A stretch of 62,969 nt of DNA, counting the filler, from Reticulomyxa filosa (taxonomy: Eukaryota; Protista; Foraminifera): assembly GCA_000512085.1 (NCBI GenBank). It is 15 parts of 15 records of this genome, joined end to end, with 100 filler letters (N's around TTAATTAATTAA, not from the genome) between each part and the next. Parts side by side here need not be neighbours in the genome. Positions count along the whole stretch, not along the records: positions 1 to 14,758 come from ASPP01022498.1; 14 more parts are not named here. One strand, written 5' to 3'. The notes under the pieces are model-generated. The model was given only the letters and a program-made list of their open reading frames with translations. It had not been told where the DNA came from and made no database searches. The translations under genes were made by a program, and so were the position numbers. The first letter of the stretch is position 1. Every line of letters begins with the position of its first letter. Shown here in pieces: positions 1 to 62,969 of the stretch.

Positions 1-200
1 CACTTAACTGCAAGATTACGAGGAACAAATTGTCCACTACCTGTTTCTTCAAAGAAGACCTTAAAAGAGTCGTCCTTTCCTGAGCTCTCTTTTCTTTTGC
101 CACCGTTGTCAATTGCGTGTTCTGCGCAATATTGTTCCCAGATGGCGTTTCCTAGTTGTATGCCGGCTTGGCCAACTTCAATTGTGAGAACTTCTCTCAT
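1..200 (-). CDS. tubA: Alpha-tubulin, divergent; 5' part only (runs off the window edge)
   Basis: Manual translation from ATG at 200: MREVLTIEVGQAGIQLGNAIWEQYCAEHAIDNGGKRKESSGKDDSFKVFFEETGSGQFVPRNLAV. This aligns to the alpha-tubulin N-terminus (GQAGxQxGNAxWE, DDSFxxFFxETGxG, VPR). Not in the ORF track. Confidence 0.92.
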   Translation of the reverse strand, partial: MREVLTIEVGQAGIQLGNAIWEQYCAEHAIDNGGKRKESSGKDDSFKVFFEETGSGQFVPRNLAVK

Positions 201-744
201 TTTATTTGTAAAAAACTAAATGACACTTGAAAAAACCGAACGAACGAACAAACAAAAGAACTCACAAACTCCCCTTCTTTTACAAAACTGAAGGGGGTTC
301 TTCCAGCTTGAGACTAAACAGCACTGTTGTTTGTTTCATACAATCACAAAAAAACTTTTTCAAATACTCTTTGATGAAATAATTAACTAAGAAAAAGGAG
401 AAACTCTAAAGAAAAGCCAACGTTAAATTGGTAGCAAATCTCAATTTACCAGTTCATGATGTTACAAAGGTGGTATGCCTAAACAGGGACTACCAAAAGC
501 AAATAACGGCCAAAAAGAAATTTAAGAATCATATCAAAAATTTTAAAAAAGTATTTGCAGATTGAAATACTTGAAATGTATCAGATTCGGTTAAATTAAA
601 AGAATTATTGAGAGTTATATGAACAACAAAATTTGTAAATAATCCGATAAAAAAATTAAATTCTTCAGACAACAAATCACTTTAGTTTGCGTGGCATCAC
701 CTCCTTTCTTGGTCGCAGTATGAAATATCTTGCTCCTATTTTAT

Positions 745-2170
745 TCAAGTAATTTTATGAATAGAAAAAAAGGAAAAAAAAATAGTATGTTGCACTTTAA
801 CTTGGCATCCGAGGAGTTGAAACAATTTGATCGTTGTGGAACTGAGGGTCATGTCATCCCCCAAGGCACTACCACGTGAGTTTGACGTCGGAGTGTTAGA
901 TTTGGAAGAAGGATTGACAACAGTGAGGGCATTGTTGGAAGGGATCGAAACAGTAGGTTTGTCACTAGTATCGCAATACGTGAGCAAGTTGAGCAAGATA
1001 GTCAAATACGCCTCGTAATTTTTGGAAGACAGTTCTTTGAGTTTGACCTCCAAAGACTTGCCACCGCCGTGGTTCTGAGAAAAGGCATTGCGAATGGCGA
1101 GCAGATCAATCTCGGCGCGACTGACAAAGATGCGCTCAACCTCGACTAAGTCTTTGGCTTTGCACGTGTCTTTGAGTCGCTTGGCGAACAGATCAGCACG
1201 ACTGATGCAATACTTCAAAATAGTGAGCAAGCAATGACCACTGACTTTGGTCTCCAAATTTTTGGTAATAATCTGTTGGGAGCCCAGTTCGCTCAAGTCT
1301 TCATACACGTCTTGCATTTCATTGTTCAGCGTCTCCATTTGCACTTGCAATGTGTCATTTTCTTCGCGTAATCGTTTCGCTTCGGCCACATCTTCTTTTT
1401 GCTTTTTTTAATAATACTAATAATAATAACTTAATAAAAAGAGGGGGGTTAGTTTTTTTAAAAATTTAAAAAAAAAAAAACTTTGTTGTCGATTTCAGAC
1501 AGCAATATATCTTTATTGCTGAGCTCATCTCGTAACGATTGCATGGTGTCTTTGTATTGATCGACCAAGTCTTGCAAGTCTTTCTTTTCTTTTTGATACA
1601 TTTGCAGCTGCGCAGAGATCAACGCACTGGCATCGGCCTCACTCTTGCCCGAGCTGTTCAGCGTGGTCAACAGCTTGGCCATTTCGTCTTCACGCATCCT
1701 CAGCTTCGAATTCGTCTCCGATATTTGCTTGTTGCTTATTGCTTTCACTTATCTGCTCTTTGTACTGTGTCACTGTCGTTTCATAGTTGCTCTTCATCTC
1801 TTTCACTTGGCGCTCATACTCCCTCTTCGTTGTGGTGCTCATCTCATTTGTCCGTTGTTTTGATTGAGATATTTTACTCTCCATTGTCGACTATTCGTTT
1901 TTTTTAATTTAAAAAAAAAAAGGGACAAAAAAAATTCAAAACTAATTCTTGCTTCAATTTTTTAATTTTCTGTCTTTCTCATGCTGCGATTATTGCCTCT
2001 TTCTCTCTTTGGTCTGCACTCTTTTCTTGCTCTCCTCCGTTTTCTGCCCAGTTCGTCAATTCTTTCCTTCTCTCTTTCTAACTATTCTTGGATTGACTCC
2101 AATTGCGCTTCCAATTCCTTTATTCGTGCCAAAGTCTTACCTCCTGAGGCGTCACGCACTGTGCGACGAT
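745..2170 (-). pseudogene. Decayed coiled-coil protein with a C-terminal annexin-like repeat
   Basis: ORF 745-1389 contains LFAKRLKDTC...VERIFVSRAEIDLLAIRNAFSQNHGGGKSLEVKLKELSSKNYEAYLTILL, which matches annexin repeat 4. The upstream coiled-coil exons carry an in-frame TAG (~2082) and frameshifts (~2047, ~1740) that are not all in long homopolymers. Confidence 0.65.
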
Positions 2171-2172
2171 CC

Positions 2173-2760
2173 GTACCACAATCCATCTGGAACTATGTAA
2201 TTTTATACTTTCATTGACATGCTTTAGCAAAGCACCAAGTAGCACAAAGTGTGACTGTAACCATTATTGAACGTTTGTATTGACATGTACTAAAGGAGAT
2301 GTAAATAAGTTTTGTTCTATTGTTTTACTTGCTAAACATCAAATATTGCGCCCAATATTAACTTGTAGAAGTCTATCATTTCCTAGAGGAGAAGCAATTT
2401 TAAATAGTATACATTGACATTGTAGGTCCATTATCACAAACTAAAAATTCTACTAAATTATACTAACTATAATGTAACGTTTCACATTTTAAGTATACTA
2501 TATGTAACTTAAAACAAATACAGTTATCGAAACAACACTATCATTTGCGAACGAATGTGTATATATGCATATAGCACCTGATACAATACTATCAGACAAT
2601 ATTACACAATTCACAGTCAAAATAACACACACGATGTCAAAGATGATGAAAATACTACAATCGTTTACATCATCATATAATCTTCAAACAAATGACGATT
2701 GAAAGATTTCATCGTTACATGAAAGAGCTTTTATTGATTATTTGTGTCGACCACAATTTA
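2173..2760 (+). mobile_element. Degenerate retroviral-like (Gypsy/Ginger/Polinton-type) integrase remnant
   Basis: Interrupted frames give VPQSIWNYVILYFH..ALAKHQ (HHCC start), IDIVGPLSQT, PDTILSDNITQFT and YNLQTN..IERFHRYMK, which are the integrase core D, D and E motifs in the correct order, with many stops and frameshifts. Confidence 0.8.
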
Positions 2761-3133
2761 GATTTCACAAGAAAGATATCAAATAGTATATTCTTTTTGC
2801 ATTTAAAATCATCAGTTGCATAATATTTTTGATAACCATACAACAATTATACATTCTTTAATTTTTCCCTAAAATTGTAAATTAAGCTGCAAACATAGCA
2901 TACAATTTGATCTTCAGACCAACAAAACAGTGTCTTCTAAAGGATAACCCTCCCCAAAAAATTAATAAAGAACTAAATATGAAAGGAAAGAATTCCAGTT
3001 TGCAGTCAAAACTGAATATTTTGCTATTATGCTTTTTTTTTTTCATGTGCCGAAGTTTGGTTTTTTTGGGGGGAGAAAAAAGTGATTGGAACCTGAACAA
3101 AGAAAGTTGAAAAAATAAAATAAAATGTGAATA

Positions 3134-5078
3134 ATGATGGAAAAGGAGCTTCCAACTACAGCGATTGGTTTAATATTGACGCAAAAATTGAATGTATCTC
3201 CGTCAAAGCAAACGCTGTACTATACAGCAGCCTTTTCAACATTTTCGCTTCAGCCGTTATTTGGGGTAATGATAGAAGCGTTGTCATTAAAATATCGGCG
3301 CATATGCAAGAAAAGAAACTTTGCAGTAATGGGGGCATTGATAGGAGCATCGATGTATTTTTGGATGAGTGTGTACCATAAAGACTTTGGGTTATTATTT
3401 GGAATAACGGTGATTCTGAATATTGGACTAAGCATGACAAATGCGATACTGGATGGAGTGTCAGTGGAAATATCCAACGAATACGAACAGAAGATGCAAA
3501 GCAAAGATTTTTCAAAAAAGAAAGATGCGTCAGAGTTGATGTTAAAGTCTGTCCATGAGCCCGCGATTAAAAGTGGATCAGATCTGGAATCCAAATTAAT
3601 ATCCGGATCTGAGTGTGAATCCGAGTCCAACTTGGCTATTTCCAAGTCTGAATCGAAAGAGGAACTGAAATCGAAATCGAAATCGAAATCGGGATCGGAA
3701 TATGGTTATGAACATGAATTTAAATCAGAACCTGAATCAGGATTAAGATTAGGATTAGGATTAGGACTAGGATTGGGATTGGGACCAGGACCGGAATCGG
3801 GACCAGAATCGGGATCGGGATCGACGCAAAAAGAATTGAAAAGTCATTCGCGTGGGTTGTTTACGGCAGGGAAGGTGCAATCGATATCGTATATGTGCCG
3901 AAGTGTCGGGAGCTTATTAGCAAGTGCGATAATAATCCCATTGGACAATGTCACGTCAGGAACGATAATAATGATCACATCGATTGTATACTTTGTGTTG
4001 GTGACGCCGTGCGTGTGGAAGGTGTGTGGGACAAGCATGGAGGGGAAAGAAAAAAAGAAGATAAGCTCGAGCTGCACAAGGGAACCCAAAACACGTTATT
4101 GGAAGATAACAGAAACAAAGACGAAAACGAAGAAAAAAAAAAATTGCTGACGATGCAAATTCTGAAAACGCGAATACAAAACATGCAAATGAAAAAAGTT
4201 TGGTGATGATGTCGTTTTTGACACCCCCGAATGACGACACTTTGAAGCAACTGTCTTTCCCGTGGAATATTCCGTTTGTATACAATATCGCTTGTCTGTT
4301 TCAATATCTTTGGCCCTCGCTGTTGTTCATGCTGCTGTTGAATGTGCCACCGACGATTGATGACGTGATCATGACGTTTGTGTACAGTCGAACGACCTTT
4401 GATAACACGCAATATCGGCTGTTTCAATTTAGTAGTTTGCTTGGGTCCGTTATCGGCGCCTTGTTTTTTGTAATGCTTTGTCGGGATACTTCCCAACGCA
4501 CTTTGAAATTTACCTTTGTCGTAGCCCAATTTTTGGTGATGGTCAGCGGCTTTCTGTTTTTGCCGATCACAGACTTGGCCAACTCTTTCGAAGATGGCTC
4601 CGCCACTTCGGTGTTACATCACTCCATCTCCATACCTTCGTACTTAATCTTTGTTTTATTCTTCTTTTCCATGATCTCTTCCATTGTCCTAATGCCGCAA
4701 CTCATTCTGGCTGCTGTCATGTGTCCCTTACACTTGGAACTGGCCATCTTCAGCTGCTTCACCGGCATTTCGCATCTTGGAGAACTCGTCTCGTCGGCCA
4801 TTAGCTCCTTGCTTTTATCCGGGGTTGTATGGAATGTCAAAGAAGGTGGACATTGGGGCAATTTGTCCATTTATGTTATTGTTGCCTCTCTTTCCCAACT
4901 TCTTCCTTTGCTTGCCTTACTTTTCATTGATTTTTTTCAACAACCGTCTCTTTCTCGTCACATACGTGACCAACGCAAGGATGCCTTTTATGGACACCAC
5001 GCTTCGTCCGCTATGGATAGCTTCAAAGGCGCTTCTCAGACGCTTCTTGAATCTTCGCTTCTGGAAAATGCAAGATAA
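3134..5078 (+). CDS. Folate-biopterin transporter (BT1/FBT family, MFS fold)
   Basis: About 12 hydrophobic segments over ORFs 3134-4150 and 4200-5078, with motifs LQPLFG, NAILDGVSVE, GKVQS and AAVMCPLHLELAIFS. The ORFs join through frame changes at A-runs (~4050, ~4135). The true start may lie in an upstream exon (~2979). Confidence 0.75.
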
Positions 5079-5588
5079 ATGATATTTTGTCATATGTGTA
5101 GGTATGTGCGTCGTTTTTGGTTTTTTTAAATCTTCATTCATATTGTCATTATTGTGTACGTTCGTTGCTTCGGTGTAATTTTATCCTATCACATCATTAA
5201 TTCGTAGACACGTGCTTTTTTTGTTTGTTTTTTTTTCTATTAAAAGATGGTCAGCTCTTGTTCTTTTTAAAACCGTCGCAAGACAGAAAAATCTTGGCTG
5301 ATTGTTGACTTCGTTGTGCTAACAATTAAGTGGATTGTTTCGTATGAATACTTCGACTTTGCGCATTTCTTTCATTAAAAATACGTATAAGCAAATCTAA
5401 AAAAATAACGTAGAATTTTGAGAGCGTAATACATTCAAAAAATTATTTCAGAGCTTAATTTTTGACAAAGAGATTACAGTGCTTCAAACTTTCTAGTTAG
5501 TTACAGTAAAAACTTGTGAGTTTTTTTAAAGGGTCAAAAAAGCAAAAAAGTTTTTATCTCGCTTTAAAAGTGTAAAAGAACTACTATA

Positions 5589-6785
5589 ATGTCAACAGCT
5601 CCCACCGAAACAATAAGCACAAATGAACCTACAGAGGAAAATGTAGAAAAGATTGATGACGAAGAAAAACATATCCTCTCCTCCTACACAAAGATTGAAG
5701 AACTACAAGTTAAATTCCTGGAACAGAATCCAACCGTAACAATAACCAAAAAAAAAAATATCACAGAAATTCTCCATCAGTGGAACAGACATCAAGAAGT
5801 TGCGTGAGCAAGGCTTTTACACAGTTGAAAGTGTGGCCTTTGCACCTAAAAAACAGCTGATGGATATAAAGGGGATTGGAGACGGCAAAGTTGCAAAGTT
5901 GCAAGAAGCTGCCTGCAAGATTGCAGGAAAGATGCAATTTGTTAAAGCAATCGACTATTTCGAAAGAAGAAGCGATATTGTAAAATTGTCAACAGGAAGT
6001 AGTAATTTGAATGAGCTCCTTGGAGGGGGCGTTGAAACAGGATCAATTACAGAGATATTTGGAGAGTTTGGCACAGGAAAAACGCAAATTTGTCACACTT
6101 TGTGTGTTACATGTCAAGTTAAAGGAAAAAAGCTGTTCTGAGGAACTTCCTTTTTCTGCCCCTTTTTTTTAAAAATCACCCCCCTTTTCTTTTTCCAAAT
6201 TTTTTGTAGACTCCCGCGTCGGTTGGTGGTGGAGAAGGTTGTGCTCTGTACATTGATACCGAAGGAACATTTCGACCTGAACGTATCGCTCAAATTTGCG
6301 ATCGTTTTGGACTAGATGCGTCAGATACGCTCAACAACATTTCATTTGCGCGTGCCTATAACAGCGATCATCAAATGAAACTATTGAGTGAAGCAGCGCA
6401 ACTGATGTCAGAATCTCGATACGCCTTAGTCGTTGTTGATTCAGCAACAGCATTGTTTCGAAGTGAATATATTGGAAGAGGGGAACTAAGTGTACGACAG
6501 CAAATGCTTGGAAAATTTATGCGAGAATTGTTGCGACTGTGTGATGTGTTTGGAGTGGCTGCTGTTATCACAAATCAGGTAGTCAGTACTCCTGATGCAT
6601 TATCTTTCAAAGCGTCGCTCAAACCGATTGGAGGCAATATCATAGCTCATGCCTCTACTACGCGAATTTTTTTGAGAAAAGGTCAAAAAAATGCTAGAGT
6701 TGCAAAGATCTATGATTCTCCAAATTTGCCTGAAAGTGAAATGGAATTTGCGATCTCTGATGGTGGCATTATTGATACATCCTAG
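5589..6785 (+). CDS. RAD51: RAD51 recombinase; exons 5589-5708, 5767-6117, 6210-6785; 348 aa
   Basis: GT-AG splicing keeps the frame. Motifs [70 protein letters not shown] and [12 protein letters not shown] fit RAD51 better than DMC1. Confidence 0.95.
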
Positions 6786-7193
6786 AACTTTTTTTTTAAT
6801 TTTCATTGTGCGAGAAAAATCTTGGCTTGAGTAAATTTTTAGTCCACATTGATTTTTTGCATTTTTTATTGACAAACCTTCATGTAAAAAAAGGTCTTTC
6901 GCAATATCAAGTGCAGCATAACTTTATATCATGTTCAATCATTAAAAAAAAAAGAAATCCTAAAAAACACTACATTTTTGAGATTTACAAAAAAGTATAA
7001 AAGGAAGCATATTTTTTTAACCCACACATGAACGAACCTTCAACTTTTAAATTAAAAAGTGGAAGATATAATTATCAATTTTATTTTTAAAAGTGCATTT
7101 TGATTCTTTTTTCCCGAGATTAAGAAATTTTTGAAATTAACAAAACAATGTCCTGAAATACAATTCAAAAAGAAATAAATTTGATTTGAATTT

Positions 7194-8443
7194 TTATTTA
7201 TCTATCGTAGTATCTTTAGTGCCAAGTGCAGTGTTCTCTTCAGACGAAAGAACTCCACTTGCACAAAAGATTCGTTTTTTTCCGCCAAGCAACTGTGCCA
7301 ACTCGTCATCTTTTGCAATTGCAATCATAATCTATGTGTTAAGAACAACGGATACACACTGATCAGATATTTAAAAATATGATCAAATGAAAGGGAAAGT
7401 AAAGTAATATCAAAAAGGTGGTCAACACACAGTTCTAGGATCGATGCGAGATTTTTGGAAATCTTCTGATACCCTGGAAGCTAGATTAAATATTTCTGCT
7501 ACAATATATTCCAAAGCGCTTGTCAAAAAAAGTGCAGCACCAAAACTTACAGGTTCGTTGAATATCTCTGCTTTCAACAAATCATGTATTACTTTCGATG
7601 GAAAAATCAATGCATTTGATGGATTTTTTGCTTTCTGTAATTATTTTTTACATGTTGCTTTGCTTTGTTTAATGGAACGAACATCACTCAACGGGTGCAA
7701 AACTTTGCACACATTTCGTCGCATTACTTACACAAAATTCACTGAGTTTCTTTGTGTGCAATACAATTGACACTGCAGTTTTCATATGTCGTAAATTCAA
7801 TTGGCGTGACTTATCTCTTTTGTACAGCTCAAATGCCTCGAATGAGAATCGGTTGAACAAATCCCAAACTGTTTTTATTTTCATTTTTTTTTAAATGAGA
7901 CTCTTTTTTTGAAATAAAAAAAAGTGCGAACCAATAGTACTGATCGTCCTCATCCCAATGTTTGATATGCCCATTTTTGGATTAACCTGTTTAAGAACCG
8001 TGAACAAATATCGATTGAAGTCTACTAAAATCGATCTCTTACAAAATTTTCTTTTTTTCTTGATTTTTGGTTGCTTTTGTGCCTGGTTAGGAATATTTCT
8101 GATGGCTGGCGTTGAGGTGTGGAAAATTTTGCTTGGGGCAGGTGTTGGTGGGCGCACTTTTTTTAAAAAAAAGGTAAAGGAATAAAGCATCCACGCGACA
8201 AAGCACAAAACATTTTTTAATGACTCTAACTGCCGTTACGGATTTTGCATACACTACTATGAAATCCCAAACCCACAGCACATTCACGACAGCACGTATC
8301 ATATGGATTACCTCGTGCAGTTTTTCCCGGATTAACTGACATGTTACATCCAATCTAAATTGAAAAAAAGAACGTTCTTGGAAAATGCTTGGTAGTGAGG
8401 AAAGCAAAAAACAACAGATTACTTTGCATTTAACAGGAATCAT
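7194..8443 (-). CDS. Cys/His-finger + histone H2B + histone H2A fusion (histone doublet); exons 8443-8423, 8354-8231, 8156-7932, 7868-7693, 7634-7431, 7331-7194; 295 aa
   Basis: Five short GT-AG introns (68, 74, 63, 58, 99 nt) with matching phases give an 888-nt ORF. H2B fold: FNRYLFTVLKQVNPKMGISNIGMRTISTIVWDLFNRFSFEAFEL...RHMKTAVSIVL...SNATKCV. H2A fold: LIFPSKVIHDLLK...VSFGAALFLTSALEYIVAEIFNLA...KSRIDPRTIMIAIAKDDELAQLL...CASGVL. Confidence 0.85.
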
Positions 8444-8769
8444 TTAAACTCTTTTTAATTGAGAGAAAATGCAGTTATTTCACGTTTAAACAAATCGCAA
8501 ATGCTTCAAAAAAAATCTTTTTGTTTGTTCCCAAACTTTCTACTGTTTCAGGACTCCGTTTTTCCAAGAATTTCACACGTAAACACAAAAGAGATCAAAA
8601 AATTACAACCTTGAACTGTTGTTGCTTTACTAAAGGTATTTCAAATTTTTTGAGAAAACAATTAGTTCGGTTTTCTTATTAATTCATGTGAACACAATCT
8701 AAACTTTGAGAGTTTTTCTTTTTGCTTTCACTGAGACTTTACTTTTAAATTTTCCCCCAAATTGTTGTA

Positions 8770-9438
8770 ATGAGCGAAAAAGAACAAAAGATACAAACTA
8801 TCACCATCAAGACCCCAACTGGGAAAATTGTGGAAATAGAATTAGATGAATCAGATACTGTGGAGAAATTGAAGCAAGAGGTGGAAAAGGAACAAAACGT
8901 AAAAGTGAACAAACAAAAACTTTTTTATGGAGAGGAAGAGCTGCAAGACAGTAAGTTAGTGTCAAGCTATGGAATAAAAGAGGGTAGCTTCGTACGGCTG
9001 TCTGTGCCTGTTCGAGGAGGAGTTGTATTCTCTGCCCCAGACGTGGACAAGCAACAAACTAAGAAAACAGGCAAGAACGAATTTCGTTATTGGACGGTGT
9101 CACCAGGATTAAATTATGGAGGGAGATGTTCTAATGAAGACTGCAAAGCATGCGACGAAAGAGTGATGGCTTCACGTGGATTTGGAAAATTCCAACCAAA
9201 TATCGATGAACATGTTGAAGAAGTCATTAGATGTCCGGGATGCAAACAAACATTCGAACCTTCGGGATTTTATTTTTACAGATGCAATGTTTCAATTACA
9301 TTCAAAAAAGAGGGAGAAAAATCATTGACAAGAATGCCAAAAAAAAAAGTGGAAGGTGAGAATTACTGGGAATTAGGCGGAGAAGAACATGAAAAGGCCG
9401 TGTATAATTATTTGGAATTTGAGGTAGAAAAATTGTGA
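8770..9438 (+). CDS. Ubiquitin-like domain (ends VRGG) fused to an uncharacterised Cys-rich domain
   Basis: Intronless 222-aa ORF. ITIKTPTGKIVEIELDESDTVEKLKQEV...QKLFYGEEELQDSKLVSSYGIKEGSFVRLSVPVRGG is a ubiquitin fold. It is followed by PGLNYGGRCSNEDCKAC...CPGC. Confidence 0.85.
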   Translation: MSEKEQKIQTITIKTPTGKIVEIELDESDTVEKLKQEVEKEQNVKVNKQKLFYGEEELQDSKLVSSYGIKEGSFVRLSVPVRGGVVFSAPDVDKQQTKKTGKNEFRYWTVSPGLNYGGRCSNEDCKACDERVMASRGFGKFQPNIDEHVEEVIRCPGCKQTFEPSGFYFYRCNVSITFKKEGEKSLTRMPKKKVEGENYWELGGEEHEKAVYNYLEFEVEKL

Positions 9439-9839
9439 GCACATTCATTTGCAACATCACTTAATGATGTGCAACAAAAAAAAGTAAATTTTCATTACGT
9501 GAAATGGAAAACCTTTTGGAATGTTTTGGTAAGCCACTCTAATTTTTTTTAAAAAATTTCCACAAAAAAATTCTGGATTGGCCCTTTTTTACTCTTCTAA
9601 AACTTGTAAAAAAATTTTTCTGCCCTTGGCAAGCCCGCCGTTGTTGACAACATAAATAGTTTTGTTGAAAATATTGTCGTTGATCGCGATAATTTGCCTT
9701 GTTTTTAAAATGGTAGTTAGACAACTTTCATACGATTAGAGACCATAATTGCTATTTTTTTTGTAGTTCAAAGAGAAAAAAAGGACGACCAAAGGAGGCA
9801 CAATTGAAAAGCATAATTTCAACAAAATAATTTGAAAAA

Positions 9840-11167
9840 ATGAAAAGTACAGTGCATTTCACTTCGCAAGGAATAGGATTTTGTGAATCCATACTCTATG
9901 ATGTTTCACCTCCAGAAACCATTAACGCAATAACCGCGCTCTTCATAGCCATGTTTGGAATCGTAGGATTGCATGCTTTCAGTCTTAACCGAATAAACGT
10001 CGGTAGCATTTGGAGGATGGTGTTTTCGTTGTTTGTTTTGAACGGGGTGAGCAGTTGCATGTACCATCTGACATTACAGCTGGGATGGAAAGCTACGTTT
10101 TTGAAAACCAAAAAAAAAAAAGAGGAAGACACGAAGCGAACGAAAAACCAACACATAAATGTCTGTCCTGTCTCCTCCACCTTTGTACAAATGACCAACA
10201 GATAGCAGATGAATTCACAATGATATTAGCAGTAGATCTTGGACTGTATCAATTTTTTTTGCAAACACTGCACGAATTGTTGCTAAATGATGACATATAT
10301 CAATATTTGCATCCATTGTTCTCTGCTGCAATGGATAACATTGCAAAGCTTTCATTGGTCATCTTTTTCTGTGGGCACGATTCTGCTAGAAAAATCGACA
10401 CCAGAATGTTTTTAAAACAAAAAGTATTCCCAGCTTTAGTCAATTGGATTGGCTTTTTTATTATGACTGGATGGTGAGCACATTTTAATTTTTTTTTTTT
10501 TTTAAGTAATTATTTTTGCAACGTATACATATATGGTATGTATGTCTCGTGTAAGTGTTGTGAGTTTACAGTTCATCGCGCTAGATTTTCATAGTCACAA
10601 TATGATAGCAATAACCTTTACACTTGCTACAGCAGGCTACGTAATTTTGGTAATAATCAATCAATCAGTCATTTATCGCCACTATCTGTTGTGCTCAAAA
10701 CATCACGCGTCGATTGAAGACATTAGTGAGTTGTCGTATTCATCCCATGTCATGATGAGAACTCTTATTTTTGTTGGAATTTCCGCTGCTCTCTGGATGG
10801 GAACTGAACCCTTTTGCCACAAATACAAACTTTTGGCTTATTTGCATGCCCATGCATTATGGTTTGTTCTTTTTTTTATATCTATCCCTTGGCCGTCATG
10901 TGTTCTCCTCTTTTTTTTTGTAGGCTTTGATGTTTTTTTGTGGTGTACACGTTGCCATAACTGTTCAGGCACATCTTTGCGGGCTATGCATGTTATGTTG
11001 GTGGCATGGTTGGTCTATTTTATGAGTGTAGAATTCATCGTATACCTGTCCATTTACGACGCGGTTGGTTCACATTTTTGGAATTAAGTGATATTACCCA
11101 TCAAGAAAAAGAGCATTTCAAGGTCGAACAAAAAAATTTCCACAAACCTGAACAAAAACAACAATAA
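9840..11167 (+). CDS. Alkaline ceramidase-like (CREST superfamily) membrane hydrolase, 4 exons
   Basis: Motifs FCE..Y...PETINAIT, GVSSCMYHLTL, ADEFTM and HAHALWHIF (SxxxH and HxxxH metal ligands) appear after splicing. Multiple TM helices. Stop at 11165-11167. Confidence 0.85.
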
Positions 11168-11958
11168 TTAATACATGTGCTTTCATTTTTTAAATTATTT
11201 ATCTTTACTGTTGGCTTTGGTTGCGTTTTTTCGTTTTTCTTCCTTTTTTATTTTGAGACTTTTGGATGGATTTTTTTTTTTAAATGTACCATCAAATTAT
11301 CTATATTCTTCTTTTGTTTCACGTACTTTTAGATGCAATCGGAAGATATTTTAATTGCATAACTTTTCACATCACTTTTAAATGAAAACTACAAAATTTT
11401 CCAAGTTGAAAGCATAATTCTAAAGCATAAAAGAATTATACCCGAAATATACTGTTTGTTTTAATATTTTGTGTCAAGCACATTACAAATCTCAAATAAT
11501 GAGTTTTTGTTAATTTTTGTGATACATTCGAAATAGAAATAATTATTTCATACCTAAGATTTATTGTTTTGAATGCGCAGGAAGTATGAAAAATGGATTT
11601 ATAAGTTCAGTTAGCTTCTCTTTACAAACTTACTTCCCTTTCTTTTTGTTTTTCATTTGTCTTTTATTTAATTCATTTTTGAAAGTATATTCGTATTACA
11701 CTTAACTATCAGCAGTCCTTCCTGTAGCTGCTTTATTAAATGATTTACGAAACTATTTTTTCATTGAAATTGTCTAGTCACAAAGTTTTATGTGATTCTT
11801 TTTTTACGAACTACGTAATTTCAGCATCAAAGATAGTGTTTAAAATTTGCTGAAAATTTCTAATTTTCGAGACATTATTAAATAAGATGAATAAGATTAA
11901 AAAATAAAAAAGACTTAAAGCCAACCCAATCGCAGAAAACTGTAGATCAACAAAGTGA

Positions 11959-14758
<2,800 letters not shown>

Positions 14759-14858
14759 NNNNNNNNNNNNNNNNNNNNNNNNNNNNNNNNNNNNNNNNNN
14801 NNTTAATTAATTAANNNNNNNNNNNNNNNNNNNNNNNNNNNNNNNNNNNNNNNNNNNN
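14759..14858. other. Artificial contig spacer N-run/TTAATTAATTAA/N-run (first of 14)
   Basis: The same ~100-nt six-frame-stop spacer starts at 14759, 21081, 27890, 30792, 32203, 34217, 38274, 41834, 44328, 47194, 52605, 53935, 60225 and 61371. Confidence 0.98.
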
Positions 14859-14933
14859 ATTAGTTTGTTTGTTTTTTAAGATTAATTTTAATAATAACAA
14901 AACAAACAAACTAATATATACATATATATTATT

Positions 14934-15114
14934 TTAACCATGTTTGAGTTTGAATTGATTAATAACATCTTTATCAATTCCATCTTGTATCATTCTTCCA
15001 ACAGCTCCGTGCACAGAGATGCCCAGTTTTAACATCATCTCATATTTTTTAAACTGGGATTGGTCTTCATTTTTTTTGGAATCCATTCCATTTGTATTAT
15101 TATTATTATTATTA

Positions 15115-15167
<53 letters not shown>

Positions 15168-15497
15168 GCTATTGTTATTATTATTATTATTAGTGATAGT
15201 ATTATCAATTATGACTGTCTCATTGTTGGTGACACTTTTGATAGGCTTTTTTATAACTCCTCCCAATTTTGCGGCCAACATGTTCGCTGCTGCTTTTTGA
15301 GATACGCCTGCGTCCACTCCGCCTTCGGTGTTGCTGCTGTTGTTGTTGAGATTGCTCATTGCTCCGAGTGGTCGCTTGCTTGTGCTATTCTGCTGCTCTT
15401 TCGAACGCTGCAATTCATTTTTTAACTTTGCGTTTTCTGCTCGCAATTCGTCTATCAACCGCTTTTGCTTTTCCACTGTGTCCTCTGGTCCTTCCAT
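14934..15497 (-). CDS. Coiled-coil/poly-Asn protein with a C-terminal CCDC53(WASHC3)-like helical motif
   Basis: 187-aa ORF with an N-terminal heptad pattern, an AAT-repeat poly-N tract, and C-terminal FKKYEMMLKLGISVHGAVGRMIQDGID, which resembles the KYxxMLKxGxPxxAVxxKMxxDG motif. Confidence 0.6.
15095..15192. repeat. (TTA)n microsatellite encoding poly-Asn
   Basis: About 30 nearly pure TTA units, directly visible. Confidence 0.95.
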
Positions 15498-16274
15498 TAC
15501 TTACTCTTTTTGCTCTTCTTTGATCACACACACACAAGACAATCAAAACATTCCACAAACACCCAATCATGTTTCTAACGATGCTATAAAGCGAAAAAGA
15601 GATCATATATTATACAGTTCAAACATGTTGCAATGAAGCTAACAGGGAACATTTTGTTGAACCTCAATGTTCTTCTTTTTGTTTAAAAATAGCGATATCT
15701 ACTACTTCATATTTGCTTTGTTTTTTGTTCATTCTTTGTTTTTTTCTTTTCTTAATCAGTCAAAGCGTATGACAGAAACTAATTTTTAATTTGTTTGTAT
15801 TTACGATTTTATTTTTAAAGTTAATATTGTTAACATTAATATTTTAATTAATAGAAAAGGAAGAAAATTCAATGAAATATCGTACAAAATAACATTGATC
15901 AAAAAAATAAAATTTTCATTTACAAAATAACGGATTGGAATCTAGCTAAATTTGTTAAGCGCTACAATAATGTTCACTATGTAGCAAGAATAGCTATAAC
16001 ATTTGACAGAGTAGTTTTTTTTGCTATTGAATCTATCTTATGTTTGATAACATATTTTTGTTATTTTTCAAAGTTATAAAAATAGTAAAAATGTTAAAAA
16101 ATTCAAAAGAAATTACTATAATATTTTGATAAGACATGAAATATACTTTTATTTGTGTCGCCTACAACAAGAAAATTTTTTAAGTAAAAAAAAACTAAAT
16201 AAAAAAAAAGTATCCTTTTAGAACTTTTTTAAAAAACTTTAATATATATTGGAATCTTCAAACAAAAAAAAGAA

Positions 16275-17040
16275 ATGCAAGACAACAGAAGATAGTAACT
16301 TCATGTAAAAACTGGTTTTACAAACAAATAAATTCGAAGAAATAAAAAGTTTTATCTGTTCACTTTGTGAACAAGTCATAGTCAATCATATGGAATTCAA
16401 TTGCCACTAGCACGAAACTATAAATGGTAATTTAGTTGTTGGTTAGAGTTGTTAAAAAATAACACAAGTATGCAAGATCATTGAACATTGTGATTGTAAA
16501 TATACCAGAGATAATTTTTTAAATCAATTAATTGGAAACTTGCCAGTTATGCGATTATACAATTTGAAAATAATTTAAATAGAAGTAAACGTAATTTTAA
16601 TGGAAGACTAAAAGATTTACAAGATCATTTGAACATGATTGTTCTTTTAATTTAACTTAGCGTTGGTTCAAACATTTTGGATGTAATTAAGTATGTTGCA
16701 AACACGATTTAAATGTACATTTGATTTCCAAAATAAAATTTCATTTTGAACTAGTTATGAAATGATTTAAATCTATGAAGCAAGAAATATAATTATATAG
16801 TTTTGTTTTTATTTTTTGTTTTATATATAAAATTATTAAAAAAAACATATTGAAAAAGATGAAAGCAGATAATTTAATTTTGATATAAGTGCATTAAAGG
16901 AAGATGTAATATAAAATTGAAGCTATTCAGAAAGAATTACTCAAATCAAATGAAATATTATCGGAATATCAAACAAAAATTAAATTTTTCGAAGAAAGAA
17001 ATTTTAAATTAACAAAGATTAATTATAGAAACAAGTAATA
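16275..17040 (+). pseudogene. Highly decayed paralog of the TRAF-finger/coiled-coil N-terminus of the 25832-23620 gene
   Basis: Remnants ICSLCEQV, MEFNCH*HE, IGNLPV, FNGRLKDLQDHL, WFKHFGC and HFELVMK are collinear with ORF 25131-25832, with many stops. Confidence 0.75.
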
Positions 17041-19118
17041 AAAAATTAAAAATATAATTTTGATATATTTATATATTTTTGCTTTTGTTTTTATTTATAT
17101 TTTGATATTTTTTTGTGAATTTTTTTTAAGTTTAATAAAAAATACATTGTTTTAAATCTTATCCTTTTTCTTTTTCATTCAAGATTTGCTTATACCACAA
17201 ATTTATGATGACTTGTAATTCACATAACAAAAACAATAAATGTATTATGTATTGTGGTAAATAATAATTTGATATTTTATTGTTTTAATTGTAGAAATGA
17301 CAAAAACTTTCGAGAAATTCATAAAATATAATTTTTACACATCAACAAAGGAAATTACTATTATGGATAAAATTGTCTAAGGATCCAAGCAACGCAAGTG
17401 GACTTGAAAAATTTAAAAAAGATATGAAAAAAAAACAACAGTAGGCAAAAGCTAATCCTTTGTTTAAAGATATTTTTTATCTCTACAAGAAGGGCAAAGT
17501 GTTAATATTTGTAATGATACAAAATGGCATTAATTAAAAGATGTTTTGCACAAAATAACAAATAAAAAGAATTTTTGGTTTTTTTGTTGAATTTTTGGTA
17601 AACAAGACGTTTAGTTCGAACTGCGATAAATTAGTTTAACCTGGATCCTGAGTTTTATTTCTTCAATAAATCTATTAAAAGAAAATTGCTTTTGAAGATC
17701 TTGTACAAATTGTTATGATCACAATTAGTATAATCATAATTAATTTAGATTTTTGAAAATTTTTGAGAAAAAGATAATAATATTGAATCTGGATATTCTT
17801 TTTCTTCAGTGGCTTGAAAAAGTCAATGTTCAAAAAAAACTATCTTACCAAACAAAAAAGTTTAAAATTAATTATACTGACTAATATTAAAGTATTTAAC
17901 GCACAATAAACTCAGAAGTAAAAATCATGTGGAAGCAATGTTATTAGCTTATAAAGGGAATAGCTTTGCAAATGCTTTTGGATAGAAAGTATATGAGAAA
18001 AATGGCAAAACACTTCAATGTTGGCCACATTTTGTGACTTTCTCAAAAACTTTAACAAAGTAACAAACAAAAGTATTACAAAAAGTGAATTGATGAAATT
18101 CATAAAAACCTTTATCAACAAAGTCTATTCAGACTAATTTTTTATGTCTTTCTATCAATTGATGATGTTGAAATAACGGATGAAATAATTGCGTTAGCAA
18201 ACCGGATTAGAGACATAAATATATTCACCAAACGAAGGAAGCTAGAAACTGTTGTTCTAAACAACATATTTTGGAAAAGGTTACAATAACAGATAGTATG
18301 ATATGAAGCGGGAAAATGTATGTAGTTATATTACGAAAATAGCGAATACATAGTGTGGAAGGAGACATGTATGCAAAGAAGAATGAAAAGGACAAACATA
18401 CATTGGAAAACAGTACATGTACAGAAAATGCAGAAGAAAAGGACTAGCTCATTATGAAAAAAGAAAATTGTAGTGAAAAAGACGAATTTATGTCGATCTT
18501 TCGGTTTCGAGTCGCGCAAGCCGAAACGATAAACACAAAATGCTATGAATGAACATCATGATGAATGCACAAAATGTGCAAGTGTTGTTTTATTGATTAC
18601 TTTGTAAGACATTGTAATTTTAATACTGTATTCCTTGTGAGTGATGTGTTTGTTTGCGATGTTTTTTCATTTTCCTTTTTCGTTTTGGAATCTCAATATT
18701 ACAACTATATAAGCTAAAAAAAAACAAAAACTGACTCACAATCGAACATGAGCCTGGAGACATAGCATTGAAGCGGTTTAACAGCAAGTATGAACAAACT
18801 TATTTCGACTTAGGTATAACGAATGCAAGAATCAGGCATTGTTTTTTAAAAAAAGTCTGTAACACTTGAAAAAAACTATTCGACCTACTAGTGTAGTGTG
18901 GTCTCAATAAAAAAAAAACACTTTTGAAAATCCTTAAAGCTATGAAAACATGATAAACTAGGTGAATATATTTTTTTTCTTATGATGATCGAATCCTTAA
19001 AATTAATTATATATATTAGAGAAAAGCAAAATTGAGGATACATAAAGTTTAAGTTAAAAAAATGAAAATTGAAAGTAAATATCATTTTTAAAAAGTGGCG
19101 ATCTTTCGATTTATTTGA

Positions 19119-20018
19119 TTCGAAATAAAAAAATATGTTAGAAAGTTCAATAGAAATCTATTACATATTCGGTAAACACTGTTTTTTAAATTTGTTTGTG
19201 AGCCTTTTATGTAATGCTTGCAGCTTTCTGTAAACAACAGTACGAAAGAAGTTTGAAACATTTGTGTAGTTGTGCAACAGGGAAATTACAATAATAATTT
19301 TTAAGTTTATGTTGAATTAATGTCCAAAAAAAAGGTGATAAGTAACTCTTCAACTTTCCTTCATCAAAAAACAGTAAAATCATCAATGAAATTTGCGTTC
19401 ACAATGGAAAAAAAAAGTATAATGTCCAAGACTTTTTACATTAACAAATTTTTATCGCATCGCATACATATATATTTTTATTATAATTGTCAAATCAAAT
19501 AATAATTTTAAACTTTTTTACAAAACAGCGCTGCAACGCCTTCGGCTATAAATAAAAAAATAGAATGCTTGACCATATTGTTGAACTTTAATTCATTCAT
19601 TAAAACATAAAACCAATTTTCACACATGCTCAAAACAGTTAAAAAAAATCTTTCAATTAAAATTTGGCTGTCAGCAAACACTGCTTATACATTCCAACGA
19701 CTAAAAATATGTAATTTGGTCTAAGACAATCAATTATCAGCCAGAGTTGTTCAGAAAGTACAAAAAATGTCGTAACTAAAAAAAAAATTAAAACAAAAAG
19801 TTAAAAAAGCTGCGTAATATCCAAAAGTAAAATACCAAGTAAATTCCACAAACATGAAATTGCAAAAAAAATAATTGACAAAAATAAATAATAAACAGAC
19901 AAAAAAGGAAATAAAATTGATCATTTAATATCGGACTTCTTTCATACGGTTGTTTGTTTACCGAATATGTAATGGACTTTTATTTAACTTTTTAACCACA
20001 TGTTTTTCTTATCTCAAA
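19119..20018. repeat. Pair of ~60-bp imperfect inverted repeats ~780 bp apart (possible MITE-like relic)
   Basis: ATTACATATTCGGTAAACA (19160-19178) is the exact reverse complement of 19955-19973. Similarity extends about 40 bp outward on both sides. Confidence 0.6.
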
Positions 20019-20810
20019 GTAAGACATCAAAAAAGTTGATGTAAAAATATTTTTTTAGCAAGCAAAGTGCTTGTGTGTGTGTAAACTTTGGACAGTATGT
20101 AATTTTTAAAGATAGATAACTTTCTACACCTTTTTGTTAAAGAAGTAAATGTTTGTATCTTTGAACACGCATATGAATGCTGATCGCATTGAATAAACTT
20201 TGTTGTTTTAAAAAGGGCACTGAATTTTTGTTTCTCCTTTTGTGTTTTTAGAAATTATTAGGAAATGATAAAGTGCTAATATTTTATACTTTTGAGAGAT
20301 TGGACAATGAATATCTATCTATTCTTACCTTCCTGATGCATCATCTGCAATGACTCACAATTAGTTTGAGTAAAATTCTTGAAAAGGATCAATATAATTC
20401 ATTTCAAAGTACATTTATTGATTAAAAGAATTGTCCTTACTTTACTGTCTGCCTTTCAAACTAAGAAACCTTTCCTTTTTTTTATATCTAATGTCGTATT
20501 CTTTAAAAAAATTCAATAACAGCAAGTCTTTTAATATTTCGTGTTCTTCAAAACAGAAACATATATACCATGCATTAATACAAAGAAAATCTTGTTCGAT
20601 TCTACACAAAAAACACAATACTTGAAATATCTTACAATTTTTGTTAGATATGCTTTTTAATTCTTTAAAAAACATTGAATGAAGCTTTTTTAAAATTTTT
20701 TAAACAATAAAATAAGATAAAACACATCTTTCAATGTTTGCATTCAATCAAATCAACTTACTTTCCTTTAACCAAACTTTTTTAAAAAAAAACTTACGCA
20801 AAAAAGTAAA

Positions 20811-21030
20811 TTATCCACAAATACGAATGAGACCTTTGCGTGAACCATAACACAAATTCAAATCATATGTGACATTCTTTGTCTTATCTTTCTTTTTCAA
20901 CACAGTAAATTTAAGACAAATTATTCCTTCATCTTCTTTTTCATCTCCTTGGATCATTATACAATTGATTCTTATTTGATCGAATATCCCAAAATCGAAT
21001 TGTATTATCAAGTGATCCAGAACATATCAC
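20811..21030 (-). pseudogene. C-terminal fragment of a WD40-repeat gene
   Basis: VICSGSLDNTIRFWDIRSNKNQLY, then a +1 frameshift, then MIQGDEKEDEGIICLKF...LCYGSRKGLIRICG*. This is paralogous to the end of 23620-24825. Homology stops abruptly at ~21030. Confidence 0.8.
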
Positions 21031-23619
21031 AATTCGAGTTGGAACCGAAGGGTTTAGAATTCCGGGTTTTTAAAAACCCGNNNNNNNNNNNNNNNNNNNN
21101 NNNNNNNNNNNNNNNNNNNNNNNNTTAATTAATTAANNNNNNNNNNNNNNNNNNNNNNNNNNNNNNNNNNNNNNNNNNNNCATTTGTGAAATTCCTGTGA
21201 AAAAAACTCAGTGTGTTCTTGTGATTGATGTTACTATCTTTTTAAATAAATCCTAACTTTTTTTTTTGAAGAAAAGGACAATAAAATGTTTGTATAATAA
21301 CTTTACAAAAAAAAACTGATTATTTGTTATCTATAGCTTTGGCAAGTATATACACCAACAAAAAAGAAACAAATTCACAGCAGCACAATAGATACTTTGT
21401 TAATTTTTGATTTAAATCTAAATTTACAAAAGTTTCGTTGATGCGATTAAGGGGTTACGTCAGATTACGGCTCAGAAGATTTTGTGATATTTTTGTTGTA
21501 TATATTCTGTAAAATTAATTAAGATTGGTTTTGTTATCTTACGTAAAATTATAAATTTGGAGCGATTTTATCGATTAACGATTAAACGTAGTACGCAAGG
21601 GGGGGGCGTAGTTCAAATATTTTTTTTTCATAGATTTAATACTTGTCTTTTGGTAACAAGCTACTGCGTTTAGGTCCTTGCTGGACCTTGTTAGTGAATA
21701 TGGAGAATAATTTCTAGTGGCTACAAGTAAGTTTTGTGTTTTTCTTTGTTATTGTCATTTAACTCTAGTTCAGTTAACACTGAAAAAAATGTGCTTATTG
21801 CAATAAAATAACAATCAATTGCTTTGTATAAAAACATTGACCACAAAATAATTTGTAACGCTGTCACAATAATTTTCTTTTGTATGCAATAAAAATTTTT
21901 AATGAACCAACATTGTTTTCCCATTTGTTACGTAAAGTCGGAATAAAAAATTTTTCGTTCATCGTATGTAAGTAACACTTTATTTACCTTAATATTTTCA
22001 AAGTAGGATCGGATAACATAAATAGTCTTGTGTTGTCTCTAGTTTTGAAATGGGGAGCTATCTGAACGATAAGAAATTCTTTTCAAAGAATATTTTCGAT
22101 TGAATTTTCTTCAATTTAACAAAGCTTTTAATCTGTCATTTGCCTATTTGACAGCACAATCACTAATTGGTCAAGTACTTTGGGGATTTTATGCTCTCTG
22201 GCCAAGTAGATACGGAAATGTTTCTTTAAAGTTTTATAATGCCATATCAACTAAAAATGTTGTATCCTGTCAATATGCAAAAAACAAAGTATATTCAATG
22301 ATAGCATTCAGTGGTAGTGCCAAATACAAAAAAGATTCAAAACTAAAATTTTGTGAAAAAATGTAATGACAGCAAAGTTGTTCAAAAGGGGGATGGTCCC
22401 ATTTTTTTTTTTTATTTATTTATCATGTGTTATCTGTCGAACATATTTTCACAACTTAGAGCAAGAAATTCATTAGCAATCGAATGTGGCACAAATATTA
22501 TGCGCATACTGCTTGAAAAGAAAAGTTTTAATTGAAAGAAAAAAATTATTTCATGTTTCTTTTTCTTTTCAGTATGTCCTCTTTAAAAAAAAATTGCTTG
22601 CACGTCATGTGTTGTTTGCTTCCAGGCAATATTTGGTTATCTTTCTTTAATCTGAATAATTTAAAAAAGCTATCTCCTGAAAAAAGCTTGTATTGAATAA
22701 GTAATTTTTATAACAATAAAAAACAATATCACGAAATTTGTAAATATGATAGAATAAATATTGCACACGAAGTATGCAAGTGAATACTTTGGTTCTAAAG
22801 TGGAAAACAGATCGAAGAGTCCATCGTATAGACCACTGACAATGTCCATGAGATATTGACGATAAAGTAGAATAATCTAAAACAATCAAAATAAAAATAG
22901 ATCGGTGTGATGCGAATTTGAGATTTTTTCGCTGTAAATACTTTGTTTCTTTTTGTGTGTGATCCATTTGCTTTTTCGGAGAGATTGCTACCTTTTTTTT
23001 TGTGAAACAGCTCCAGTCTTTGGCAGACCAATTTTATTGATGTATTCGTCAATCTATTTAGAAATGCTGAATCTTGCGTCATAAAAAAAAGGAATTATTT
23101 GAGACAACTCAATCAACTTTTAACATTGGTAACAATGAAACAAAGCATGGCCTCCTCTGCTTGTTTCGACCCAATTGTCGGAATCAATCTAAGTTTACTA
23201 AAGTAAAAATGAATACAATAAAGCAAAAGAATTTACAATGCATTCAAAATTTTTGAATTAATCCCACTGGCATCACCAAATCGCATAATCATATAGATTG
23301 ATACTTTTGGTGATAGAGATACAGAATAAAAGTATTGTCGATTTGTTTTGTACTCATTTTTCAAAAGCTACAAACATTTTGAAGAATAAAAAGTGTACAG
23401 TATAGTGCCGGAGAATGGACGGAAAACATCATAGCAAACGGATAGTGAAAACTTTGAGTTAAACGTGCTAGTAAGTGATCGTATTGTCTCTTTTTGGAGA
23501 TAAAAATTAGGAGCAGACACAACCGACATGAATTAGTCGATTGTATTCAAAAATTTGATTAATCAAAGAAAGTAATGCCACAGAATTATTTATTGTCTTC
23601 TTAAATTTTGAAACTATTT

Positions 23620-25832
23620 TTATCCTAAAATATTAATGGTACCTTTGATCGAACCATAATACAAATGAGAGTTATTTTTACTATTTGTGTCTTGTTTGTT
23701 CTGATCTTTCTTGTGAGAAGTAAAAAATTTAAGACATAATATTGCGCCATCGTTACTATTTCCTGTAAATGTATGCAATTCCTTGGCCGATCGAATATCC
23801 CAAAATCGAATTGTTTCATCCAATGATCCAGAACATATTACATTTGAATTACCAACTTCGCCTTTGATCCAATCAATGAGACTACTACTGCTATTGATAT
23901 ATGGTGAATATTCAGCAACATACACACTGCCAGTATGTCCACGAAATAATTGAATCTGCTGTCTTGATCGAACATCCCATAAACGAATACTTTTATCTGA
24001 TGATGAAGACAATATCGTATTTGCACTGCCACTAATTTCTGAATCGTATGGTGAATATTGTACATTGTTTACAGTGCCTTCATGTCCACGGAATATAATT
24101 AGTTGTTTGAGAGTTTCAACATCCCATAAACGAACTGTATTATCATATGATCCAGAACAAATCGTGTATCCATTACCACCAATTATACCAGCATCACTGC
24201 GATTGTCGTTATTTCGAAATTGTGATGGTGAGAACGTTGTACACCAAACAGTGTCTGTGTGTCCCTTTAAAACATGTAATGATTTGGATGTTTTGATATC
24301 CCATAATCGAATAGTTTTATCATGTGATCCAGAACACAAATATCGACCACCACTAAATAGTGAAAAATCAATACCACAAACACCACGAGTGTGTTCACTA
24401 AATACCTGCAATTGCTTGTCATCTTGAATATCCCAAAAACGAATGGTTTGATCAGATGATGAAGAACAAACAACATTTCGATTATTGATATAATGATACG
24501 ATGAAAACTTCGTACAGATGACTTCATTGGAATGTTTGTTGAATGATTGAATTTGCTTACCGTTTTCAATATCCCATACACGAACTGTGTTATCAGCTGA
24601 TCCAGAACAAAGGAATTGTTTACCATCGAATGTTGAATGATCGATACTGTACACATAACTGGAATGTCCATTGAAAGTTTTAAGTAATTTGGATGAGCGA
24701 AACGTATCAAAATTCAAAGTGGGTAATTGCTTGCTTTTGGATTTAACTAACATCTCGCCATGTTCTTTTTCTTTTTGTTCATCTATTTTTTCTTGATATC
24801 GTGTAATTTCTGTATCCTTTTCCAATATTATTTTTTCTTTGGCTTTGTATTTCTTTTTTTAATCTTTCCAATTCATTCAGAATTACTCTCTGTTACAATT
24901 ATTTATTGTTATATGTTTTTTTTTTTTTTTTTTTTTGCTGTTATTCACCAGATAGAACTACCTGATGACTATTCAAATTACGAATATCTTCATGTCTTTG
25001 CAAGAGTTGTTGCTTCAGAGTAGAATTCTCATTGTCCATCTTTACAACTTTTTTCATATTGTTTCTTTTCGTTTGATGCCATTTCTGATTTCAGTCTTGC
25101 ATTTTCCATTTGTAATTGTTTTGATCCCTCCTATATGTATTCATTCCATAACTTCTTTTGAAAAATCTTGAAAACGAAAATAGATTTAACTCGTAGTTGT
25201 TGGATGGTTTGTCGCATTAATGCAAATTCGTTCATGACTAAATCAATATGCTCGTTTATCGTTGACACGAAGTGATATTCTAATTCATATTTTGGACATA
25301 CACTCTTACATCCAAAGTGTTTAAACCAACACTCCAACAATTCCAAGGAACATGCTTTATCCAAATGCTCACTCAAATCTTTTATTTGACCTTTGAAATC
25401 ACACATCACTCTCGTACCTTCAGCTGACTGTCCTTCTTCATTTATTCCGGAAATTTTCAAGTTTTGTTGGAATTGTATTGGACACTTTACTGTTAAATCT
25501 CCAATACGTCGCTGTGCCAATTTATTTTTCGTATACTTGCAACCATTATGAGACCGAACTGGACACTTATTATTATTGTCACTAAGAAACTGTTTCAAAC
25601 AATTCTCTCCTGCAATTAAGCTTTCGTCTACGTCTTCGTGTTGAGGACAATTAATTTCAACTGGGTTGTTAGCAACTTGCTTGCAGATTAAACAAGTGAA
25701 GCGATTGATTTGTTCTGATTCGTTTAACTGTAAGACCCAACTCTTGTCAAAACATAATTGACGTTTGAAAGAGTTTGAAAGCAAAACAGCTTCCTGTTCG
25801 TCTTTCAATTTTTCTTCGTTGACCTTACTCAT
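23620..25832 (-). CDS. RING-like/TRAF-type zinc-finger + coiled-coil + WD40-repeat protein (3 exons; two A-run frameshifts)
   Basis: Exon 1 has CLIC...CPQH...CPVRSHNGC...CDFKG...HLDKAC...CWFKHFGC. The last exon has about 7 WD repeats (GH...CSGSxDxTxRxWD). Frameshifts at ~25050 and ~24845 are either errors or pseudogenisation. Confidence 0.85.
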
Positions 25833-26365
25833 ATCTGCTGTTTATCAGTCTATTTTGATTATTAATTATAGTCAAATAATTCCGTAGTGTTGAATTTTTA
25901 TGACGTCTTGTATTCCCCTTTTCTTTTTTTTTGGCATAGATTGAAAATAAATAAGATATTTTTGGCTATCATCTATCCCAATAGCTGTCATTCAAAGTAT
26001 TGCAGAAAATGGAAGCCTTTAACAGAGCTTTGATTGAAGAAAAAAAATGTATTCCAAGATTTTCTTGAACGCAGCACTCAACATAATGAACAGTTAAATG
26101 GTTGTTACAAAAAAGTATAAAATTTGCAACATAATCGGCAATGCAACGAAAAAGTGAAATACATCAAGACATCATACTCGTTTGAATTACTGAGGCCCAA
26201 ATTGACAGTGAGTGTGTATTGAACTTAAAAATGAGATTGTAGTGAACGTTTTTTTGTGTGTATAAATTTGCAAATTACGAAAATGAAATGTGTAAAGGAG
26301 CTGCCATGTAGAAGATGGAAAACAAAAGTAGAACGATAAAATAACATTGCAAAAAACAAAATAAA

Positions 26366-27306
26366 CTAATGTCCATGTTTTCCCTTTGGTAGTTTGCCTT
26401 TGAAAGCTTTGTGTTTGTCTTCGCTTTGATTTCCATAATAATAACTACAAAGCAGCAAAGCGCCAAAGAACAAGAGCAAGCGAATGACCAGCCGTATCCA
26501 AAAGCTAGGGGGTCGATATTCGGGCTTCCAATTTGTGTAAGGGAATAGTTTGCCATCATGATCCTTCATTATGGCTTCTCGTCCATGATCCGTCAGAATG
26601 GAACCATGTGCGTCGAGTAGGACCAAGCATGGGATCAGTCCCTCTTTATTTAGCTCGCCTCTAATGTAAGATACAAAGGCCCAATATTTTCCATTTTATT
26701 ATTTTTTTTTATTGTTTTTATTATTTTGTTCAATCAAAAAAAAAAAGTTCATATTAGTTTCAAAAAAAAAAAAAAAATTGAAGTTTTTGGGGAAAAAAAA
26801 AAAGCCAAATTAGTAAGTATCAATGGAACTGTAGTTTTTTTTCTTCGATCGGTTTCATCAAATGGAATCATCAGCCAATCTCCCATTGCTTCTCGGAAAT
26901 AGTCGTTTGCTTCTTTTTTACTCTTGTCCGAAGATACAAAGACAATTTCCATTTTTTGTTATTTTGCCGAAAACGTTCGTACGTTTTTTTTTTTTTTTTT
27001 TTTGCAATGCGCAAAAATACAAAAATAAAATGTGTCTAGTTCTTCCTCTTCCTCTTAAAAATTCGAATAAACTTTGTTTTTTTTTTAACACGGCTTTGTG
27101 TACCTTTCTTTCAGAATTGGGGTAAATTGCCTGCACGGCGGGCACCAGTGTGCTGAAAAGTAGACGCCAACGCAGTCGTGGCCTTCCAATCTTTTTGCGT
27201 CCACAGTCGAACCATCTTTTGTTACAAATGTGTCTCCCAATAGCAAATCCAAACTTTGGACCTTTTTTTTTTCAATCGTGTCACCTCCTGATTTCAGATC
27301 AGCCAT
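26366..27306 (-). CDS. Nucleoredoxin/tryparedoxin-like thioredoxin with a C-terminal TM segment
   Basis: VGVYFSAHWCPPCRQFTPIL, MEIVFVSSDK...WLMIPF and IPCLVLLD...GR...FPY, followed by hydrophobic FWIRLVIRLLLFFGALLLCSYYY. The exon joins need homopolymer corrections. Confidence 0.85.
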
Positions 27307-28041
27307 TATTATTATTATTTCCCCCTTTTTTTTGTCAGCAAAGCCGAACGTGAGCGTAGGAATTTATTTGATATGAAATAAGAATGCATGAAGCGCTTTT
27401 TTTTTTTTCTCCTACAAATTGACGCGGAAGAATCTAATATGCAAGACAGGACAACAGCAGTCTTTCCAAACAATTGTTGATTTGAGATGATGCTTTATGA
27501 AGGTTTTTTAGAAACAGCCAAAAAAAAAGTAACAAATGGACATAGCAAAAAAAAAAGGACGATTCAAGGAGGGTGACAAATAATAAAAGATGGAAGTAAA
27601 GTTTAAGAGAGGAGAAGAAAAAAAATTAAAACATGACACAAGAGATAATGGCTGAACATCCTCTCCCAATCAACCAGTAATTAAACAACAACAAAAACGA
27701 ATAATATTTGTTTGCGAGAGGGATTGTTTCAAAAAAAAAATTACAAAAACACGACAACAACAATAAAAAAAAAAAGCGAAAAATGGAAGGAAAAAAAAAA
27801 AGTATTTTTGATAAATTTTTTATGTGTCACCCTCTTTTTTTTTTTTTTGTTTTTCCCTCCTTTCCTAAAACATTTACAACAACAACAACNNNNNNNNNNN
27901 NNNNNNNNNNNNNNNNNNNNNNNNNNNNNNNNNTTAATTAATTAANNNNNNNNNNNNNNNNNNNNNNNNNNNNNNNNNNNNNNNNNNNNTATATATATTT
28001 TTTTTTTTTTTTTCCATAATAATCCCTACCCTCTTTTCCAA

Positions 28042-29320
28042 CTTGGTAGCAGTGCAAGGTGCTATCAACAGCTCTGTTATCATTTTCAACGCAGTTGCCA
28101 CATTCACAATGGCCAATGGGTCCACAGTCGATTCGACATTTGTCCCCACTCCACGCATTTTTCCACCTTTGGTAGAGCAAGTACGTATAATACGTATACG
28201 ACTCTCGGTAGCTGACCCCATCTCCAAGAGTCGTCTTCGAAATCACCGACACGTTGCTGTCGCTGTCGCTGTCGCTGTCGACATAAATTCGATCGGGCCG
28301 CGACACCAAGCCGGGATATGGCATATTGCTAAACGTCAACCATTTGTCATCCCCGTCGTTGTCAATACCAAACAAATCCATAAATCGCAATGATTTGCTC
28401 GAATTTCTCCTCTCAAAACAAAACAAAACAAAACAAAAAAAGAGTTATATAAATACAACAAAGGTGAAAGATATCTTACGTTTTGCTTATTCCTCTCTCC
28501 TTTTTTTTTTTTTTTTAATTGTTTTACTTGTGTAAAATTTGGTCTTACATTTCTTGAATATTTTCCACAAAGTTTGGAGTTGAGTCCGGTCAAATACAAA
28601 TGCGGGGCACTCCATTCTTTGTAAAAGTTCATATCTCCAACTAAAATTGTCAGTATTTTGCTTGCATCGGATTCTTTCATTGCTCACATTTTGCTTGCTG
28701 ACAATATCTTCATCTTCATTACCATATGTACGTCTTTCATGTTGGAATAGCATTATTTCGACCACTTCTTGTATTTGTTTACATTGCAATTGCTTGTCGT
28801 AGCTTAAGTGCGTGACGTATACGTCTACGTATACATCATGCGCCAATTTGATTCGAGTACGAAGCAAAAATCGCTCGTTGCGATCGTCTGTTGAAACGCT
28901 GTGCAAAGCAAACATTCGCTCATTAATTATTGGATATTTGCTGATTATTGCAAGTCCCTCTTTTAGCAATGACTGATCGTTTGAACCTTTCGATAACATT
29001 TGCTTGTCTGTTGGCTGAAATGATACGTATGGATACTTCTCTGCACTTACATATTTTCGAAGATACATTAATTGATCGTCGGCATTATAGGGATCTCCAT
29101 ACTCTCGTGTAAAGCTATCAGATCCATGTGGAACAGAGTAAATTTCCTGCAATGTTATAATATCTGGAGAATACATTGATATTGTCTCCGCAATGTGCAA
29201 AAACCTTACTTGCCACGAAAACATGTAATTCCACATATTATAATTGAGTACACTCAACGACATTGAAGATGCTGGAGAAAATAATACTATAAAAAACGGC
29301 CAACAGTACCTTTCAAACAT
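28042..29320 (-). CDS. Secreted EEP (endonuclease/exonuclease/phosphatase) family hydrolase, 3'-partial
   Basis: Signal-peptide-like start, then LSVLNYNM, PDIITLQE, GLAIISKYPI, VTHL, LVGDMN and RPDRIY in order. There is one frameshift at ~28690, and the gene runs into the gap. Confidence 0.85.
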
Positions 29321-29923
29321 TATCAGCACTGAACTTTTTATTAAGGGTTTAAAACGCCTAAAACGTTCACTTTAATGCAAACACATTTATGCGTTTTTTA
29401 ATTTTAAAATGTCTTTTGTCACAGCCATGTCTTAGCTAAAATTAGGTCCTGCACTTTTTATGGAAACTTACAAAAAAAAGATAATACAATGGTCACATAT
29501 CATAATATCTAAAAAATCAATTGTATATTTAGTAACTTATAAAAATTTTGTTTGCTAAAAAAATTTTCACCAAAACAACACATTACAATTTTTGATATCC
29601 CTTTAATATTTGCAATCTTTTTTTAAACACTACTGTTCCAAAAAGATCACGCGCTGACCACTATAATGTGGTTGTGTTCATTTCTTGGTCATTCATTTTC
29701 CGAAAGCATGACAACATTTCTTACTTGATGTTACAATTTGTTGGATAGTAGTTGTTACGATTTTGCACTTATATCAAAATTTTGTATTACATCCGTAAAG
29801 AGTATCTCCTCAGAACAGTGCATACTTTTTCCAAGAACAAAAGACAAAGAGAGGGCGCCTTACAATAATCCCTTTTTTTTTGAAGAACAAGAGCGTAATA
29901 AAAAGAGTAAAATCTTTTTGAGA

Positions 29924-30720
29924 ATGCTTCGCTATGGTTCGTATTTGAAGTCCAAGCAGGGCTTGTTGCAACATTGTCGGTCCATCAACCATGCGCCATC
30001 CGCATGTCGGTTGAGCCACCGACTGTACTCAATTGATACCCCACCAGAGCAATTGCAAGGCAATGTTCCAGCATTGAGTGATAACATTGACATGAAAAAC
30101 ATATCTTTGCAAGTGAAGGGTGGTCGTAGTTCAGTGTCTGGCATCCGTGCGACAGTGTTTGGTGCCACCGGGTCTTTGGGTTCCTACATTGTGAATCAAT
30201 TAGGTAAATACCTGTGTTGCTTTTAATAATGTTGCTCTCCTAAAAAAAAAACAAAACAACAACAGCAACAAAAAAAAAGAAAAAAACGATTAATTGTATT
30301 TTCGTGTTATTGTATTGTGTGTTGTAACTTTGACGATGGACCGTAACCAGGTCAAATTGGTTCACAAGTGATTATTCCATACAGAGGAGATGGCAGAGAA
30401 ACCTCACATATGAAACTGATGGGTGACTTGGGTCAAATTGTGCCATTGCCGTATCAAATCCGTGACAAACGTTCAGTGGAGCGAGTGGTACGTTTGTTTG
30501 TTTGTTTGTGTATATTATTTATATGTGCAATCGATATTAACTTTAACATTATTTTTGAAAGCTTAAACTTTAAAAAAAAATAAGTATTCGTAAAAAAAAA
30601 AAATAATAATATTAGATTAAAGGGTCAAATGTGGTCATCAACTGCATATCCAAAAGAAGAGAATCTGCTAACTTCAGATTTCACGATAATCACGTAAATG
30701 CGACACATATGATTGCCAGA
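29924..30720 (+). CDS. NDUFA9: Complex I 39-kDa subunit NDUFA9, 5' part (3 exons visible)
   Basis: Presequence-like N-terminus, then [38 protein letters not shown] and SNVVINCI. Truncated by the gap. Confidence 0.92.
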
Positions 30721-30958
30721 GTTTTGTTATAAAATCACGTTTCACTAACTATGTGTCCAATCCTCGTCCCTCTTTGTACAAAAAAAAAAAANNNNNNNNN
30801 NNNNNNNNNNNNNNNNNNNNNNNNNNNNNNNNNNNTTAATTAATTAANNNNNNNNNNNNNNNNNNNNNNNNNNNNNNNNNNNNNNNNNNNNTTTTTTTTT
30901 TTTTTTTTTAAAATTTTTTTTTTTTTTTTTTTTTTGAATAGATAAAAAAAAAACAGAC

Positions 30959-32150
30959 CAGCAAACAAATGTTCCATGAATAAATTAAAACCGACTTTGT
31001 CCTCCAAAACCTCATGTAAAGTGATATTGCGCAGCTTTGTGGTGAAGGCCAATCTGGATGTGTGTTGCTCCACATGTCCACCTTGCCATGTTTCAATCTG
31101 GGTCGCTCACGGAGCAAATTTGCGCCAACTTCGACATCAATGGCACCCAGTTGCGCAGCTTCATTTTGCAACGTACTTGTGGTAGTAACAATTACCGAGG
31201 CTTCTTTAGCGCCCGGTCTATTACTGTTGCTATTGTTTTCCGGATCAAATCCCTCCAAAGCGATTTCGGTGCTGCTGGTTCTATTGGCCACGGAGTCTGC
31301 TACCAAACCCATGCCTTGTGTGAACGAATCTTCATTTTCGTTTCCGGTTTTGTACGTAAGATACGGCGTCAACGTTTTAGCGTGTCTACTGGAAAAGCGC
31401 GTCACAGCTGCCATGTGCACCTGCGCGGATATGTCTGTGTTCATCTTTTGGGTGGCTTGCGGGTCACTACCTGCGTTCTTGGGATTTGTTCTGGGTGTCG
31501 ATGGAAACACGCCAAAGCAACGACAAAGGGACTCAAGACAACAGCTGAACGTGTCATACTCCGATACCACGAGATATGCCGCATTGCGATGTAAGACTTG
31601 TGCTGTTACACTCATTCCAAATGCCCACACCCCAAGAGCTGTAATTTTTTTTTTTTTTTTTTTTGTTTTATTATCGTATATTCCATTTTTTCCCCAAGCC
31701 AAACATGTACACATTAATTTTGAAGTAGGCAGAGTGATGTGTCCATATACATATACGCATACTTTTTTTCTTTTTTTTTTTTTTTTTTTTGTTGAGCAAG
31801 ATATATGTACATATATTTAGTGTATTGTATATACCGAAATAAACATTTTACACGCATGCAAATATACGACAGAGAAGGAAGTACGAAAACTAAACATAAG
31901 ACTAAAGGACTGATCCACCACAGACGACGATTGAACATCCATATGATGGCCATAACCGCGAAGCTTGTCAAAACGCAAAGGGCCACGATAATGACGGTCA
32001 TCATTTCCTCTCGGACATTGAAAATATCCCGATACGAGGGCAGCGATTTCCACAACATATTGCAAGTATTATTTTGGACAATGGAAAGCCTATTGATAGC
32101 GCTGCTGTGACAACTAATCGTAACTTCATTACAAACGTCCTTCAGTAAGG
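30959..32150 (-). CDS. Multi-TM protein followed by the start of an RGS domain (7TM-RGS-like), partial
   Basis: YRDIFNVREEM is followed by TM helices, a long linker and LHEVLEDKVGFNLFMEHLFA (RGS helices 2-3, just before the EFS motif). Both ends are cut by gaps, and there is a frameshift at ~31075. Confidence 0.65.
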
Positions 32151-32302
32151 TTCAATTGCAACAATAGAACAAAATCATCACCCCCCCCAAAAAAAAAAAA
32201 AANNNNNNNNNNNNNNNNNNNNNNNNNNNNNNNNNNNNNNNNNNNNTTAATTAATTAANNNNNNNNNNNNNNNNNNNNNNNNNNNNNNNNNNNNNNNNNN
32301 NN

Positions 32303-34070
32303 CTTGTTCTGCTTTTTGAGTCAAGTCTTTCATGAGCTTTTGAATTTCTTTGGGCCATTTTCTTCTTTCTTGCTCTTGTGGATCCGGTGTCGCTTCTGGT
32401 TTGTTCAAGTCTTCGCCATTTTCTTCGGGGGATTTGGTCTCTTGTACCTTTTTTTCAAATTCAACTACTTGTTTTTCCAATTTTTCGATTTCACTTTTCA
32501 GTGTTGTGTTCTCTTGTTCCATTTGCACACGTTTTTCCGTTTTTTTTTTTTTTTTTTTTTTGTAATTTGATTTGCGCAAATGCGTCAAAAAAAAAAAGTC
32601 AGTTTCACAATACAAGTTAATCACCTCAAATTTTTTTTCATTTTCTTGTAATGCTGTTTGAATGGCTTCATATTTTTGCTTAATCGACTCTTCTGTTGTT
32701 TTTCGCCGTCAATTGGCAATAGAAAGCATCACACATTACATATATACATATACATTATAAATAAAATCACACAAAGAGACTTGACATTTTAATTAGACCT
32801 GAGGGAGTAATGAGAGACACCTCCATGAAAACGGATACACCTAATTCTCCATTGTTTTGCTATTTGGTGATACCAATGACACAAACAATTACTCAACGAA
32901 TATCAGTTTGACCGTATATGAAATATAAAGCACATTGCAAAACAAAAAAAAAAAGATATGTTTGAGCTGCTTACTGCTTTGAGTTTTTCAACATGTCGCA
33001 ACAATCTTCCGCAATGCAATGGTTTGACCTTCAGATCTTGTGTCATAACGGTTGGGTTCAAATCGTTGAGCAAGACTTCTCCGTTCACATTGTCCTCGAC
33101 AAATTGTTTCGCATAAATCTCAAAGCCGACTTTTCGCAGCCAAAACGCGACCTCTTCCGGACTCCAATTTTGTGCGTATTGCTCAAGTCCAAAATTTTCA
33201 CTTTCCTCGCTTTTCTTGGACAGATATTTCCACCATGCTTTGGTGGCGGCCGGCGGTGCTTTACCTCGATTCGACAGTGTAGATTTCTTTCGATGATGAG
33301 CGACGCCACGAATAACAACTGAGCTATTTTTGGTATGCACACTTTCTTGTGACAGCCGAGCCGTCTGGGATCGTTGAACAGGTTGTGGATTTTCAGTCTC
33401 TGTTTTATCTCCTTTCAGTACTGTTGTTTCCGATCTGGAGCGAGCGTTATCGACTATGGAACATTTCACATATACATAACATATATAACACATGCATAAA
33501 TAAGAAGGAAAAAAAAAAACAAACAAACGGTTAGAGTCTTGCCGTTCCAAAGTTTCAAGTTCTGGAGTTCCTGGACCGTCCGTTTTTCTGTCCGTGTCAA
33601 TTACAATGTCATGTCTTGATCCTTGAGTATTTGGTGACAATAACTCCGTTGAAACGTTGTCATTCATTTCTGTATCTTCTTCGGTTGATGGCAAGGTCAA
33701 GCCTAATTGTTCTCCGACTTCTTGAATGACTTGTTCTGCTTCCTCCAAGGCCTTTGGAGACTGATCAGGGTCTGAGTTGTCTTTGTCAGACTCCAAATAA
33801 CCCTTTGCACATTGTAAAATTTGTATGTACATATTAGTTGACGCTCATATGTGTATATGTACATACATATGCATATATATGCGTGGAACTAATGTGACGT
33901 AACATCTCTTTTGGCTAATTCAACAGCCTCGTTTGCAAGGTCCAATTCTTTTTTGATTTCATTCATTTCAATTTCAAAGTCTTTAGTCATCTGGTCCATC
34001 TTTTCTCGATATTGTTCAATTTGCTTTTTCAGTTGATCGGTTATCGTTTTCGCACGTTCGTGTTCCGCTG
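32303..34070 (-). CDS. Coiled-coil + SAM-domain protein, internal fragment
   Basis: QNWSPEEVAFWLRKVGFEIYAKQFVEDNVNGEVLL...DLKVKPLHCGRLLRHVEKL is a SAM domain, flanked by coiled-coil exons. Confidence 0.75.
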
Positions 34071-34639
34071 TAGTATTTATTCCAATGGAATATTGGCATC
34101 AAAAAAAAAGGGGTGAAGTATGGAGGGGGGGGAGAGGGAGGTAATACATACAAACATGAAAAATGGAATGAGAAGAAGAGTAAAAAAAAAAAAAAAAAAC
34201 CAAAACGAGGAATAATNNNNNNNNNNNNNNNNNNNNNNNNNNNNNNNNNNNNNNNNNNNNTTAATTAATTAANNNNNNNNNNNNNNNNNNNNNNNNNNNN
34301 NNNNNNNNNNNNNNNNCAACTTAGAAAAAGCTTCCAAACAGTATTATTCACATTTGCAGAAGGCTCTTTGCGAGTTTCCGGAGCGGATGCCTTCGGCCTC
34401 ATCTCATGTTAATGAACTTTTATTTTTGTCATACCGCCATGGTGAAGGTATTTTGTACATTTTTGTCCCTTCCCTAAAGCATTGGCTTTTTTTCTAGTTT
34501 TGGCTTTTGGCCGCCAATGATGATGAATGGCTCTAATATTTTTATATTTTTTTTAATAATCTTCTCAAATGATTGCACCTCCATCAGATTAGTAGAATGT
34601 TTGCAAATGAACATGATGCAATAAGCTTTGAATAATATT

Positions 34640-35655
34640 TGTTTATTGGTAAATATGTGGAAAATAGTTTTTCTCCAGAAAAGACACAGTCAATCACATT
34701 CAAAAACAAGACAATAAATTTCCTCCAATCTGATGGAGTTCCAATAATTGAAACAGATCATGTCAAGTATTTGGTATTGATAATAGATTTACAATTGAAC
34801 TATCAACAACACATCAATTACATCTATTGAAAGGTTACCTTAAATTAGGATATTTGACGTATTTGTGTTCCTACGAATGAATTCCGCTATCATTATCTAT
34901 TTACACACTACATTCAAAACAATCATTCGTCCTTCTCTGGAATATGCTTGGTTTTTTGGAATGGTGCAGAAGTTCATAAAAAGGAAATTATAAAGAATCG
35001 CTATATGTAGAATTTTGGTAGTTATGGATGCAACTGCGTACGATTCCACCCCTTGAATTAAGACGACAAGAATGATCAACGACTTATTCAATGGTCCGGA
35101 AGATTTCACAATCACAATTTTTAGATGTGGAAAAAACACAATAACACAACAAATTCTAATTACATCATTGACAGGCAAATTATCGACTTTATCTAATGGT
35201 CGCATCCATGCAGCTGAATTGAAAATCCCACAAGTAGAACCTGATTCACAAAGCCATACTTCAACACCACCAATGAAAGTGACAACAATTCTACATTCAG
35301 AAAAATCACAATTTGCAAAGTCCATTGAACAAACAACCTGATTTACATCAAACTATAAACAAAACATCACTAGTTCTAAATGATTGCTGATTAAGCAAAT
35401 CATTTACAGCAGTGTTAAATCGACATTGGATAAATGAAGGCAGTAAAGTCACTCGACACAAATTTCCCAAGGCTTAGAGAAGCTCGGTCATTCAAAAAAA
35501 CAGTTTTTCATCGACTTACAGTTGGAAAACGCAGATTGATCACTGAAAAGGTCGGACTGAACAAGTATTTGCACAAAATTCAGAGATCTGACTCCATTTT
35601 ACAAATGGTGTGACAGAGAATCAGATTCAGTCGAACATTTCTTGAAGTGTCACAT
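34640..35655 (+). mobile_element. Degenerate non-LTR retrotransposon (LINE) ORF2 3' fragment
   Basis: RT thumb motifs FSPEKTQ, VKYLVLIIDLQLNYQQHI and KTIIRPSLEYA, plus a C-terminal zinc-knuckle relic GLNKYLHKI...KWCDRESDSVEHFLKC. Many stops. Confidence 0.8.
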
Positions 35656-37178
35656 TACAACTTGTTGTGTGGAAGATAATCCCGTTTCTTAATTATTACA
35701 ATTTTTGTCTTTTCCTTATTTCTGTTTTTTGTTTTTGTAAGTGCTTGTGTTCATTTTGGACGATGTATTTTTGTTTGGGACGCTTAGTTAAAAAAATTTC
35801 TTCAATTTTATTTTTAATGAAGTTTGTTCGATTCCGAATACATATCCAAATCCTTAATGTCTTGTATCAAAGTGAAAATATATTGCTTTCACTGTTATGT
35901 AGTTCAAAATGAACTTCAGATTTCAACAAATATTGAAGTTAATAACACTGAATTGTAGATTTGTTTGTTTGAAATATAAATTTTGACTAAATCTAATTTC
36001 ATTTTAAAAGAACTTAAATTGATAATGACAAATTTTGATCATCAAACAATGTGAAATTTCCAGTTAAAGAAATAACGTATTCTTCTTAAAGTTCATACTA
36101 TCAATGAAAAAAGTTTCATCTATTTAAAATCAAAAAGTGACTCTAAAATGCCCTTTTTTTGATCAAATTTGTTCAAATGTGCAAAAAAATATTTTTTATT
36201 AACTTGTACTTGTGTTTGGTGTATTTTTATAATAATAAAAATAATAATTCTTTTTCAGCGTCCAGTTTTCGATCTATACAATAATCAAACAAAAAATTTG
36301 ATAACTTGTTTTTTAAAAACAATATTTTTCATTTATAATCTTTTAAAAAATCAGAACTCGTTGACATTTTCATCAAAGAGCCAGTGTCATGTTCTTTTCT
36401 TTTTAAAGTTTATCAATTTCATTTTGTTTGTAACTACATGTTTGTGCGCTTTCGCGAGAGCAAAAAAAAAACGGCCAAGACGTTCAAATATAAGAACGGA
36501 ACAAAGAAAAATTAAACAAACAAAAAAAGGGTGCCTGAACTAACAGAACAATACTATGCAACATGTTATTGGTTCTTAAAAAAGTATCAAATTTTGAACT
36601 GTTTTTTATTAAAACATGTAATAAAACGTTATTGCAGGAAAAAGTATGTTTGTTTTCTTCGATGTGATATTTGATTTATCGTTATCAATTGCATATATTA
36701 ATGTTTCGCCATATTGTAATCTAGTTATATCATGTTCTTGGAATGAGTAATTCGAATTTATGAATGATAACAATAAATTTCATTTCTCCTTGCATTACCA
36801 CCAGAAATTGAGTTAGAAATTGAACTATGCTTTTGTAATTATATTCATTGTATACATTGAATTCTGGCATAAAAATATTCAAATAAATCTTTTGATAATT
36901 ATTGCATTGTCCATAAAATCTTTTTGTTTGTCGGTATGTATCAGTTTGGGCCAGCGTGTCCAACTTTTGAAAAAACAGGAGTTATGCAAATATAATTTGC
37001 TTGCAATCTTTACATTCAGAATAAGCATAAAATGAAATTTTTAAAGCAAAACGCGATTTGTGGACTAAACTGTTGGAACACAAAAATTTTCTGAGAGTAC
37101 AAGGGAGTGTCTCTTCTCCCAAAAGAATCCTGGAATTGCGTTACATTCTTGCAGTTTTTGCGTAGTTTTCTTTATACA

Positions 37179-38273
37179 ATGTCCTTAAGCTGGCGCGAAT
37201 CGATAAAAAAGAAAGTCTCTGATGTTGCCTCCGCAGAATTGACACACTCTCTTGCAAACCACTTGTCTCATGCACTGACATCAACAAAGCAAAATGCTTC
37301 GTCCGCGATGACATTTTTGAAGCAATTGGCAACACACGAGCCAGAGCAACATGTAGAAGCACAAGAATTAGGAGTATATTACGTGACACCAAGAATATTG
37401 GCGATGCCATTTCCACGGCAAGAGACATTGTTCAGTCACACGCCATTTGAAAAAACAAGAACGCAACACAGCATTGTGAACAAACTTACTCATATCATAA
37501 GCGAGTCGTTGGCAGAAAAAATAAGTCGCTATTTGAATGAATATCATCAAGGTCGTTACATGATCTGGAACTTGTCTGAAATCTCGTATGGCAGTGACTT
37601 GTTATCAGTAAGTTCCATCAAGCCAACACATTTGAGAGTTTTACGCGATTGTTTTAACAAACCGCGCTTATTGCATACGACATTGCACATGTGATACATT
37701 ACATACATATGTGTATATGTAGTTGTTTTCTGACCAAGTGATTGAGTTCAAATTCCCTGGATACCCATGTCCACCGTTGCAACAATTATTTCAATTGTTG
37801 ACCAGCATCGATAGTTGGCTAAAGGCAAATGAGGACAACATTGCGGTTATCCACTGTCGGGTGTGTTTGGACTTGTGTATAAGTATGTCCAAATGAGTTG
37901 TTCCAACGACTTTGAAAAAAATAAAACAGACAGGAAAAGGCAGAACAGTAACTGCCATAAGTGCGTATTTGGCATGGAGTGGATACAAATCGAATCCAAG
38001 CGAGGCATTGAAACACACGTGTCAAGTGATGAATGGGACAGTAAAGTCGTTAACAATACCCTCGCAAACGCGATATCTGGCTTATTTAACCAAATTACTG
38101 ATTAACCGCGAAAAACCAAAGAGTAGAGCCGTGACAATTGAAAGAGTTATGTTGCACGGCATACCTTACTTTGAAGTATCGCCTCATTTCGATGATGTCG
38201 ACGATCACGACCAGATGGATCATCTGAACAAGTTTGACAAGGATAGCAAAGATGATAAGGATAGCAAAGATGA
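37179..38273 (+). CDS. PTEN/tensin-type phosphatase with the start of a C2 domain, 3'-partial
   Basis: YVTPRILAMPFP, YMIWNLSE, FPGYPCPPL, WLKANEDNIAVIHCR|TGKGRT (CX5R intact across the intron) and IPSQTRYL. Confidence 0.88.
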
Positions 38274-38544
38274 NNNNNNNNNNNNNNNNNNNNNNNNNNN
38301 NNNNNNNNNNNNNNNNNTTAATTAATTAANNNNNNNNNNNNNNNNNNNNNNNNNNNNNNNNNNNNNNNNNNNNATACATTATTTACCAACAGCACAGTCC
38401 TTTTTTTTTTTTTTTTTATAAAAAAAAAGAGGGTCCCCTTTTTTTTTTTAAATAAACGAGTCCCTTTTTTTAAAAAAAACCAGGTCCCTTTTTTTTAACG
38501 TTTTTGATGATTCATAAAACATTTTTAAAAAAAACACACTTAAC

Positions 38545-39254
38545 TTAAATTTTCCATTACGTGTTCCTGACACTTTTCCAGCAAGTTCACGATAAATACC
38601 AATCATTTGCACACGATCACCAGGCTTACAAGTATCCACTAAATCATCATCTACTAAACATTCAACTATTTGTGGCATCGAGCCTGCGATTGTGCGTTCT
38701 AGCATATCTTGCACAAACACTTTTTGATTATTTCGATGTGTGCTTAGCCCGTATTCTGTTGTAAGCGAATTTCCGTTTGAGTCCTAAAAAAAAAAAAAAT
38801 CCGATACAAACAAAACAAACTTTTTTTTTAAAAAATTCAATTATTCACATCTTACTTTAAACATAAAAAATTTTCATCATCAGCAAACTTTAAATAAACA
38901 AAAAAAACACCGAAAAACATTTTTATTGTAAAAATCAAATAATCTCTCTACAAACAATTTCTCTTTAGAATACATCATTCAAATAAATTAACTAACTTTG
39001 ATAGGATATACCGAACCGGTTGGAAGTCCTGTCATTGCGGTGGCATCACGATATGACTGGACATGATATTGCTTCGTCGGTTCGCAGTAATGGACCGTCT
39101 GGACCACTTTTGGACGAACTAACGAAATTTTCGTCACTATTCCTTCTAGGCACATCATTTGCGTCAAGTTATGTGCCATCAATTGTTGGGGTGTCACTCG
39201 TTGCGCACCAAAACCCCCTTTTAAACCAATCTTGTACACTTGATTAGCCATTTC
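38545..39254 (-). pseudogene. MCM3: MCM3 fragment (two exons), lacking the 5' exons and diverged
   Basis: EGIVTKISLVRPKVVQTVHYC, LTTEYGLS and DDDLVDTCKPGDRV are MCM3 motifs. The conserved QEMPE...GQLPRS reads QDMLE...GSMPQI. The acceptor AG at 39256-39255 has no upstream MCM3 exon in the contig. Confidence 0.7.
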
Positions 39255-39472
39255 CTATTGTTGTCTCTTTTTTAAGAAAAATCTTCTTAATATAAGTATG
39301 CTTTCTTTTTTGCAACGCATACATAAATTAATCTCATTACATAAATCAATCTAGTATTTACTATTTCACAGTCAAAACATGTTCAACTAATAAAGTCTCC
39401 TTTTTTTTGTTAAACAAATTTCAAACTTGATTTGCAATATCTTCGTTATAATTTTTTACAAAAACAACAGCA

Positions 39473-40848
39473 ATGGCACAAGCAGCAACAACTATGAGTT
39501 TTGTATTACTTTCTATTTGTAATTTTACTGAACACACAACACAAAATCATAAAAACATACAGAATTGGGAGAACTACTGAAAAAAATAGTAGAAAATGAT
39601 ATATTTAGAGAAAAAATTAATAAAAAAGCGTATAAAATGAATGTAGCTGGATCTGTAGACAAAGGTCTAAGTGGTAGAATATCACGAGACTGTGTAAAAA
39701 TAATATTTAGTGATGAAAAAAAATGGGAACAGTCTGATGACTGTAGCAATAATGAAATTGCAGGTGATAATTTGAATAATTTGCCTGTAATATTGAAACA
39801 TCTTTGGGCAAATGTAGTCCGCAACACTGAAAAAGAAGTAAAAAATGCGCATATTCTAAACGCAGCGAAGACTATTTTAGATGCTATATTGCGCCGAGAA
39901 ATATATATTACATCGGAGTGTACGGTTTCTAGTGTAAAATCAACTAGCAATCAAAGGGTTCCTTCTACTGTGTTTCCAGACTTGCTTCTGTCACTTACTA
40001 ACAAAACTTGTTTGAAAGCAGAGCCAAAGAGTCCTTTTATTGTTATTGATTATAAATTACCTGGCAAGTTGAAAATCTTCGATCGTGACAAAGATGAGCT
40101 TAATAGGATATGGAACAAAAGGGGTAGTGTTCATATTGCGATAAGTTAATAAATATTTTTTTTCTTGCACAATGTACATTTTTTTTTACAACGTACATAT
40201 TTTTTTTATTGCACAACGTACATTTTTTTTGTTGCGCAATATAAATATTTATTTTTTACACAATTTTTTTTTTAATATGCAAAATAAAAAGAAAAAGGAC
40301 TTATTATGACTACCAAGAAGATTAGTAAATTTATATTACTGGATCCAGTACTTCAAATTGCTGGTTACATGATATGGAGCGTAGCAAGGATTGGAATGTT
40401 ACTTGCATATCCATATGCAGTATGGTTTGAAATTGGTGAAATTAATGAAGACACCAAAGTTTTCAACATTGAAGTATACACTCTGTTGAAAATGACTTCA
40501 TTTGAGAATGGAATGCTAGAAATTGTGCGTATACTAAAGTACGCAAGCAAAATTAATCCAAATAAAAAGTTTTTTAGAGGAAAAGTAATTAAATATGACG
40601 AAGAAACTGAAGATGAAGAGGAAGCTGAATTTGATGAAGCTGAATTGTATGAGGAAGCTGAAGCGAAAGAGGAAGCTGAATTGGGTGATGAAGTTGAAGT
40701 TGAAGAGGAAGCTGACGCTGAAGATGAAAAAAAAACATATAAGGTAGTTAGTAAAAGAAAAAGAAAATTATCTCAGATGAAATCAGAAAACGAAGAAATA
40801 AGCAAACAAAAAAATGGAACAAATAAGATGAAGCGAACATATAAGTAA
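39473..40848 (+). CDS. PD-(D/E)xK restriction-endonuclease-like protein; exons 39473-39497, 39563-40144, 40292-40848; 387 aa
   Basis: Two phase-1 GT-AG introns join the ORFs in frame (1164 nt). Ordered motifs TEKEV, SE, FPDLLL, FIVIDYK, LQIAGYM and IGMLL, then an acidic tract and KRKRK. Confidence 0.65.
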
Positions 40849-41006
40849 ATTTGTTTTGTTCGTCAATTAGTATTGATTGAAATTAATACAAACCATAATT
40901 AAATTGCCTTGATCGTTTGTTTTTGTGGTAAACTGATTTTTGTACAGTTTTGCAAAATTTTTTGTGCAATGGGCAGATTTCAATTAAGATTTTTGCGAGT
41001 TTACTC

Positions 41007-41142
41007 CAAAATATGCGAAATTGCGTAAAACATGCGAAATTGAACATACACGTGCAAAATGCTCAAAAACATGTAAAATTGATTAAAAACTTACAAAATT
41101 GACCAAAAATTTGCAAAATGACCAAAAACGTATAAATTGCAC
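41007..41142. repeat. About 7 degenerate 19-20-bp tandem units (consensus ~AAAAACATGCAAAATTGAC)
   Basis: Visible units include aaaacatgcgaaattgaac, aaaaacatgtaaaattgatt, aaaaacttacaaaattgacc and aaaaatttgcaaaatgacc. Confidence 0.7.
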
Positions 41143-41289
41143 AATGTTTTTTTGCGAAAAATTACAAATTTTAAATTTTTTCGCCGATAATATTTCAAGA
41201 AAGGAAATGCCAAAATTTTAAAAAAATGCTTTGGTTTTTTAGGACAAATAATTTTGCAGAGTTTTTTTATGCTAATGACGTCCTAAATT

Positions 41290-41833
41290 TTATTTGGGCA
41301 TTGACCCATTTTTCAATTTCCTGCTATATCCATTTTGCGTTTTTTTAAATGTTCTATACGTAATGGTCCATTGATCGCTTACAAGCAGGAAAATCTAAAG
41401 TAATGTAAAATGTTTTAACTTCAGCAGCTTTTTGAAATGAAACAAACTTTGAAGGAATTTTGGCTAAGTGTTGACAGCGCCTAACGATCTCAACGCCCAT
41501 TGTTTTTCTGTTGAGTCTTGGACTGTCAAATAGTATTTTTTTAGAGCATGAAATTCATCTTTTACTCTATTTTTTACTGCAACAGCGTACAAAACACTTC
41601 GCAAAGATGATGGAATATTAGACTTGTTGTCACCGCTTTGTTTCTCTTCGTTGCTAATTTTACACACAACAAACGTTTTGACATTGACATAATTTAATAA
41701 ATTGAAAAGAACAAGTTTACCTCAAATTCATAAATGTTCGAAATCGATTCAACGCTTCGTCAATGACAGGTTGATATCCATATTTTGCCATCGAACTCAA
41801 TGCCAATGGTCGCAACAAAGATTCGATATCGGC
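41290..41833 (-). pseudogene. M1 aminopeptidase (puromycin-sensitive type) C-terminal ERAP1_C relic
   Basis: LLRPLALSSMAKYGYQPVIDEALNRF and IPSSLRSVLYAVAVK...EKQWALRSLG, then a stop and a jump to FVSFQKAAEVKTF and NAKWI, consistent with an internal deletion. Confidence 0.65.
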
Positions 41834-41933
41834 NNNNNNNNNNNNNNNNNNNNNNNNNNNNNNNNNNNNNNNNNNNNTTAATTAATTAANNNNNNNNNNN
41901 NNNNNNNNNNNNNNNNNNNNNNNNNNNNNNNNN

Positions 41934-42929
41934 TGGTAAATAACAACAATAAAGACAGAAATCAAATCACTTTGTTGTCTTTTGGTGGATCGGGTGAACA
42001 TACACGACATACATTAATGATGAAATATGTAAGTGTTTGGAGTAATATATCAGACAGATCAAATAAATTCGACAATTACAATCAATGGGTTTCCTTCACA
42101 GACAATGATAATCATCCGATTATCATTGGAAGACATAATGATAATTATATTGGAGCGCGTGCATTGATTGGTGGAAGCAATAATCATTTGTTATTTATCA
42201 CTCATCTTGAAAATAAAATTAGTGTGTTTAATTTAAATACATTTCAATTTATTAACCACGATTATTTGCCATTTTATATGTATTATCGTCCATTTCATTG
42301 CTTTGTGCCAAATTCAGAAAATGGACAAGAAATGATTAAAACGAAAAAACAACACTATCAAATGCTGTTGTTTTGTAGGGGTATAGGACTTTCACTTGCA
42401 TATGATGAAGATAACAACGATTTCCGGTTTGATCAACTACCTGTTTGTGTTGATATTTCAAAATTTAACTATTATGCATATGTGTGTATCGATGATGCAA
42501 TCTTGTTTTTTTGGTGGACTTAATTATTCGGATGTTGTTTCAAAATCATTGCACAAGTATTCAATTCGAGAAAATAAATGGACGACATTTCAAGACGCTT
42601 TACCCAGTCCATTATATGATTGTGTTGCAATATTGAATGAAGAAGGCAGTCATATACACATCATTGGAGGACAAGATGGTAAAAAAACAAAATTATCAAC
42701 TCACATGAAAACAAAAGTGCGTGAATTGGATCCTTCACTGTTGGTAATGACTTGTTTATTTATTTTGATGAAACATAAATAAATTGTATTGTATGAAACT
42801 GATTGACAAATAAATAATAAACAGTCAAAAAATGAAATAAAATGCATTGTTCAACATTGGGTTCGAATTTTAAAGATAAAATTAGGATGGATCGACGATT
42901 TTGATCAAATTATTATTAAATACAAATAA
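41934..42929 (+). CDS. Kelch-repeat protein, 3' part, with a terminal 34-aa box exon (42825-42929)
   Basis: Kelch blades LLSFGG, ALIGG, ILFFGG and IHIIGG...NKW. There is one extra T in the T7 run at ~42506. The last exon reads SKNEIKCIVQHWVRILKIKLGWIDDFDQIIIKYK*. Confidence 0.8.
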
Positions 42930-43765
42930 ATTTTGAAAAGTGCAATTAAAATATCTTTATCAATGTCTTCATTTTTTTTTCATACTTTTCTGTCTTTGGT
43001 TCATCTTGTGTGCCTCTTAAGAAGATTGTCATGCAAGTTACATGGCGACAATATATTTATTGTTAAAATTTTGAGAGTTTTCACTCCAAATTCTTTTTTC
43101 ATAAAAGCAAAATAATATAATTATTCTATCGCTATTGGTCCTCGTTCAATTTAATTTCGTAATTCGTAAGTGATTCTTGCATATGCACGTTATTTTTCTC
43201 ACAATATAGCATATACTTGTCATTTGTGTTTTCCGCTCGATATATTGTGAATGCGCAACGATTTATATTTATCCTCCATAATTTACCTTTTGGTACATTG
43301 CGTGTTCAAAGTATCATAAGTGTCTTCGTCATAATTATTGCTTCCGCTGCATTTGCATGTAACTCTCATATTTAGCAATGCTCTTTTACATTGTGCTTGC
43401 CCTTTCCTTGGCTGGTAAGAGATTAAAGCTTGAAAACATGTAAAGCAGTTATTTAGAAAATTAAATATAAAAATAACTCGATCGTTATATTAAGGCCAAT
43501 GTATCTATTTGCTAAATATGCACTTGTTTGAAAAAAATATAACATCTATATCTCTCATCAAATAAAACAATAATTCAATTTTTCATTAACCCTTCATTGA
43601 AAAAAAAAGTTCAAAAGCATTTTTTCATCTTACATCATCAAAAAGAAACAAAAGAAGTTGAAAAATGAATTTAAGCTTATCCATAAAAGTTGTGATCAAG
43701 TTTTTTCTTTCAGAAACCAAGTTGTCTTTATGTTTTACTATTTATTTTTGTTTGTTTTGAAACAG

Positions 43766-44327
43766 CTGAAAGAAGAAGAAATCCAAGCAGTTATTCATAA
43801 TTGGATTCGAATATTAAATATTAAATTAGGATGGATTAAAGATTTTGACAAAATCGTTGCCAATTATGTTAATTTATTTGCTTTTTTTTCATTTAGTGCC
43901 AATCAAAATATTTCAATATTTATTTGACATAGATATCTGCTTCCTTCATGTTTGACGCGTTTTGTTCATTATCCAAATTGCTCAATAAATTCATTGGACA
44001 CACTAACAGTGTTTGGAGTATTGATTATTTAACATTTGATGATTGTCAATTCATTTGTTCTGGATCACATGATGGCACTATCTGCGTATGGGATATAGAA
44101 ACTACCAAACAAGTCCAATTATTCAATGAGCATTCAGGGTATGTGTATTGTGTAAAATTTTCACCATATTATTATCATAATGATCACCGTAATGTCATTT
44201 GTTCTTCATCATATGACAAAACTATTCGTTTTTGGGATATTAAACATAATCGACAATTGAAAATATTCAATGAACACACTGACGGTATTATTGGTATTGA
44301 ATTTTCACCATTTAATGGTGGTAGATA
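43766..44327 (+). CDS. WD40-repeat protein with an N-terminal 34-aa box exon (43766-43867), partial
   Basis: Exon LKEEEIQAVIHNWIRILNIKLGWIKDFDKIVANY, then intron 43868-43932, then WD repeats GHTNSVWSID...CSGSHDGTICVWD, paralogous to 23620-24825. Confidence 0.85.
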
Positions 44328-45735
44328 NNNNNNNNNNNNNNNNNNNNNNNNNNNNNNNNNNNNNNNNNNNNTTAATTAATTAANNNNNNNNNNNNNNNNN
44401 NNNNNNNNNNNNNNNNNNNNNNNNNNNTTTAGTACAGCGTATCATAGTCAGTCAAACTTTCCCTTTTTTTTAAATTTAAAATAACGTTTTTAGAAACTCA
44501 ATCTTTGCATTCGTTACCTCTATTGCGTTTGATCGAAAGATATTTTTCTTTTGTTTCATTTCGTTTAAATTTTTTATTTAAGTAAATTTTGTTTTAGTCA
44601 AATCACACGCTATAAGTAATAATCGGTATACAACTACTTTCTTTAATAAAAATTCTTTCTAAGTAGCAGTACACTCTTCCTACGTCTAGCACTTTCTACA
44701 CTGTACCGTTCAAAAATTGGAATGATACACATAGGAAAATATTTGTGAAATACAAAAATAGCTTGTTATTTTCTACATAAGATATTGTAGGCAAGTCACT
44801 ACTATAGACTGCTGAACTCTGAAGGATTTGAGGATCACCCAGTGGGTTAAACTTCTCCACTAACTTTCTTCACTCTTTGTTTGTTTTCTTTCTTTTATTG
44901 TGTCATTTATCTTTTATTTATTTAATTTACTTTTGTTTTGCCGAAACCAAACTCTTTTTGAGTAAACCTTTTCGTATTACATTTAGTGCAGTATCTTATC
45001 AGCAGCAGACGTCCCATAATATAGATGCACAAATGAACTTACTTTTTAGTGTTATATTTTTTCCAAAAATATAGTATTGCATAAAATTGTATAGAAAAAA
45101 CTTTCTATGTTTCAAATTACATATGGTTTCAAAATAAATGTATAGTTGAAAAAGCCAAGAATTGAACCAAAAAATATTACACTCAACTAGGAAGCAAAAG
45201 ACAACTTGAGAACGTCAAAAGGTTGAAGTAAAACCTAAGGGTAACGAATCCATTGATCATAATGTTTGACTCGATGCAAAAAGATTCCTCAATATTAAGA
45301 ACACCGCTTATTGAAAATAATCAAAAGAGCAGTGAAACAAAGAAGTTGAGCTGTTTATACAAGGCAGCCTAACAACACTGGGAGAAAAAAAAGCATACAA
45401 AACGGCAAGAAAAGCTAAACAAGAAAAAAATAAAAATCAATCAGACCGAAAAAGCGCGGAAGATCAGTATCACGAAGGATAGCATCTCTATTTGAAGAGC
45501 AAAAGTGTTGTATTTCGGTGTCAGTGTGGATATATGTTCTTTCTATCATATTTTCAGTGGTTGTAATATGTCTCCACCAAAGCAATGTGAACCTGGATCC
45601 TTTCATTGTGGAGTGTTTTACTTTAGGTTTGGAGGGAGAGAAAGAGAAAGAGGAGATTAAGGGAAGGGGAAGAAAAAAAAAAAAAAAAAACTTAAAGAAA
45701 TGAAAGAGTAGAGGCAAAAATGTGGATCAATAGTA

Positions 45736-47140
45736 TTGGGAGCATATGGATTATTTCAAACAATACGACAAGCGGCAATGGATCGTATGAAAGGGGACGA
45801 CGACATATCGGTACAAGAAGTGTGGACCTATCGTGAGAAGCAAGGCGTGTCCACGTCCACAGACAAGGCGGATGAAGAGGAACGACACAATAAATCCTTA
45901 GGAGGTGTCGACATGCGTTTCACCAAGACAGATTTCAATATCGATGAGGATACCGATGACAAATATCATCGTCTAGTTTCGAACTATGCAAAATTCTTAT
46001 ACATATATATATATGCATATGTATATGTATGTATAAATATATAAGTTATCCACTCCACCCCCCTCCCTAAACACACAAAAAATTATAAAAAAAGAGTGTA
46101 AGCATATCGTCAAAACAAGGCAAAACGCGTCTAACGAAACCACAGACGGTGGAAATTCAGGAAAAGATAGAAAAACAAGACCAGCCGTGCCAGACGGACA
46201 TATCAGTCCCCTCTCGCATGAGAATGCATGTGCAGAACTTTACAGTTCGTTCACGGAATGCCATGCAAACCATACGTGTCGGCGATTTGGAACATCAGCT
46301 TGAATTTATTGACACACAAGAATTTCGATTGCTCATGCCCGTCATGTTTCGTAACTTTTTTTTTTCAAATAAATAAGGAAACAATGACTTGTGGATATTT
46401 TTATGATATACATATATATATGTATGTATATATATATATATATATATGTATATGTGTGTGTATGTATTATGTGAAAAAAAAAAAGTGCGATAACGATTAC
46501 CCAGATTCCCTTTGGCATGACAGTGCTTCGAAACCGTGTGTTGGGAATATTTCAAGAAGTTTGTTTGTATAGCAATTTTATGCTATGTTGTATTTAAGTG
46601 CTATTTGACTTTCTGCCCTCTACACTCAACGTTGTATATATGTACATATACATAGATATGTATACATATGTATGTATATGTATACATACATATATATGTA
46701 CACGTATGTATATGTATATATATATATACATATATGTATGTATGTATGTGTTGCAATGGGCTCAACGTGTAGCGTGTGAAATCGTCTCCGGCGCTGCAGC
46801 AGTCGTTTGAATACTTTTTGAATTGTTTCGAACACCACCCGACGGTGCGTCGCACATGGAGTGTGATGTGCAACATCTTTGACATCAAAATGCGACGATT
46901 CAAGCAGAAGATGGTAAGTAATAACGCAGGCGGCGCGGACGAAGGCAAGAACAATGGTCGAGGGAGCAATCAGGTCGAAAAGAGCAAGGCCAAAGACGAA
47001 AAGAAAAGCGAGTCGAGTACGTCAGGAAGCACAAGCAATGCAGCGAATACGGAAGAGAGACAAGACAGTGGTAATTCAGAAAGCAGCGCAAACACGCAAG
47101 TGGCGAATGACGCACCAAAAAAAGTACCTGTTCGATCCTC
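45736..47140 (+). CDS. Hypothetical multi-exon protein, partial
   Basis: GC-richer open segments (45736-45990, ~46100-46350, ~46770-47140) are separated by TA-rich intron-like tracts. No family recognised. Confidence 0.5.
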
Positions 47141-47481
47141 TTGTTGCGTATACATTAAGCTTTGTTTTTTTTTTTTTTTTTTTTTTTTTTTTTNNNNNNN
47201 NNNNNNNNNNNNNNNNNNNNNNNNNNNNNNNNNNNNNTTAATTAATTAANNNNNNNNNNNNNNNNNNNNNNNNNNNNNNNNNNNNNNNNNNNNCATTGAG
47301 AAAAATAAAGTGCATGAAAGGGATTTGATCTGTGTTCGCAATGTTCCTATTCGACTAAGTTTTTCGTTTTTTTTTTTTTTTTATTTATTAAAAAACTACA
47401 ATTATTTATTAATATACATATATATATATATATATATATGTATATTAATAAATAATTGACCTTGCAAACAAATGTAATCAG

Positions 47482-48330
47482 CTGGAATTCGATGAACTGC
47501 GTGGCGATGTGGTTGGCGCGCAAAGGGATGAAAGCCTACCTATTGTTGTGACAATTCATTATACCAAAATGACAAATGGAGGCATTGTCACGGATCAATC
47601 ATTGGCTGTGATTGAAGATCTGCTTTTGATTGACAAAGTCAGACCACGTCCCTCCAACTTGGCTCTAAACTGGACCAATCAAGTCCATTTCTTGCCCATT
47701 ATCCCGTTACCCAAAACGTCTTTAACCTATCCCCATACTATCCCCTCTGGCGCTCAACGTGGTGTCATTAGCAATGCTAACACAAGCTCCAATCCTGATA
47801 TCAATGCCAATAGTTTGGAGCCTACACTTTTGAACGGAATTGTGTCTCCAACAGATATTATCGACTTCACTGCTAATACCACTGCAACTGAAATCTCCAC
47901 TATCACTCAACCGTCCACACTTGCTGATTCCAAAACTTCCAAACGTCAAACGTCGCAATTGCCCATTACCCTTTCATGTTATTTAACTAATTTTTTTTTT
48001 TTTTTTTTTTTTATGTATGTTAAATGTAATGACACCATTCGGCTTACATGCTGGCGTGTACTTTGTTGTTAACGCTTGGTGGATTCAGTTGAACGAAGCA
48101 ATGTTTTAATCAAACGAGTATTGAAAGCCTTGGAAATGAGGGAATACATAAAAGTGTTTATTGCACATGACGTGTTTGATGCTGATTTGCTGTTTTTACG
48201 AAGTCGTGATATCGATAATTTAGTTGACAAAATTGGGCCTAAGGCCAGATTTTCTGCTTGGGTTCATGAGTATCAACTGCTCAATCAAGATAAAATTGAA
48301 GCACTAAAAAATACACTTCACAACATGTAA
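47482..48330 (+). CDS. 3' part of a protein ending in a SAM-like domain
   Basis: A phase-1 intron (~47978-48088) joins the ORFs. IKRVLKALEMREYIKVFIAHDVFDADLLFLRSRDIDNLVDKIGPKARF fits the SAM pattern. Confidence 0.65.
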
Positions 48331-48446
48331 ACAAAATGATTTTATTGATGTTTTTTCATTCATCAATTCAGTTTAAAATAAAGACTATACCATTTCGAAT
48401 TTGGGAACTTTGTTCCTGTCTTATTATATTTTACAATTTTTTGTTT

Positions 48447-48586
48447 GCTCAATTACATTGCACCGGAAGTGCTCAATCGAAAAAGTTTGGCAACGAGTGT
48501 GACTATTGATCACTCCCAGCGATCAATAGTCACACTCGTTGCCATAACTTTTTCGATTGAACACTTCCGGTGCAATGTAATTGAGC
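48447..48586. repeat. Fold-back inverted repeat with 65/66-bp arms and a 9-nt loop
   Basis: 48447-48511 is the reverse complement of 48521-48586, with one mismatch and one 1-nt indel. Confidence 0.97.
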
Positions 48587-48703
48587 GTCCCGACGGCTGA
48601 GTACAACAGTTGACTGTTTTTCCGGTGTTCGCGATGCTGTTGATGTAAGTTGGGATGGCGTAGAGATTGTGTCTGTGTGTACTTGCGCTCGAATATGAAA
48701 TGC
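48508..48703 (-). pseudogene. NDR/LATS-type AGC kinase activation-segment fragment
   Basis: Translation [39 protein letters not shown] matches AYSTVGTPDYIAPEVF...ECDWWSLGVI. It has a premature TGA and is preceded by an acceptor-like site. Confidence 0.85.
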
Positions 48704-49254
48704 TTTGATGGAAAAAAAAACTGATCTGTAACATCACTTGTGAAAAATAAGAAATTGATGTACCAATTGCTTAAAGAATTTTCTGAAGAGTTTATTAACA
48801 GATTTGAACTGTTTAGTTTTTTTTGCTAAAAAAATAAAAAAACAAATAAAAGAATTAACACAATAAACTTGGAGCTTTTTCCATAAACATTTTTATCCAA
48901 AAAAAATAAGAAAGAGATCAAAGATAAACAGATAGAAGTTCAAAATAAATATAAAAAAATTGCTTTAAATTTTGACTAGGTCATCCTATTTGCGAGAGGC
49001 TAGTCACATTCAAAAATTCGTACAATAGTTTGCCAAGTTGTCAAAACCAAAAATTATTATGAGACTATGTTGATTTGAAACTTTGAAAAAAGTTTTTAGA
49101 TATAATCAAAAGTTTGATGTTTTATTGATAATAACTTACATTTTTACTACTAAAAAAAAGGGTAAATATATAAAAAAAAATCTCAAGATGGCCGAAGAAA
49201 TAAAGATTACTTCGTTGAAATGCAAAAAGCTTAACAACAGCGAACGAATTTCAA

Positions 49255-49343
49255 CGCTTTCGTCGAAGATAATACATCTTCGACGAAAGCGACTGCAGCG
49301 TCGAAGATAATATATCTTCGACGAAAGTGACTGCAGCGTCGAA
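49255..49343. repeat. 38-bp tandem repeat (about 2.2 copies) whose unit contains a hairpin
   Basis: Units start at 49261, 49299 and 49337. There is a perfect 16-bp stem, CGCTTTCGTCGAAGAT (49255-49270) with ATCTTCGACGAAAGCG (49276-49291), and a 5-nt loop. Confidence 0.9.
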
Positions 49344-49938
49344 CATTGTTTTTTTATTTAACTTTCAAACAAACAATATAATATACATGTATATATGTAT
49401 TTGTTGTTGCAATAGAAAATGAAATAAATCGATTGTGACCTGAATTGAAGAAATATTTAAACGAAACATCATATAACGTCCATATTTAAATATTATGACA
49501 AAGTATGTATTGGACATGTTCTATTTTTTGAGGAATTGTTTTCTGATGGCAAAGTTCTCTTTTGAAAGATAATATAATCGCGTTCTTTTCTAGCGTCCTT
49601 CCAACTTTGCTGTCTTGAAATTGCCGACGTCAGTAGTTAGTCCACATTGATGCTGTTTATATGTACAACTTATTGTTTCAATCATGCGTTTCATGACAAG
49701 TTGTTTTACATCAAGCTTGTTTCAAACAATTTTTAAAATCTTTTTTTTTGTATCACTCATTATTTTCTTTTGACCCTCATTAGTTTAATGAGTTTTTTTG
49801 TTGGGTGCAATAATCTTTTTTTTGAAGAATATGCAAGCTTTGTGAAAAAACGACTCTTCTGTCAAGTTTTATCTTTTTTTCAACTGCAACTCTAAGAGGT
49901 CAACGCCAACTTTTTAACCCCTGTCAGTTGAGTTTAGG

Positions 49939-51512
49939 ATGGCCGCCAGTCAATCCACAAAAGGAGAGCACGGTTTAGTGTGCTGGGAGACATATCCCTC
50001 TCCTTATTATACTGACACTCATCGACGTTTTCGAGCACATTGCCGAGCATTTGTCGAAAAAGAGGTGCTGCCTCACATAGACAAATGGTCACAAGATGGA
50101 GATATTCCGAAATCCTTCTATCAAAAGTGCTACAAATCGGGATTGTATTCTCGATGGTATCCAAAGCACTGGGGTGGCACACCTTGGGAGGACTCTGTTG
50201 TCCAGAGCTTCGGTAAGTGAAATTTTAAAAAAACTTTGTTTCCCTTGGCTTGCACAGACCAAGCAAACGAGCATTTTCCCAACAACAACAACAAAAAAAA
50301 GACCCTTTTTTGAGCATAATTTTCAATGAAGAATTTGCACGAGCAGGCGCTGCTGGATTGCTAAGCGCAGGCTGGATCCATGGTTTAGTGGTTGGACCAG
50401 TGTTGATCAACGGCACCCCCGAACAAGCTGATCTCATGCGAGATGTGATCAAAGCCGAAAAATTTGCATCACTGTGCGTCTCCGAACCTGGTGCTGGTAG
50501 TGATGTAAAAAACATTCAAACCACAGCACGTCGAGATGGAGATTATTACATTGTCAATGGAGAAAAGTACTGGAGTTTTGTTTTTTAATTTTTTTATTTT
50601 TATTTTTTTTGTTGTTGCTGAGGTTCCAATAATTTGATCCCAATTTCGTGTCCATTTATGTTTTAATTTGTAATGGTTTGTCTGTGCACAGTCACCGGAG
50701 GGATGAAAGCGGATTACTTTTTGACAGCTTGCCAGACAATTGAGGAGGGTAGCAGTGATGAAAGCAAAGGCAAACCCAAAAATGCAGAACCCAAGATCAC
50801 GCTGTTGCTAATTGAAAGACAGCCCGGTGTGATCACCACTCGCTTGCCATTGCAAGGTCATGACTGCAGTGCTACTGCCTATGTGGTCTTCCGTAATGTG
50901 AAAGTTCACAAATCCATGGTCGTTGGAAAACCAAAAGAAGGATTTAAAGATACTATGAAAAACTTTAATCAGGTTTTTTTTTTTTTTTTTTTGTCCAGTG
51001 TACATTATGTAATGTATGTCATGTATTAAGTATATGTGCCGTATGACACAAAAAAAAAAAAAAAAAAAAGGGAAAGGTTTGGAATCATTTGCACTGCGGT
51101 CGGATTGGCAAAAGTGTGTGTTGAAGAAGCGGTCAAATACTCTCAAAGTCGAAAGACCTTTGGAAAGGACTTGGTTGAACATCAAGCTATTCGCCACAAA
51201 TTGGCTGAAATGACGGCGCGCACAATGGCTTGTCATGCTTATTTGGAAAATGTCGCCTATCGACTCAAATTGAATCCTCTAGGATACGATGCATCGCTCG
51301 TGAAAGATGTTGCCTTGTTGAAAGTCAATGCCACAAGGACCTTGGAATTCTGCGCTCGTGAAGCTTCCCATATCTTTGGTGGGCGAAGCTATGTCAAATA
51401 CGGCCGGGCAGGGAAAATTGAGAGAATCTATAGAGACGTTCGAGCTCTTGCTATTTATGGTGGGGCTGAAGAAATTATGTTGGATTTGGCTGTTAAACAA
51501 GCCAAACTTTGA
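49939..51512 (+). CDS. Acyl-CoA dehydrogenase, 4 exons
   Basis: SPYYTDTHRRFR, SLCVSEPGAGSDV, YIVNGEKYW|VTGG, NFNQ|ERF, RKTFGK, IFGGRSY and IYGGAEEIM. Confidence 0.93.
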
Positions 51513-52206
51513 AAATGTGAATTTAAAATTTCTTTTTTTCAAAAAATTTGAAGTATATCGAAACTTCTGTTCACTTATCGAACTCTTTGCTCGTCTGGCA
51601 CTACCGCATTCTCTTCTCTTTTTTTTTTGAGCTTTTGTAACAAAATTGTTGATTATACTCCTATAAATTAAAAGAATCTTATGCAACTTGTCATTACATC
51701 CAAAAGGAATTAAAATAGAAAGATTAGGTGACGTACATTACATTTTTGGCAAAACTACGTAAATAAATAAATTAACAATTGTCTGCACGAAAGTACTTTT
51801 TTTTTGGGTGACCCAGAACGTATGTTATTTAGAAAGGTACTTTTGCCCTTGATTTTGGGAGTTTTTGCTTGGCGACGTTGTAAATTCTTTTATCCTCAGG
51901 GAAGAAGAAAGGATGAAAACATTTTTTGTGGGCAAACTGTTGTCTCGTTCCGGTGAGGACGGTGCTCATTTGCCAGCCGAAGGGGTCAATACATGTTTAC
52001 ACTTTTTTTTGTTTTTGTTTGATTATACAAACCTATATCCACTTGTGTTTCCCCTTTATATGCATATACTTTTTATGTATGCATATGCACGTAACGTGTG
52101 TCATCTATCGCATAAAATTGATGAATGATCCCAACACGCATACAATTGGACGTATGTGTTTGTATGTACATGTAATAAACCATTTGACAAAAAAAAAAAA
52201 AAAACC

Positions 52207-52604
52207 AAGGTGGTGAATGAGTCGAAAAAGAGCAACAAAGCAAAGAAAGTGCACTTGACGAACACGCCAAGTTCGAGCGTGTCACCGAAGCAGAGTCCAA
52301 AACAAGGAATAAAGCTGTGGACGAAAGAGAGCGAGAGTGGGACAAGCAACAGTTTGGAAGTGCGATTGGCAAGAGGATTGAGCGGGAGTTCCAACCGAAA
52401 AGACGCACGAGACGTGCATTCGTCTCCATCAATGAAAATGGACAGTACGAACAAAAACCATCACATGAGCAGCAGCAGTAGCAACGCAAGCATCGGCAGC
52501 GTCAGCATGAGTGTGAGTGGTGGTAGTGTGACAAGCAGCAGTAATAACCCAACAAAAAAAAGCAAGCAAGTTAATAACAATAGCAATAGTAATAATAATA
52601 ATAN
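52207..52604 (+). CDS. Ser/Asn-rich low-complexity exon of an unknown gene, partial
   Basis: Open GC-richer frame after an acceptor-like site that runs into the gap. Confidence 0.45.
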
Positions 52605-53383
52605 NNNNNNNNNNNNNNNNNNNNNNNNNNNNNNNNNNNNNNNNNNNTTAATTAATTAANNNNNNNNNNNNNNNNNNNNNNNNNNNNNNNNNNNNNNNNN
52701 NNNGTTTGGTTTTCGTTGGGGTTAAAACACTAGTTGACTAGAAAACAGTTAAAGTTTTTTCCTTTTTTTTTAGTGATACAACCATATAGCCGAGTTTGGA
52801 AGATGTTTAATTCATTGTATTTTTATTGTTTGCTTTGTTCTTAGAAATATTTCAATTAAAAAACAACTAATACACATTTTCTTTGAAATACAACGAGTAT
52901 ATTGTCAAATTGAAATAAAGCGTCATTATTTGCATACTTTAAAAAAACTGAATATTGAAATGTCACATTATGAAGAGGAGTTATTTTTTCAGTGAAAAAC
53001 AAATGCTGTCTGGATGCAATACAAAGCTTTTGAAAAAAACTACAACAAATCTGAAATTTGCGTTGCACAAAGTACAACTTTGTCCCAAAGTAATATTAAA
53101 CAACTTCAGCCTAAATTAAATCAACATTTTCGTAATAGGCCACAACAACCGATTGGCAAACACTCGAGTGTCTTTAACCTGTTTTCCGTTTTGCCGTCAA
53201 GACTTTTTTTATCAACCCTCTTTGCACGTTTAATATAGTATTCAAATTAAAATACCTTTTTTGTTGTGTGTTACAAACATCCATTTTAGCCAAAAATCAT
53301 AAATTGAGACGTGATTACCGATACTGTCTGAATTCATCCGCGGTCTAATTTTTCCCCCCCTTTTGACAAAATTTTTCAGGCAA

Positions 53384-53875
53384 ATGATGTCAGCCAAGCC
53401 AAACGAAGAGAATATAAATGCAGAAGATATAATAGCACAATATGGCAATGAAAATCTTGATGATGTGGAAGCGGTGGACATAGCACAACTCTCAGATGCG
53501 AACGTGGACATTAGCAAGCTGCTTGCATCAAGTGAGCCTCAAGTATCAGAAAAGAAAAGAGCCGACCCAAACAAACACAAAAGTGGAACAAATGGATCGA
53601 CATTTCCCGTCCGAGCAAGCACATTGCAAGAACAGCACGAAGAAGAGAAGCGAAATGAAGAAGATGAAGAAAAGTACAACACGAAAGCAGCGACAGATGG
53701 ATATGTTGTGCGTGTTCCAGTATCAATGAGCGTCAATCGGAAGAGCACGCTGACCAATAATAATTCATCCACTGTCCCTCTATCTAGCCAACAGTCATCG
53801 GTCACGGATAGTAGTAATATTCATCGACAGTCTTTCAGTTTGACTTATCAACAAAAAAAAACTTTTTTGTACGGC
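53384..53875 (+). CDS. Hypothetical protein, 5' exon, partial
   Basis: ATG-initiated hydrophilic ORF (MMSAKPNEENINAED...). No domain recognised. Confidence 0.5.
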
Positions 53876-54033
53876 CCCTTTTTTTTTTTTTTTATTTTTT
53901 TTTAATAAAAAGTAAAAATTTATTACACTATAAGNNNNNNNNNNNNNNNNNNNNNNNNNNNNNNNNNNNNNNNNNNNNTTAATTAATTAANNNNNNNNNN
54001 NNNNNNNNNNNNNNNNNNNNNNNNNNNNNNNNN

Positions 54034-54124
54034 NGAAGAAGAAGAAGAACAAGAACGGGAAGAAGAGGAGGAGGAGGAGGAGGAACGAGAAGAAGAGGAA
54101 GAGGATGACGATGACGATGATGAT

Positions 54125-54156
<32 letters not shown>

Positions 54157-54710
54157 TGACGATGAAGAGGAACAAAAAAGACACTTTGAAGAAAAGAAAT
54201 ATCCAAGCGAACACGAAAGCAGTGATGATGAGGCTTCCAAAAATACCAGTCCCAATTTGAAAATCACGCTCAATGGGGGTCATCTCGACACAGCTGCAAA
54301 AGTAAACGAAAAAAAAATTACACCTCGCCAAGTCAGATTTGCCGATGACTTGATTGTCAAAGACACTAAATTGCTCCCGCTTTCCAATAAGAGTCTTGGT
54401 CCCCAAAAAAATGCCTCCAAAAAAAATCCGGCGTCGGATGAGGAGGACGACGAGGGAGAAGAAGAAGAAGAAGAGGAGGAAGAAGAAGAAGAAGAGGAAG
54501 AAGAAGAAGAAGAGGAACGCTCCGATGAGGAATTAGAAGAAGACGAGTAGTCGAGTAGTGATCTCGTCATTGAATATCATATGCCACTTTTTGTGTCAAG
54601 CCATTGCGTGGCAAAACATTTCTCGTTGCTGAAAATCATGCGCACGCTCACAAACAACGATAGTAACAATTGGACGTGTAAAACTAAACACCATCGAATG
54701 TTTCATAAAA
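54034..54710 (+). CDS. Very acidic low-complexity protein fragment (GAA/GAG/GAT repeats)
   Basis: Poly-E/D tracts at 54034-54170 and 54440-54547, and a TAG at 54548 followed by an in-frame open segment. Intactness is unclear. Confidence 0.45.
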
Positions 54711-55098
54711 AAAAAAAAAAAAAAAAAAAAGAAAAAAAAGAGTTTTGTCGTCCGTGTGCGTTTTCTTGCAAAAATGTCATATCTTTTTTTTCCCATTGCA
54801 GTTTGTATTTGTCTTGACCAGCGACTTCTCTGTTACTCTACATCTTTTGCAAATGATCAAAGCAGACAAAAAGTAAAACAAAGTCAAGGATACTTGAAAC
54901 AATCTGGTGTTTTCTTTTCCCAGTCCAACGGAATGACTCCGCTGTCCTAAGATGTCTTTTGCTATTGAAAAACAGTGACCTAAGTGGATGCAAAATATTC
55001 TTATTATTTGCTCCATCAGTTGTTGGTTTGCGAGCTGGTACTTTGGGGTACGGAAATAAAAGTTTTTCGAAGTTGTGAAGACATTGGAATAAATAGGG

Positions 55099-56767
55099 AT
55101 GAAAAATAAGTCGTCAGATATGATTGATTGTGAGAAAATAACAGACAACAATAACAACAATAATAGCTCAACTCCACCTCAGATTATAACATCACTGGAG
55201 GACTTGAAAGGTGACCCAACAATGCAATATGTTCATGGTCAAGTCGTTTGGGCCAAATTTCTGGACTTTTCTTGGTGGCCAGGGACAGTTTTGACTAAAA
55301 TGTTGTGTGTCACCACGTGTCTTACAATCTTCATTTCTTTTTCAGCAAGCGAAATTAGAATCCTTTTTTTGAGACAGCTTAGTTTTAAAAAAAATGAAAA
55401 AATTCAGATTGGTTTAACACAAAAAGACAAAGATGGAGAAAAAATAATAGTTCATTGGTTTGGTGACTTTGGTGAGCAAAGGTAAAAGATTTTTTTTTAC
55501 GCACGGTGCATAATGGGATATCAGTGATAACAATTGACTATCGTGTGATTGTGTATAATTTTTTTTTTTTAAAAAAAAGAGACGAATGTTTGAGAGCCAA
55601 TGTACTGCCATTTACTCTTCAACTGAAACAGCTAATTTTGAGAGAAATCAGAACACCAGACCGACCTTCTTTCGAAGCAAGTTTCAACGAGGCGTCGCGA
55701 GTCTGGAGAGAAATAAGAGAAGAAACAGGGAATACTGTTGGAGGATCGGGAAATCTGATTGCCATTAAAACTGACGAAGAACAACCAATCACAAACATTG
55801 ATCATAACAACCAAGGTTACAACCCCGTTTTTTATCTTTTTTTCTCTCTCTCTCTCTTCAATGTCACGCTAACAAAAAATGTCCGCATTTTCTCAAAATA
55901 TATCATTTCTGTAACGTGCAATTGAGGTCGGAAGTTTAATAACAGAAGAGGTTGTGTATATGTATACGTAATATGTGTGATTTGTGACGCTATTTTTGGC
56001 CGAAAATCCATTGCTTATGGGGGGGGGGGGCTCATTAATTCTAATGATTGGAATTGAAGCAGTTGAGAACACAACAAGGAGGAGATGGAGGTCACATGTC
56101 ATGAAATGTGTTCTCATTGATGTGTTTTATGTAATGCTCTTTTTTTCCGTTTGTATGAGAGAGAATAGGTATCCAATCGTCCTTCCCGAAAACGACGAGT
56201 CAGTGCAAGTACAATGTCAGCCAACGGGAATAGCAAAAAAGATGCTTTTGAAAGTGATCGAAAAGTCTCCGCTTCTATTTCTTCACGTCCACGAAGAACC
56301 AGTCAACGCTTGGCGAATCAGATCGCTAATGAGAGTGACACGCAACATGACAATGAAAAAGACAAAAAGGTTACTAATTTTGCTTTCTTTCTTACATATA
56401 TATATATAAACATATACATGTGCATATGTTCATATTTATGTGTGTATGTATTGTGTACATTTTTTTAATTATTTTAAATTACTAAACAATATAGACTGAT
56501 ATTACTGCAAATGGCCTTCGTCGAAGCGGTCGTTTACACGAAAAAGATGCTCGGATTGAAGCTGCAGTTAAGCGAAATCGATGCCTGGCCGTGACTGCCA
56601 CGAATCATGAGCCCCATGATTTGTCTGTGTTCATCGCTCATCAATACTATTCCTATTTGGAAGATGGTAAAAGTGCACAAGACGCTCTCAGTTTGGTGGG
56701 GGAGAAGTGGAATTTAGAGTGCGATGCTGTGTTGCAGCATATTCATAACCACGAATCAGAATGTTAA
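55099..56767 (+). CDS. PWWP-domain protein, about 5 exons
   Basis: YVHGQVVWAKFLDFSWWPGT...IIVHWFGD...LPFT...FEASFNEA matches the PWWP pattern. The last exon ends with TAA at 56765-56767. Confidence 0.85.
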
Positions 56768-58234
56768 TGTTGAATGGACTCTTTTTTAAAAAAATTTTTA
56801 TTTCTTATATTTTATTAACGTTTTAAAAGAATTTTATGTTCGTTGGAACAGCAAATGAAAATGTTGGCAAGCGCGGAAGATGAGACACGTGACAATGAAT
56901 GTTTTCTCTACTTCTTGACTTCAAAGAGTCATATGCTGGCCGTTATGGAAAAAATATTATCAGCTTTAAAAAATATTGAGCGTCGTGACTTTGGAGTTGT
57001 TCTTGAATAAAATTGACAGATTTTTGTGAAATGACAAGAGTGTGATTCAGACTGGTTGAATCAATACTTTTTTTTAATTGAGTGTTCAAAAACGAGAAAA
57101 TGTGACTTTTTTGTTAATGATTTTAACATACTATCACATCCAAGAACTGACAATTTTAGAACTCTTTTCCTTAATAATAAGATAGAATATTGTTGTGAAT
57201 CACAAAAATCAGTTATATCTTGTAGAGAACATGAAAATTTTCAAAGCTTCATTTTTGTTGTTAATCGCGTTACTAAAAAATGTACAAGAAAAATGACAAG
57301 TTTGTTGATCAATTAAATCTGTTGCAAGTTGTTATTTCCAGGAAGATTAGAAAATAATCTTTTTTTAATTGGTTTGAATGCATTTGCTCGAATATCTACG
57401 ATAAAAAAAAAAATTCTATATACAAATTGCAGATAGAAAGCAAAACCACTTGTTTTTTTAATCGCAACTAATAGATAACAGCACTTGCAAATATTTCCAA
57501 TATATTTGAAAAGATTTGAAAATGTCTACAGCAAAAACGAAAATGAAGAATACGATGCTGAAACAATTACTGATAATAGTATTTCCATTTGGAACTAAAT
57601 AAAATTGATTTAAATACAAAGACACAAATACAACTGCACATAGATTTGCGAAGTGCAATTGTAGAATATTATCAACAAATGCTATAAAAGAAAGAATTAT
57701 TGTTGAATGGTATATGATTAGATAAAAAAAATTGAATACATTAAAGCAGAACTGTACATTGAAGGACATAATATTAAATCATCATATCGTTTGTCAAAAG
57801 CACATTAAGTAATTCACATACATTATAATTCAATTGGACAAGCAAGTCAACAAAAGAAAATGAAAAAGTGCGAATTAGTTTATTTAAGCAACAGTAAGCA
57901 ATACAATCAAAATTAAATAAAGAGAAAAATTTATACAAAATATATTTAAAAGATCAAATTGAAACAAATGTACATAATTATGTTTGAAAAAATGTAATGA
58001 AAAGTTAAGTTTCAAACTAGATGAAAATGTTTTAGAAAATAGACAACATTGAATCGAAAAGAAAAATATGGCAAAATGTGATTGTAAAAATAAGACAAAA
58101 AGTGGACAAAGTGCAAGAATATCTAAAATGAAAAGTCAAAATTCAACTTGTTGTCCATATTGTGGAAAACAGTAGAAGTCATGAGATGTACACAATGCAA
58201 ACAGATAATTTATTAATTAAGAAATTGTTAACTA

Positions 58235-59682
58235 CAGCATGTTGAATAAAAAACTAAACAACTAAAATGCAGCCTTATGAAGATTATTGATTTTTTCAAT
58301 GAAAAACAAACATTTAATACTAATTTTTTAAAAAATATCTATAATGTTGTAGTTTTTACATTTTAAATTTTTTTTCAGTTGACTTATAATTTTTTTAGTG
58401 TTGCTTTTAAATTTTTTTTTAAGGTAATTTTGAAAAATTTTTTAATTTTTTTTTTTGCTGAAGTAAAATTTGTAATCTTTGAGATTGGCAATCATGTTGA
58501 TTCTTTTAGAAAAGGTGTTGCTGTTGGAATGTTTATTAACAGTTCGGACATATATCTGTTGATCGAAAATTTGTTGTTAGTCCAGCATCAGTAATGAGAT
58601 TGGAGAATCTGTATAAGAATAATTGCACTGCTGCCAGAAGGCTAGGATCTGGAAGATTCGAAAAGATTTAACCCGCATATAACGTAAAATTGTTATGTAT
58701 TTTGTATCTGGCAGGTGCGAACAGCTAATGAAGTGAAAGAGATATTGTATGAAGATATTGAGATTTATGTCCATACGAAACTGTTACAAAGACTCTCAAG
58801 AAGAACGTTTTAATTACTGTGACAAAGAAGAAAAAATCAAAACTAGAAGAAATACATATTGTCAAAAGTCTTGAATTTAAAACAAATACAAACATTGGAC
58901 AGTGGATGATTGAAAAAAGGTTATTTTCTAAGATGAAACAAAGATTAATTTGTGTGTAAGTAATTATATCAAATATGCCTGGAAAAGGACATGTCAAGAT
59001 TTGTGTGATAGAGTTATAATTAAAAGGTCAATATTTGGTAGTTTAACATTATGGTTTGGGCTTGCTTTGATGCAAAAGGTGTTGGACGTGCATGCAGATT
59101 GAATGTTGAGTTAATTTGAAATTATACAAATATAACTGATGAAATGCTAAATAGCATACAGTATTGTTTAGAAGATGAAAAGGATTGTTAGTTACAACAA
59201 TATAATGCAACATGACACAAAAGTCAAAATATTATGGAACTGTTTGAAGAAAATTACGTAAATTTAATAAAATTTCTAACAAATTCTACTTATTTAAATC
59301 CAATTGAAAACTTGTGTTTGATATTGAAAATTAAACTTTACAAAGATGCAAAATTTCGCATAAAACAGCAATCAGTGAAAATTCGAAACAGTTTGGGAAA
59401 AAAACATAAAAAAAGTTATGCAACGACTTAATTGCCTCAATGCCAAAGAAGGATCCAAGCAAAATTGTAACAAATAAAACTTTTAAATTTTTTTCTAAAA
59501 TTTACAAAAATCATGTGAAAAAATGACATTTTTATCCACTTAAAAAAATGTTATTCAAAAATCAATTCAACATTTAAAACAACAACATTTGATATATTTT
59601 TAAAAATTAGTATTAAGTGTATGTTTTTTATGTAGAAAATCAAAATCTTCATAAGGTGTTCAGTTTTTTATGAAACATACTG
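58235..59682 (+). mobile_element. Degenerate Tc1/mariner DNA transposon, 1448 bp, with TA target-site duplication and long imperfect TIRs
   Basis: The left end TA|CAGCATGTTGAATAAAAAACT matches the reverse-complemented right end TA|CAGTATGTTTCATAAAAAACT, and similarity extends ~150 bp. Transposase relics GSGR, IMVWACF, QQYNAT*H, NSTYLNPIENL and LIASMP are present. Confidence 0.9.
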
Positions 59683-60324
59683 TATTTCAAACAGATTGAA
59701 AACATTGACTAAACAATTTCAAATAGCTGTGTTAATTAATATATTTTGCGCGCTATGTCCTTTTGGATAAGATGAGCAAACTTAACTAAAAAAAAATCGT
59801 ACAATCTGAAGATAACTTTACCGTTCTCCAACTAATATTTTTGCTGATGATGTTTCAAAACTCTTTGCAATTCATTTGTATGTTTGAACTTCTGAAGGAT
59901 TAGAATCAGAAAAATAGTCACAAAAAATTACTTACTTTTCTGTATCTAAAAATGACCTTTTCTACAATCAATCTTCTTTGAAGTGGAAAAAAATCCTCAC
60001 TATCAAATCAATATATCTAACCTAGAAAAGGTTGAAACGCTTCAGAACTTAAAAAGACAGCACACCTTCAAAATGAATTGAAATAGCCATCGTCAGTTTT
60101 GTTCGCTGATAGAATTTATACACTGCAAGCAGTATCTCTCCCTTGGCTTTCCATTAGATGACAACACTCCGTACATAACTCCTTGCAGTGAAGATCTATA
60201 ATTTATAATTTCACGTTTTTTTTTNNNNNNNNNNNNNNNNNNNNNNNNNNNNNNNNNNNNNNNNNNNNTTAATTAATTAANNNNNNNNNNNNNNNNNNNN
60301 NNNNNNNNNNNNNNNNNNNNNNNN

Positions 60325-60410
60325 GTGCCTCCACCGTTGATTTTGTGATCCCGAACGGTCGCCTGGGCCGAACCGCGAGCCCGCATGCGCAAGGATGGGA
60401 GCCAAGATCC
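60325..60410 (+). ncRNA. 3' part of the putative IS110 bridge RNA (donor-binding loop)
   Basis: ACGGTCGC (60355-60362) is identical to the right-end sequence 61343-61350. It lies in an internal loop closed by TCCC/GGGA (60349-60352 with 60397-60400) and GGGC/GCCC (60365-60368 with 60379-60382). Confidence 0.7.
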
Positions 60411-61334
60411 ATGTTCGTAGGTATCGATGTGGCGAAAGATCGCCTGGATGTTCATGTACGACCCGCCGGTGAGGCCTTCACCGTTGCCCGGGACGGAGAA
60501 GGCATCGAGGACTTGGCCGGGCGCTTGAGTAAAATGGCGCCAGCCTTGGTCGTGCTCGAAGCAACCGGTGGCTTCGAGACGATCGTGGCGGCAGGTCTGG
60601 GCGCGGCGGGCCTGCCCGTGGCCGTCGTCAATCCCCGGCAGATCAGGGACTTTGCCCGGGCCACCGCACGGCTGGCCAAGACCGATGCTCTCGATGCTGC
60701 CGTCATCGCCCACTTCGCCGAGGCGGTGAACCCACCGGCGCGACCGCTCGCCGACGAGCAGTCCAGGTTGTTGGGCGAACTGATGGCGCGCCGCCGTCAG
60801 CTCATCGAGATGATCGGGGCCGAGAGCAACCGCCGGCGCATGCTCACCGTCCGACGTACCCTGAAGACCGTCGATCGCGTGCTGGCCACCTTGAAGGCCC
60901 AGCTCGAACAGATCGACGACGATATCGATATCGCCGTCCGGGGAACCCCGGCCTGGCGCGAGGCCGAGGACCTTCTGATCAGCGTTCCCGGCATCGGGCC
61001 CAGGATCGCCCGCACCCTGATCGCCGAACTGCCTGAGCTGGGCCACCTCGGCCGACGCGAGATCGCTTCGTTGACCGGCGTCGCCCCGTTCAATCGCGAC
61101 AGCGGCACCTTGCGGGGCCGCCGCACCATCGCGGGTGGACGACCTGTCGTCCGGGCTGCCCTCTACATGAGCATCCTCGTCTCCATCCGCCGCAAGCTGC
61201 CCCTGGCGCTGACCTATCATCGCCTGCGCGCCGCTGGAAAGCCGGCCAAGGTCGCCATCGTCGCTTGCATGCGCAAGCTCGTGACCATCCTCAACGCCAT
61301 CCTCAGGGACAAAAAGCCATGGGCAAACGCTTGA
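60411..61334 (+). CDS. IS110 family DEDD transposase/recombinase, 307 aa
   Basis: GIDVAK, LEATGG and KTDALDA give the D-E-D-D set. SVPGIG and GVAPFNRDSG (catalytic Ser) follow. A GGGAG RBS-like site precedes the ATG at 60411. Confidence 0.96.
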   Translation: MFVGIDVAKDRLDVHVRPAGEAFTVARDGEGIEDLAGRLSKMAPALVVLEATGGFETIVAAGLGAAGLPVAVVNPRQIRDFARATARLAKTDALDAAVIAHFAEAVNPPARPLADEQSRLLGELMARRRQLIEMIGAESNRRRMLTVRRTLKTVDRVLATLKAQLEQIDDDIDIAVRGTPAWREAEDLLISVPGIGPRIARTLIAELPELGHLGRREIASLTGVAPFNRDSGTLRGRRTIAGGRPVVRAALYMSILVSIRRKLPLALTYHRLRAAGKPAKVAIVACMRKLVTILNAILRDKKPWANA

Positions 61335-61336
61335 CC
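61331..61336 (+). promoter_or_regulatory. -35-like box TTGACC at the IS110 right end (junction promoter half)
   Basis: TTGACC overlaps the stop codon and lies 13 nt before the CT core, as expected for promoters formed on IS110 circularisation. Confidence 0.55.
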
Positions 61337-61470
61337 GCCATGACGGTCGCTCAGCATGAGGTTGGTGTTGNNNNNNNNNNNNNNNNNNNNNNNNNNNNNN
61401 NNNNNNNNNNNNNNTTAATTAATTAANNNNNNNNNNNNNNNNNNNNNNNNNNNNNNNNNNNNNNNNNNNN

Positions 61471-61927
61471 CTTTCATCGCGTAATGGTGTTTCTCGGCTT
61501 GCACTATATACACCATCGATGATGTACCGTACGCCAATATGTCCACAATCTCGTACTGAATAGTGTGCATTGCTTTCTCTTGTTCTATAAATGTATATTA
61601 ATTTTTTTTTTTTTTTTTTTTAAAGTTTGACGTATTTTTTTTCTCACCATTTTCGAGTTTGCAAAGTACTTCCTTCTTTGCATTGTCCAGCAAAGAGAAA
61701 TCCTTGGTTAAATCATCCTCTTTATTCGTGCTGAGGTGATTCTTGTTCTGCAATACTGACCATGGAGTGAGATTGGAGGTCCATCCCACTGCACTGTATG
61801 ACGGGGATGATACATGCTCCTCCTTCAAAGTTGAAGTTTTGTCTCCTTGCCGACTGCTCAACGTTGTCTCAGATTCGCACTCCTCTTCGTAAAAAAATCC
61901 ACAGTTCTTCGAAAGTAGCAAAGCCAT
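61471..61927 (-). CDS. Hypothetical protein, 5' part
   Basis: ATG at 61927, an open exon, and a probable second exon near 61560-61471 that runs into the gap. Confidence 0.45.
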
Positions 61928-62321
61928 AGTACCGACAGAAAAAGAAAAAAAAATTTAGGTAAGATATTTTACTTCAGCCTAAACTTTGCCTTCTTTGTCC
62001 CTTGGCTAACTGGTTCTTTGTTTTTGTTTTAAACCAAATGCAAAAATTCTATTGCAGTCATTTTATAGTTAAAGTTTATCCAAGTCGATTCATTTAACAT
62101 TTGTTTTGCTGTTAGCAATTTCATTACAAATCGCAACTGGAATATTGTTACTTAAAGGAATGGCTTTAAATATTGTCATGAAACCAATAATAACACTTAC
62201 GAAAATTCACATCTGATTTTCTTACCATTTGGCAATTGTTGTGTATCGCAAAAAAAAAAAATAAATAAAAGTCCTTTGAAAAGGACAAAACAAATAAGAA
62301 AAAAAAAACTCTCGAGGCTGA

Positions 62322-62900
62322 ATGATGGCAAATGATATAATCTCAAATGCTCCCAAAACAGGTGGCATCATTCGTCGTGGGCTTTCTTGCTTGGCCTTAA
62401 GTCCAAAAAAGCGTTCCGTTTTAAGAACGGAGCCATTATTTATAACGGCCGAGCCACTGGGCCCGAACACGGCACTTTGGAATGCGTTGTATCACGAGGG
62501 AAATATGGTGAATATAGTTGGGCGAAATTTTGACTCTCCAATTACGAAGGAGGATGCAATCTTGATATTATGCAACTATATTCGCATCAACGAAGAGCAC
62601 TTAGACAAGAATCACCCGTTGATCGACCTGCTGTGTAATCAGTCAATGCGTCGCTTACGTGAAAAAATCAAACCGACGATACATTTTATCGAATAGTGGA
62701 GCGACATCTAGCGCAGTTATGTAACAAATATGCGGCTCTCGCATATTCCACACTAGAAGAAAGTGGTGTGGCGACGTGCGACATTCGCGATACAACGCAG
62801 GGATCAATGATGCATGGACAGAGCAATAGTAGCGAAAGCTTGCACTTTGCAAAAACAGAAATTATGTACGAACAAGAAGACCTGTTATCTAGAGATAAGA
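62322..62900 (+). CDS. Hypothetical protein, 5' exon (A-run frameshift at ~62665), continuing past the window
   Basis: ORF 62322-62696 continues stop-free in another frame (NQTDDTFYRIVERHLAQLC...LSRDK) to a GT donor at ~62901 if one A is added to the run. Confidence 0.5.
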
Positions 62901-62969
62901 GTTTCGAAACAATACTTTTTTTTTTTTGTATACGTTATTCCATTATGTACCCCCTCTTTTTTTTTTTTT

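Follow-up and report, generated by a model that had tools for sequence, protein, structure and literature searches.

A host-encoded H2B-H2A histone doublet with an N-terminal Cys/His head in the foraminiferan Reticulomyxa filosa, the most diverged member of a three-gene family

Histone repeats count as a hallmark of giant viruses, and H2B-H2A fusions are considered rare in cellular eukaryotes. The doublets of the Marseilleviridae (for example melbournevirus) are intronless viral genes in which H2B is followed by H2A after a short linker and the acidic patch is partly kept; they are paired with an H4-H3 doublet and package viral DNA (PMC8357426, PMC12297534). The same H2B-H2A order is found in many giant-virus repeats from metagenomes (PMC8357426, PMC11222145), and their rarity in eukaryotes has entered the debate on the viral repeats, as an argument over whether these represent ancestral intermediates or arose later by fusion (PMC11222145). 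The histone domain of SOS1 and those of ABTB2/Cca3 also form a pseudodimer in which an H2B-like fold precedes an H2A-like fold, but these are cellular domains at the N-termini of large signalling proteins, share about 22-30% identity with histones, and are not thought to build nucleosomes (PMC13088155). Eukaryotic genomes are also predicted to encode single-domain H2B-H2A or H2A-H2B chains, the HSIH-DHF proteins (Miyake et al. 2026, as summarised in PMC13088155); this class is defined by at least 60% identity to nucleosomal histones and is reported for animals alone, and that recent review lists no cellular nucleosome-like H2B-H2A fusions outside animals (PMC13088155).

The gene described in the present work lies on the minus strand of a window of 62,969 nucleotides (the whole stretch of Reticulomyxa filosa DNA that was analysed). 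It resembles the Marseilleviridae doublets in its order, its short linker and its partly kept acidic patch, but unlike them it is chromosomal, is interrupted by five introns and carries an extra Cys-rich head; a shallow look at a six-frame scan of the genome with the Pfam model PF00125 revealed no H3-H4 doublet. Unlike SOS1 and ABTB2/Cca3, it encodes a stand-alone protein of 295 residues which has clear homology to H2A and H2B and a basic tail of the H2B type, and no RasGEF domains (DH-PH-REM-Cdc25) follow downstream, the frame ending at 7194, 45 codons past the last intron. Its identity to histones, about 33-43%, lies below the 60% threshold of the HSIH-DHF class.

A sequence-only reading of this locus had described six exons joined by five GT-AG introns into one frame of 295 amino acids, and the frame and splice sites hold: the exons add up to 888 nt (295 codons and a stop), the introns measure 68, 74, 63, 58 and 99 nt in order, GT...AG is present in five of five, and the exons are entered in phases 0, 0, 1, 1, 0 and 0. 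Exon 2 (8231..8354) encodes the Cys5-His head module of 41 residues and is followed by intron 2 (8157..8230; 74 nt, phase 1), which two paralogs, A and B, match in position and phase. Exon 3 (7932..8156) encodes a Pro-rich linker, the basic tail, and H2B from alpha1 to the first half of alpha2; intron 3 (7869..7931; 63 nt, phase 1) then interrupts H2B alpha2 at a codon position (after ..TI-G) which is identical in both paralogs. The second half of alpha2, alpha3 and alphaC are encoded by exon 4 (7693..7868), whose 176 nt are also the length found in paralog A. The junction between H2B and H2A is occupied by intron 4 (7635..7692; 58 nt, phase 0), whose counterparts are likewise in phase 0 and are 178 nt long in paralog A and 122 nt in paralog B. 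Exon 5 (7431..7634) encodes the H2A N-terminal extension, alpha1, L1, alpha2 and L2, and intron 5 (7332..7430; 99 nt, phase 0), which has the same position (after PRH/PRT) in the paralogs, separates it from exon 6 (7194..7331), where H2A alpha3 and the docking region are followed by an acidic, divergent tail and by the stop codon TAA. All of the motifs quoted in the earlier reading are found in the translation, namely the basic patch KQPKIKKKRKFCKR, which precedes H2B alpha1, the linker SFAP/KAKNPSNA (the two folds are joined by 8-10 residues), KDDELAQLL and CASGVL. Exon 5 has no in-frame ATG and there is a stop two codons upstream of it, so that the H2A part requires splicing across 7692-7635; we infer splicing of the introns, including the key intron 4, from their conservation.

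The least certain part of the gene model is the putative exon 1 (8423..8443), which would contribute an ATG and six further codons (MIPVKCK) and end in phase 0, and which is predicted because exon 2 has ATT in the window copy where its ancestral start codon stood. It is the sole phase-compatible exon bearing an ATG within the 326 bp that extend up to the divergent neighbour gene, and an in-frame TAA stands directly upstream of it. The AG acceptor of intron 1 (8355..8422; 68 nt, GT-AG) lies right before the first codon of the head, as does an AG in all four of the other head-bearing genes. Without exon 1, the protein start would move to Met-12.

The homology of the individual exons was evaluated using local profiles built from 117 singlet H2Bs and 62 singlet H2As. 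Scored singly, the exons produce a collinear tiling of the H2B profile and then of the H2A profile: exon 3 matches H2B positions 6-51 (E 2.6e-9), exon 4 matches H2B positions 57-111 (E 7e-8), exon 5 matches H2A positions 38-102 (E 5e-20), and exon 6 matches H2A positions 104-136 (E 0.01, ahead of all background frames), while the best scores of the 170 other open frames of the window against these profiles reach only E 0.16-1. Matches in the PDB (eukaryotic H2A for exon 5 at E 6e-9; H2B for exon 4 at E 0.003 to 1e-6) agree with this tiling, and together they bear out the proposed succession of an H2B fold and an H2A fold. Identity to histones peaks at 43% in the H2A exon and at about 36-42% in the H2B exon. 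The Pfam Histone model gives exon 5 alone 18 bits against a gathering cut-off of 26.4, no family is matched by any other exon when the exons are submitted one by one, and the PF00125 six-frame scan of the genome does not detect the window locus. A HMMER search of the whole library using exon 5 as the query returned no close relative. The top scorers of that search were dismissed as artefacts of tandem-H2A models. Precedents for the chain order among the PDB matches are engineered single-chain H2B-H2A constructs (7wlp, 7vcl, 5vey, 2jss, 4m6b and 7dlx), and by analogy with these solved structures the order H2B-H2A appears compatible with folding. A complex prediction in which four exons were supplied as separate chains scored 0.43, compared with 0.25 for a control, a result that counts neither for nor against the model.

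The earlier description of a stand-alone, host-encoded fusion with a Cys/His head stands, except that the gene is not alone, because it belongs to a family of three genes with identical exon structure. The two paralogs are arranged in tandem on one strand of contigs C10151/C9445 and have the same head-H2B-H2A order; paralog A occupies C10151:5573-about 7170, and paralog B extends from C10151:8132 to the contig end and is continued on C9445. Four intron positions and phases are common to all three copies (two of phase 1, one behind the head and one within H2B alpha2, and two of phase 0, one at the junction and one behind H2A L2), as are near-equal exon lengths (124/124/127 and 176/176/185 nt) and a one-residue insertion in the docking region, GG-x-[KR]-R. 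A tree in which the three H2A halves are constrained to one clade is not rejected and is 20.7 lnL better (99-row set). Apparent frameshifts in A and B were dismissed as errors or allelic differences, since overlapping contigs (C36227, and the end of C10151) each differ by one base which restores the frame, in A within an A5/A6 run.

The window copy is the fastest-evolving and most diverged member of the family. Its histone exons are 32-40% identical to those of either paralog, while A and B are 53-57% identical to each other, and the nonsynonymous branch computed from three-way distances is about 0.44 for the window copy and about 0.21 for each of A and B. The long branch and the loss of key residues could also signal relaxed constraint. 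Synonymous sites between the window copy and paralog A are saturated (pS 0.71-0.88), and for this reason pN was compared with pS directly and no ratios of dN to dS were formed. In this comparison pN is lower throughout, at 0.14 in the head (where pS is 0.88), about 0.5 in the histone exons and 0.43 overall, which upholds the earlier suggestion that the frame has been kept by selection.

The head is a lineage-specific module of 41 residues, which is also found at the N-terminus of two unrelated genes. The window head is 71% identical to that of paralog A and 44% identical to that of paralog B, and the residues invariant across the five head-bearing genes are G2, C3, V7, P9, C21, C22, C25, H32, C36 and R39. 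The head may bind zinc (C-x2-C-x6-H-x3-C). The head begins with MGC in the other four genes, and it may therefore be lipid-modified; in the window copy the ancestral ATG has become ATT, and G2-C3 is preserved through synonymous codon changes. Neither Pfam nor the ESM Atlas contained a family or look-alike of the head, a scan of metagenome contigs found no instance of the module, and an AlphaFold2 model computed from five sequences reached a pLDDT of 58, too low to be informative. A match to the head on a viral contig (L025) was dismissed as a chance match of nine residues with no cysteines after it, and assignment to the A20-type zinc fingers was dropped because the first cysteine pair is missing from the paralogs and Pfam gave nothing. 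A search for Rfam families and for a histone stem-loop near the gene returned no match.

The residues that contact DNA and form the acidic patch were called from the HMMER alignment of exon 5 to PDB H2A, for the H2B positions from that of exon 4 to PDB H2B, and from the translation. As previously reported, E56, E61, D90, E92 and the arginine of KSRI (K75-S-R77) are kept in the H2A half and the alpha1/L1 arginines are lost, but the earlier account overlooked losses in the H2B half. Five of the six H2A positions E56, E61, E64, D90, E91 and E92 are acidic in the window copy (position 91 is D, and E64 is replaced by N), while both H2B contributors are lost (E105 to K and E113 to N), for a total of three losses among the eight acidic-patch residues. 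The conserved DNA-contact set of H2A (R29, R32, R35, R42, K74/K75 and R77) is not retained as a whole: V replaces R29, D replaces R32, P replaces R42 and Q replaces K74, R35 is K, and K75 and R77 are kept. R71 has in addition become E, and the LLPKK tail is lost. The net charge of the H2A core is 0 in the window copy, compared with +7 in paralog A, +6 in paralog B and +6 in the host H2A, and the net charge of exon 3 is +15. Paralogs A and B retain both the basic DNA-contact residues and the two H2B acidic-patch glutamates. The proposal that the protein forms non-canonical nucleosomes consequently fares less well for the window copy than for A and B, because the positive charge of its H2A core has been lost. 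It might also act as the decoy or chaperone sink proposed earlier.

These losses could also be read as signs that this member of the doublet family is a pseudogene in decay, still open by chance, and that would account for the change of the ancestral ATG to ATT, the disappearance of most H2A DNA-contact arginines along with the three acidic-patch residues, a nonsynonymous branch about twice as long as those of the paralogs, and the failure of the PF00125 scan to detect the locus. We nevertheless consider decay unlikely, because no stop interrupts the 295 codons and none of the five GT-AG pairs is broken despite a GC content of roughly 32%, at which stops are frequent; because the head has diverged so little from that of paralog A although synonymous sites are saturated, with G2-C3 held through synonymous codon changes; because the hydrophobic pattern of the histone fold is still recognized at E 5e-20; and because an upstream in-frame exon with an ATG is available to replace the lost start.

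A second alternative, which corresponds to the domesticated viral gene of the sequence-only reading, is that a giant-virus histone-repeat gene was acquired and gained its introns and head later. The shared order of Marseilleviridae and many metagenomic giant-virus repeats (PMC8357426, PMC11222145) agrees with such an origin, as does the fact that the doublet H2B halves are no closer to the host H2B than to other eukaryotic H2Bs. The singlet H2B of the host itself finds its best hit in a named R. filosa protein, at 86%. The genomic context, however, is ordinary: the window gene has RAD51-like, UBL and MCM-like neighbours, the paralogs have WD40, cyanase-like and FYVE neighbours, no viral hallmark gene was found near any of the three copies, and the GC content of the locus (32-35%) is like that of the rest of the contig. 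With host neighbours, spliceosomal introns (four of them common to the copies) and contig-like GC, the locus has the appearance of neither a viral genome nor an insertion. In two maximum-likelihood trees of H2A, all three doublet halves are placed outside the starred viral-repeat clade, but an AU test on a 40-row set of 69 columns does not reject a grouping of the doublets with the viral repeats (p 0.31), and with so few columns the H2A trees leave room for a viral origin of the doublets. The rare GNAAKD state was seen in 6 of about 227 H2As, which include the host's own H2A and paralogs A and B, and matches to eukaryotic singlets reach 54-62% identity, no lower than matches to viral repeats. 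A pattern scan of viral contigs using the H2A exon of paralog A alone found nothing, and a word-index search using the H2A exon of paralog B recovered just generic H2A at 50-64% identity. Judged from these comparisons, both histone halves belong to the eukaryotic type, with no link to viral histone repeats; the viral proposal is left with no positive support, and we regard it as quite improbable. It is more improbable still that intron 4 is retained, so that only a head-H2B protein ending ..SFAPVE is made and the H2A exons are an untranslated relic, for although readthrough meets a stop after two codons in the window copy, and paralog A also has one there, the H2A exons have stayed open and have kept their internal intron in three copies with saturated synonymous sites, exon 5 retains its strong match to the H2A profile, and the junction intron is in phase 0 with GT-AG in three of three copies.

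The statement that H2B-H2A doublets are characteristic of giant viruses and the SOS domain proved too narrow, since they also occur in other cellular eukaryotes. Other eukaryote-like H2B-H2A chains comprise the P0115 family, P0181 (on a cellular contig of 25 kb) and P0166 (an H2B-H2A.Z fusion from MMETSP), and doublets of this type are apparently expressed, because they lie on transcript-size contigs, one of which is from a transcriptome collection. In contrast to the R. filosa genes, these environmental and cellular doublets have no Cys head, have no introns where genomic sequence exists, and resemble canonical histones far more closely; in several of the aligned ones L1 is one residue shorter and has an HW motif, many have an H2A.X-like SQ-x-Y end, and most of them are separated from the R. 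filosa doublets in the larger H2A tree. An unrelated cellular contig (L022) carries a conserved doublet beside a divergent doublet with a hydrophobic C-terminal anchor. Several animal examples (P0099 and P0244 are two) look like merged models of adjacent histone genes.

We therefore favour, with considerable confidence, the reading that the window contains a genuine host gene, the most diverged of three fusion paralogs, which most likely encodes a host-derived pre-fused dimer with a new role. One ancestral fusion gene, already equipped with the head and four of the five introns, would have given rise to the three paralogs, and the H2B and H2A folds would pair within the chain as the usual H2A-H2B handshake. 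Paralogs A and B probably enter nucleosomes as pre-fused variant dimers, because their DNA-contact basic residues and both H2B acidic-patch glutamates are kept. The window copy most likely no longer wraps DNA canonically, because most of its H2A DNA-contact arginines and three of its eight acidic-patch residues are gone; instead, its histone-fold surface and its head probably carry its function, and it would serve as a scaffold or compete for partners of H2A-H2B. A more specific account, which is possible but rather doubtful in its entirety, is that foraminifera possess a cell-encoded family of head-bearing pre-fused H2B-H2A proteins, in which those of the A/B type would serve as tethered or targeted dimers in chromatin (for example at the nuclear envelope) and the window copy would be a non-wrapping member, and that cellular eukaryotes have made doublets independently. 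If this account is true, the L022 pair would point to a recurring theme of a conserved doublet accompanied by a divergent one.

A rhizarian doublet family with three members which share their introns and which, on the evidence of their sequences, is long-lived would indicate that the fusion of H2B to H2A both occurs and persists in cells, and the further cellular and transcript-derived doublets found here point the same way. The family also provides natural material for asking whether a pre-fused dimer can enter host nucleosomes, what effect an added N-terminal module has on a histone dimer, and what becomes of a histone dimer once its DNA binding is lost.

The six-exon, five-intron frame of 295 amino acids that the sequence-only reading had claimed was recovered when the minus strand of 7000-8700 was read and the exons were assembled: putative exon 1 (8443-8423), exon 2 (8354-8231), exon 3 (8156-7932), exon 4 (7868-7693), exon 5 (7634-7431) and exon 6 (7331-7194), separated by introns of 68, 74, 63, 58 and 99 nt which are all GT...AG, are phase-compatible and give a single open frame of 295 codons followed by TAA, in whose translation every peptide motif quoted earlier is found. 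The H2A part lacks an in-frame ATG and is preceded by a stop two codons before exon 5, and reading on from H2B into intron 4 meets a stop after two codons, so the H2A exons are translatable solely via the 7692-7635 splice. Database searches, family scans and folds were run on single exons, the joined protein serving as a frame check only.

The proposed fold order, H2B and then H2A, is borne out by collinear profile matches and by solved structures. Scanned exon by exon, Pfam yields a single match, to exon 5, whose 18 bits fall below the cut-off of 26.4. On profiles made locally from retrieved singlet histones, exon 3 matches H2B positions 6-51 (E 2.6e-9) and exon 4 positions 57-111 (E 7e-8), while exon 5 matches H2A positions 38-102 (E 5e-20) and exon 6 positions 104-136 (E 0.01), so that collinearity holds across both intron 3 and intron 5. 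Among the window's 170 other open frames, the best scores are E 0.16-1. Among solved structures, exon 5 matches eukaryotic H2A (E 6e-9) and exon 4 matches H2B.

An exon-by-exon search of the organism's own genome (101.9 Mb, 50,809 contigs, with the window doublet on C22498) detected two more loci in which an H2B-like exon is followed on the same strand by an H2A-like exon, with a relative of exon 2 ahead of both. Paralog A occupies C10151:5573 to about 7170, and paralog B, beginning at C10151:8132, continues past the contig end onto C9445, so that A and B are in tandem. Four introns are common to the three genes: after the Cys5-His head encoded by exon 2 (phase 1), inside H2B alpha2 after ..TI-G (phase 1), at the H2B|H2A junction (phase 0), and after H2A L2, PRH/PRT (phase 0). 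Exon lengths are near equal, at 124, 124 and 127 nt for the head and 176, 176 and 185 nt for the second H2B exon. The frameshifts of A and B are only apparent, each being a one-base difference in overlapping contigs (that of A within an A5/A6 run), and are assembly errors or allelic differences; C36227 and C10151:5100-6000, like C9445 and C10151:8300-8611, overlap near-identically with single-base indels that shift frames. In this assembly, then, a frameshift does not warrant a pseudogene call without a second copy. The same genome has canonical intronless H2A and H2B singlets and a normal complement of further histone genes, and an extra divergent H2B-like singlet (C10825:22610-22870, plus strand; DNA record L016) is distinct from the canonical H2B on C8657 and C22367. 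On the sequence evidence, the window doublet is a diverged member of a cellular, intron-bearing, head-bearing H2B-H2A family.

Five genes of this genome carry the head; besides the three doublets they include two members of an unrelated family, in which it lies at C6082:2313-2435 (minus strand, L012) and C14076:825-947 (plus strand, L014), ahead of a domain of ~265 residues with no Pfam match. Since it also opens two genes of another family, the head behaves like a shuffled leader exon. Ten of its residues are invariant in the five genes (G2, C3, V7, P9, C21, C22, C25, H32, C36 and R39), and the C-x2-C-x6-H-x3-C spacing is suggestive of a small zinc knuckle. Searches of Pfam, the ESM Atlas, and metagenome and viral contigs yielded no relatives, and the AlphaFold2 model is of low confidence. 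In the four genes other than the window copy the head starts the protein as MGC, which we take to be a plausible candidate consensus for N-myristoylation and palmitoylation; AG directly precedes the ATG, with a pyrimidine-rich stretch ahead of it (about 1490-1503 in L010 and L013; also in L012 and L014), in what looks like a conserved intron ending at position -1. The window copy keeps the acceptor (8355-8356) but has ATT in place of the start ATG, and exon 1 is the sole ATG-bearing, phase-compatible exon between the head and the divergent neighbour gene, which together make this putative exon plausible as the start of the protein. G2 and C3 are conserved despite synonymous codon changes, which argues for translation of the region ahead of Met-12.

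Selection on the intact frame, as had been proposed, is supported by comparison with paralog A, in which pS is 0.71 and pN 0.43 over all aligned codons, and 0.88 and 0.14 in the head exon; this saturation at synonymous sites indicates that the copies are old and that purifying selection has maintained them. Three-way nonsynonymous distances give branch lengths of about 0.44 for the window copy and about 0.21 for each of A and B. Head identity between the window copy and A is 71%, while histone-exon identity is 32-40% between the window copy and its paralogs and 53-57% between A and B; the window histone folds have evolved fast, with the head still constrained. Homology of both halves, gene architecture, paralogy, long-term constraint and residue losses are established at the level of sequence comparison.

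The origin of the doublets had been left between an independent fusion and domestication of a viral gene. In a 99-row tree of the H2A exon (40 eukaryotic singlets, 30 environmental doublets, 25 IMG/VR viral histones, the three doublet halves and the host H2A), A and B form a pair on the side of the eukaryotes, separate from a clade of 16 viral histone repeats, and the branch of the window half is very long (2.8 changes per column). A constraint keeping the three doublets together was not rejected, and gave the better tree in the large set; grouping them with the viral clade was likewise not rejected (p 0.31), on an alignment of just 69 columns. The state GNAAKD is common to A, B and host H2A and occurs in 6 of about 227 sequences; the H2B halves have no special affinity to host singlet H2B, whose best named match is a Reticulomyxa filosa protein (86%). 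The doublet lies between a RAD51/DMC1-like gene (5800-6785, plus strand) and a gene with an N-terminal ubiquitin-like domain (8770-9438, plus strand; Pfam ubiquitin E 1e-18), with an MCM-like gene (11959-14304, minus strand) farther along; the RAD51- and MCM-like genes have introns and were recognised from motifs by eye. The paralogs adjoin WD40, cyanase-like and FYVE genes, the GC of the doublet locus is unremarkable, and no viral hallmark genes were found near the doublet copies. On balance, the more likely origin is that eukaryote-type histones were fused within the R. filosa lineage. Two side observations may be added. The gene at 8770-9438, whose C-terminal half is Cys-rich, is transcribed divergently from the doublet, 326 bp from exon 1, and possibly shares its promoter region. 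A 911-kb "viral" contig (L029, IMGVR_UViG_3300042923_001726) encodes a singlet H2A that has GNAAKD and forms a pair with canonical R. filosa H2A in the tree; a rhizarian virus could have taken the gene from its host, or the contig could be eukaryotic and mis-binned.

The doublet order had been regarded as a feature of giant viruses and SOS, and it is seen there, but eukaryote-like cellular doublets also occur in databases. Viral H2B-H2A doublets share the domain order and differ in context and in lacking introns and head. The histone domains of SOS and ABTB2 resemble the window protein in the idea of a non-nucleosomal pseudodimer, but belong to larger proteins and have much lower identity to histones (PMC13088155), and the animal double-histone-fold group HSIH-DHF is defined by 60% or more identity, above that of the window protein. 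Histone repeats have been described as rare in eukaryotes (Irwin and Richards, PMC11222145), and no literature linking Reticulomyxa or Foraminifera with histone doublets was found. Protein databases nevertheless contain numerous eukaryote-like H2B-H2A doublets encoded on contigs about as long as transcripts, and a cellular 25-kb JGI metagenome contig (L022; STAT with SH2, RPL35Ae, DnaJ, RGS) carries two tandem intronless ones (10001-10663 and 10740-11465), one conserved and the other divergent with a hydrophobic, tail-anchor-like end, a pairing that parallels the R. filosa pattern. These cases indicate that fusion in cells is less rare than the literature suggests. A 302-aa MMETSP transcript product (P0166), in which H2B with a duplicated C-terminal part is fused to an H2A.Z-like half, is a eukaryotic doublet of a different kind. 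Many database "double histones" (P0001-P0008, P0099, P0244) are head-to-tail repeats of a single H2A, or gene models that run through neighbouring H2B and H2A genes of animals, and several animal HSIH-DHF-type entries look like merged gene models; such artefacts top searches because two stretches score.

Residues read from the solved-structure alignments (human numbering) agree with the claimed loss of H2A alpha1/L1 arginines (R29 to V, R32 to D, R42 to P), to which R35 to K, R71 to E and K74 to Q are added, and with retention of the L2 arginine, R77 being kept along with K75 and R81. The H2A acidic patch is, as had been stated, mostly kept (E56, E61, D90 and E92, with E91 to D and E64 to N), and H2B E105 and E113 have become K and N. 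The net charge of the H2A core exon is 0 in the window copy, +7 in A, +6 in B and +6 in host H2A, and the H2B part of the window copy retains its charge; A and B are basic at DNA-contact positions and have both H2B acidic-patch glutamates. The chain would fold into an intramolecular H2A-H2B handshake, with which its order seems compatible, engineered single-chain H2B-H2A constructs of the same order being among the solved-structure matches. A and B would probably enter nucleosomes as pre-fused variant dimers with an extra head. Canonical DNA wrapping has probably been lost in the window copy, which would act through protein contacts and might serve as a scaffold, or compete for those H2A-H2B binders for which a partial acidic patch suffices.
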